A stretch of 37,995 nt of DNA from Candidatus Saccharimonadia bacterium. Lineage in GTDB: Bacteria > Patescibacteriota > Saccharimonadia > Saccharimonadales > SZUA-47. The DNA lies in contig CALLJT010000056.1 in assembly GCA_938050265.1 (NCBI GenBank), forward strand, positions 1 through 37,995, given 5' to 3'. Positions within the stretch are counted from its first letter, which is position 1; every line of letters begins with the position of its first letter. This document shows positions 1 to 37,995 of this stretch, piece by piece. The position numbers and the translations under genes are program-made. Below the pieces are notes generated by a model that saw only the letters and a program-made list of their open reading frames with translations, was not told where the DNA came from and ran no database searches.

Positions 1-784
1 GGTATGATGCGATCGGGATAGCTACCGCGAGCAACAGGAGGCTCCATGCAACCGCTTTCCAGCCGTAGCTGCCGATAGGTGTCCCGAGGATGAGCGCTCG
101 AATTGCCTCGACGACCTGGGTGATTGGTTGGTTTTCGGCAAATATCTTGAGGTACTTGCCCATACCGTCAGTCGGCGCAAAGGCACTTGATGCAAATGTG
201 AGCGGAAATATCATGACGAATGTCAGCCACTGCACCGCCTCGATGCTTTTGGCGAGCACCCCGACGATTGCTGACAGCCACGAGAACGCGAAGGTAAACA
301 GCAGCAGTATGCCGACGATTTGTACCCACTCGAACGCGCTTGCCTGCGGCCGAAAACCGATAACGAAGCCTGAGACGATCATAACGATTGTTGAGATGGC
401 GTTGCGGAATATGTCGGACACGACGTGGCCGTTGAGCACGGCAAGGTTTGACATTGGCAGGCTGCGGAACCGGTCTACAATGCCTTTCTGGAGATCGTTC
501 GTAACTGCAATCGCGGTCGTCGTTGACCCGAATGCAACGGTCTGCACAATGATCCCCGCCATCAAGAAATTAATGTAGCTGATGCCGTCTGGGAGCGCCT
601 GCTCGATGGAGCCACCAAACACAGACGCAAAGAGCAACAAGAACATAATCGGGGTAAAGAACGCTCCAAGTAACTGGTCCATATTGCGGATTATGTGCGT
701 ACTGCTGCGCTTGATCATGAGCAGCGAATCACGCATGAATGAACCGATTTTAGATCGTTTTTCGAATTCAAGTACAACCGGCAT
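1..784 (-). CDS. ABC-2 type transporter permease (DrrB-like), C-terminus outside the window
   Basis: Absent from the ORF track because it runs off the left edge. The minus-strand frame starts at ATG 784..782 and overlaps the TAA of the upstream ATPase by 1 nt (TAATG). My hand translation reads MPVVLEFEKRSKIGSFMRDSLLMIKRS...FFTPIMFLLLFASVFGG...VSGFVIGF...ILLLFTFAFSWLSAIVGVLA..., with several hydrophobic spans and no stop up to position 1. The position directly after a DrrA-like ATPase is typical. Confidence 0.8.
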   Translation of the reverse strand, partial: MPVVLEFEKRSKIGSFMRDSLLMIKRSSTHIIRNMDQLLGAFFTPIMFLLLFASVFGGSIEQALPDGISYINFLMAGIIVQTVAFGSTTTAIAVTNDLQKGIVDRFRSLPMSNLAVLNGHVVSDIFRNAISTIVMIVSGFVIGFRPQASAFEWVQIVGILLLFTFAFSWLSAIVGVLAKSIEAVQWLTFVMIFPLTFASSAFAPTDGMGKYLKIFAENQPITQVVEAIRALILGTPIGSYGWKAVAWSLLLLAVAIPIASY

Positions 785-1746
785 TAGAGGTCCCCTTCTT
801 CTTGCAGCTGCTGGGGCTTTGTGTCGGTAAGCGTCAGGAACACGTCGTCGAGCGTCGGCTTGTGGATGTCGATTGATGCTACTGGGATCTTTTTCTTTTT
901 CAGAGTGCCAAGAATTGCCTGTATATCAGTACCGTCTCCTTCAACAAGAAACGTTGCTTTTAGCGCGTCGGTATCGATGTTAGCGACTGTGTCTTTCATG
1001 GTGGTTTGGATGTGTTTGAGACCAGATTTGGTCTGTACCGTAATGACCAGTCTGTCTTGTCCGACCTGGGCTTTGAGCTGCTCTGCAGTCCCTTCTGCGA
1101 TGACTCGGCCCCCGTCAATCAGCACGATTGTGTCGGCGAGCTTGTCAGCTTCTTCGAGGTACTGTGTGGTGAGCAGGATTGTCGTGCCTTTGTCCATAAG
1201 GTTCTGGATGATATCCCACATGACAAGCCGCGAGCGCGGGTCAAGTCCTGTTGTTGGTTCGTCCAGAAAGATAACTGGCGGTGCTGCAATCAGGCTTACT
1301 GCGAGGTCGAGCCGTCTGCGCATGCCACCAGAGTATGTTTTGACGGGGCGCTCGGCAGCGTCGACCAGGTCGAATTCTTCAAGTAGTTCCTGGGCTCGCT
1401 CTGCCGCGCTTTTTGCAGTTAGTCGGTAGAGGCGGCCCATCATCACGAGGTTTTCTCTCCCTGTGAGTAGTTCATCTACCGCAGCTGATTGACCAGTGAG
1501 TCCGATCACCTCACGGACGGATTCTGCATGTGTCGTGACGTCGTTGCCTTCTACAGTGACTGATCCGCTATCTGGTTTTAGCAGTGTGCTGAGGATGCGC
1601 ACCATTGTTGTTTTGCCAGCGCCGTTTGGTCCAAGTAGTGCCAGCATAGTGCCTCGTTCAACGCTGAGGTCTATACCGCGGAGTACGTGGTTGTCGCCAT
1701 ATGATTTCACGAGATCTTTGACGACTATGACAGGAGCTTGATGCAT
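784..1746 (-). CDS. ABC transporter ATP-binding protein (DrrA-like, ABC-2 exporter subunit)
   Basis: 320-aa ORF with Walker A GPNGAGKTT, ABC signature YSGGMRRRLDLA and Walker B IFLDEPTTGLD. Translationally coupled to the downstream permease. Confidence 0.92.
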   Translation of the reverse strand: MHQAPVIVVKDLVKSYGDNHVLRGIDLSVERGTMLALLGPNGAGKTTMVRILSTLLKPDSGSVTVEGNDVTTHAESVREVIGLTGQSAAVDELLTGRENLVMMGRLYRLTAKSAAERAQELLEEFDLVDAAERPVKTYSGGMRRRLDLAVSLIAAPPVIFLDEPTTGLDPRSRLVMWDIIQNLMDKGTTILLTTQYLEEADKLADTIVLIDGGRVIAEGTAEQLKAQVGQDRLVITVQTKSGLKHIQTTMKDTVANIDTDALKATFLVEGDGTDIQAILGTLKKKKIPVASIDIHKPTLDDVFLTLTDTKPQQLQEEGDL

Positions 1747-1821
1747 TGTTTTTCGACTTTCTTATTCTGCTTATAGAATACCACGGAGAGAACGCGAAGC
1801 CTTGATAGTCTTACCCGTGCA

Positions 1822-2598
1822 CTACAGAATCTGTGGGATGTCGGACGTCGGAATGGAGAGAGCGTGTGCGACGTCGAGGAGTAAGTGACGTTCCTCTGCA
1901 TAGAGGTGTCGGTCTGCGAGTGCGACGCTGATGGCTGAGCTGAACATGAGTTGGCGTACGTTTGGAAATATATCTTCAGCGCGCGATTTGATGTCTGAGA
2001 GTTCGCCTGAGATGTCGTCGAGTGGGTGGTCGAAGCACTGTTTGAGTGCGGCTTCATCGGGCGCTGTGCCAGTGATGTTTTTGTACTGTTTGGCGATGGC
2101 TTTTCGTTCTTTTCGGTGCACTTTACCATCAGATTTACTAATGGCTATCAGTATACGGATGAGTAATGCGTCCTCGGCACGGAGGCCGTCTGTGACGTGC
2201 GGTTCGCTGTCTGTGATCCATTCGGCGTCAGCGTAGAGTATGGTCGACATCTGTTCTCTGCGCTCCTCTAATAGCTCAGCCAGCTCGCCTGCGTGCTCAC
2301 GGTATGACTCGTATGAGTAGTCAGATATATCTGCGTGTTTACTGTTGATGCGCTCAAGAATTTTGATGCGGTGCATGTTGCAGCGCTTACAGAGGCCTAT
2401 GAACGATATGATCTGCTCACTGCCGTCTATTGAGTCGGCGTGCTCGGCAACGTAGTCTTGGATCTGCACAAGAGTATGGGTGCTGTCTATGAGCCCCTGC
2501 GTTACGCGGTCGTATTGTTTGAGGCCTGGGTCAATGTCGTCTTCAAGCTCAAGCGTCGTGCGTAGCACGTCTTCGAGCTGTTTGTGTACGTTTCTCAT
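1822..2598 (-). CDS. Hypothetical protein with a C-terminal TerB-like (tellurite resistance TerB / DjlA N-domain-like) module
   Basis: The C-terminal half has the paired-helix TerB pattern (ALLIRILIAISKSDGKVHRKERKAI ... SSAISVALADRHLYAEERHLLLDVAHALSIP). I place the start at ATG 2598 (MRNVHKQ...) rather than the ORF-track 2691. The longer ORF overlaps the receiver gene by 70 nt, and TATACT (2605..2610 on minus) lies 6 nt upstream of ATG 2598. Confidence 0.6.
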   Translation of the reverse strand: MRNVHKQLEDVLRTTLELEDDIDPGLKQYDRVTQGLIDSTHTLVQIQDYVAEHADSIDGSEQIISFIGLCKRCNMHRIKILERINSKHADISDYSYESYREHAGELAELLEERREQMSTILYADAEWITDSEPHVTDGLRAEDALLIRILIAISKSDGKVHRKERKAIAKQYKNITGTAPDEAALKQCFDHPLDDISGELSDIKSRAEDIFPNVRQLMFSSAISVALADRHLYAEERHLLLDVAHALSIPTSDIPQIL

Positions 2599-2620
2599 GT
2601 CCCTAGTATACCGTACAGAC

Positions 2621-3061
2621 TTAGAGAAGTTCGGTGCTTGCGTCGAGGTCCATTGATTCTTCTTGGTCGGCTGGCATGAGAATGCTGTCAACTAATCGGT
2701 CAATTTGGTCGTCGCTGAGGTTGGCTTTGACGGCGTAGCCTTCAATGCCGTAGTCGCGGATGCCTTTTGGTGCGTCGACTTCGTTGAGGTTAGATATGAT
2801 GAATACTGGTATTGTTTTACCCCATTCGTTTTCACGCATGATCTGGAGTACTTTGTCACCGGCTATTTCAGGGATCATCAGGTCCATGAGTACCAGGTCG
2901 GGGACTTCCCGCTCGATTATTTCGAGTGCTTGCTTGCCGTCAAACGCGTTAAAACACGTGTAGCCGAGTAGTTCTAGCCTGATTTTATATATCTCGCCGA
3001 GGTGTTCGTTGTCCTCAACGATTACTATTTTTTGTGATTGTCCAAATTGTTCGTCATTCAT
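2621..3061 (-). CDS. Single-domain response regulator (CheY-like receiver, no output domain)
   Basis: 146 aa. Acidic pocket VEDNE, phospho-acceptor context DLVLMDLMIPE, and conserved Ser (FIISN) and Lys (AVKAN). No histidine kinase is present in the window. Confidence 0.88.
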   Translation of the reverse strand: MNDEQFGQSQKIVIVEDNEHLGEIYKIRLELLGYTCFNAFDGKQALEIIEREVPDLVLMDLMIPEIAGDKVLQIMRENEWGKTIPVFIISNLNEVDAPKGIRDYGIEGYAVKANLSDDQIDRLVDSILMPADQEESMDLDASTELL

Positions 3062-3118
3062 ACTGCTAGTGTATCACGTAGGGAGCGATCACGGTCAAAT
3101 GCTAGACCCACACTCACT

Positions 3119-4519
3119 TCAGAGGCAGTCTGGGACAACGGTGCCGGGGTCAACAGCAAAGCTTGGTGCGTTTTGCGACAGGTTCCAGTGCAGGTTACCA
3201 AACGGTGTGAGGTTGCTGCCGCTGGCGTTTTTGGTCCAGTAGCCTACAGGAGCACCCGGTTCGTACACGAGGTCGAACGAGTCGCTGCCCGCTCCATGCC
3301 AAGCCAGCACGCCGACTCCCTGTTCTGGTCCGATTTCGTACGCCGACGCAACACTGACGTAATGGTGTTCGGGTTCCGCCCCAAACCCAGCGATGGTGGC
3401 TGCATTGTCTGTGCGTCCGACTTCACCTATGATCAGAGCCATATCATTGTCGTGCACCGTCTGTATGTAGTTTCGCATCGAGTCAGATCCGGCTTTCCAC
3501 TCGGTGTACACATGGAAACTAAACAGCATGTTGCATGTGCCGATTGCTTGCACATCCGGCCCGTATTTAAGTATGGCAGAATCGGTTTGGTCGACCGTTG
3601 TGTAGCCGTTACTGTGGTGGTTTTCTTGACCGAAGTTGCTTCCGTCTACGACGATGATATTAGTGTTGCCGGTCGCGCGGATTGCACGTGTCATGTCGCT
3701 ATGTATGCGTTTCCAAATGTCATGGCTGGGGTCGTTGGTGTAGTGAGTCGGCTCGTTGAACAGGTTGAACCAGACGTATGGGTTGTCTGCATACCGATGT
3801 GCGAGGTCGACGAACTCTGATTCAATGGTGTCGTACTGCCACTGCTGGGGCGGTGAGCCTGCATGGTCGCAGTCATAGCGTCCTTCGAGCATGACGACTA
3901 TTTTTTTGGCTGTGTATTCTTGTATGATTGCGTGCACATCGTCATCTGGGTAGCTGCCGTAGTTCCGGTCTCCTTGTGCGTAGCAGCTGGTCAGTCGAAT
4001 CGTATTGAATCCCCAAGCGAGTGCGTCGTCAGACCGCCCGATTGTTTGGAGCTGTGTTTTGTTGCCATCCCATGCTTCAGGGCCGTTGACGTTGACGCCG
4101 ACAGGATAGAACACGTCACCGGCTGGGTCGATGATTTGTCTGCCGTGAATGAAAAACGACCCAGTCGCTAGACCACGGCTGGCAGTCTCGTCCCTGCCCC
4201 ACTGGCGCATAAAGTAGCTGAGGTCCAGGATGTTGACGACGTTGTCGTTCGTGAAGTCTGCTGTTGTGTCGTTGCTGTTCCAGCGACTCAAGAGGTATGA
4301 CAAATCGGCTATTGTCACACGAAAGTCGCCGTTCGTGTCTGCGATCGGCTCGATTTCGCCGCTGGACGTCCCCTGCACCGTAGGCTCGTCGATCGCCGGC
4401 GTGCTGGCTCGAATGTAGAGAAGTAGCGCTACAAGGCCAAGTATCAGTATGATAACGATTGCTCGTATATATGGGTGTACGTGCTTGGGCATACTGTGTA
4501 CCAGTATACGTTTTAACAT
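3119..4519 (-). CDS. Membrane-anchored glycoside hydrolase family 5 (cellulase/mannanase-type) with a dockerin-like module
   Basis: N-terminal hydrophobic anchor (IRAIVIILILGLVALLLYI). Two EF-hand-like dockerin segments (DTNGDFRVTIADLSYLL and DFTNDNVVNILDLSYFM). GH5/clan GH-A catalytic motifs FNLFNEP (acid/base Glu) and LIIGEVG (nucleophile Glu). Confidence 0.8.
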   Translation of the reverse strand: MLKRILVHSMPKHVHPYIRAIVIILILGLVALLLYIRASTPAIDEPTVQGTSSGEIEPIADTNGDFRVTIADLSYLLSRWNSNDTTADFTNDNVVNILDLSYFMRQWGRDETASRGLATGSFFIHGRQIIDPAGDVFYPVGVNVNGPEAWDGNKTQLQTIGRSDDALAWGFNTIRLTSCYAQGDRNYGSYPDDDVHAIIQEYTAKKIVVMLEGRYDCDHAGSPPQQWQYDTIESEFVDLAHRYADNPYVWFNLFNEPTHYTNDPSHDIWKRIHSDMTRAIRATGNTNIIVVDGSNFGQENHHSNGYTTVDQTDSAILKYGPDVQAIGTCNMLFSFHVYTEWKAGSDSMRNYIQTVHDNDMALIIGEVGRTDNAATIAGFGAEPEHHYVSVASAYEIGPEQGVGVLAWHGAGSDSFDLVYEPGAPVGYWTKNASGSNLTPFGNLHWNLSQNAPSFAVDPGTVVPDCL

Positions 4520-4553
4520 AAGCTTCGTCTACATGTGGCGCGGTACTCGTATA

Positions 4554-5651
4554 CTAGTACCAGCCGAAGCAGTCACGAACGGTGTTTTCAACATTTGGTT
4601 TACCGAGTATGTTGTAGCCTTTTTGGTCTTCTCGCGTCTGGTTCAGGTCGGTGCCGAAGTACACAGCCCAGATGTATCCACCACGAGTCCGCGTATGGAT
4701 GACGTCGCACCCTGCACGCAACCAGGCTTCCTGTAGCCATTCAGCGACACTATTGGTCCCTATTGCCGACCATGGATTCTTCTCTGCTCCGACTTCGCTC
4801 GGTATGCCGTACTCATGCACGATGAATCCGGGGTCGTCCAGGTACGCGCCCAGGTCATCGAACGTTTTGTTCCAGAATGCTTTTATTGGTGAGTTTTCAA
4901 TCTCACCCTCGTATGGGTAGTATGCGTCTACCCCAATGAAATCAAGATCATCTATGAATGGCAACGTATCGGTTGCGTCCCAGTTCATCGCGTAGGTGAT
5001 CGCTCCGTTGTAGTTTGATCGTGCTTGCGTGATGAGGTTTGTCCATTTGAAGCCGTACCTCTGCAGTGACGACAGTTCAACGCCCAGCACGAACGACGTC
5101 AGGTCGTACTGCTCAGATAGCTCGAGATACGGTGTTATTGCTCCATAGTACGACGCAAACCAGGCATCGATGTCTGTGGGTGTTATGGCTTGACGCTCAA
5201 ACGTGTCTGGGTCTGTACCGTCAACCAGCGGTTTGATGCTGGGTTTTATGTCTGCAGCTAGGAGTGCTTCGATGAGCAGTGTTATCTCTTCTATTGACGG
5301 AGTATCGTTCGTCGTACTGACGGTAGTGGATTCGTTGGAGTTCATGAACAGCGGTATGGCGATTGCTGCATCCGTAGTGCCGAACTGAGCTATCCGTGCA
5401 ACAAACTCTGACGTGTATGTTTGTACATCCTGGTCGAGCTGTGGTCGGTAGTACAGAATGTTAACACCGTTAATGGGCCGTTTTTGGTCGATGTCTTGCT
5501 GTGAGCTGGATGCAATGGGTGTTGTGGGCGGTTCAGTTGCCCGTTGGTGTAGATAGGCAACAACAACCGATGCGGCTATCATGCCGAGCAGTACGAGCGT
5601 TATAAACGCTGAGCCGTAGTGGAGGGTTTGTTTTCTGAGTGTCTGTTTCAT
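4554..5651 (-). CDS. Membrane-anchored putative TIM-barrel glycoside hydrolase (clan GH-A-like, family unassigned)
   Basis: N-terminal anchor (AFITLVLLGMIAASVVVAYL). Motifs typical of (beta/alpha)8 glycosidases: FVLGVELSSL, DFIGVDAYYPYEG, FIVHEYGIPS. The ATGA overlap with the upstream GT-C gene indicates an operon. Confidence 0.5.
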   Translation of the reverse strand: MKQTLRKQTLHYGSAFITLVLLGMIAASVVVAYLHQRATEPPTTPIASSSQQDIDQKRPINGVNILYYRPQLDQDVQTYTSEFVARIAQFGTTDAAIAIPLFMNSNESTTVSTTNDTPSIEEITLLIEALLAADIKPSIKPLVDGTDPDTFERQAITPTDIDAWFASYYGAITPYLELSEQYDLTSFVLGVELSSLQRYGFKWTNLITQARSNYNGAITYAMNWDATDTLPFIDDLDFIGVDAYYPYEGEIENSPIKAFWNKTFDDLGAYLDDPGFIVHEYGIPSEVGAEKNPWSAIGTNSVAEWLQEAWLRAGCDVIHTRTRGGYIWAVYFGTDLNQTREDQKGYNILGKPNVENTVRDCFGWY

Positions 5652-7237
5652 TGTGTATTCCTGTAGAGTGCTATGTCGTCGTTTGTATAGAACACACGAA
5701 ACGGCGTGGTTCCAGATGCAAGATCAAGTTCAGAGAGTGTGTCGAAATCCTGTCTTCTTGAGGTGACAACCCAGTCGGTTACAGTTGGGTCTTCGATTGC
5801 CTGCTCCCACTGCTCGTAGGCTCCTTCGTGTACGAACCTGTCAAGGTCGAGCGTACTGTGGAACATGAATGCTGCGTTAGTCGCCATAGAAACCAGCACT
5901 GTTTCGTCTTCCCCGACGTTGTTTCTGAGTACATGTGCAGCTTCGCGGTACTGGATCTGCCCTTCGCGCGCGTCGTCGATAATCGGTAGGCTACTAAACA
6001 TCATGTACCCATACGATACCATGACAAGCATGCCCGCAAGAGCGACAACTGCAGTGCGCTTCGATAGGACACTGACACCTATCGCTACAAACGGCAGCAG
6101 GAATATACCATAGCGCAGGTTCAGACTCGTCTCGTCACCGGCAATGCCAGCAACACGCATTATCGAAAACCCAAGCACCATCGTAACAACGTGGAAAATC
6201 GCAGGCGACAGTAGCAGGAGTATGAGAGAGATTTTTTGATAGTCGATAATCTGTTGTTTTGTGCGCTCAGTGAGTTTAGCGGACTTAGTTGTGGCTGTCC
6301 TGCGCTGTCGCACGGCAAGCCAGGTAAATAAGCCGATCGAAGCGATCACGACGGCTGGTGCCCCGAGTAGCAGAAGCGCAGATCCGCCGTATAGTAGTAG
6401 AGACAATAGTGGCTTGCCTTCTGAATCGACGCCGTATAGTTTTTGTCGTTCGGTAAATACGCTGGCAGAAAACTCGCCTCGTACGAAATCGAGCGCGTCA
6501 CCAGTGATGGTGTAGTTCCAGAGTAGCCACGCTGCTCCAGCGAGTGCAACCGGTAGTGACAATATGAACACGCGACCGATGTTTTCTCGGAGCGACATCG
6601 TCCGAGAAACAGTTTGCAGCCATATAGTCAGCCCTGCTTGTGCGGCGACGATAACCCAGCCTTCGTATCGGAGCAGTATCATGGCGCTGTTGACAAACGC
6701 AAGGATGGCGAGCCATTTGACGTTTCGAGAGGAGCTATATCTGAGGAAACAGTACACGCTGGCTGTAAACGTAGCGATGAATGGCACTTCTGACATAGAC
6801 GTAGACTGCAGGAACAGGACGGTTGGGTTGAGGCCAAACACAAACGTACCGACGGTGCTGGAGAGTTTGTTCTGCGTGATAAAAAATACGATTTTGTATA
6901 TGAAAAAACAACTCGCAACATAGCTTGCCATCGACAATAGGCTGCCCGCAAGGCTGCTGTGATACATGAAATCGTTCCAGATGAATGGTAGCTTCGCGAG
7001 ATGGCTGAGTGGCAGCCAGATAGAGCCGATTTGTTCGATGCCTGGCTGGATGTTGTCGAACACCGACCGAGCAATTATCAGGTATGAAACACCGTCGTCG
7101 TAGATGAACAGTAAGTCTTTAGCCTGAGTCAGCGCGAATGCAGCGATACTCAGGAGCGCAGTGATGCCGAGTACGATGCGGTGCCAGTGCCGTGCGAAGA
7201 TGTTAGGTGGTAGATCGGGAGTCGCTTCCGGTGTCAC
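5648..7237 (-). CDS. Polytopic membrane glycosyltransferase, GT-C fold (ArnT/PMT-like)
   Basis: 529 aa with more than 10 hydrophobic spans, an acidic YDDG motif after the first span and a soluble C-terminal domain. The GTG start overlaps the TGA of the GT2 gene (GTGA). Confidence 0.55.
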   Translation of the reverse strand: MTPEATPDLPPNIFARHWHRIVLGITALLSIAAFALTQAKDLLFIYDDGVSYLIIARSVFDNIQPGIEQIGSIWLPLSHLAKLPFIWNDFMYHSSLAGSLLSMASYVASCFFIYKIVFFITQNKLSSTVGTFVFGLNPTVLFLQSTSMSEVPFIATFTASVYCFLRYSSSRNVKWLAILAFVNSAMILLRYEGWVIVAAQAGLTIWLQTVSRTMSLRENIGRVFILSLPVALAGAAWLLWNYTITGDALDFVRGEFSASVFTERQKLYGVDSEGKPLLSLLLYGGSALLLLGAPAVVIASIGLFTWLAVRQRRTATTKSAKLTERTKQQIIDYQKISLILLLLSPAIFHVVTMVLGFSIMRVAGIAGDETSLNLRYGIFLLPFVAIGVSVLSKRTAVVALAGMLVMVSYGYMMFSSLPIIDDAREGQIQYREAAHVLRNNVGEDETVLVSMATNAAFMFHSTLDLDRFVHEGAYEQWEQAIEDPTVTDWVVTSRRQDFDTLSELDLASGTTPFRVFYTNDDIALYRNTQ

Positions 7238-9009
7238 GAAATAGCTTCCCCGATCGCGAGTTGTTGTGGTGATATCGAATGCACACCGTGTTCGGTTTTC
7301 TGCCAGTAGTACGGTTTGACAATGAGCTCATAAGCCGCCTGCAGTGCCGCCAGGAGCATCAAACCCCAGTAATACGGTAGCGCTAGAAGTGCTGGCAGGA
7401 GATCCCACTGACCACGTTTCGCAATACCGAGAGAATACGTATATATGTACACGAGGTTGATGAATATGAAGTTAAATAGCAGCGCGTATGATGTCCAGCT
7501 GGATAGTTCTATGCCGCCCACCCCGAGTGCAGACATGGCTGTGTTGCCGACGAACAGCAGCAGCATAATCGTGCTGAACAAGAGTCCAAACGAGCGTATT
7601 CCAAGTAGCACATGCATGTATGCGATGTCACGGAAGCGGCCGTTACGGGCGAATGCCCCCATGTTTCGTGAATGAACGAGGTGTGTTTGCATGTAGCCTT
7701 TGATCCAGCGTGAGCGTTGTTTTACCCAGCTGCGCGGGCTGCCGTTGGCTTCTTCCATGGTGGTGGAGTCAATGATTTTAGTCGTATACCCGAGCTGTGC
7801 GAGGCGCATCCCCAGGTCGGCGTCTTCGGTGACGTTGTAGGGGTCCCAGGCGCCAATGCGTCGAAGTAGTTGCGTGTTGAAGTGGTTCGACGTGCCTCCG
7901 AGTGGGATTGGCGCACCGATAGCCATGAGTCCAGGTAGTACTACCTCAAACCAGAGTGAATATTCAAGCGTGAACAGCTGTGTGAGCACGTTGTGTTTTG
8001 GGTTGTAGAAATTGAGCTTTGCTTGGACACAGCCAATTTTCTGTCCAGCTGCAGCGGCGTTCATTTGGGATGTCGCAGCTATTTTGAGTTGTTTCGGATC
8101 CGGTATGTCTTCGGCATCGTATATGACACTATATTCGCCCGTTGCTTGCGTGAGCCCGTAGTTGCAGGCTTTAGGCTTGGTTTTAGGCTGCGAATCTGGA
8201 ACAACGATGATATCGAAGTAGGATGGCAAGTTCATCGCTCTCGCTGCAAGTATGGTTTCTTCGTCGTCTTCTTCGAGCAGGAGCATGATCTGTAACCTGT
8301 CTTTAGGGTAATCAAGAGCTGCCATGGCTGCGGTGAACTGTGGCAGAACGGCAGTTTCTTTGTATAGCGGGCAGAGAACGGTGTAGGTCGGCCATTCGTC
8401 GTGTGCGACGTCCTGGTCGATGTGGCTGTCGGCACGAGTGAACATGCCTTTCATGATGACGGTCATATAGAATATGAAGTCAGAGAGGTAATAACCCACA
8501 CTAAATACGATTATTGCCTGCACGAACCCGAGTGGTGATCGTATGATCAGCCCAATAAGCGCAACCGCAAGAGCACCAAACAGGATATTTTGCGTGGTAG
8601 ACGTGCGGAGCTTGGCTGAGCGGTGCTCAGGTAGCGGCTGAATTGCGTGTGTTGTTGGCGCTCCGTTTGTAGCTGCCGGAGTAGTATGCGTTTTGGACGA
8701 GTTCGTGCGTGTTCGTGTTGCACGTTTTTTAGTCGCGCTCACCGATGTACGCTTGGCTGGTCGAACGGCCGGTGCGACTGAACGACGACGTACTTGAGAG
8801 GCTTGTTTACGTTGCATAGGTGCTGTGTGTGCGCGTTTCTTCGTCGCTTCTCGATCCGTGGATTGTGGAGGTGTAATGGAGCGCATTGGTCGAACGCGAT
8901 GCTCACGCAAATACGTACCGACACCTTGAATGTTGGCTGAACTCATATATGTTTGTCCTTCTGTACGGGTATATCGTTGCTCTACACTAGGAAGCGACCG
9001 CTGGAGCAT
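7234..9009 (-). CDS. Processive family-2 glycosyltransferase (cellulose synthase / PgaC / NodC-like beta-glycan synthase) with a basic N-terminal tail
   Basis: Carries the processive GT2 motif set: YDAEDIPD (DxD), VTEDADLG (TED) and KQRSRWIKG (QxxRW), flanked by transmembrane spans on both sides. The start is ambiguous. ATG 9009 is the longest option. ATG 8946 (MSSANIQ...) has a GAAGGA Shine-Dalgarno 9 nt upstream. Confidence 0.82.
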   Translation of the reverse strand: MLQRSLPSVEQRYTRTEGQTYMSSANIQGVGTYLREHRVRPMRSITPPQSTDREATKKRAHTAPMQRKQASQVRRRSVAPAVRPAKRTSVSATKKRATRTRTNSSKTHTTPAATNGAPTTHAIQPLPEHRSAKLRTSTTQNILFGALAVALIGLIIRSPLGFVQAIIVFSVGYYLSDFIFYMTVIMKGMFTRADSHIDQDVAHDEWPTYTVLCPLYKETAVLPQFTAAMAALDYPKDRLQIMLLLEEDDEETILAARAMNLPSYFDIIVVPDSQPKTKPKACNYGLTQATGEYSVIYDAEDIPDPKQLKIAATSQMNAAAAGQKIGCVQAKLNFYNPKHNVLTQLFTLEYSLWFEVVLPGLMAIGAPIPLGGTSNHFNTQLLRRIGAWDPYNVTEDADLGMRLAQLGYTTKIIDSTTMEEANGSPRSWVKQRSRWIKGYMQTHLVHSRNMGAFARNGRFRDIAYMHVLLGIRSFGLLFSTIMLLLFVGNTAMSALGVGGIELSSWTSYALLFNFIFINLVYIYTYSLGIAKRGQWDLLPALLALPYYWGLMLLAALQAAYELIVKPYYWQKTEHGVHSISPQQLAIGEAIS

Positions 9010-9161
9010 GCGCGGATCAGTGGACTAACAGATACTAAATGTCCCTTTTACTCTTACTGTTCATCATAAGCAGTACGTGCTTATCCATATACTATACCGT
9101 ACAGCTTACTGAACGCGTCAAGTCGAATACAATATTTATTTCCCACTTAGCACCCCTCACT

Positions 9162-9190
9162 GACTGGACAAGGACAGTCCTTGTCCAGTC
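9162..9190. promoter_or_regulatory. 29-bp perfect palindrome (GACTGGACAAGGAC-A-GTCCTTGTCCAGTC), candidate operator in a divergent intergenic region
   Basis: Read directly from the sequence. It has 14-bp arms around a single central base, with no U-run on either strand, so it is not a classical terminator. Confidence 0.45.
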
Positions 9191-9229
9191 CTGGAAGTTA
9201 CTGTGGGTACTGAGGCGCAGGATTTTACG

Positions 9230-9348
9230 AAGTCTTTTCTTTCTCAATGATGCTATGGCATCATTTCTAAAAAAAAAACTTCAATCTTGTCACCCTATGA
9301 ACGTTTGGGTATAAAAAAGCGAGTGCGGGTCAGATATACTATAGGTAT
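9230..9348 (+). promoter_or_regulatory. Duplicated promoter/5' module, copy A (upstream of the FKBP gene)
   Basis: About 120 bp, near-identical to 12798..12917, including a 42-nt 100% identical core. Contains an inverted repeat ATGATGC-N4-GCATCAT (9247..9264), TTGTCA (9287..9292) - 17 nt - TATAAA (9310..9315), and TATACT (9335..9340) 8 nt before the ATG. Confidence 0.7.
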
Positions 9349-10068
9349 ATGAGATTACGAGACGCAGTGGGCATGGTAGCGGCAGGAGCACTCACGACAA
9401 CCGCAGTCGGTGGCTATCTATGGTGGGAAAACAGGTCGAACACTGAGCCAGTTCAGGTGTCACAGCAGCAGAGTTTTCCTTCTGCATTGCGGGGAGCCGT
9501 ACAGCCGTCGCCCACGACGCAGACGCTGCAGGTGCGTGATGCATCAAACACCCCGGCCGGGTCGGACGAAGGCAGCCCTCAAGGCCAGGCTCAAACAAAC
9601 GCTGGCGAACAGCCCTCGCTCGGCACGCAGCTCGGCGGTCCATATGCATCGGACGCCGCTCGCGCAGAATCGCAAGCCACCCTGCCGACGCCAGACCAGT
9701 TCGCACAGTACGAACAATATGAAGAGGCTGGTCAGCTGCTGTATGCAGAAGTAAACCCAGGTAACGGCGAGCAAGCAGTTGTCGGCCGACAGGTTGCCAT
9801 GCTGTATAAAGGATGGCTCACTGATGGTACATTGTTTGACCAGACTGCGACGGACGAAGCAGGCGTTGTGCAGCCGTTTGTGTTCACGCTTGGTGCTGGC
9901 CACGTCATCCAAGGCTGGGACCAAGGCATCGTTGGCATGAAAGTCGGAAGCAAACGACGGCTTGTCATACCGTCAAACCTCGCGTACGGTGACATCGAGC
10001 GCGGCCCTATCCCTGCTCAGTCGATGCTGATTTTTGACATTGAACTCGTAGCGGTCGCACCGGAGTAG
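9349..10068 (+). CDS. Membrane-anchored FKBP-type peptidyl-prolyl cis-trans isomerase
   Basis: N-terminal hydrophobic segment, then a Q/S/P-rich linker, then a canonical FKBP domain (YKGWLTDGTLFD...FVFTLGAGHVIQGWDQGIVGMKVGSKRRLVIPSNLAYG...LIFDIELV). Confidence 0.9.
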   Translation: MRLRDAVGMVAAGALTTTAVGGYLWWENRSNTEPVQVSQQQSFPSALRGAVQPSPTTQTLQVRDASNTPAGSDEGSPQGQAQTNAGEQPSLGTQLGGPYASDAARAESQATLPTPDQFAQYEQYEEAGQLLYAEVNPGNGEQAVVGRQVAMLYKGWLTDGTLFDQTATDEAGVVQPFVFTLGAGHVIQGWDQGIVGMKVGSKRRLVIPSNLAYGDIERGPIPAQSMLIFDIELVAVAPE

Positions 10069-10070
10069 GT

Positions 10071-11024
10071 ATGTTTCAGAGTCTTATCGTCCTGCGCAAC
10101 GACACTGCGACGAACGCACGTCGGTCGCGAGAATACGTAGACCAGTTAGAGACGCATTTCAGTCTGTCAGCGCAGTCTGTCGACATATCCGGCTGTACTG
10201 CAGAAAAAATACATGACGTTGTTGCGAAGACATTGGACGCATTGGACTCCTTGCCTGCTGTTATGGCTATCGTCGGCGGAGATGGCACGGTCAGTAGCGT
10301 GGTTCATGGGGTTGTTATGAGCCCGCACGCTCAAGCGCTCGGAGATCAGCTCGCGCTCTTTCCTCTGTGGGGTGGCAACGCGAACGATATAGCAACTATG
10401 CTGAATGGTGTGGCCAAAAATGTCACTATGTCTCAGGTGTGTGAGCGCGCTACAGTTCAACCGATATATCCGCTGATGGTGTCTGTCGATTCGCCAGGCG
10501 GATCGTTTGAGCGTATCGCGACCGCCTACGCTAGTTTTGGGGCGACAGCTGAGGCATCTTCACTTATGGAGTCATCGGCACACGCTCGAAGCGGCACGAA
10601 GCGGCGGCCGTTTATTATTCGTGTCGGGAGAGAGATCCTCGATTTTTGGAGAGCTATTATACGGATGGACGGATTTGGAATGAGCTCGCCAGGCGAGGAG
10701 TCAGTGCATGCGTATGAACGGCTGTTTATTAACGGGCCGCGTATCGCCCGGATCCGACACGGTATGGTCCAGCTTGGGCAGCGTGCATATTTGGAGGCGA
10801 TGGCTACAAAAAAGAACGCCCACATGCTTCTGTACGCTTACCGGCTGTTCGTGAAAAAATCATACGGCACTGTGACAGACCAGCCCACGACGTTTCATAT
10901 CCGAGACGCGACGATGGCTCAGATAGACGGCGAGGTGATCGGCATTGAACCGCACACAATAGTGCGTGTGGCCATCCACGAAACACCGTTTTATGCAGTG
11001 GCCCAGTCGCGACAGATAGACTAG
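10071..11024 (+). CDS. Lipid kinase, diacylglycerol kinase catalytic-domain family (YegS/BmrU-like)
   Basis: GGDGT nucleotide-binding motif (AIVGGDGTVSSVVHGV) at the expected distance from the N-terminus. Length is 317 aa. Starts 2 nt after the FKBP stop. Confidence 0.65.
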   Translation: MFQSLIVLRNDTATNARRSREYVDQLETHFSLSAQSVDISGCTAEKIHDVVAKTLDALDSLPAVMAIVGGDGTVSSVVHGVVMSPHAQALGDQLALFPLWGGNANDIATMLNGVAKNVTMSQVCERATVQPIYPLMVSVDSPGGSFERIATAYASFGATAEASSLMESSAHARSGTKRRPFIIRVGREILDFWRAIIRMDGFGMSSPGEESVHAYERLFINGPRIARIRHGMVQLGQRAYLEAMATKKNAHMLLYAYRLFVKKSYGTVTDQPTTFHIRDATMAQIDGEVIGIEPHTIVRVAIHETPFYAVAQSRQID

Positions 11025-11044
11025 ACACCCTGCCCTGGTAGCTT

Positions 11045-12709
11045 TTATTCTGTAGTGAGTTTGCTGACAAGTGTAGATGTCGAGCTGTCGTGCGTGCCAG
11101 GAGTGTTGCTCGATATTTCGGCTGCGATCGTCGTTGCCATGGTTTTGCCCAGTTGGACACCCCACTGGTCAAACGAATTAATGCCCCACAGGACACCTTG
11201 GGCGTATATTTTGTGTTCGTATAGAGCAATGAGCTGACCGAACGTGTACGGGGTGAGTTTTGGCAGGAGCAGTGTCGTGCTTGGCTGATTTCCGGGCATG
11301 CGTTTATGGGCAACAAGCTCCTCAGGTACACCGCCTTCACGTAGCTCTGTGTCTGTCGTGCCGAACGCTAGCGCCTCGGCTTGCGCCAGCGCGTTAGACA
11401 GAAGCAGGTTGTGCTGGTCGCCACTGTCGACGTAGGGCCGCTTGAACAATATGATGTCGGTTGGGATAAGGCGACCGCTCTGGTGGACGTGCTGCATAAA
11501 TGTATGTTGCGCATCCGTGCCCGGCGTGCCCCAGACGATCGGACCAGTTGCCGTCTGTGTTGGCGATCCATCCACGCGTACGGACTTGCCATTACTCTCC
11601 ATGTTGGCTTGCTGTAAGTACGTTGTGAACCGTCCGAGCTGGGATGAATATGGCAGTACGAGCTCTGTCTCCGCCCCGAAGTAGTTGTTGTATAAAACAC
11701 TGAGTAGCGCAAGTGTTATCGGGATGTTTTGTTCAAAGGGTGCCGTGCGGAAGTGCTCGTCCATGCTATGAGCACCGTCGAGCATCGACCCGAAGTGTGC
11801 GGGGCCGATGACGACCATGAGCGTAAGCCCAACAGAGCTCATGAGCGAGTAGCGTCCTCCTACCCAATCCCACATCTCGAATATGTTTGCTGGATCTATG
11901 CCGAACTCGGATACGGCATCGGTGTTTGTCGACACTGCGACGAAATGCCGGGCGACAGCTCGTTCGTCTGGCGCACTGTCCAGAAGCCACGTGCGGGCTG
12001 CTTGCGCGTTCGTCAGGGTTTCTATCGTCGTAAACGATTTGGACACAACTACAAACAGAGTGCTCGAAGGCTTCAAGTGCGCCAGTGTCGTCTGCATGTC
12101 TGCGGGGTCGACGTTGGACACGAAGTGCGCTCGTATGGAGGTGTCCGCATACTGCGCGAGTGCTTCGTCTGCCATGTGTGGTCCAATTTCTGAGCCGCCA
12201 ATCCCGATATGTACGACGTCTGTGATGGCTGCACCGTCGTATCCAGTCCAGGATCCATCCCTGATCGTTCGTGCGAAGTTGGTCATTTGTTGCAGTACTT
12301 TTTTAACTACAGGCATCACATCTTCGCCGTCAACTGTAACGTGCGAGTCACTGGGGTTGCGCAGCGCGACGTGGAGTACTGATCGGTTCTCAGTGGTGTT
12401 TATTTTGACGCCGCTGAACATGGCATCTATGGCACCGCGCATGTCGCACTCAGCGAGGAGGTCCTGCATGATCGAGAGTGTTTCTGACGTGATGCGGTTT
12501 TTCGAATAGTCTACATAGACACCGTCGTGCTCAAGTGTGAGTGTACTCCCACGGTCCGGTTGTGCTGAGAACAAATCTCTGAGTCTGCTGTCCTGCAACT
12601 TTTCAGTGTAGTGCGCCTGCATCGCCTCAGTCGCAGATGGGGCATCTGGGCGTGTGCTGGTGTCTGTGTTGTTGCGTGTTTTTTGTGTGTGTGGTTGTGC
12701 ATAATCCAT
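11045..12709 (-). CDS. pgi: Glucose-6-phosphate isomerase
   Basis: Typical PGI blocks: VDYSKNRIT, HIGIGGSEIGP, GGRYSLMSSVG, ESNGKSV, GTPGTDAQHTFMQ. I place the start at ATG 12709 (MDYAQ...) because TATACT (12719..12724, minus) lies 9 nt upstream. The ORF-track GTG 12745 would include that box. Confidence 0.92.
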   Translation of the reverse strand: MDYAQPHTQKTRNNTDTSTRPDAPSATEAMQAHYTEKLQDSRLRDLFSAQPDRGSTLTLEHDGVYVDYSKNRITSETLSIMQDLLAECDMRGAIDAMFSGVKINTTENRSVLHVALRNPSDSHVTVDGEDVMPVVKKVLQQMTNFARTIRDGSWTGYDGAAITDVVHIGIGGSEIGPHMADEALAQYADTSIRAHFVSNVDPADMQTTLAHLKPSSTLFVVVSKSFTTIETLTNAQAARTWLLDSAPDERAVARHFVAVSTNTDAVSEFGIDPANIFEMWDWVGGRYSLMSSVGLTLMVVIGPAHFGSMLDGAHSMDEHFRTAPFEQNIPITLALLSVLYNNYFGAETELVLPYSSQLGRFTTYLQQANMESNGKSVRVDGSPTQTATGPIVWGTPGTDAQHTFMQHVHQSGRLIPTDIILFKRPYVDSGDQHNLLLSNALAQAEALAFGTTDTELREGGVPEELVAHKRMPGNQPSTTLLLPKLTPYTFGQLIALYEHKIYAQGVLWGINSFDQWGVQLGKTMATTIAAEISSNTPGTHDSSTSTLVSKLTTE

Positions 12710-12797
12710 ATGCTTAGCAGTATACGTGTTCAGGTAGCTTCGCACAAAAGTCGAACCCGAAACGAGGCTCGGAGGGTATGTATGCCAACAATCTAGT

Positions 12798-12917
12798 AAG
12801 TCTTTTCTTTCTCGATGATGCTATGGCATAATATTGAAAAGAACAAAACTTCAATCTTGTCACCCTATGAACGTTTGGGTATAAAAAAGTGAGTGCAGCT
12901 CAGGTATACTGCTATAT
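12798..12917 (+). promoter_or_regulatory. Duplicated promoter/5' module, copy B (upstream of 12918 gene, divergent from pgi)
   Basis: Same module as 9230..9348. It has the same TTGTCA-17-TATAAA pair and TATACT (12905..12910) 7 nt before the ATG. The inverted repeat carries one mismatch (ATGATGC-N4-GCATAAT). Confidence 0.7.
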
Positions 12918-13817
12918 ATGGGGAAACGCAGCACAGAATTGACTCGGGTGGCGAGAGATTTGAAGCTTGCGCGCGTCCGCCCTCTTGAAGCGCATCGCCA
13001 GCTCGTGGCCGATGGCTGGCGTGCTGACCAGGTCAGTCGTGCTATGTGGCAGGCAGGTTACCGCGACTGGGACTCGATGATGAGCGTGCCACGGGTGAAG
13101 AAGACAATAGCCGTCGGTGGAGCCGTTGTCGTTGTGGGAGTTCTGATGGGTGCAACACTGCTATTTGACAGCCGCCGGGCAGCCCAAACTGAAGTTGCTG
13201 GCGTGAGCGTGCTACGCGACGGTACCGTAGAGTTAACTGAACCAGATCCGCAAGACTGGCAGGAATTCGCAGATACTGCGTCAGGTGTGTCGTTCAGCTA
13301 TCCCGTGTCATGGGTCGTCTCTGATATTGCGACCGATAGTGCCGTGGATGAGTTCGCCTGGCAGATTGAACCAGAACGCAATGAAGCCATACGAGCTGAA
13401 ATCGAAAAACGCTATGGTGATGTACTGAGCGATTCATCTGGCCCATCGCCAGGCGCGCTTGCAATACTGGACGATCCGTTGTTGTCGGAACTTGTCACGA
13501 TCACTGTGTTGTTACGCCGCGCACCAACGTTCGAGATCGAGCAGTCGCTGGACGAGTGGCAAGAGCTCCTCGAACAGGCCATTGGAGACTCCGAAGGAGT
13601 CAGCGTGCGACGTGTTTCTGACCTGCAAATCCATGACACCGATGCACGAGAGTTCGTCACATCTATATCGTTCGGAGGCGCTCCGATTGAAAGTAGAGAG
13701 TTTATCGCACTGATGTCAGATCGTCGCCTCGAAGTCAGCGTGTTCCCTGCGGACACTTCTCAGGGCGTCCTGATCCAGCAGATCGTGGACACAATCGAAT
13801 TCGCACCCTCGCTGTAG
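12918..13817 (+). CDS. Hypothetical type-II membrane protein (short cytoplasmic GW helix module, one TM, extracytoplasmic domain)
   Basis: 299-aa ORF with one hydrophobic span (IAVGGAVVVVGVLMGATLLF). Shares an N-terminal ...L..DGW...V motif and an FSYPVSWVVSD-type motif with the next gene. Confidence 0.6.
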   Translation: MGKRSTELTRVARDLKLARVRPLEAHRQLVADGWRADQVSRAMWQAGYRDWDSMMSVPRVKKTIAVGGAVVVVGVLMGATLLFDSRRAAQTEVAGVSVLRDGTVELTEPDPQDWQEFADTASGVSFSYPVSWVVSDIATDSAVDEFAWQIEPERNEAIRAEIEKRYGDVLSDSSGPSPGALAILDDPLLSELVTITVLLRRAPTFEIEQSLDEWQELLEQAIGDSEGVSVRRVSDLQIHDTDAREFVTSISFGGAPIESREFIALMSDRRLEVSVFPADTSQGVLIQQIVDTIEFAPSL

Positions 13818-13893
13818 TTGATTATTGTCTTAAAAAATGTTATAGTATACTACTATGGGATCGTAGAACTCCAGCCCGTATCGTGATGCAGCA

Positions 13894-14661
13894 TTGTACA
13901 TCGAAAACGAAGCGTTCAAAGGACGCTCTATTGAAGCTGTTTTGAGCCAAATGCACGCTGCAGGCTGGAGTGATCAAGACCTTGTCGCCACTGTGGCTGT
14001 ACTGAACGAACAGCATGATGTGTTGCAGCAGGTGGACATGGATCCACTGCATCGCCGTCCACGCAAACAGCGAAACGTATGGCGCGTTATGGTACTCACC
14101 GCTGTCGCAACAGTGTTGGTTTCTGTTGGGGCATATCTATATTTTTTGTATAAACCTGTGCAGTACCGTACGTTTCAGGACCCTAACTTCACCATGAGCA
14201 TACCCGAGTCGTGGGTATTGAGCGACGAATACAAGCCAGGGTCTAGCGTTGTGCTAGCATACAGCAGCGACAATGATGACGATGCTGACAGTACTGCGTT
14301 CATGACAGTGTACCTGAATTTGTTCGAAGATCAGTTCGGGAGGCAGCTGATGGATGGGAGTGCGAACGCTCGCATAACACGTGACGAAACGCGCGAATAT
14401 CAGAAAAGTCGATTACGCTATATCGAATACGAAAAACCTGCCACTGACGAGTCTCGCAGCACACGAGGTGCATATGTATTGTCTACGAGAGGCGAACTGA
14501 CGGTCAGCGCAACGATAACGTCTCAATCCGACCACTGGGGTAGGCACGCAGAAGCAGCGAAGCGTGCGCTCAATTCGATCACGCCAAACTGCTCGATCAA
14601 AAACCTCGATGCACTGTACGACGAAGACGGCGCAATAATACTCTGCCAAGTCGAGCAGTAG
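13894..14661 (+). CDS. Hypothetical type-II membrane protein, paralogous in architecture to 12918..13817
   Basis: 255-aa ORF. TTG 13894 is the only start candidate between the upstream in-frame TAG (13864) and ATG 13951. The N-terminus (SIEAVLSQMHAAGWSDQDLV) aligns with the neighbour, which supports the TTG start. One TM (VMVLTAVATVLVSVGAYLYFL), then MSIPESWVLSD. Confidence 0.55.
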   Translation: MYIENEAFKGRSIEAVLSQMHAAGWSDQDLVATVAVLNEQHDVLQQVDMDPLHRRPRKQRNVWRVMVLTAVATVLVSVGAYLYFLYKPVQYRTFQDPNFTMSIPESWVLSDEYKPGSSVVLAYSSDNDDDADSTAFMTVYLNLFEDQFGRQLMDGSANARITRDETREYQKSRLRYIEYEKPATDESRSTRGAYVLSTRGELTVSATITSQSDHWGRHAEAAKRALNSITPNCSIKNLDALYDEDGAIILCQVEQ

Positions 14662-14663
14662 CC

Positions 14664-14684
14664 CATCGTCTGTCTCAGACGATG
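14664..14684 (+). terminator. Hairpin 3 nt after the stop of 13894..14661 (CATCGTCTG-TCT-CAGACGATG)
   Basis: Perfect 9-bp stem with a 3-nt loop, followed by an A/T-rich stretch (TATATAAAT) but no clean U-run. A second 10-bp hairpin lies at 14788..14810, next to the convergent gene. Confidence 0.35.
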
Positions 14685-14816
14685 TATATAAATCATCTGC
14701 GTCGTCGGATTTATTCCGGAGAAAGCAGATACGATATTCGGGGGAGAACAGACAGAGCATCTGGCTTCGAGCCAGTGCCCTGCTCGTTAGGAGGGGGTGT
14801 CCCCTTCCTAAGTCAT

Positions 14817-15323
14817 TTAGTGCCAGCCACTTTTAATACGGATCCTCTTCCAGATCAATCCGTCGAGGAGTAGGTGGCTGAAATAGCCTGCGACGGCGAC
14901 TGTGTACGTCAGCCAGCCGACCGGGCCAATTGTCTCGCCTGAAATCAGCGATAGCGCCAGTATCGGTGTCGGTACCAGAAACATAGCAAGTTTAGAATGA
15001 GTCCACCCCCGATGTTTTCCGACGATCGGCGTCATCGCTAGCAATCCAAGGAGCGCTGAGAGCACAAAAAGTCCGTTCAGAATTAGGAATATATTCAGGA
15101 CGAAGCCGATAGAGTAAAACAGATTCTGCGCCTTCGAGTTCGTGTCGATGTCCGGCCAGATTGCAAACAGTACCGCTACGATCAGGAGGCCCAGGCTAAA
15201 CTGCCAGTCGTTTAGTACCTGCCCGGTAGTTGGTAGAAACCCGCTGGGTAAGTAGTTCAGGCTGCCGACAACTGCCACCCCTGCCATACCCCCACCAACA
15301 ACATGCCCTCGATAATTCGCCAT
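14817..15323 (-). CDS. Membrane-bound metal-dependent hydrolase, YdjM/DUF457-like
   Basis: 168 aa with 4-5 hydrophobic spans. Conserved His positions are typical of the family (N-terminal YRGHVVGG, HRGWTHS, SHLLLD). Confidence 0.55.
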   Translation of the reverse strand: MANYRGHVVGGGMAGVAVVGSLNYLPSGFLPTTGQVLNDWQFSLGLLIVAVLFAIWPDIDTNSKAQNLFYSIGFVLNIFLILNGLFVLSALLGLLAMTPIVGKHRGWTHSKLAMFLVPTPILALSLISGETIGPVGWLTYTVAVAGYFSHLLLDGLIWKRIRIKSGWH

Positions 15324-15359
15324 GCTCTCATTGTACAGGGAGTCGGTGGTACGTATCGT

Positions 15360-18026
15360 CTAATATCTAATTGATAGCTCAGAGATCGTGTAAGACGTGT
15401 TGGCGAGGCCAGTTTGGTCTTGGAGGACGAGTGCACCGATGTTGTCTGTCAGTGCGAATGCGCTAATAGGGATCGAAATGCTGTGGTACTGACCATCGCT
15501 GAGCGAACCGTCTGTGATGTAGCTATCGAGGTTCACTGAACCTACCTTGACACCAGCAGTACTGTAAACGTCTAGGTTGATGTTGCTCGCAGCGTTAGAG
15601 CCGTCTGCTCGGATGCGCAGGTTGACTGATGACACTTCTGCCGGGCTGATCGGTGCGAGTGCTCTGTGGAAGTAGACCCCCGCCCACGGCTGTGCGTACG
15701 TGAACGCGTATTCACCGTTCTGAGTGCTCACTGCAGTGTTCCATACGCCGTCGTCGTCCCATCCTGCCGCTGTTGTGCCGCCGCTGATCACGTCGATCTG
15801 TGCACCGGTTGGTGGATTGACAACGTCTGTAATGCTGATTACCGCTGCGTCACTGACCCACTGGAGGAGTTCTGACCAGTCGGAGCTGAACGTAGACGCT
15901 GCGAAGTAGTATGTTCCTTCTGGGACATTCGCATTCCAGTCAATCGAAAACGACTGTGACTCGCCCGCAGCAAACGTGACGTTTTCGAAAAACTCTTGCT
16001 GTACTTGGTTGCCTGCAGAATCGTAGATTTCGAGGTTTACTATCACTGCACCGTTAGTGCCGAGGTTCGTGAACGATGCGTCTACGTCAACGATGCTGTT
16101 TTGCTGTGCTGATGCTGGCGCGCTGGCTGAGCTGAACTGGACGTCTGCCTCAGTTGCGCCACCCGGGTTACGGTTGAGTACGTTGATATCAAGGGCGCTC
16201 TCGACAGGGATGAGCTGTTCTGCCCAGTCGCCGCTAAACGCACCAACCCAGTAGTAATATGGTCCAACTCCTGGTGGGAGCCAGTTGATACTGAAGTCTT
16301 TGGACTCGCCTGGTGCAAACGATATACCGCTAAGCGCAAGGTCTTCAACAGTGTCGTAGTTCTGGTCCATGATGAACATGTAGAGGCTGACAGTATCGGC
16401 GTCTCCGTCGTTTCGGAACGTAGTTGTGATATCCATAGCAGTGCCGACGTAGTTCGTAGTCGGTGAATTGGTGCTGCTGACATGTACCATGTCTGCTCCG
16501 CTGCCAACTGGTGCAACAACTGAAATTGTCCGGCTTGTTGTGGTTGATTCGCCAATATTGTTTGTTACCGTGAGGCTGACAGAATACGTACCGACTGAGT
16601 TGTAGGTTGTTGACGGATTAGGTGCGGTGCTTGTCACGCTGTTGCCGAGGTTCCACTGGTAACTGGTAATTGGGTCGCCGTTAGGGTCGGTTGAATCAGT
16701 ACCATCAAATGTGACGGTGTATGGTGCGGCGCCGCCAAACCCGGTTGCGTTTATGATCGCTGCTGGTGGTTGCGGGTTGGTGGTGTTCTGGTAGCGAATA
16801 CGCCGGACTTCGCCCGTGTAAATTGATATGTAGTAGACATAGCCATCAGGGCTGGTTTTGAATTCAACCGGGCCGTCAGCGTCGTTTGACAGGTCAACAA
16901 CTGCGTTCACCTGCCCGTTGTCAATGTCGAGGTACTGCATGCGGTTGAGTGAAAAATCACCGAACAGATAGTTGCCGCGTAGGTCTGCTGGGTATTCAGG
17001 GTGGAGTGCATATGCGCCACCAGTAACTGCGCCGACTCCCCCGTTATGGTCGTAATCGTGGATCGGGTCTATAGTTGCAGTGTTGATCGGGCAGCCAGGC
17101 AGTGCAGTGTAGCCACCGACAGTCGCGACGGTACCTTCGCGGCATGGCCAGCCGTAGTTGCCGCCTTTTTGTATGATGTTGACTTCTTCTTTCGTAAACC
17201 AGCCGACATCAGCGAGTGTGATCTGGTTTGTTCCAGGTCGGAAGTTGAACCGGTATGGGTTACGAAGTCCATATGCCCATACTTTTGACCTGTTTGCGCT
17301 GCTGTCACCGTTGTAGAACGGGTTATCGCTCGGTGCGCTCCCGTCAGTGTTGATGCGAATCAGCTTACCAGCGAGGCTGTCAATGTCTTGTGCTAGAAAC
17401 GCCAGTGGGTCTGGTGCAGTGAACCCTGCTCCGTCGCCAGTAGATACATATAGTTTGCCGTCTGCACCAAAGCGGATGCCACCGATGGTGTGACTAAGCG
17501 AGTCAGACGGTATGCAGTCGTCCGTGATTTGGTAGTCGTGGCATGATGGGTTTTGGGCTGTGCCACCGACGCTACCGAGCAGGATCTGCTCAGACCCTGC
17601 GACGTGTGAGTTGCCAGTTGTTTTGAGTTTCATAACGCGTGCGGTTTTTTTACCGGCAATGTTGCTTGGGTCACTATCATATGTGTACGACAGGTAGATG
17701 TAGCCGTTTGAGCTAAAGTTCGGGTCAACTGCGATGCCGAGCAGACCACGGTCATGGTGGTTGTTGACATCAGATATCTGATACAAGGGGTCAGCAAGCA
17801 GGTTGCCATTGGCATCAATTACGCGTACTGCTCCACCTTTTTCTGCGACAAGCACTCGTCCGTCCGGTGTGAAGTCGAGGGCGATTGGAATGTTCATCTG
17901 TCCACCAACCGTTTCGTTATAAAACGCTGGGTCTAGGTAGCTGCCAGCTGACACAAATGTCTGAAAGGCCCCAGACAGTACCCCAAACAGCAACGCAGCT
18001 GACATAAGTATTCGATTGATTTTCAT
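15360..18026 (-). CDS. Secreted multidomain protein: sugar-dehydrogenase-like (GSDH/sorbosone dehydrogenase) beta-propeller + PKD domain + two tandem ~105-aa CARDB-like repeats + C-terminal beta-sandwich-like domain
   Basis: Signal peptide (MKINRILMSAALLFGVLSGAFQTFVSA). Propeller motifs HDRGLLGIAVDP, HTIGGIRFGADGKLYVSTGDG, YGLRNPYRFNF, GGNYGWPCREG. PKD-like segment PYTVTFDGTDSTDPNGDPITSYQWNLG...YSVSLTVTN. Internal repeats span aa ~513-617 and ~628-733. Confidence 0.75.
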   Translation of the reverse strand: MKINRILMSAALLFGVLSGAFQTFVSAGSYLDPAFYNETVGGQMNIPIALDFTPDGRVLVAEKGGAVRVIDANGNLLADPLYQISDVNNHHDRGLLGIAVDPNFSSNGYIYLSYTYDSDPSNIAGKKTARVMKLKTTGNSHVAGSEQILLGSVGGTAQNPSCHDYQITDDCIPSDSLSHTIGGIRFGADGKLYVSTGDGAGFTAPDPLAFLAQDIDSLAGKLIRINTDGSAPSDNPFYNGDSSANRSKVWAYGLRNPYRFNFRPGTNQITLADVGWFTKEEVNIIQKGGNYGWPCREGTVATVGGYTALPGCPINTATIDPIHDYDHNGGVGAVTGGAYALHPEYPADLRGNYLFGDFSLNRMQYLDIDNGQVNAVVDLSNDADGPVEFKTSPDGYVYYISIYTGEVRRIRYQNTTNPQPPAAIINATGFGGAAPYTVTFDGTDSTDPNGDPITSYQWNLGNSVTSTAPNPSTTYNSVGTYSVSLTVTNNIGESTTTSRTISVVAPVGSGADMVHVSSTNSPTTNYVGTAMDITTTFRNDGDADTVSLYMFIMDQNYDTVEDLALSGISFAPGESKDFSINWLPPGVGPYYYWVGAFSGDWAEQLIPVESALDINVLNRNPGGATEADVQFSSASAPASAQQNSIVDVDASFTNLGTNGAVIVNLEIYDSAGNQVQQEFFENVTFAAGESQSFSIDWNANVPEGTYYFAASTFSSDWSELLQWVSDAAVISITDVVNPPTGAQIDVISGGTTAAGWDDDGVWNTAVSTQNGEYAFTYAQPWAGVYFHRALAPISPAEVSSVNLRIRADGSNAASNINLDVYSTAGVKVGSVNLDSYITDGSLSDGQYHSISIPISAFALTDNIGALVLQDQTGLANTSYTISELSIRY

Positions 18027-18201
18027 AGAATTATTGACCTCACTTTTCTCTTGTCTATAGAGTACTATACTATTCTTTACGATTAAAGTAACTATACCAT
18101 AAAGTATCTACATTGTACAAGCATTAGTATAATAGGGTTGAGGATAATTATTTGCTACACTACTATATAAACAACGCACAGACAAAAGCAGGAGCGCACT
18201 C

Positions 18202-19101
18202 ATGAATAAGACTTTATCAAATGGACAAGAAATTCCGATGCTCGGGCTCGGAACGTGGCAAGTGACCGGCGATGCCGTCGGTGCAGTAGTTGAGGCTGCA
18301 ATTAACGCAGGGGTGCGGCATATTGACTGCGCAATGATCTACGGCAATGAGGCTGAGATAGGCGTTGCGCTCAAACGCGTGTTTGACCAAGGGGTCGTCA
18401 CACGCGACGATCTGTTTATTACAGGCAAACTCTGGAACACCGACCATGCGCCAGAAGGCGTGTTACGTGCGTGCCAGAAGTCGATAGACGATCTTGGTGT
18501 CGAATACCTTGATCTGTACTTAGTTCACTGGGGTGTAGGGTTTGTGAACGGCGAAGGCATGGAGCCTTTGGACGAAAACGGGCTCGCGAAATTCAGTAAT
18601 GTACCGCTATATGAGACCTGGAGAGCAATGGAGAGCCTCGTGAGCGACGATGTAGTAAAAGGCATCGGCGTGGCGAACTACACGGCCCCTATGATCGTCG
18701 ATTTACTTGCGTATGCAACGGTCAAACCAGTTATGAATCAGGTTGAAGTGAATCCCTATTTTTCTCAGGAGTCACTTATCCATTTTTGTCAGTCACAGGA
18801 CATGATGGTGACAGCATATTCCCCGTTCGGATCCACTGGTGCTCCAGTGCGCGACAATGTACTCATAGCAAAACTAGCCGAAAAGTATGATGCTGATCCC
18901 GTCAAGGTGATCGTTCAATGGGCAATACAGAGGGATCTATGCATCATTCCTCGGACGAGCTCAGCTGAGCATGCTACAACTAACGCAGTGCTCCCCACGT
19001 TTGAGTTAACGGTTGATGAACTACAGCAAATTACTGATTTAGATCGAGGTGTGCGTTATTGTGACCCTGTTGGTTGGTGGGGCTTCCCGTACTTTTCATG
19101 A
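18202..19101 (+). CDS. Aldo/keto reductase (2,5-diketo-D-gluconate / aldose reductase-like)
   Basis: 299 aa with LGLGTWQ, HIDCAMIYGNE, LFITGKLWN, YLDLYLVHW and IIPRTSS motifs. AGGAG Shine-Dalgarno 7 nt upstream of the ATG. Confidence 0.9.
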   Translation: MNKTLSNGQEIPMLGLGTWQVTGDAVGAVVEAAINAGVRHIDCAMIYGNEAEIGVALKRVFDQGVVTRDDLFITGKLWNTDHAPEGVLRACQKSIDDLGVEYLDLYLVHWGVGFVNGEGMEPLDENGLAKFSNVPLYETWRAMESLVSDDVVKGIGVANYTAPMIVDLLAYATVKPVMNQVEVNPYFSQESLIHFCQSQDMMVTAYSPFGSTGAPVRDNVLIAKLAEKYDADPVKVIVQWAIQRDLCIIPRTSSAEHATTNAVLPTFELTVDELQQITDLDRGVRYCDPVGWWGFPYFS

Positions 19102-19109
19102 TGTTTTAG

Positions 19110-19230
19110 CGCTGACCCACAGTCACTTTCTTCTCCCGAGTAGCGTTTCGCGCAGAGACACCCCTAGCAGGGGTGTCTCTGGCTGCACTACGCTTATACT
19201 ACTCTTGAGAAAAAAGTGACTATGGGTCAG
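19110..19230 (+). mobile_element. MITE-like palindromic element, copy 1
   Basis: Terminal inverted repeats CTGACCCACAGTCAC.../...GTGACTATGGGTCAG. Perfect 13-bp central stem (19153..19165 / 19169..19181). Flanking 7-bp direct repeat GTTTTAG (19103..19109 and 19231..19237). About 92% identical, as reverse complement, to 37486..37604. Confidence 0.65.
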
Positions 19231-19290
19231 GTTTTAGTGTCAATAAACCTGCGCTGTTGCTACAATACTAGTAACAACGTGGAGGGTTCT

Positions 19291-20019
19291 ATGAGTGCAG
19301 TTGCAGAAATGGTGAACGGGGTTAAAACGTATGGCATGGGCGACACAGCTGTGCATGCGCTTGGGGGTGTCGATATACAGATCGACGACAAGCAGTTTAC
19401 GGCTATCATGGGTCCAAGTGGCTCAGGCAAATCAACATTACTTCAGTGTTTGGCAGGCCTTGACGATCTAACCAGTGGATCGGTGACGATTGCCGGAGTG
19501 AGTCTGCAGGGCATCTCTGACAAACGGTTGACGTTGCTGCGCCGAGAAAACGTTGGCTTCATATTCCAGGCGTTCAATCTCGTGCCTACTCTCACTGCCA
19601 GAGAAAACATCGTGTTGCCGTTATCAATTGCTCGTCACAAACCGGACGAACAGTGGTTTTCGACAGTCGTTGAAACCCTGGGTATCCACGACAGGCTGAC
19701 GCACATACCGAGCGAGCTGTCAGGTGGGCAGCAGCAGCGCGTTGCCGTTGCACGGGCGATGGTCAGCAAACCAGAAATTATTTTTGCAGACGAACCGAGC
19801 GGTAACCTCGACTCCAAATCGGGTGACGAATTACTCGGGTTTCTCAGGCAGGCCGTTGACACGCTTGATCAGTCGATTGTCATGGTAACGCATGACCCGC
19901 ATGCGGCATCGTTTGCGGATCGAGTCGTGTTCCTCGACGACGGCAAAATCGTACACGAACTGAAAAAACCGACAGAAACTAAGATATTTGATACGCTCAA
20001 AAAACTCGGGAGCAAATAG
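19291..20019 (+). CDS. ABC transporter ATP-binding protein (MacB/LolD/FtsE-like)
   Basis: Walker [10 protein letters not shown], signature [14 protein letters not shown], Walker [14 protein letters not shown] place the start at ATG 19291, with GGAGG at 19281..19285. The ORF-track GTG 19216 lies inside the MITE. Confidence 0.92.
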
Positions 20020-20021
20020 CT

Positions 20022-22589
20022 ATGTTGCGTCTTGCTTTCAAAAGCTTGTTTGGCCACAAGCTTCGCATGGTGTTAACTGCCCTTTCGATCATTATTGGGG
20101 TGGCGTTCGTTTCTGGGTCATTTATATTTACTGACAGTATTAGTTCTTCGTTTGAAGACGTGTTTGAGGGAGCGTACAGTAACGTCGATGTGTTAGTCGC
20201 ACCCCAAATCGAAAGTTTTTCCGAGTTCGAGCGCCCGTCGCTCGTACAGACGAGTAATCTTACTCTACCTAATGGCACGCTACAGACAGTCCAAGGTCAT
20301 CCAGACGTCGCGCGCTCAGAAGGGTCAGTAACTGGCGTACCGTTTCTGTTTAGTGCACAGGGCGAACAGCTGGGACTGCCAAATGCTCCGTGTTTCGGGT
20401 TTTCATGGGTAACTGAGCCAGATTTCAATATATTACGAATAGTGTTCGGAACAGCGCCTGTTGCAGCTGGTCAAGTTGCGATTGACCGTGCCACTGCCGA
20501 GCGCAATGACCTCGTCATCGGAGACACCGTTACCGTGCAAGCAGCAGCACAAGCTGAGACATTCGAAATCGTGGGCTTCGTTGCGTTAGGCGGAGACGAT
20601 CAAGAGTTTAGCGGTCCAGTGATTTCTGCATATGCACTCGAAGATGCACAGCGAATTTTCGATGTTGATGGCTATACACAGATTAGTGTTGATGCGGTTG
20701 ATGGAGTCGAACCACAAGCGATGCGCGACAACCTCGCCGCTATTTTGCCACAAGAAGGTATTTCCGTCGTTACTGCGGAGCAGCAGACCAGCAACGACTT
20801 AGAGCAGATCAACCAAGGGCTAGGGTTTTTGAACACGGCGTTGCTGTCGTTTGCGCTCATCGCGGTGTTTGTCGGTGCATTTATTATTCAGAATACCTTT
20901 CGAATCATAGTCGCCCAGAGGTCAAAAGAACTGGCGATGTTGCGTTCGATTGGCGCGACACGGTCACAGGTGTTGCGGGTTGTGCTGTACGAAGCACTTA
21001 TCGTCGCGGTTATTTCGTCGGTCATCGGTATTTTTGCTGGTATGGGTTTGTCTGCCCTGCTCCGCTGGGGTGCGGGTCTTGCAGGCATAGCATTGCCCAG
21101 CGGAAGCCTGACAGTTGAGCCACGCACAATCTGGGCATCGTTGATCGTCGGTGTTGTCGTGACGCTGTATTCTGCCCTACTACCAGCGTACAAAGCTTCA
21201 AAAGTGCCACCTATTGAAGCGATGAGAGAAACTATCACGCCGCCGAAGTCGCTTCGTCGCCGTGCGCTTGTCGGTCTCGCAATTGTTGTGTTCGGTGGGT
21301 TGTTGCTTGCCTATGGTTTGTTCAGTGCAGATGACAGCGTAGCGCAGATAGCTGGCACCGGTGCTGTTTTGATGTATGCCGGGGTCGCAGTGTCGGCGCC
21401 ACTTCTGAGCGGACCGATTGCAAGCATTGCTGGCATTCCGGCGACCGCAGCGCTTGGAGTGACAGGTAAGATTGCCCAACAGAATGCTCGTCGCACGCCA
21501 AGGCGTACAGCATCGACAGCATCAGCGTTGATGATCGGTGTGTCACTTGTCGTGTTCGCGTCAGTGTTTGCTGCCAGTACAAAAGCAACCATTGACGACA
21601 TTATCGGCAGTACGTTCCCGGGCGATATCATGGTGATATCTAAAAACATCCAGACGGACCCGTTTGGCGCGACGTTCAGTGCCGATGTCGCTGAACAGGT
21701 TGGGGGTCTTCCCGAACTTGAAGTCGTGTCTGCGATCAAATACAATTTTGCTAAGATCGCAAATAACGAAGAGCTCGTGATAGCAATTGATCCTGCCACG
21801 TTCGATGCAGTGATTAGCCTGAACCCTGCGACTGGGTCATACGATGCGCTGACCGCTCAGACAGTGTACGTAAAAGACACTACGCTTGAAGACAGCGGGT
21901 TACGCGTCGGTGACAGTATCGAGTTCGAATTTCCTGGAACGGGCGTACAGTCACTGGTGATCGCAGACAGTTTCTCAGAAGCGTTCGACGGGCCGTATGT
22001 CATATCAAGCGAGCTGTATGAGCAGCAGTTTTTTAGTGACGACGACCTCTACCTAGTAGCAAACGTCGCCGACGGAACGTCTGTACAGGACGCAAAAGAC
22101 GTCATCGAGACTGGCGTACTTGCTGGCTATCCTATTCTGCAGACGCAGGACCGCAACGAGCTCGTTGGACAAGCCAGGACACAGATAGATAGCGCGCTCG
22201 GCTTGCTATCCGTCTTGCTGGCGCTGGCTATACTTGTCGCCGTTCTGGGCATAATTAACACGTTAATCTTGTCAGTTAGTGAGCGTACACGAGAAATAGG
22301 CATGCTCCGAGCAATCGGCTTGTCACGCTCCCAGGTGTTTGGCATGATTTCGAGCGAAGGCGTTATTATCGCTGTGTTCGGTGTGCTGCTTGGTATCGTC
22401 ATGGGTACGTTTCTTGCATGGGCGATGTTACAGGCACTGAAAGACCTTGGATTTAGCGTATTCTCGTTCCCTGTCGGTCAGATCGCCATATATGTGCTTG
22501 CGGCCATCATCGCAGGTTCGGCGGCAGCCATCATTCCGGCTCGCCGCGCCTCCCGCATGAACATCCTCGACGCTATCAACTACGAATAG
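20022..22589 (+). CDS. ABC transporter permease with duplicated FtsX/MacB-type domains
   Basis: 855 aa. Two copies of the FtsX signature region (QRSKELAMLRSIGATRSQV... and ERTREIGMLRAIGLSRSQV...), each preceded by a large extracytoplasmic domain. Starts 2 nt after the ATPase stop. Confidence 0.88.
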   Translation: MLRLAFKSLFGHKLRMVLTALSIIIGVAFVSGSFIFTDSISSSFEDVFEGAYSNVDVLVAPQIESFSEFERPSLVQTSNLTLPNGTLQTVQGHPDVARSEGSVTGVPFLFSAQGEQLGLPNAPCFGFSWVTEPDFNILRIVFGTAPVAAGQVAIDRATAERNDLVIGDTVTVQAAAQAETFEIVGFVALGGDDQEFSGPVISAYALEDAQRIFDVDGYTQISVDAVDGVEPQAMRDNLAAILPQEGISVVTAEQQTSNDLEQINQGLGFLNTALLSFALIAVFVGAFIIQNTFRIIVAQRSKELAMLRSIGATRSQVLRVVLYEALIVAVISSVIGIFAGMGLSALLRWGAGLAGIALPSGSLTVEPRTIWASLIVGVVVTLYSALLPAYKASKVPPIEAMRETITPPKSLRRRALVGLAIVVFGGLLLAYGLFSADDSVAQIAGTGAVLMYAGVAVSAPLLSGPIASIAGIPATAALGVTGKIAQQNARRTPRRTASTASALMIGVSLVVFASVFAASTKATIDDIIGSTFPGDIMVISKNIQTDPFGATFSADVAEQVGGLPELEVVSAIKYNFAKIANNEELVIAIDPATFDAVISLNPATGSYDALTAQTVYVKDTTLEDSGLRVGDSIEFEFPGTGVQSLVIADSFSEAFDGPYVISSELYEQQFFSDDDLYLVANVADGTSVQDAKDVIETGVLAGYPILQTQDRNELVGQARTQIDSALGLLSVLLALAILVAVLGIINTLILSVSERTREIGMLRAIGLSRSQVFGMISSEGVIIAVFGVLLGIVMGTFLAWAMLQALKDLGFSVFSFPVGQIAIYVLAAIIAGSAAAIIPARRASRMNILDAINYE

Positions 22590-22619
22590 CGGTCTCCTGC
22601 CCGCACCCAAAACCTACTT

Positions 22620-22674
22620 TTCCACACCATACCCAAGAGGTTGAACCTCTTGGGTATGGTGTGGAAGGTTTTTT
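22620..22674. terminator. Bidirectional intrinsic terminator between convergent genes
   Basis: Perfect 21-bp stem (22620..22640 / 22646..22666), loop TTGAA, then GG + T6 (22669..22674). A-rich on the left side, which serves the opposite strand. Confidence 0.8.
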
Positions 22675-22695
22675 GGGGTTTTGGTGTTGGGGTGG

Positions 22696-23085
22696 TTAGG
22701 GTTTGTTTTTGGCGGCGTGGATTTGGGAGTGGTTCAGGCCAAAATAGTGGGCTACTTCGTGCCAGAGCGTTTCATAAATCTGTTCACGTAGAGCCTGTTC
22801 GCCGCGAAACATGTGCAGCATCGGGTAGCGGAATATAGTTATCACATCTGGTTGGATCGAAAGTGTTACACCTCCCCGCTTCGGCAATGGCACACCTTCA
22901 TATAGTCCGAACAACGCATCACAGCGTCGCAAACCCAGTTTCCTGCGCTGCTCATCGGAAGGTGTGTCTTCTACTACGATTGCGACGTTTTTCATCTTGT
23001 CCTGGTACTGCGCCGGTATGTTGTCTATCGCGTCCGTTACGAACTGTTCAAACTGTTGGTGTAGTTCGTTGTTCTCTGTATCCAT
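22696..23085 (-). CDS. Zincin-like metallopeptidase family protein (DUF1025/Zincin_1-like)
   Basis: HExxH in WHEVAHYFGL, plus NVAIVVEDTPSDE and ITIFRYP blocks typical of this ~120-aa family. I place the start at ATG 23085 (MDTENNE...), with TATACT (23093..23098, minus) 7 nt upstream. Confidence 0.8.
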   Translation of the reverse strand: MDTENNELHQQFEQFVTDAIDNIPAQYQDKMKNVAIVVEDTPSDEQRRKLGLRRCDALFGLYEGVPLPKRGGVTLSIQPDVITIFRYPMLHMFRGEQALREQIYETLWHEVAHYFGLNHSQIHAAKNKP

Positions 23086-23151
23086 GTACGGTAGTATAGA
23101 TGACTGACATAAACAATTTGAAAACATTTAAGTATTTGCTAAAATACTTAC

Positions 23152-23871
23152 ATGAATAAAGCATTTATATGGATCGCTATCGTGTTGGGTGGACTGTTCG
23201 GGCTGTTTATGCTGACAGCACCAACGACTGAAGAAGCCGCGCGAAACAATACCCCAAGTGTCGACACCTCTTCCCCGCTCGACCTCGCAACCGAAAATGC
23301 CGCGCCAAAACAGGTCGACGAATCTACTAAAACCAAATTATTTATAGGCAGCTCAACAGCACCAGTTACTCTTGTTGAATACGGTGATTTCAAATGTCCG
23401 GCTTGCGGGCAGTTTCACCAGGTGATCGGGCAAGAACTGCGACAAAAATACATCGATACAGGTCAGCTCAAAATTGAGTTTAGAAACTTTCCGTTCATAG
23501 GGCCTGATTCTGGGCGGGCGGCACGAGGTACGTATTGTGCGCACAATCAGGGTGGGTTTCAGGCGTACCACGACGCAGTGTATGACTACATGTGGGATAC
23601 ATACTACGCTAGTGGGAACTACGCATCTGAGTTTGAAGACATATTGACGACTGACCTACTCATCGAAATAGCTGGAGATTCTGTCGCAGACCAAGACAAG
23701 CTTCGCAGCTGTATCGATTCTGATGACGTAGACAGTATCATCAACGACGATGTTGCACTGGCACAATGGGCCGGTGTGACCGGTACGCCTGGGTTTACGT
23801 TCGACGGTCAGAAAATTAATGGGCCGCTCAGTATCGCAACCCTTGAGACGCTAATCAACACAAAACTGTAG
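23152..23871 (+). CDS. Membrane-anchored DsbA-family thiol:disulfide oxidoreductase
   Basis: N-terminal anchor (FIWIAIVLGGLFGLFMLTA) and a thioredoxin-fold CxxC active site in EYGDFKCPACGQFH. C-terminal GVTGTPGFTFDG (cis-Pro loop region). Confidence 0.85.
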   Translation: MNKAFIWIAIVLGGLFGLFMLTAPTTEEAARNNTPSVDTSSPLDLATENAAPKQVDESTKTKLFIGSSTAPVTLVEYGDFKCPACGQFHQVIGQELRQKYIDTGQLKIEFRNFPFIGPDSGRAARGTYCAHNQGGFQAYHDAVYDYMWDTYYASGNYASEFEDILTTDLLIEIAGDSVADQDKLRSCIDSDDVDSIINDDVALAQWAGVTGTPGFTFDGQKINGPLSIATLETLINTKL

Positions 23872-23899
23872 CCATAGTGCGCACCCGCTGGAGAGCATA

Positions 23900-24478
23900 A
23901 TGAGTAACACCATCAAAGCCCCACTGAGTATCCGGCTCAAAGCGAGCGCCAGAGGTTTCTTGGCCGTGTTCACAGATCTGCGATACGTCGCTATCGCTGC
24001 ACTGGGGATTTTGTTTTTCGGATCACTGGTGATTTGGTCATTGAACCTCGAGTTTGCGCGCTATGTGCTACTGGAGCTCCCAGTGTCGTTGGGTGTACGG
24101 CTTCAGACGATTTTTTGGGACCCACTGTGGAGTATATTTACGACGTATAACAACACGCAGGCTCTAGGTATTATGCTGTTTTCTGTGCTTTCAGGGCTGA
24201 ATAGTGCAATGTTAATCTACGTGCTCAAGCGTCAGAGTTTCAGAAACATACCGAAAAAAAGCGGCTTTGGCGGCACCGTGTTTGCCGTACTCGCCGGAGG
24301 CTGCGTAGCCTGTGGCACATCTATCCTCGCACCACTGGCAGCTACATTTGGCGCCACATCGGGCGCGTTCTTGCGCGACCTCTCGACCATGCTGAACTGG
24401 GCAGCAAGCCTACTCATAATCTACTCAATCTACAAACTCGGCCTCCTGGTCGCCACAATGCAGGCGAAGAATCGTTAG
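23900..24478 (+). CDS. Uncharacterised 4-TM membrane protein with an intramembrane CxxC (GGCVACG)
   Basis: 192 aa with four hydrophobic spans. It has only two cysteines, which form CVAC inside span 3. GGAG Shine-Dalgarno upstream. Starts 28 nt after the DsbA-like gene. Confidence 0.6.
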   Translation: MSNTIKAPLSIRLKASARGFLAVFTDLRYVAIAALGILFFGSLVIWSLNLEFARYVLLELPVSLGVRLQTIFWDPLWSIFTTYNNTQALGIMLFSVLSGLNSAMLIYVLKRQSFRNIPKKSGFGGTVFAVLAGGCVACGTSILAPLAATFGATSGAFLRDLSTMLNWAASLLIIYSIYKLGLLVATMQAKNR

Positions 24479-24531
24479 TAAATCTCAGTCGTCATCTCAT
24501 GGATCGACTTTAGACTGGGAGTTTCGATGTT

Positions 24532-25047
24532 CTAAAAAATATCTACGCTTGTTGCACGCAGGCGTACTGTTGCTGTATCCCGACTATCGGAGTATATGCT
24601 CTCTGCAGTTGCGCCTCGAATAGACATTGCAGTACCGTTGTCATTTACTTGCACAGAGCACATTGATGCCCCGGTGTAGCACGTGATCTCATTAAGGGTG
24701 TACTGATTAAGGTTGTTGACCTGTAGGAATTTTGTTATTTCTTGCTTAACTTGATCAAGGTTCAAGTCCTCACCCTGTAGGGTGTATGTTGCTCCAACAC
24801 TATAACAAGGATCTTCTCCGTCGCTCGTGAAGTAGCATGATCCAAATAGGCTAGATTTAAATGTGCCTGGTGTGCGTATTTCTGAGATTACCTCCCAATT
24901 GAGAGCGGTGGTATCGATGGAGTCGACGTAATCGGCACTCGAGCTATAGTTTGTGTTTGTTGCATGCCAAGGGAGTGTAGCCGCAGCAACGATAGCAATA
25001 GCCAGTAGTCCAGCTAATGAGCTAATGATCTTGTGTTTGCGTGTCAT
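24532..25047 (-). CDS. Hypothetical secreted/anchored protein with four cysteines
   Basis: 171 aa with an N-terminal signal/anchor (IISSLAGLLAIAIVAAA). Cys pairs in GSCYFTSDGEDPCYS and ITCYTGASMCS. No recognisable family. Confidence 0.5.
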   Translation of the reverse strand: MTRKHKIISSLAGLLAIAIVAAATLPWHATNTNYSSSADYVDSIDTTALNWEVISEIRTPGTFKSSLFGSCYFTSDGEDPCYSVGATYTLQGEDLNLDQVKQEITKFLQVNNLNQYTLNEITCYTGASMCSVQVNDNGTAMSIRGATAESIYSDSRDTATVRLRATSVDIF

Positions 25048-25301
25048 GAATCATCCAGCCTTAGTTAAGTTAGTGTATGTACTTAGTATGATATCACAAT
25101 GCAAGATCGCCTACCCGAAAGCGACCTTTAGTGCCTTTTTCTCGTCCTGATATAGTTATCCGCTCGGGCCGGGCTACAACTTTTCATGAAACTAAATACG
25201 TAGAAACAGATGAGTGCAGAAGTATAGTAACGAACTATCCGGAGGTTTCATGGAAAGTTCGTAGGCTGGACAAGAGTGCATTTGACAAGCTTGTCTATCC
25301 T

Positions 25302-26957
25302 TTACCGGTCGATTTTGGAGCGGGCTTTTTCGCGGTCCATGCGGGCGAGAGATTCGATAGTGTATTCATGGCGTAGGTGTCGTTTGACGTAGTTGAAATC
25401 GACGCCGATTTTCTTGTGTGGGTTGAGCATGTTTTCTGGGTCCCAGATGTGCTTGACTTCGTCAAATAGTTTTTCCATAGCGGGTCCGAACATTAGTGGC
25501 TGGTAGACGGCGCGCATCAAACTGTCGTTGTGCTCCCCTGCTGCCGTGCCGCCTAAGTCGTGCACCATATTGTAGAAATCGTCGGTCACCTGGAACAGTT
25601 TTTTGCGGTCAGATGCTTTAGACAGGTCCATAAACGGCTGCATGTGCAGGTCTGCGTCGCCTGCGTGACCCCAGATGGCTATTTCTAGGTCGTATTTGTC
25701 GAATATTTCATATGCGCGTTTTATGAATTCAGGTAGTTTGTGCGGCGGAACCGTACCGTCTTCGATGATCGGGAGTGCTTTTTTGTTGCCAGGTATTGTC
25801 CACATAACTGCCGCTGCTGAACGGCGCAGTTTCCAGGCCTCTGCTTCTTCGGCCGGTGTGCGTTTGACCTCTGATTCATAGGCGTATGTATCTACGATGG
25901 ATCGAGCCTTCTTGATTTTGTTTTCGCGGATGCTGTCGGTCTGATCGTCGAACTCACAAAGCAGGACAATCGCTGGTATTCTATCGCCAGGAATGAGGCC
26001 TTTGAGTAGTTCTGGTTTTTCTCTGTTGACGAGGTTGATCAAGTTGCTGTCAACTATTTCAAGCGCAGACGGCTCAAGTCTGTGGAGGTCCTGCGCTGCC
26101 AGCCCTGCCTGCTCTATAGAGTCATAGAAGCTAACCAGTAGATCGACTTTGTTTGGGTCGGGTGTCGGTATCGTTCGTAGCCGGATCGCCGTCACGAAGC
26201 AGAGTGTGCCTTGTGACCCAATAACAACTTGGCTAAGGTTGAACTGATTGTGATTGGCGATATGCCAGAGCGCATAGCCGGACGACTCTTTAGTGACGTG
26301 TGGGTGGTCGGTATGGATTGTTTTGTGATGGTCGGTGATAATTTTTTCCATGTCCCGGTAGATTTTGCCCTCAAGGCCGGGGAGGTTCATTTTTTCTTTG
26401 AGTTCGTGGTTGTCGAGCGCATGTAGCCAGGTCACTGTTCCGTCAGCAAGCACGACTTGGATCGCTTCTACGTACTTGCGCGTGGCACCGTACTTAACCG
26501 TTTTTTCGCCTGCTGAGTTGTTGGCGACTGCGCCACCGATAGTACAGACTTCAACAGATGCGGGGTACGACGGGATATACTGGCCTGTTTTTTTGAGCTC
26601 TTTCTGGAGGCGGCCGTAGAGACAACCTGGCTGTACCACGGCATAGCCATCACCTATTTCGAGTATCTGGTCCATGTACCGCATGAAATCGACGATAATA
26701 CCGGTATTGAGTGGTCCTCCGCCTTGGTCTGTGCCGTTCCCTCGGGCAGTGAGAGATATGCGGTCGTTGCCGTTTTGATGAGCGATGTCCACTGTTTTTA
26801 CTACTGTAGATACATCGTTTGCGTCTTTTGGAAATACGATTGCAGAGGGAGTGATTTCGAACACGCCACCATCAGTAGAGTAATAGTCTAGATCAGTGTC
26901 TTCGACACTTAAGTCCCCTGCAATTGTTTGCTGTAGCTGCTTAAACACATGCTTCAT
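25302..26957 (-). CDS. FAD-binding oxidase (FAD_binding_4 / GlcD, D-lactate dehydrogenase-like)
   Basis: About 550 aa with an N-terminal FAD-binding PCMH-type domain (ARGNGTDQGGG, GGAVANNSAGE) and a C-terminal oxidase domain (GGTAAGEHNDS). I prefer the start at ATG 26957 (MKHVF...), which has GGTGGG upstream. The ORF-track GTG 26969 is the alternative. Confidence 0.8.
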   Translation of the reverse strand: MKHVFKQLQQTIAGDLSVEDTDLDYYSTDGGVFEITPSAIVFPKDANDVSTVVKTVDIAHQNGNDRISLTARGNGTDQGGGPLNTGIIVDFMRYMDQILEIGDGYAVVQPGCLYGRLQKELKKTGQYIPSYPASVEVCTIGGAVANNSAGEKTVKYGATRKYVEAIQVVLADGTVTWLHALDNHELKEKMNLPGLEGKIYRDMEKIITDHHKTIHTDHPHVTKESSGYALWHIANHNQFNLSQVVIGSQGTLCFVTAIRLRTIPTPDPNKVDLLVSFYDSIEQAGLAAQDLHRLEPSALEIVDSNLINLVNREKPELLKGLIPGDRIPAIVLLCEFDDQTDSIRENKIKKARSIVDTYAYESEVKRTPAEEAEAWKLRRSAAAVMWTIPGNKKALPIIEDGTVPPHKLPEFIKRAYEIFDKYDLEIAIWGHAGDADLHMQPFMDLSKASDRKKLFQVTDDFYNMVHDLGGTAAGEHNDSLMRAVYQPLMFGPAMEKLFDEVKHIWDPENMLNPHKKIGVDFNYVKRHLRHEYTIESLARMDREKARSKIDR

Positions 26958-27018
26958 GCGTAGTCCCACCCTTGTTTAGTTGCATAGTTACCTCTAGTAT
27001 AATGTATACTTCAAGCCA

Positions 27019-28029
27019 ATGCGAATAATAGAACCCAAAACATACAGACACACGCGAGCATCATCTGCGAGAAAGCCTCAGTTTTTCCGCTCGAAGCCTG
27101 CGATTGTCATTGCAGCACTGTTGCTTGTTGGCGTTGGGCTCGCTGCACGCCAGTGGATATTCCAGGACGATACGCAGCCTGTCGTAGCATCTGCACAGGA
27201 TCAAGCCCAAGAGCCAAGCGACACAGTCTCTACCACAGGAGCCTCTGAGCCGCAGCCGGAGGATGCAGCTGTGCCCCCGGACGAGCCGGAGCCGCAGATC
27301 GAGCAAGAGCCCGAGTCTGAACCTGAGCCGTCAGAGCAGTTAGTCGAGCAACCTAGCACCCCTGTTCAGCAGCCTGAGGTTGACCTGCTGACGTTTGCCG
27401 ACAACGATTTTAAGCTGTTTTACGACAACCTCAAGCAGCCTGGGCTCGATACAGTAGAGAACCCGCCGTTTATATACGACAACGTTGCGGCTGACGAGCG
27501 TATCCAGCAGATCGCAGAAGACCGCGGTTATAAACTGCGCAGTGAGCCGTCGGTGCAGCTCGCGACTGTCGATGGCTATCCAGTGCAGCCCGCTATAGTC
27601 GATCCGTGGCTCGCGCTCAAGCAAGCTGCAGCCGCTGACGGCCACACGATCAGTATCGTGTCGGCTTATAGGAGCATTAGTCACCAGAGGACGCTATTCA
27701 CAAGCCGACTGCAGTCTGCGGGCGCTACAGTCGAACAGGTGGCCGCAGGCACTGTCGATAACAAAATCGACTCGGTATTAGTGACATCGTCTATACCTGG
27801 CTATTCTAAGCACCACACCGGGTACACCATAGACATTTTGTGTGCTGGCTGGGCGTTCGAAAATTTCAAAAACTCACCCTGCAACGAATGGATATCCGCC
27901 AACAACTTCGAAATGGCTAAGCTACACGGGTTCATACCGAGCTATCCACCTGGCGCTACGAAACAAGGCCCAGACCCAGAAGCTTGGGAATACGTATGGG
28001 TCGGCGTCGACCTCCTGACCAAAAGATAA
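27019..28029 (+). CDS. Membrane-anchored D-alanyl-D-alanine carboxypeptidase (VanY / peptidase M15B-like)
   Basis: N-terminal anchor, an acidic Pro/Glu-rich linker, then M15B motifs SAYRSISHQ, PGYSKHHTGYTIDI and EAWEYVWVG. Confidence 0.78.
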   Translation: MRIIEPKTYRHTRASSARKPQFFRSKPAIVIAALLLVGVGLAARQWIFQDDTQPVVASAQDQAQEPSDTVSTTGASEPQPEDAAVPPDEPEPQIEQEPESEPEPSEQLVEQPSTPVQQPEVDLLTFADNDFKLFYDNLKQPGLDTVENPPFIYDNVAADERIQQIAEDRGYKLRSEPSVQLATVDGYPVQPAIVDPWLALKQAAAADGHTISIVSAYRSISHQRTLFTSRLQSAGATVEQVAAGTVDNKIDSVLVTSSIPGYSKHHTGYTIDILCAGWAFENFKNSPCNEWISANNFEMAKLHGFIPSYPPGATKQGPDPEAWEYVWVGVDLLTKR

Positions 28030-28139
28030 ACTAATTTTACCGACCAAACAACAGGCGTACTGAGCGGTAGATTCACACGGGCCAAGCCCGCGCGTGTAGT
28101 CAGTGCATGTTCGTGGTATAATAACTTAACGACATAAGT

Positions 28140-29126
28140 ATGGCTACAAAAACACAAACACCACAACCAGAATCTATTAACGACGTCCTCGACCGTATGC
28201 AGGCGTTTATAAAGCCGCTTAATCTTAACGGTCTGCATGGTCGAGTGCTTCGTATTCCTGCTGCTTCAAAAACCACTCGCAGAGAAATACTGATGGTATA
28301 TGGGCATCATTCGTCTCTAGAGCGCATGTTCGGTGTTGCAGAAGCGTTCGCCGACTACGGCAACGTCACCATGCCAGATATGCCTGGGTTTGGCGGTATG
28401 GACAGCTTCTACGGTATCGGTATGAAGCCTACCATCGACGACCTCGCTGATTATCTTGCGACGTTCGTCAAGCTACGCTATAGGACCAAAAAAATAACAA
28501 TCATTGGCATGTCGCTGGGGCTTGTTGTGGCGACACGGATGCTGCAGCGATACCCTGCTCTGCAGAAGCGTGTTGAGCTGATCGTCAGCCTGGTTGGGTT
28601 TTCTCATAAAGATGACTTTTCATTTTCTCGTCCACGTCAGGCGCTATACACGTCCCTGACGTATATCGTTTCACATAAGTTGATTGCTAGGGTTTTTTAT
28701 CACACCGCACTACAGCCGTGGGTGATACGCACGGCATATGCCCGCACCCACAACGCAAAACATAAGTTTACCGGTATGGATGAGACCGAAAAACGACAAA
28801 TGCTCGATTTTGAAGTCAGATTGTGGCGTGAAAACGACGCACAGACACACGCGTACACGAACTATCAGTTGTTTAAGTTCGACAACACGAAAAGCCAGAT
28901 TGATCTACCACTGCACCATGTGACGGCTGAAGTTGACCAGTATTTCGATAAGCACGCGGTGGAACAGCATTTTCGTATCATATTCTCAGACTATATAGAG
29001 TACGTCGTCGATGCGAAGGTTCATGCGCCGAGTGTGGTGGCGAATAAGTCCGAGGCAGAGATGTACATACCTGATACACTGAAGAAGACGCTCAAGAAAC
29101 GTCCCAGACAGTCACGGAAAGCATAA
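28140..29126 (+). CDS. Alpha/beta-fold hydrolase
   Basis: 328 aa with a nucleophile elbow GMSLG (IIGMSLGLVVA) and an upstream HG-type oxyanion region (MVYGHHSS). Substrate unknown. Confidence 0.65.
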   Translation: MATKTQTPQPESINDVLDRMQAFIKPLNLNGLHGRVLRIPAASKTTRREILMVYGHHSSLERMFGVAEAFADYGNVTMPDMPGFGGMDSFYGIGMKPTIDDLADYLATFVKLRYRTKKITIIGMSLGLVVATRMLQRYPALQKRVELIVSLVGFSHKDDFSFSRPRQALYTSLTYIVSHKLIARVFYHTALQPWVIRTAYARTHNAKHKFTGMDETEKRQMLDFEVRLWRENDAQTHAYTNYQLFKFDNTKSQIDLPLHHVTAEVDQYFDKHAVEQHFRIIFSDYIEYVVDAKVHAPSVVANKSEAEMYIPDTLKKTLKKRPRQSRKA

Positions 29127-29149
29127 ACAAGAGCACAGACAGGCATACC

Positions 29150-30289
29150 ATGAAGATGAAGATCGCCGTATTTACCCCCTATAACATATTCAAGCCAGGT
29201 GGTGTCCAGGAACATGTCAACCTCCAGGTGGAGGCGCTGAGAAGTAAGGGACACACGGTCACTGTTATCACACCACGGCCGCGTAAGACATATGCGCATG
29301 AAGCACCTGAAGGCGTTATATTTCTCGGTGCATCTGCTCGGCTGAAAACCACATCCGCTACCAGTGCAGACGTGTCAGTGACACCGTATGGTCAGCGTAT
29401 CGACGAGATTTTGTCCGAGGGTTACGACGTACTGCACGTGCATGAGCCACTTGTACCCGTTGCTGCGAGGCAGCTACTCATGCGAGCGGAAGGCAAGGCG
29501 ATGCGTGTAGGTACGTTTCATGCTGCGTTGCCGGGCAACACGCTCGGTAAGTCACTTATTAGTACGTTCAAGGCGTATGTGCCAGCTATCATGCCCCACT
29601 TGGATATCGTAACCGCTGTGTCCCCTGCCGCAACTGGGTTCATAGAAGACTATAGCGAGTATTCTAACGTCGAAATCAGCTACATACCTAACTGTATAGA
29701 CGTGTCGAAGTTTGCCGCGCCACCACAAGAGCGTGACCAAAACATGGTGTTTTTCATGGGTCGCCTCGAAAAGCGTAAAGGTGCCTTGCAGGCAGTCAAA
29801 GCGTTTGCAGTACTGAAAGAACGCAAGCCTGAAGCGCGTTTAGTGATTGCCAGCGATGGACCACTGCGCGCATCACTCGAACAGTACGTGCAGACAAACG
29901 AAATCGACGACGTGGAGTTTCTCGGCGTCATATCTGACGAACAAAAGATCCAGCTGTTGAGCACGTGTGGCATATATACCTCACCAGCCCTGTACGGCGA
30001 GAGTTTCGGTATCGTGCTAGCTGAAGCTATGGCTATGGGCGCGCCGATAGTCGCACATCCAAACGAAGGTTATAAATGGACCCTGAGAGAGACCGGGCGC
30101 TTGTCACTTGTCAATTGCAAAGACCCCGAAGAGTACGCCGAGCGAATGCAGCTCATGCTCGAAGACACGGCCGTACGCGCTACGTGGCAGAAGTGGGCCA
30201 AAAAATACGTCAAGCAGTTCGACATCAAGTTCGTCGCTAAGCAGTACGAAGAGCTCTACAAACGCAGCCTAAAGTCTATACAGAAGTAA
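29150..30289 (+). CDS. Family-4 glycosyltransferase (GT-B, glycosyl transferase group 1)
   Basis: N-terminal KIAVFTPYN...GGVQEHV and C-terminal FMGRLEKRKG...ESFGIVLAEAMAMGAPIVA (EX7E region). Confidence 0.85.
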   Translation: MKMKIAVFTPYNIFKPGGVQEHVNLQVEALRSKGHTVTVITPRPRKTYAHEAPEGVIFLGASARLKTTSATSADVSVTPYGQRIDEILSEGYDVLHVHEPLVPVAARQLLMRAEGKAMRVGTFHAALPGNTLGKSLISTFKAYVPAIMPHLDIVTAVSPAATGFIEDYSEYSNVEISYIPNCIDVSKFAAPPQERDQNMVFFMGRLEKRKGALQAVKAFAVLKERKPEARLVIASDGPLRASLEQYVQTNEIDDVEFLGVISDEQKIQLLSTCGIYTSPALYGESFGIVLAEAMAMGAPIVAHPNEGYKWTLRETGRLSLVNCKDPEEYAERMQLMLEDTAVRATWQKWAKKYVKQFDIKFVAKQYEELYKRSLKSIQK

Positions 30290-30323
30290 AAGAACCTGTT
30301 CTAGGCTCTAAGAATCCAGGTTT

Positions 30324-31271
30324 CTAATCAAGGAATGCCCACGCGTAGGCGCGCTGCACCTCACGGTTCGTGGATTCGCTTTCGCTGTGGCTGCCCGGCG
30401 TCATGTGTAAATGCACGGCCGGTCCCATGGCTTGCGCTAGGTCGTAAGCCCCTTGTGCACGGCACACGAGATCGTGTCGTCCGTGTGTGATTACTGTCGG
30501 TATGTCAGATAGTTTTGCCGCGTTTTCAATAAGGTAGTTTTCAGGAATATAGCAGTTGTTCGAAAACCAGTTGATGGATCTGACCGCATACTCAAGAGTG
30601 CCTAGATCAAGTGTGTTCCTGTCGATCGATGACCGCAGCGCTGCATAGTCCGAGTCGACTTTCATGCCTGCTGGTTCGAGCTGGTTGAACCGACGTAGGT
30701 GGTCGAGCTTCTGTGCTTCTGATCCGTTTTGGAATATCTCGGCGTAGTATGCGAGTGGATTGTTCCGCTTGTCTGCCGGGACTGTTTCTATATAGTAGTC
30801 CCACGCTTCTGGGTGCGCATGTGTAACAGCGCCGTTCGTAAAAATGGCGTCGTTGTCTGATTGCCGAGCGAGATATATCGCACCAATGAGCATCCGTGAC
30901 ACTCGCTCTGGGTGCTGCAAGGCATAATACAGCGCCAGTGTTGAGCCCCATGAAAACCCGAACAGTTGGATGCTGTCATATCCAAAGTGCCCGCGGAGCT
31001 TCTCTATATCGCCGACCCGTGTCTCTGCTGTGTCATGTGCGAATGGGTCCTGCGCTCTACTCTGCCCACAGCCGCGCTGGTCATGAAAAACAACCAGGTG
31101 CTTAGACGGATCGAACGCAAGTTTATGTTTGTCAGCAGACTGCGACACCGGGCCACCGTGTAGCGCGAAAATTGGCACGCCGTCCGGATCCCCCCATTGC
31201 TGATAGTAGATTTCGTGTCCATCTCCTACGTCTACGTATCCCGAGTCGAGTGTATTTTCGTCTTCTGTCAT
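30324..31271 (-). CDS. Prolyl aminopeptidase (proline iminopeptidase, S33 alpha/beta hydrolase)
   Basis: HGGP oxyanion motif, nucleophile elbow GFSWGSTLALYYALQHPERV, and C-terminal His region GSHSE. I place the start at ATG 31271 (MTEDENT...), with TAGGAT (31279..31284, minus) 7 nt upstream. The ORF-track start 31322 is a GTG. Confidence 0.82.
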   Translation of the reverse strand: MTEDENTLDSGYVDVGDGHEIYYQQWGDPDGVPIFALHGGPVSQSADKHKLAFDPSKHLVVFHDQRGCGQSRAQDPFAHDTAETRVGDIEKLRGHFGYDSIQLFGFSWGSTLALYYALQHPERVSRMLIGAIYLARQSDNDAIFTNGAVTHAHPEAWDYYIETVPADKRNNPLAYYAEIFQNGSEAQKLDHLRRFNQLEPAGMKVDSDYAALRSSIDRNTLDLGTLEYAVRSINWFSNNCYIPENYLIENAAKLSDIPTVITHGRHDLVCRAQGAYDLAQAMGPAVHLHMTPGSHSESESTNREVQRAYAWAFLD

Positions 31272-31382
31272 AGGTAGAATCCTAGCACAGCAGGGCTCGC
31301 CAGTAAAACTATAGCCCTGCACCCCACGCGAACAAGGTCATGGTTTATGGCATGGTAAAGCTGCGGTATACTACGCAGTATA

Positions 31383-32474
31383 ATGACTATCGGATACGTA
31401 ATGGATGACACGCTCGACCGAGCAGACGGTGTACAGCAGGCTATGCTGGCGATTGGTGAGCATATGCGTGGACTTGGGCACGACGTACATTACATCGTCA
31501 GCGACACTAAGCGTACAGACATTGAAAATATTCACTCGATCGGCCGGTCAGTGAGCCTGCAGTTTAACGGCAACTCTGTACGCACTCCCCGCCCTGTTTC
31601 GAAAAAAAAGCTCACACGGCTGTTTGTCGACACGCAGTTTGACGTGCTGCACGTGCAGATGCCGTTTAGTCCGTTTTTGGCTGGAGAAGTCTTGAAGCTC
31701 GTGCCTGTGAGCACAAAAATTGTCGGCACGTTCCACATCCTTCCGTATAACCTCGTCGCTAGTACTGGCACACGGCTTGTCGGTGTAGGTATGAAGCGCT
31801 ACATACGCAAAATCCAGACTGCCTATGCCGTGTCTCCGCCAGCGCTCGAGTTTATGCGCTCAGCGTTTGGACTGGACGGCGCAGTGCTACCGAACCCAGT
31901 CAACTATGATTTTTTTCATTCGTTCAAGCGGCGGCCAGCTGACAAAAAACGCATTGTGTTCGTCGGGCGGTTTGAACAGCGTAAAGGCGTCATGCAGCTG
32001 ATCAAAGCCTACGCGGCACTGGACGAGTCAGTACGTTCGCAATCAACCCTGACGATGATCGGTAAAGGACCACTTCTGGATGATGTCACAGCGTATGCAT
32101 CGGAACACAGCGTGTCTGTGGACCTACCAGGGTTCGTGACTGAAGCAGAAAAAGCCCAGCCCCTTGCCGATGCCGATATTGCAGTGTTTCCATCCACGAA
32201 CGGCGAGAGCTTCGGCATAGTTTTAGCAGAGGCAATGGCGGCTGGTGCTGGTATAACAATCGGTGGCGACAACCCTGGCTACTCGAGCGTGCTCGGTCCA
32301 TGGCCTCGGACACTGTTCGACCCTGACAACACCGCTGCATTCACCGCACTACTCCAGGACGTCATTGTCGGATCACGGGCCTACGACGCCATCGGAGTGC
32401 AGCAGCATAAAGCAGTAAAAGCCTACGACATCAAAAAAGTCGCAGCCCAACTCCTCGACTCCTACACCGCTTAA
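31383..32474 (+). CDS. Family-4 glycosyltransferase, paralogue of 29150..30289
   Basis: Same blocks as the other GT4 (GGVQQAM.., FVGRFEQRKG, ESFGIVLAEAMAAGAG). TATACT (31367..31372) lies 10 nt upstream of the ATG. Confidence 0.85.
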   Translation: MTIGYVMDDTLDRADGVQQAMLAIGEHMRGLGHDVHYIVSDTKRTDIENIHSIGRSVSLQFNGNSVRTPRPVSKKKLTRLFVDTQFDVLHVQMPFSPFLAGEVLKLVPVSTKIVGTFHILPYNLVASTGTRLVGVGMKRYIRKIQTAYAVSPPALEFMRSAFGLDGAVLPNPVNYDFFHSFKRRPADKKRIVFVGRFEQRKGVMQLIKAYAALDESVRSQSTLTMIGKGPLLDDVTAYASEHSVSVDLPGFVTEAEKAQPLADADIAVFPSTNGESFGIVLAEAMAAGAGITIGGDNPGYSSVLGPWPRTLFDPDNTAAFTALLQDVIVGSRAYDAIGVQQHKAVKAYDIKKVAAQLLDSYTA

Positions 32475-32676
32475 CCCCAAAAAAAACCACCTCAAAAACA
32501 CACCTCCAATTCCACGACATCAACACAAACTTGTAATTTCCTAAGAAGTTAAGGGCCAGGCCCTTGGGTATTTGTGGGGTTTTGCTTTTGTGTGGTGAGT
32601 CGTTGTGGGGCGCGTCAAATTTGTGGGGTTGGAGCGGTGGTGGCGGTGGGTGGTGAGATGCGATATACTGGTAGGT

Positions 32677-33804
32677 ATGTTCGGGTTTACTAAAAACGGC
32701 AAAACACAAGAAGTCACCCTGTCCAACCATACGATTATGCGAATAATCGGGTTCGTGATCGGAACAGTATTGTTGATCCGACTCGTTGAAAACATGACAC
32801 ACCCTATCACACTGATATTTGTGTCGTTTTTCTTGTCTCTTGCGCTTAATCCGGCTGTCACGGCAGTGTCTAAGCGCCTCAAAAGTAAAAGTCGCGTCGG
32901 CGGCACCGCGATAGCCTACGGGCTTGTGTCGACTGGTCTTGTACTGTTCACGGTGCTCGTCGTACCGCCACTGATAGCTCAGACTACCGAGTTTATTCGT
33001 GAAGTCCCTGATACAATTTCTGATCTACGCACGCAGGATAGTGCAATCGGGAACTTCATCCGACGCTATGAACTGGAACAGAGTGTACAGGATTTTGCTA
33101 ACGACTGGACACGCAACCTCGGCAACATTACTGGCCCAGCGCTGACCACTGCTAACCGGGTTCTCAGTGGTGTCGTATCTGCTGTGACGGTGTTTGTCAT
33201 GACGTTTATGATGCTCGTCGAAGGGCCGCGGTGGATGGGTGCATTCTGGAAGCAAGTACCACAGCGCCGTCGTAAGCACGACCAAGAGATTGCTAACAAA
33301 ATGTACAAAGTCGTCACGTCGTACGTTAACGGTCAAGTGCTTGTCGCGAGTATCGGTGCGACAATAACCATGGTGTTTTTGGTGATATTTTCAACACTCC
33401 TGGACGAAACAGTTAATGCCGTCGCGTTAGCCGGAATCGTGTTTCTATTCGGCCTTATACCGACTATCGGTGCGATGCTGGGTGCTGTTGCAGTACTGGT
33501 GTTTACGCTTGTGGTCAATCCTACATTGGCGCTCATCATGCTTGGATTTTTCATCATCTACCAGCAGGTAGAAAACGCGACTATCCAACCGTACATCCAG
33601 TCACGCGGCAACGACCTGACACCACTGCTTGTGTTCATCGCAGCAATTATGGGTATCGGTCTTAACGGCATCTTGGGCGGCTTTGTGGCCATCCCAATCG
33701 CCGGTTGTATTAAGGTACTCGTTGACGACAGGCTCGAACAGCGCGAGATGTCTGAGGCGCCCGTTAGACTCGGCTCTTCAAAACTGAAATACAAGAAAAA
33801 ATAA
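32677..33804 (+). CDS. AI-2E family transporter (PerM/UPF0118)
   Basis: Multiple TM spans and family-typical C-terminal blocks (GLIPTIGAMLGAV..., IIYQQVENATIQPYIQSRG, GGFVAIPIAG). I place the start at ATG 32677 (MFGFTKNG...), with TATACT (32664..32669) 7 nt upstream. The ORF-track GTG 32605 lies in a GT-rich non-coding-looking tract. Confidence 0.85.
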   Translation: MFGFTKNGKTQEVTLSNHTIMRIIGFVIGTVLLIRLVENMTHPITLIFVSFFLSLALNPAVTAVSKRLKSKSRVGGTAIAYGLVSTGLVLFTVLVVPPLIAQTTEFIREVPDTISDLRTQDSAIGNFIRRYELEQSVQDFANDWTRNLGNITGPALTTANRVLSGVVSAVTVFVMTFMMLVEGPRWMGAFWKQVPQRRRKHDQEIANKMYKVVTSYVNGQVLVASIGATITMVFLVIFSTLLDETVNAVALAGIVFLFGLIPTIGAMLGAVAVLVFTLVVNPTLALIMLGFFIIYQQVENATIQPYIQSRGNDLTPLLVFIAAIMGIGLNGILGGFVAIPIAGCIKVLVDDRLEQREMSEAPVRLGSSKLKYKKK

Positions 33805-33849
33805 CAGTACTCCCACCCTCAAGTCATGTCGGACCCGGACAAGGCTTTA

Positions 33850-35733
33850 TTAGATTTTTTTGACTGTGAAATCTAACTGGATTGGGCGGGATATCGCTTG
33901 CAGGCGCTCCTGCGAGTTGATGGATATGCCATGTTGACTGGCATGGGTGTACAGCGTGATGTGAGCTGGCTGTGGAGGTATAGCTACTTTGTATCGAGCA
34001 CTCATTTGTTCGAAGAACTCGTTAAGTCCCGGGACTTCTACCATGACGACTATTGAACGCTCCGTGCCGTCCTGGACTTCTCGGTACTCATCGCTCAGCG
34101 ACCACGTATCTATGGGTGACGACGAAAGGTATTCGATGAACGCATCGTGCAGCTCCTTTTCAGTCAGTCTTGCATTGTTGGGTGCAACGAGGGGGGCTGT
34201 ACGTTTTAGGCTAATAAGTGTGATGTGAAATTCTGATCTGGCCTTATATGTTATGCCATCCACCACAAGACTACGTGGCAATGGGCCGAGGTCAACCCCG
34301 AAGTGTGAAAAAGAGCGAAAGAAATCGGCGTAAGTGATATGCCTACTTATCTTGTATGTCTTTTCTCGCGTCCTATGCCAGAGCTGCGTATCGCCCGTAT
34401 CTAGCACAGTGACACGGTGATGCGCCAGTACGTCGCGTAGCGTGTCAGACAGTTCCCATTGTTTCTCTGAGCGGGCAGTTCCTCGATCTATGAGTATACG
34501 CTGTAGTTCGTCTTCAAGGTCCTCAACAGTAAGGTCGATTCCAGTCAGAGTCTTGATGTTGTTGACTGCGCGGTCACTGAGGTATGAATGCTTTGATATG
34601 TGCTTGTCGATGATCGCGCTCACGCGTGGCGTATCGAGGTCGTCTGCCAGGGCAGCTTTGATGTCGCTTTCGAGCTGTGTATCGTGTGCATCTTCGTCAG
34701 GCTCTGCTACCTTTTGCTTGCCATACGCTGCTGCTTTTTGCCAGTTTTCCAGTCGGTTCTGGGCAGCGTCCAGGATGTCCCAGGTGAAGTTGCCTTCTGT
34801 GCGGTAGTGTTTGGACAAAAGCATGAGTTTGAATGCGTCGATTTCGAAGTCTTTGTCCAATACGTCTTGGAGCGTGTATACGTTGCCTTTGGATTTGGCC
34901 ATTTTGCCACCGTCGATCTTGATATGGTTGTTGTGCACCCAGAACGTTGCAAAAGGCTTGCCTGTTGCGGATTCGGTTTGCGCGATTTCGTTGGTGTGGT
35001 GGACTGGTATGTGGTCAATCCCACCGGTATGTATGTCGATCTGGTCACCGAGGTGCTCACGTGCTATGACTGAGCATTCCAGGTGCCAGCCAGGAAAACC
35101 TTTGCCCCATGGGCTGTCCCATTCCATATCGCGCTGTGCGCCCTGCGGTGAAAACTTCCAGAGTGCAAAATCTGTCGAATTACGCTTACCGTTGACTCGT
35201 ACACGTGCACCTTCTTGCAACCCAGCTATATCAAGCCGTGCCAGTTTTCCGTAGTCGTCGAGTTGGCTTGCGTCAAAGTACACCCCTTCCCCGTCTATTG
35301 TGTAGGTGTAGCCTTTTGTTTCGAGGTCTTGGACGAACGCAATTTGCTCGTTAATACAGTCAGTTGCGCGTATCAGTGTTGGTTTTTTGAGCTGTAGTAG
35401 CTCGTAGGCTTCTTTGTCGGCTATGTTGATGTATTTTGTAGCTACTTCCCAGGCAGTCATGCCTTCGCTGCGAGCGCCTTTTTCCATCTTGTCTTCACCG
35501 TTATCATCGTCGCTGACAAGGTGACCGACGTCGGTGATGTTCTGGATACGCCGCACATTGTATCCTTCTGCCTCGAGTGCACGTTGCAGGACGTCCCAGT
35601 AGACGTACGACACCCAGTTACCGATGTGTGGTTGACTGTATACGGTGAGTCCACAGGTATATAGAGACACTTCACCTGGCTTGAGCGGCTGCAGTTCTTC
35701 TTTTGTCCTGGTGAGTGTGTTGTAGAGCTTCAT
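33850..35733 (-). CDS. cysS: Cysteine--tRNA ligase fused to a C-terminal 2H-phosphoesterase-like domain
   Basis: Class I motifs HIGN and KMAKS, and a normal CysRS C-terminal end at about aa 454 (...DTGDTQLWHR). The ORF then continues for ~173 more residues in frame. The extension contains EFHITLIS and PAHITLYT 88 aa apart. GAGGG Shine-Dalgarno 5 nt upstream of the ATG. Confidence 0.93.
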   Translation of the reverse strand: MKLYNTLTRTKEELQPLKPGEVSLYTCGLTVYSQPHIGNWVSYVYWDVLQRALEAEGYNVRRIQNITDVGHLVSDDDNGEDKMEKGARSEGMTAWEVATKYINIADKEAYELLQLKKPTLIRATDCINEQIAFVQDLETKGYTYTIDGEGVYFDASQLDDYGKLARLDIAGLQEGARVRVNGKRNSTDFALWKFSPQGAQRDMEWDSPWGKGFPGWHLECSVIAREHLGDQIDIHTGGIDHIPVHHTNEIAQTESATGKPFATFWVHNNHIKIDGGKMAKSKGNVYTLQDVLDKDFEIDAFKLMLLSKHYRTEGNFTWDILDAAQNRLENWQKAAAYGKQKVAEPDEDAHDTQLESDIKAALADDLDTPRVSAIIDKHISKHSYLSDRAVNNIKTLTGIDLTVEDLEDELQRILIDRGTARSEKQWELSDTLRDVLAHHRVTVLDTGDTQLWHRTREKTYKISRHITYADFFRSFSHFGVDLGPLPRSLVVDGITYKARSEFHITLISLKRTAPLVAPNNARLTEKELHDAFIEYLSSSPIDTWSLSDEYREVQDGTERSIVVMVEVPGLNEFFEQMSARYKVAIPPQPAHITLYTHASQHGISINSQERLQAISRPIQLDFTVKKI

Positions 35734-35742
35734 GGGCGCCCT

Positions 35743-35827
35743 CTAGTTGGAGTAGATGGTAGGCGGTAGATAGTAGGTGAGGTAGCTGCGCTTGGTCGGG
35801 ACTCTGTCTTATCTCTTATCTCTTGTC
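35743..35827. repeat. Short periodic repeats in the nrnA-cysS intergenic region
   Basis: On the plus strand, GTAG recurs at 35752, 35759, 35766, 35773 and 35782 (spacing 7, 7, 7, 9), with CTAG at 35743. On the cysS-sense strand this reads as CUAC repeats. Three tandem heptamers TCTTATC/TCTTATC/TCTTGTC lie at 35807..35827. Confidence 0.6.
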
Positions 35828-35834
35828 TCATACC

Positions 35835-36860
35835 TCATGTCTCACTTTCTAGGGCATCCAGCAGTTCAACTGCCTTAGCGTTGACGCGTTTTTTGAGTTC
35901 GTCTATGTTGGTTTGATCCTGGATTTTGAACCCAGCAGCGTATGGGTGGCCACCTCCATCAAAGTGCTCCGCAAGCTCTGCTGCTATGGGGAAGCCGAAG
36001 TTAGCGCGCAGTTTGGCGGTTATGCGCCCGTTGTTGTACACTTTGTAGCCAATAACGATGCCAACCCCTTGAGTCATGCGTAAATCGTCCATGACGAGCA
36101 TGGTGGGGTTGTAGAGCGGGCTGAACTGCTCGATCTCTTTCCACGGTATGGTGACCGAAGCGATCCGTCCGTCGTCTGACAGTTCGCAGCGCTGCAGCAA
36201 CTGACCTTTGTAGTCAAGTAGGCGTGGGTCCTTCATCATGGTGCTGCGCCGTTGCTGTTCGAGCTTCGGTATTGAGACGCCGTGTTCGACGAGATTGGCG
36301 ACCGTATGGATGCTCGTCGGCGTCGTAGCGTCCGTGGTGAGCCCCAGAGAATCGCTCATGATTGATCGTACCATCAGCTCGCACGCGTCGAGTGGGAGCG
36401 GCCACTGCAGTTTGGTAGCGATGTCGTAGATAAGTTCGCCTGTCGCAACCGCGTCTGATTTGATAGTGAGGTCTGCGTAGCTGATGCCGTCGCTCCCAGC
36501 GTGGTGGTCAAGTACTACAAGTGGCTTAGACTTGACGAACCCCCACGCGGTTTGTCGTTCAAAATATTCAAATAGTGATTCAGTACTGTTGTCTACGACA
36601 ATGCTCATGTCGAAGCTGCTCGGTAGATCTCGCCCCACCCTGTCCCATCCATCGATGTATCGCAGATACACGGGCATATCGACCGCACATACCATCATGA
36701 CGCTTTTGCCCATTTCAGTAAGTATCGCCTCTAGGGCAAGGCTGCTCGCCAAGCTATCTCCGTCAGGGTTGTCGGCCTGCAGGACAAGGATTGTCTGAGC
36801 GTTCTTGATGAGTGTACTAAACTCAGCAAGGTCAGTCTCGGTTACAATGTCTTTCGTCAT
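35835..36860 (-). CDS. nrnA: DHH/DHHA1 family phosphoesterase (NrnA-like oligoribonuclease / pAp phosphatase)
   Basis: Motifs DNPDGDSLAS, VLDHHAG (DHH) and GGGHPYAAGF (DHHA1). 341 aa. TATACT (36868..36873, minus) lies 7 nt upstream of the ATG. Confidence 0.85.
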   Translation of the reverse strand: MTKDIVTETDLAEFSTLIKNAQTILVLQADNPDGDSLASSLALEAILTEMGKSVMMVCAVDMPVYLRYIDGWDRVGRDLPSSFDMSIVVDNSTESLFEYFERQTAWGFVKSKPLVVLDHHAGSDGISYADLTIKSDAVATGELIYDIATKLQWPLPLDACELMVRSIMSDSLGLTTDATTPTSIHTVANLVEHGVSIPKLEQQRRSTMMKDPRLLDYKGQLLQRCELSDDGRIASVTIPWKEIEQFSPLYNPTMLVMDDLRMTQGVGIVIGYKVYNNGRITAKLRANFGFPIAAELAEHFDGGGHPYAAGFKIQDQTNIDELKKRVNAKAVELLDALESET

Positions 36861-36949
36861 ACCATCAAGTATATAGCATCAAGCGGCATGGATATTGCAT
36901 AAAAATAAAAACATAGCTTTTGAATCACTGATGCTGCGGATAAGAGCCG

Positions 36950-37381
36950 CTACAGGTTCTCTAGTGGTATCTCGAGTTTGCGCGAAGCTTTGCGGCTCCA
37001 ACTGAGCAAGCGGTTGAACTGCGCCTTGAGTGCCGCATGTTCGAGGTCGCTGTCGTCGAGATTCTTGTAGATTGCATCGACGGTGACATGTATTGAATCT
37101 ATATGCTTGTTCTGGTGTTTTACCCCGGCTTCGATGTCAGCCTTGAACGCATAGATCAAGTCCAGGAGTTTGTCGATTTTACTATCCTGTGCGTCCATTC
37201 GTTTGCTCAAGTTTTCGACCTGTGTGTCGATGCGGTTAGATAGGCTCTCGTTTTGCTTGTCGATTTTAAGACTGAGATCGTCAAATTTATCATTTTGTTG
37301 CTGTAGACCACCTCTGAACTCAGAACGAAAATCCTGAAGCAGGGTGATGAGCTGGTCCATGTTTGCAGAGTCTTTAGCCAT
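36950..37381 (-). CDS. Hypothetical coiled-coil protein
   Basis: Heptad-rich sequence with internal repeats (DKQNESLSNRIDTQVENLSKRMDAQDSKIDKL). I place the start at ATG 37381 (MAKDSANM...), with TATACT (37388..37393, minus) 6 nt upstream. The ORF-track start 37408 would include that box. Confidence 0.5.
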   Translation of the reverse strand: MAKDSANMDQLITLLQDFRSEFRGGLQQQNDKFDDLSLKIDKQNESLSNRIDTQVENLSKRMDAQDSKIDKLLDLIYAFKADIEAGVKHQNKHIDSIHVTVDAIYKNLDDSDLEHAALKAQFNRLLSWSRKASRKLEIPLENL

Positions 37382-37484
37382 ATTCCAAGTATACCAGTCC
37401 TGGTTCATCTGAAAATTAAAAGCATATTAAATCTTGACACGTTGAGTTAACTGCTCTGTATTGCTACACGGTGTCCGCTGATCG

Positions 37485-37605
37485 TCTGACCCACAGTCAC
37501 TTTTTTCTCAAGAGTAGTATAAGCGTAGTGCAGCCAGAGATACCCCTCCTAGGGGTTGCCCTGCGCGAAACGCTACTCGAGAGGAGAAAGTGGCTGTGGG
37601 TCAGA
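37485..37605 (-). mobile_element. MITE-like palindromic element, copy 2 (inverted relative to copy 1)
   Basis: The reverse complement aligns to 19112..19230 without indels, with about 9-10 mismatches. Same terminal inverted repeats (CTGACCCACAG.../...CTGTGGGTCAG). Flanking 7-bp direct repeat CTGATCG (37478..37484 and 37606..37612). Confidence 0.65.
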
Positions 37606-37640
37606 CTGATCGCTGAGCAGCAAGTTCGATGTAGTGTACT

Positions 37641-37995
37641 CTACAGTTTCTGGCGTTGTTCCAGTGCGCGACCGAGAGTGATTTGGTCGGCGTACTCAAG
37701 GTCAACACCTATCGGCAGACCTTGGGCCAGTCGTGTGATTATGATGTCGAGTGGTTTGAGCTCTTGCTGTATGTAGAGAGCAGTCGTTTCGCCTTCTACG
37801 CTGGCGTTTGTGGCAAGTATGATTTCTTTGACGTCGTCCTGCTTGATGCGAGACATAAGTTCTGGGATGTGGAGTTGTTCTGGCCCGACACCGTCGATCG
37901 GTGATATGAGCCCACCAAGCACGTGGTATGTACCTTTGAATGCACGAGTTTTTTCCATGGCAATGATGTCGAACGGCTCCGCGACGAGTGCGACT
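37641..37995 (-). CDS. recR: Recombination protein RecR, N-terminus outside the window
   Basis: Toprim/C-terminal RecR blocks [40 protein letters not shown] and [16 protein letters not shown]. The reading frame stays open upstream of the ORF-track Met (...[16 protein letters not shown]...) to the window edge. Confidence 0.9.

Follow-up and report, generated by a model that had tools for sequence, protein, structure and literature searches.

The cysS reading frame continues into an additional domain

The window (the whole stretch of DNA that was analysed, 37,995 nucleotides) carries a cysS reading frame that runs on past the end of the synthetase, with a DHH-type phosphoesterase gene upstream and a convergent AI-2E family transporter gene on the other side (Table 1). 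tRNA and Rfam scans of the window gave no matches. In the translated product, aa 1-452 match the NCBIfam equivalog TIGR00435 (cysS) over its full length at 389.6 bits, against a cut-off of 340, and both signatures are present, HIGN at aa 36-39 and KMAKS at aa 277-281, which on sequence grounds places this part among the class I cysteinyl-tRNA synthetases (CysRS). The Pfam match to CysS_C (22.5 bits) falls slightly below its 23-bit cut-off; the domain can be aligned to the C-terminal ends of 15 relatives, and the columns of Cys27, Cys220, His245 and Glu249 are invariant among relatives. The CysRS part thus appears complete (aa 1-454) and is presumably an active enzyme. It is followed, without a linker, by a tail of 173 aa. 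The original prediction of a 627-aa ORF comprising a complete CysRS and an in-frame C-terminal extra domain is borne out, the same junction being present in two assemblies.

Table 1. Positions of the features at the cysS locus and the evidence for each
Feature	Positions	Strand	Evidence
AI-2E family transporter, convergent	32605..33804	+	Pfam AI-2E_transport 7.7e-51; synteny with L003
Fused ORF cysS::2H-like	33850..35733	-	627 aa and stop; ORF listing; identical protein on a second contig, L105
2H-like phosphoesterase domain (putative), aa 458-627	33853..34362	-	Leave-one-out family HMM, E 4e-50; full-length family copy
Motif 2, H591-I-T-L, inside QPxHxTLY	33952..33963	-	Predicted strand; family alignment
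Motif 1, H503-I-T-L	34216..34227	-	Start of a predicted beta-strand; family alignment
Fusion junction, aa 455-462	34348..34371	-	DNA alignment with L002 and L003; protein alignments; the sequence itself
CysRS C-terminal anticodon-binding domain, aa 405-452	34378..34521	-	Pfam CysS_C; abuts the tail directly
CysRS class I catalytic domain, aa 14-325	34759..35694	-	Pfam tRNA-synt_1e 5.8e-89; HIGN and KMAKS
DHH/DHHA1 phosphoesterase (NrnA-like)	35835..36860	-	Pfam DHH and DHHA1; NrnA model 75.7 bits; context only

The upstream gene had been called NrnA-type. Its DHH plus DHHA1 architecture and its best NCBIfam match, NrnA, agree with that name, but the score of 75.7 bits is far under the cut-off of 350, so that the protein is probably NrnA-like at the family level only. 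The accompanying suggestion that the locus is enriched for RNA-end metabolism did not hold up: the DHH-cysS adjacency is ancestral synteny, shared with L003, a relative that lacks the tail, and a specific link between the DHH gene and the tail was therefore rejected.

The fusion looks real and is rare

In a DNA alignment with the relatives L002 and L003, the GAA codon of Glu457 (34363..34365) stands opposite the TAA stop of the closest CysRS (P0003), which terminates in WHRTR, and the ATA codon of Ile462 (34348..34350) occupies the position of the start methionine in short members of the family to which the tail belongs. The tail frame is open over 173 codons (33853..34371), which has a chance of ~2.5e-4 under uniform codon usage. 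The stretch from aa 455 to Leu485 lacks an ATG, GTG or TTG in frame, and the family-conserved N-terminal elements Tyr468 and Phe472 lie upstream of Leu485. A scan of the junction for promoters and terminators returned nothing relevant on the coding strand.

If the organism in fact carried cysS and a downstream 2H-like gene as two genes, the stop having been erased by an error of sequencing or assembly, the absence of the tail from all other CysRS proteins among the relatives listed would be explained, and one base change, TAA to GAA, would be enough for read-through; both contigs are, moreover, short-read metagenome assemblies, evidently of the same population. However, the two assemblies are separate and the second, a run-level one (ERR9287625), is 100% identical over 5.7 kb (5,677 bp, junction included). 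According to the DNA alignment, reversion of the fused ORF to two genes needs at least two substitutions, and an artefact would call for no fewer than two errors inside 20 nt, because ATA replaces the start codon of the putative downstream gene; consensus contigs rarely carry substitution errors. We consider such an artefact highly improbable; the cysS-tail junction looks like a genuine, and rare, gene fusion.

The proposed survey of related CysRS lengths was run, and all 120 of the 120 relatives listed measure 451-478 aa and lack the tail; L003, the relative with synteny, lacks a tail gene. Judging from these sequences, the fusion is strain-specific and known from one strain, and therefore any coupling of CysRS to a 2H domain would not be a general design. 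The AI-2E transporter gene, whose stop codon is separated by 45 bp from that of the fused ORF, forms the end of the block syntenic with L003. A free-standing gene of ~170 codons may have settled immediately behind cysS, sharing its strand and frame; mutation of the cysS stop from TAA to GAA would have followed, and the start codon of the second gene can no longer be recognised. The window also offers a clean case of gene fusion through stop-codon loss in a compact genome.

Literature searches yielded no description of a fusion between an aminoacyl-tRNA synthetase (aaRS) and a 2H domain, in keeping with the claim that the architecture is undescribed. An aaRS with an appended catalytic domain in a reduced genome, the MetRS-aminotransferase fusion of Mycoplasma penetrans, is described in PMC7694997 and PMC13215547. 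The two cases share a complete synthetase core joined to an unrelated enzyme domain in a small-genome bacterium; they differ in partner domain and chemistry, and the M. penetrans fusion has been characterised experimentally, whereas the present one is known as sequence from one strain.

The tail belongs to a family of small Patescibacteria proteins

Against a family HMM built without the window's sequence, the tail scored 155.8 bits (envelope aa 458-627) and is thus no chance sequence. Its two HITL motifs, EFHITLIS (His503, codon 34225..34227) and PAHITLYT (His591, codon 33961..33963), lie exactly where the original prediction put them, 88 residues apart in a domain of ~170 aa. The first histidine is present in 116/116 aligned family members, with S/T at +2 in 113, and the second in 114/116, with T/S at +2 in all 116, which makes the two H-x-S/T-x motifs the most conserved columns of the family alignment. 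Further conserved residues are specific to the family, namely Lys/Arg499, Arg551, the QP preceding His591 and the GIGI following motif 2.

The family comprises 564 representative clusters at 50% identity, mostly free-standing proteins of 165-180 aa, and nearly all members retrieved by a genome scan with a 15-sequence alignment as query come from Patescibacteria. A word-index homologue search returned one protein with the tail as query and 19 with the 116-sequence alignment, and no aaRS fusion was among these 19. Family members are mostly acidic, with a median pI of 5.3 and a median net charge of -7, unlike the LigT-type comparators, four of five of which have a pI of 8.7-9.7; the fused tail (pI 7.0, net charge 0) falls in the top decile of the family and is less acidic than typical members. 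By its sequence, then, the tail is a full-length member of an uncharacterised family that is mostly acidic, restricted to Patescibacteria and normally free-standing. Even if its fusion to CysRS is incidental, a sizeable family with conserved housekeeping neighbours, for which neither Pfam nor NCBIfam holds a model, is thereby defined, a candidate enzyme for the cyclic-phosphate products of RNA breakdown in salvage-dependent episymbionts.

The tail resembles 2H phosphoesterases in motifs and fold

The tail had been assigned to the 2H phosphoesterase superfamily (LigT/ThpR, 2'-5' RNA ligase, CPDase), members of which catalyse a range of reactions (PMC5512222). The proposed check against the Pfam 2H models was negative: the tail matched nothing in Pfam or NCBIfam at E values up to 10 and no PDB sequence, LigT included, while the family consensus gave only noise against Pfam. 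Sub-threshold matches to LigT_PEase, 2_5_RNA_ligase2 and 2H-SAK were seen for 7-9 of the 116 family members. The best single Pfam link was 2H-SAK (PF22547; 7/116 members, best E 3.9e-6, all below the Pfam gathering score), which the NUDIX and DHH fusion proteins of the family also match weakly. Profile-profile comparison by hhalign misaligned motif 2 to motif 1 when a single classical 2H protein was used (probability 1.5%). With a six-sequence classical 2H alignment the result was co-linear and brought both His motifs into register, at a probability (2%) that is not significant; in a comparison for internal duplication (pseudo-two-fold symmetry), the first and second halves likewise aligned with their His motifs co-linear, again below significance (E 0.027, probability 1.8%).

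The AF2 model of the tail (pLDDT 93) has strands at tail residues 49-54 (motif 1) and 136-142 (motif 2), a second half of the form beta-alpha-beta(HxT), and, in the first lobe, a beta-hairpin that takes the place of the helix of classical 2H proteins. In Foldseek searches with this model, the top five PDB matches were all 2H enzymes (VP3 PDE, MHV ns2, poxvirus cGAMP PDE and LigT among them). In BFVD a SAK 2H domain ranked first, with probability 1.0 and an rmsd of 4.8 Å across 124 columns; 2'-5' RNA ligases, VP3 and Acb1 came next, and most of the top matches were 2H enzymes. The structure comparison thus supports the assignment through the identity of the neighbours, LigT included, but not through its scores, which are weak (E 0.003-0.3, TM 0.3-0.4).

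On these models the tail shows the dual motifs, the spacing, size and strands, and the overall fold of the 2H superfamily, and lacks a significant profile match to its defined families LigT_PEase, 2_5_RNA_ligase2, CPDase, AKAP7 and 2H-SAK. Given the weak structural scores and the non-significant profile-profile support, it is best described as a divergent 2H-like domain at the level of fold and motifs, and not as LigT/ThpR. Another fold or chemistry (for example, a hydrolase with a His/Ser-Thr pair) or a non-catalytic binding module would fit the lack of significant profile matches, the low TM-scores and the hairpin in place of the classical helix. We regard this as quite unlikely, with both H-Phi-S/T-Phi motifs near-invariant, the best structural matches from both libraries overwhelmingly 2H proteins, and the alignment to classical 2H proteins co-linear with the motifs in register.

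Compared with LigT/ThpR-type proteins (Pfam LigT_PEase and 2_5_RNA_ligase2; PDB 5LDO, 1IUH, 1VDX and 5H7E), the divergent 2H-like tail shares the domain size (~170-180 aa), the pair of H-Phi-T/S-Phi motifs, set 80-90 residues apart and each opening a beta-strand, the co-linear hhalign alignment and the presence of LigT among the top PDB fold matches. It differs in the acidity of its family as against the basic LigT type, in a first lobe with extra N-terminal strands besides the hairpin, in its own set of conserved residues and in the lack of a significant profile match. Some genomes hold a classical LigT-like gene as well; such a basic 2H gene lies next to the family gene in L018 and L023, a coexistence which suggests that the two are not redundant.

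2H-SAK ('Swiss Army Knife') is both the best Pfam link of the family and its best BFVD structural neighbour. SAK domains occur in phage or RNA-repair multidomain proteins, whereas the tail family is free-standing, lies in housekeeping contexts in Patescibacteria and is absent from the viral contigs searched, and the window's own tail has no match to the Pfam model.

The rotavirus VP3 C-terminal domain, MHV ns2, poxvirus cGAMP PDE and phage Acb1 are top Foldseek neighbours and use two-His chemistry, which would fit a domain that degrades signalling nucleotides (2'-5' oligoadenylates or cyclic oligonucleotides) in immune evasion or regulation by an episymbiont, in the manner of ns2, VP3 and Acb1. 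We judge this very unlikely. The scores to these viral and eukaryotic phosphodiesterases are weak (E 0.1-0.3), and similarity scores are unable to separate 2H subfamilies; a scan of 2.9 million viral contigs found no copies of the family, searches of PADLOC and PHROGs gave no match, and the neighbourhoods of family genes are housekeeping, with no defence genes.

Genomic context and possible function

Upstream sequence was sufficient at 57 dereplicated loci, and at 19 of these GlyRS, MetRS or GatA precedes the family gene on the same strand. GlyRS accounts for 15 (GlyRS identities 46-88%), three of them directly adjacent with gaps of 0-9 bp, and MetRS and GatA for two each. CTP synthase lies immediately upstream in six loci and IMPDH/GMP reductase downstream in four. 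NUDIX is a fusion partner in at least three cases, and the other partners are a pyrophosphatase-like DHH protein, Def, ASCH, SnoaL and 6PGL, a variety which points to opportunistic fusion with neighbours. The DHH module of one such fusion protein (P0209) looks, by sequence, like family II pyrophosphatase; comparison ruled out its identity both with the window's NrnA-like gene and with the 313-aa DHH-motif protein of L039.

Our tentative preference, held with slightly less than even confidence, is for a genuine strain-specific fusion by stop loss in which the tail would be a phosphodiesterase of small substrates and the fusion itself incidental. The appended domain may be an active two-histidine, metal-independent phosphodiesterase that would open 2',3'-cyclic phosphates, or another ribose phosphodiester of a related kind, carried by the products of RNA breakdown; candidate substrates are mononucleotides, short oligonucleotides or ADP-ribose-1'',2''-cyclic phosphate. 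Ordinarily the enzyme would serve the housekeeping turnover of nucleotides or RNA ends in salvage-dependent bacteria. The CysRS fusion would most likely be a side effect, and a tolerated one, of how very tightly genes are packed behind strongly expressed translation genes. The acidic family pI, the NUDIX fusions and the CTP synthase and IMPDH neighbours lean towards such a small-molecule, housekeeping role. Yeast Cpd1 and plant CPDase are 2H enzymes acting on ADP-ribose-1'',2''-cyclic phosphate, a tRNA-repair by-product, and because of this precedent on a small molecule the NUDIX fusions of the family would be explained. Two observations tell against the small-substrate reading: the recurrent GlyRS/MetRS/GatA association, which favours a tRNA-related role and to which the fused tail adds a third aaRS, CysRS, behind which it lies, and the lower acidity of the fused copy relative to typical members.

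These same observations are accommodated by a possible, though rather unlikely, alternative in which the family would be a healing factor for tRNA or other RNA ends acting with aaRSs. It would remove 2',3'-cyclic phosphates from nuclease-damaged tRNA, either at its 3' end or where the anticodon loop has been broken beside the anticodon-binding domain, and the CysRS fusion would be its 'Rosetta stone'. Besides that fusion, the existence of a fusion to the RNA-binding ASCH domain is consistent with healing, and, judging from the known CysRS-tRNA complex, a site beside the anticodon-binding domain would suit anticodon-loop breaks. Healing finds a further parallel in the fungal and plant tRNA ligases (Trl1/RNL), which give precedent for a 2H domain covalently bound to tRNA-processing modules, the CPD domain of fungal Trl1 being joined to other tRNA-repair modules. 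Unlike in Trl1/RNL, however, the partner here is an aaRS and not a kinase or ligase, and the neighbourhoods of family genes showed no kinase, ligase or Tpt1 gene.

The repair of tRNA 3' ends coupled to charging, as originally suggested, is weakened and would be geometrically awkward. The tail directly follows the anticodon-binding domain, a C-terminal placement that in cis would be distant from the CCA end; in its acidity the family departs from the LigT-type comparators; and nucleotide-metabolism partners are about as frequent as those of translation. Most GlyRS-linked loci, furthermore, have unrelated genes in between (PNPOx-like, DUF167-like and hydrolases), so that the pattern may be inherited synteny. 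The fusion occurs in one strain only, and ascertainment bias bears on it as well, the window having been flagged because the partner is an aaRS. The CysRS fusion is probably not a purpose-built tRNA-repair device; a tRNA-repair role for it is plausible but unproven, and coupled repair is a live minority reading beside the leading one of a cyclic phosphodiesterase. That the Patescibacteria 2H-like family is a dedicated aaRS partner, encoded behind GlyRS, MetRS or GatA in many lineages and healing tRNA ends that carry a 2',3'-cyclic phosphate before recharging, we hold to be unlikely; if true, it would give ultra-small bacteria a module of tRNA quality control that was not known before. Should the fusion be functional, it would be the first aaRS with a domain for processing RNA ends or cyclic phosphates, and would then point to tRNA being repaired ahead of charging in bacteria from which most RNA-repair systems are missing.

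Domain organization of the fused cysS gene

Translation confirmed the original observation of a complete cysteinyl-tRNA synthetase (CysRS) followed in frame by a tail with two HITL motifs, at the coordinates and spacing first given. The CysRS is complete over aa 1-452 (389.6 bits for TIGR00435 cysS, cut-off 340) and carries both the HIGN and the KMAKS signature. An open extension as long as the tail has a probability of about 2.5e-4 by chance under uniform codon usage, and its two motif histidines are separated by 88 residues.

Features in the window and at compared contigs (L numbers) or relative proteins (P numbers)
Feature	Position	Strand	Basis or remark
Fused ORF, CysRS plus tail, 627 aa	33850..35733	minus	ORF listing
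tRNA-synt_1e	aa 14-325 of fused ORF	minus	Pfam match
CysS_C anticodon-binding domain (22.5 bits, just below the cut-off of 23)	aa 405-452 of fused ORF	minus	Pfam match
Tail, 173 further codons in cysS frame	33853..34371	minus	translation
Tail motif 1, EFHITLIS	His503 codon 34225..34227	minus	translation
Tail motif 2, PAHITLYT	His591 codon 33961..33963	minus	translation
Palindromic element, 119 nt	19112-19230; 37486-37604		intergenic
Direct repeat	9230-9340; 12798-12910		ahead of ORFs 9349..10068 and 12918..13817 (plus)
ORF of 152 aa between recR and DHH gene	36950-37408	minus	
2H-like family fusions (deformylase, NUDIX, DHH)	L019:3929-4981; P0165; L096:3917-4933; P0146, P0210, P0209		
recO-glyS-2H-like neighbourhood (example)	L016:2523-3935, 3944-4459		
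Classical LigT-like 2H gene beside family gene	L018:3459-3980; L023:4648-5166		
~148-aa domain	L101:3929-4948; L043:3462-3908		
313-aa protein with DHH-like motif	L039:3053-3994; L027:2983-3924		87% identity between two Parcubacteria-type contigs

The tail is a copy of a standalone protein family

Searched by itself, the tail gave no match to Pfam, NCBIfam or PDB sequences, and the expected match to a Pfam 2H family was thus missing. An exhaustive profile search nevertheless recovered 564 representative clusters at E<=1e-3, 243 of them at E<=1e-10, and a family HMM built with the window sequence left out gave the tail 155.8 bits (E 4e-50) over the envelope aa 458-627. Most members stand alone at 165-180 aa and begin where the tail begins, indicating that the tail reproduces an independent protein in full, joined with essentially no linker. 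Members in reference genomes are nearly all patescibacterial, mostly from Saccharibacteria/Saccharimonadales with others in Kaiser-, Pace-, Parcu- and Berkelbacteria; no copy occurs in the viral contigs scanned. The two His motifs are the most conserved columns of a 116-sequence alignment (His503 in 116/116 with S/T at +2 in 113; His591 in 114/116 with T/S at +2 in all 116), and Lys/Arg499, Pro486, Arg551, Gln588-Pro589 and Gly602-Ile603 are also conserved.

Relationship to 2H phosphoesterases

An AlphaFold2 model of the tail from this alignment (pLDDT 93, pTM 0.86) had only 2H proteins as its best PDB neighbours (rotavirus VP3 PDE, MHV ns2, poxvirus cGAMP PDE and E. coli LigT), with Acb1 lower in the list. 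In BFVD, a protein labelled "Swiss Army Knife 2H phosphoesterase domain" ranked first with probability 1.0, ahead of 2'-5' RNA ligases, VP3 and Acb1. These structural scores are weak (E 0.003-0.3, TM 0.3-0.4). The family consensus had no match to Pfam, and 7-9 of the 116 members gave sub-threshold matches to LigT_PEase, 2_5_RNA_ligase2 or 2H-SAK. Alignment with a small classical-2H alignment by hhalign was co-linear with both His motifs in register (E 0.023, probability 2%); the two halves of the domain also aligned co-linearly with each other, without significance. Membership in LigT/ThpR or any defined Pfam 2H family was rejected for want of a significant profile match. What stands of the 2H assignment is the motifs, their spacing and the structural neighbours, and the tail is quite probably a divergent, previously unmodelled branch showing the motif pattern of 2H proteins and their type of fold; another chemistry or fold is improbable. 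LigT/ThpR-type proteins and 2H-SAK, its closest known families, share motifs, spacing and fold neighbourhood with the tail, whereas the tail has a modified first lobe, family-specific conserved residues and an acidic composition. The family has a median pI of 5.3 and a net charge of -7, with pI >8 in only 4% of members, against pI 8.7-9.7 in 4/5 LigT-type comparators.

Origin of the fusion

The fusion is known from a single strain: the best 120 CysRS relatives (all Saccharibacteria/Patescibacteria, at most 69% identity) span 451-478 aa and all lack the tail. The syntenic relative L003 (CysRS 65% identity) shares the gene order YbaB, RecR, x, DHH, CysRS, then convergent AI-2E transporter, GT4 and alpha/beta-hydrolase; its transporter directly follows cysS with no tail gene between, so that the tail gene is a lineage-specific arrival. 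The closest CysRS relative terminates with WHRTR, and in the DNA alignment its CGC TAA AAT faces CGA GAA AAG of the window, so that its stop corresponds to Glu457 (34363..34365). Five codons past Glu457 and six ahead of the conserved Tyr468, Ile462 (ATA) occupies the position of the initiator Met of short family members, and the tail has no in-frame ATG, GTG or TTG upstream of Leu485, which already lies inside the conserved domain. In the simplest history, a two-gene arrangement with a ~12-nt spacer would have lost the cysS stop codon, and the internal start would then have decayed. An artefact is very unlikely, since returning to two genes requires at least two substitutions and since the junction recurs, within 5,677 bp of 100% identity, in an independent run-level assembly (Logan ERR9287625, 5.7 kb).

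The same synteny bears on the upstream gene, which had been called NrnA-type. It is a DHH/DHHA1 gene that is only weakly NrnA-like (75.7 bits, cut-off 350). As the DHH-cysS adjacency predates the tail, this gene lends no support to the proposed enrichment for RNA-end metabolism, a claim we abandon.

Genomic context and possible function

Genome and metagenome scans gave 101 family loci (85 after dereplication), none with cysS near the family gene. At least 2.5 kb of sequence precedes the family gene in 57 of the dereplicated loci; among these, GlyRS (identities 46%-88%) lies upstream on the same strand in 15, MetRS in two and GatA in two, and peptide deformylase is nearby in four, fused in one. 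GlyRS is directly adjacent in three loci (gaps 0-9 bp). A conserved Saccharimonadales order on one strand, recO, glyS (dimeric GlyRS), zero to three small genes and the 2H-like gene, recurs in L014, L016, L019, L032 and 11 more loci. In another clade CTP synthase is immediately upstream (6 loci), with an IMPDH/GMP-reductase gene downstream in 4. NUDIX fusions occur at least three times, in both orders; other partners are a pyrophosphatase-like DHH module, peptide deformylase, ASCH, SnoaL_2 and a 6-phosphogluconolactonase-type domain. The family domain is N-terminal to deformylase, on either side of NUDIX and C-terminal to the family-II-pyrophosphatase-like DHH module.

2H domains are established to act on RNA ends with 2',3'-cyclic phosphate, on 2',3'-cyclic nucleotides and on 2'-5' linkages (PMC5512222). 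By analogy, the tail would be a metal-independent two-His phosphodiesterase. We tentatively favour, at somewhat under even chances, a cyclic-phosphodiesterase with a housekeeping role, whose substrates would be RNA breakdown products and whose fusion to CysRS would be opportunistic. That it heals tRNA in conjunction with the synthetase is less likely. In favour of a tRNA link, placement downstream of an aaRS gene (three different ones) or of GatA recurs across lineages, a break in the anticodon loop would be within the tail's reach, and the fused copy, at pI 7.0, ranks with the least acidic of the family. However, a device repairing the CCA end in cis before charging is at odds with a tail joined without linker to the anticodon-binding domain. 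In known CysRS-tRNA complexes this domain and the acceptor end lie at opposite ends of the tRNA, so the tail should be distant from the latter. The acidity of the family, unlike 4/5 LigT-type comparators, also argues against such a device, as do nucleotide-metabolism partners (NUDIX, PyrG, IMPDH, DHH) as frequent as tRNA-related ones. Degradation of signalling nucleotides is very unlikely, with no viral-contig, PADLOC or PHROG link for the family.

As anticipated, our literature search yielded no description of an aaRS-2H fusion, and none of the tail's family either. Partial precedents are fungal Trl1, with a 2H domain fused to tRNA-processing modules, and the M. penetrans MetRS fusion, a reduced-genome bacterial aaRS with an acquired enzymatic domain (PMC7694997, PMC13215547). 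We classify the 2H-like family and the single-strain aaRS architecture as new here. The fusion is rare and plausibly incidental, with a putative function; the architecture is unusual, and the family merits modelling and assaying.

Additional observations

In two loci the acidic family gene is followed directly by a convergent gene of the classical, basic LigT-like 2H type (2_5_RNA_ligase2, E 3e-18), so both types occur side by side in these genomes. A ~148-aa domain (…LILEMHVPGF…DFYxxxGFE…, no Pfam match) directly precedes the family gene in four loci and is fused to its C-terminus in L101. Between MetRS and the 2H-like gene, two contigs encode a 313-aa protein with a "GGGLFDHHG" DHH-like motif and no Pfam/NCBIfam match.

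Within the window, the two copies of the palindromic element are 92% complementary to each other. Each folds as a single long hairpin, at -58 and -69.6 kcal/mol with z of -7.7 and -11.6, whose apical stem varies between copies with pairing kept. Without an Rfam match, it looks like a REP/MITE-like element or structured RNA, and it breaks assemblies, as the Logan contig terminates inside it. The direct repeat (~115 nt, 86-92% identity), immediately upstream of two ORFs, is not predicted to fold significantly (z about 0 to -1) and could be a promoter or leader that was duplicated. The 152-aa ORF is repetitive and coiled-coil-like (…DKQNESLSNRIDTQVENLSKRMDAQDSKIDK…) with no Pfam match; a gene is called at its position in the Logan contig, and in L003 that place is taken by a 336-aa ORF of the opposite strand that looks unrelated.
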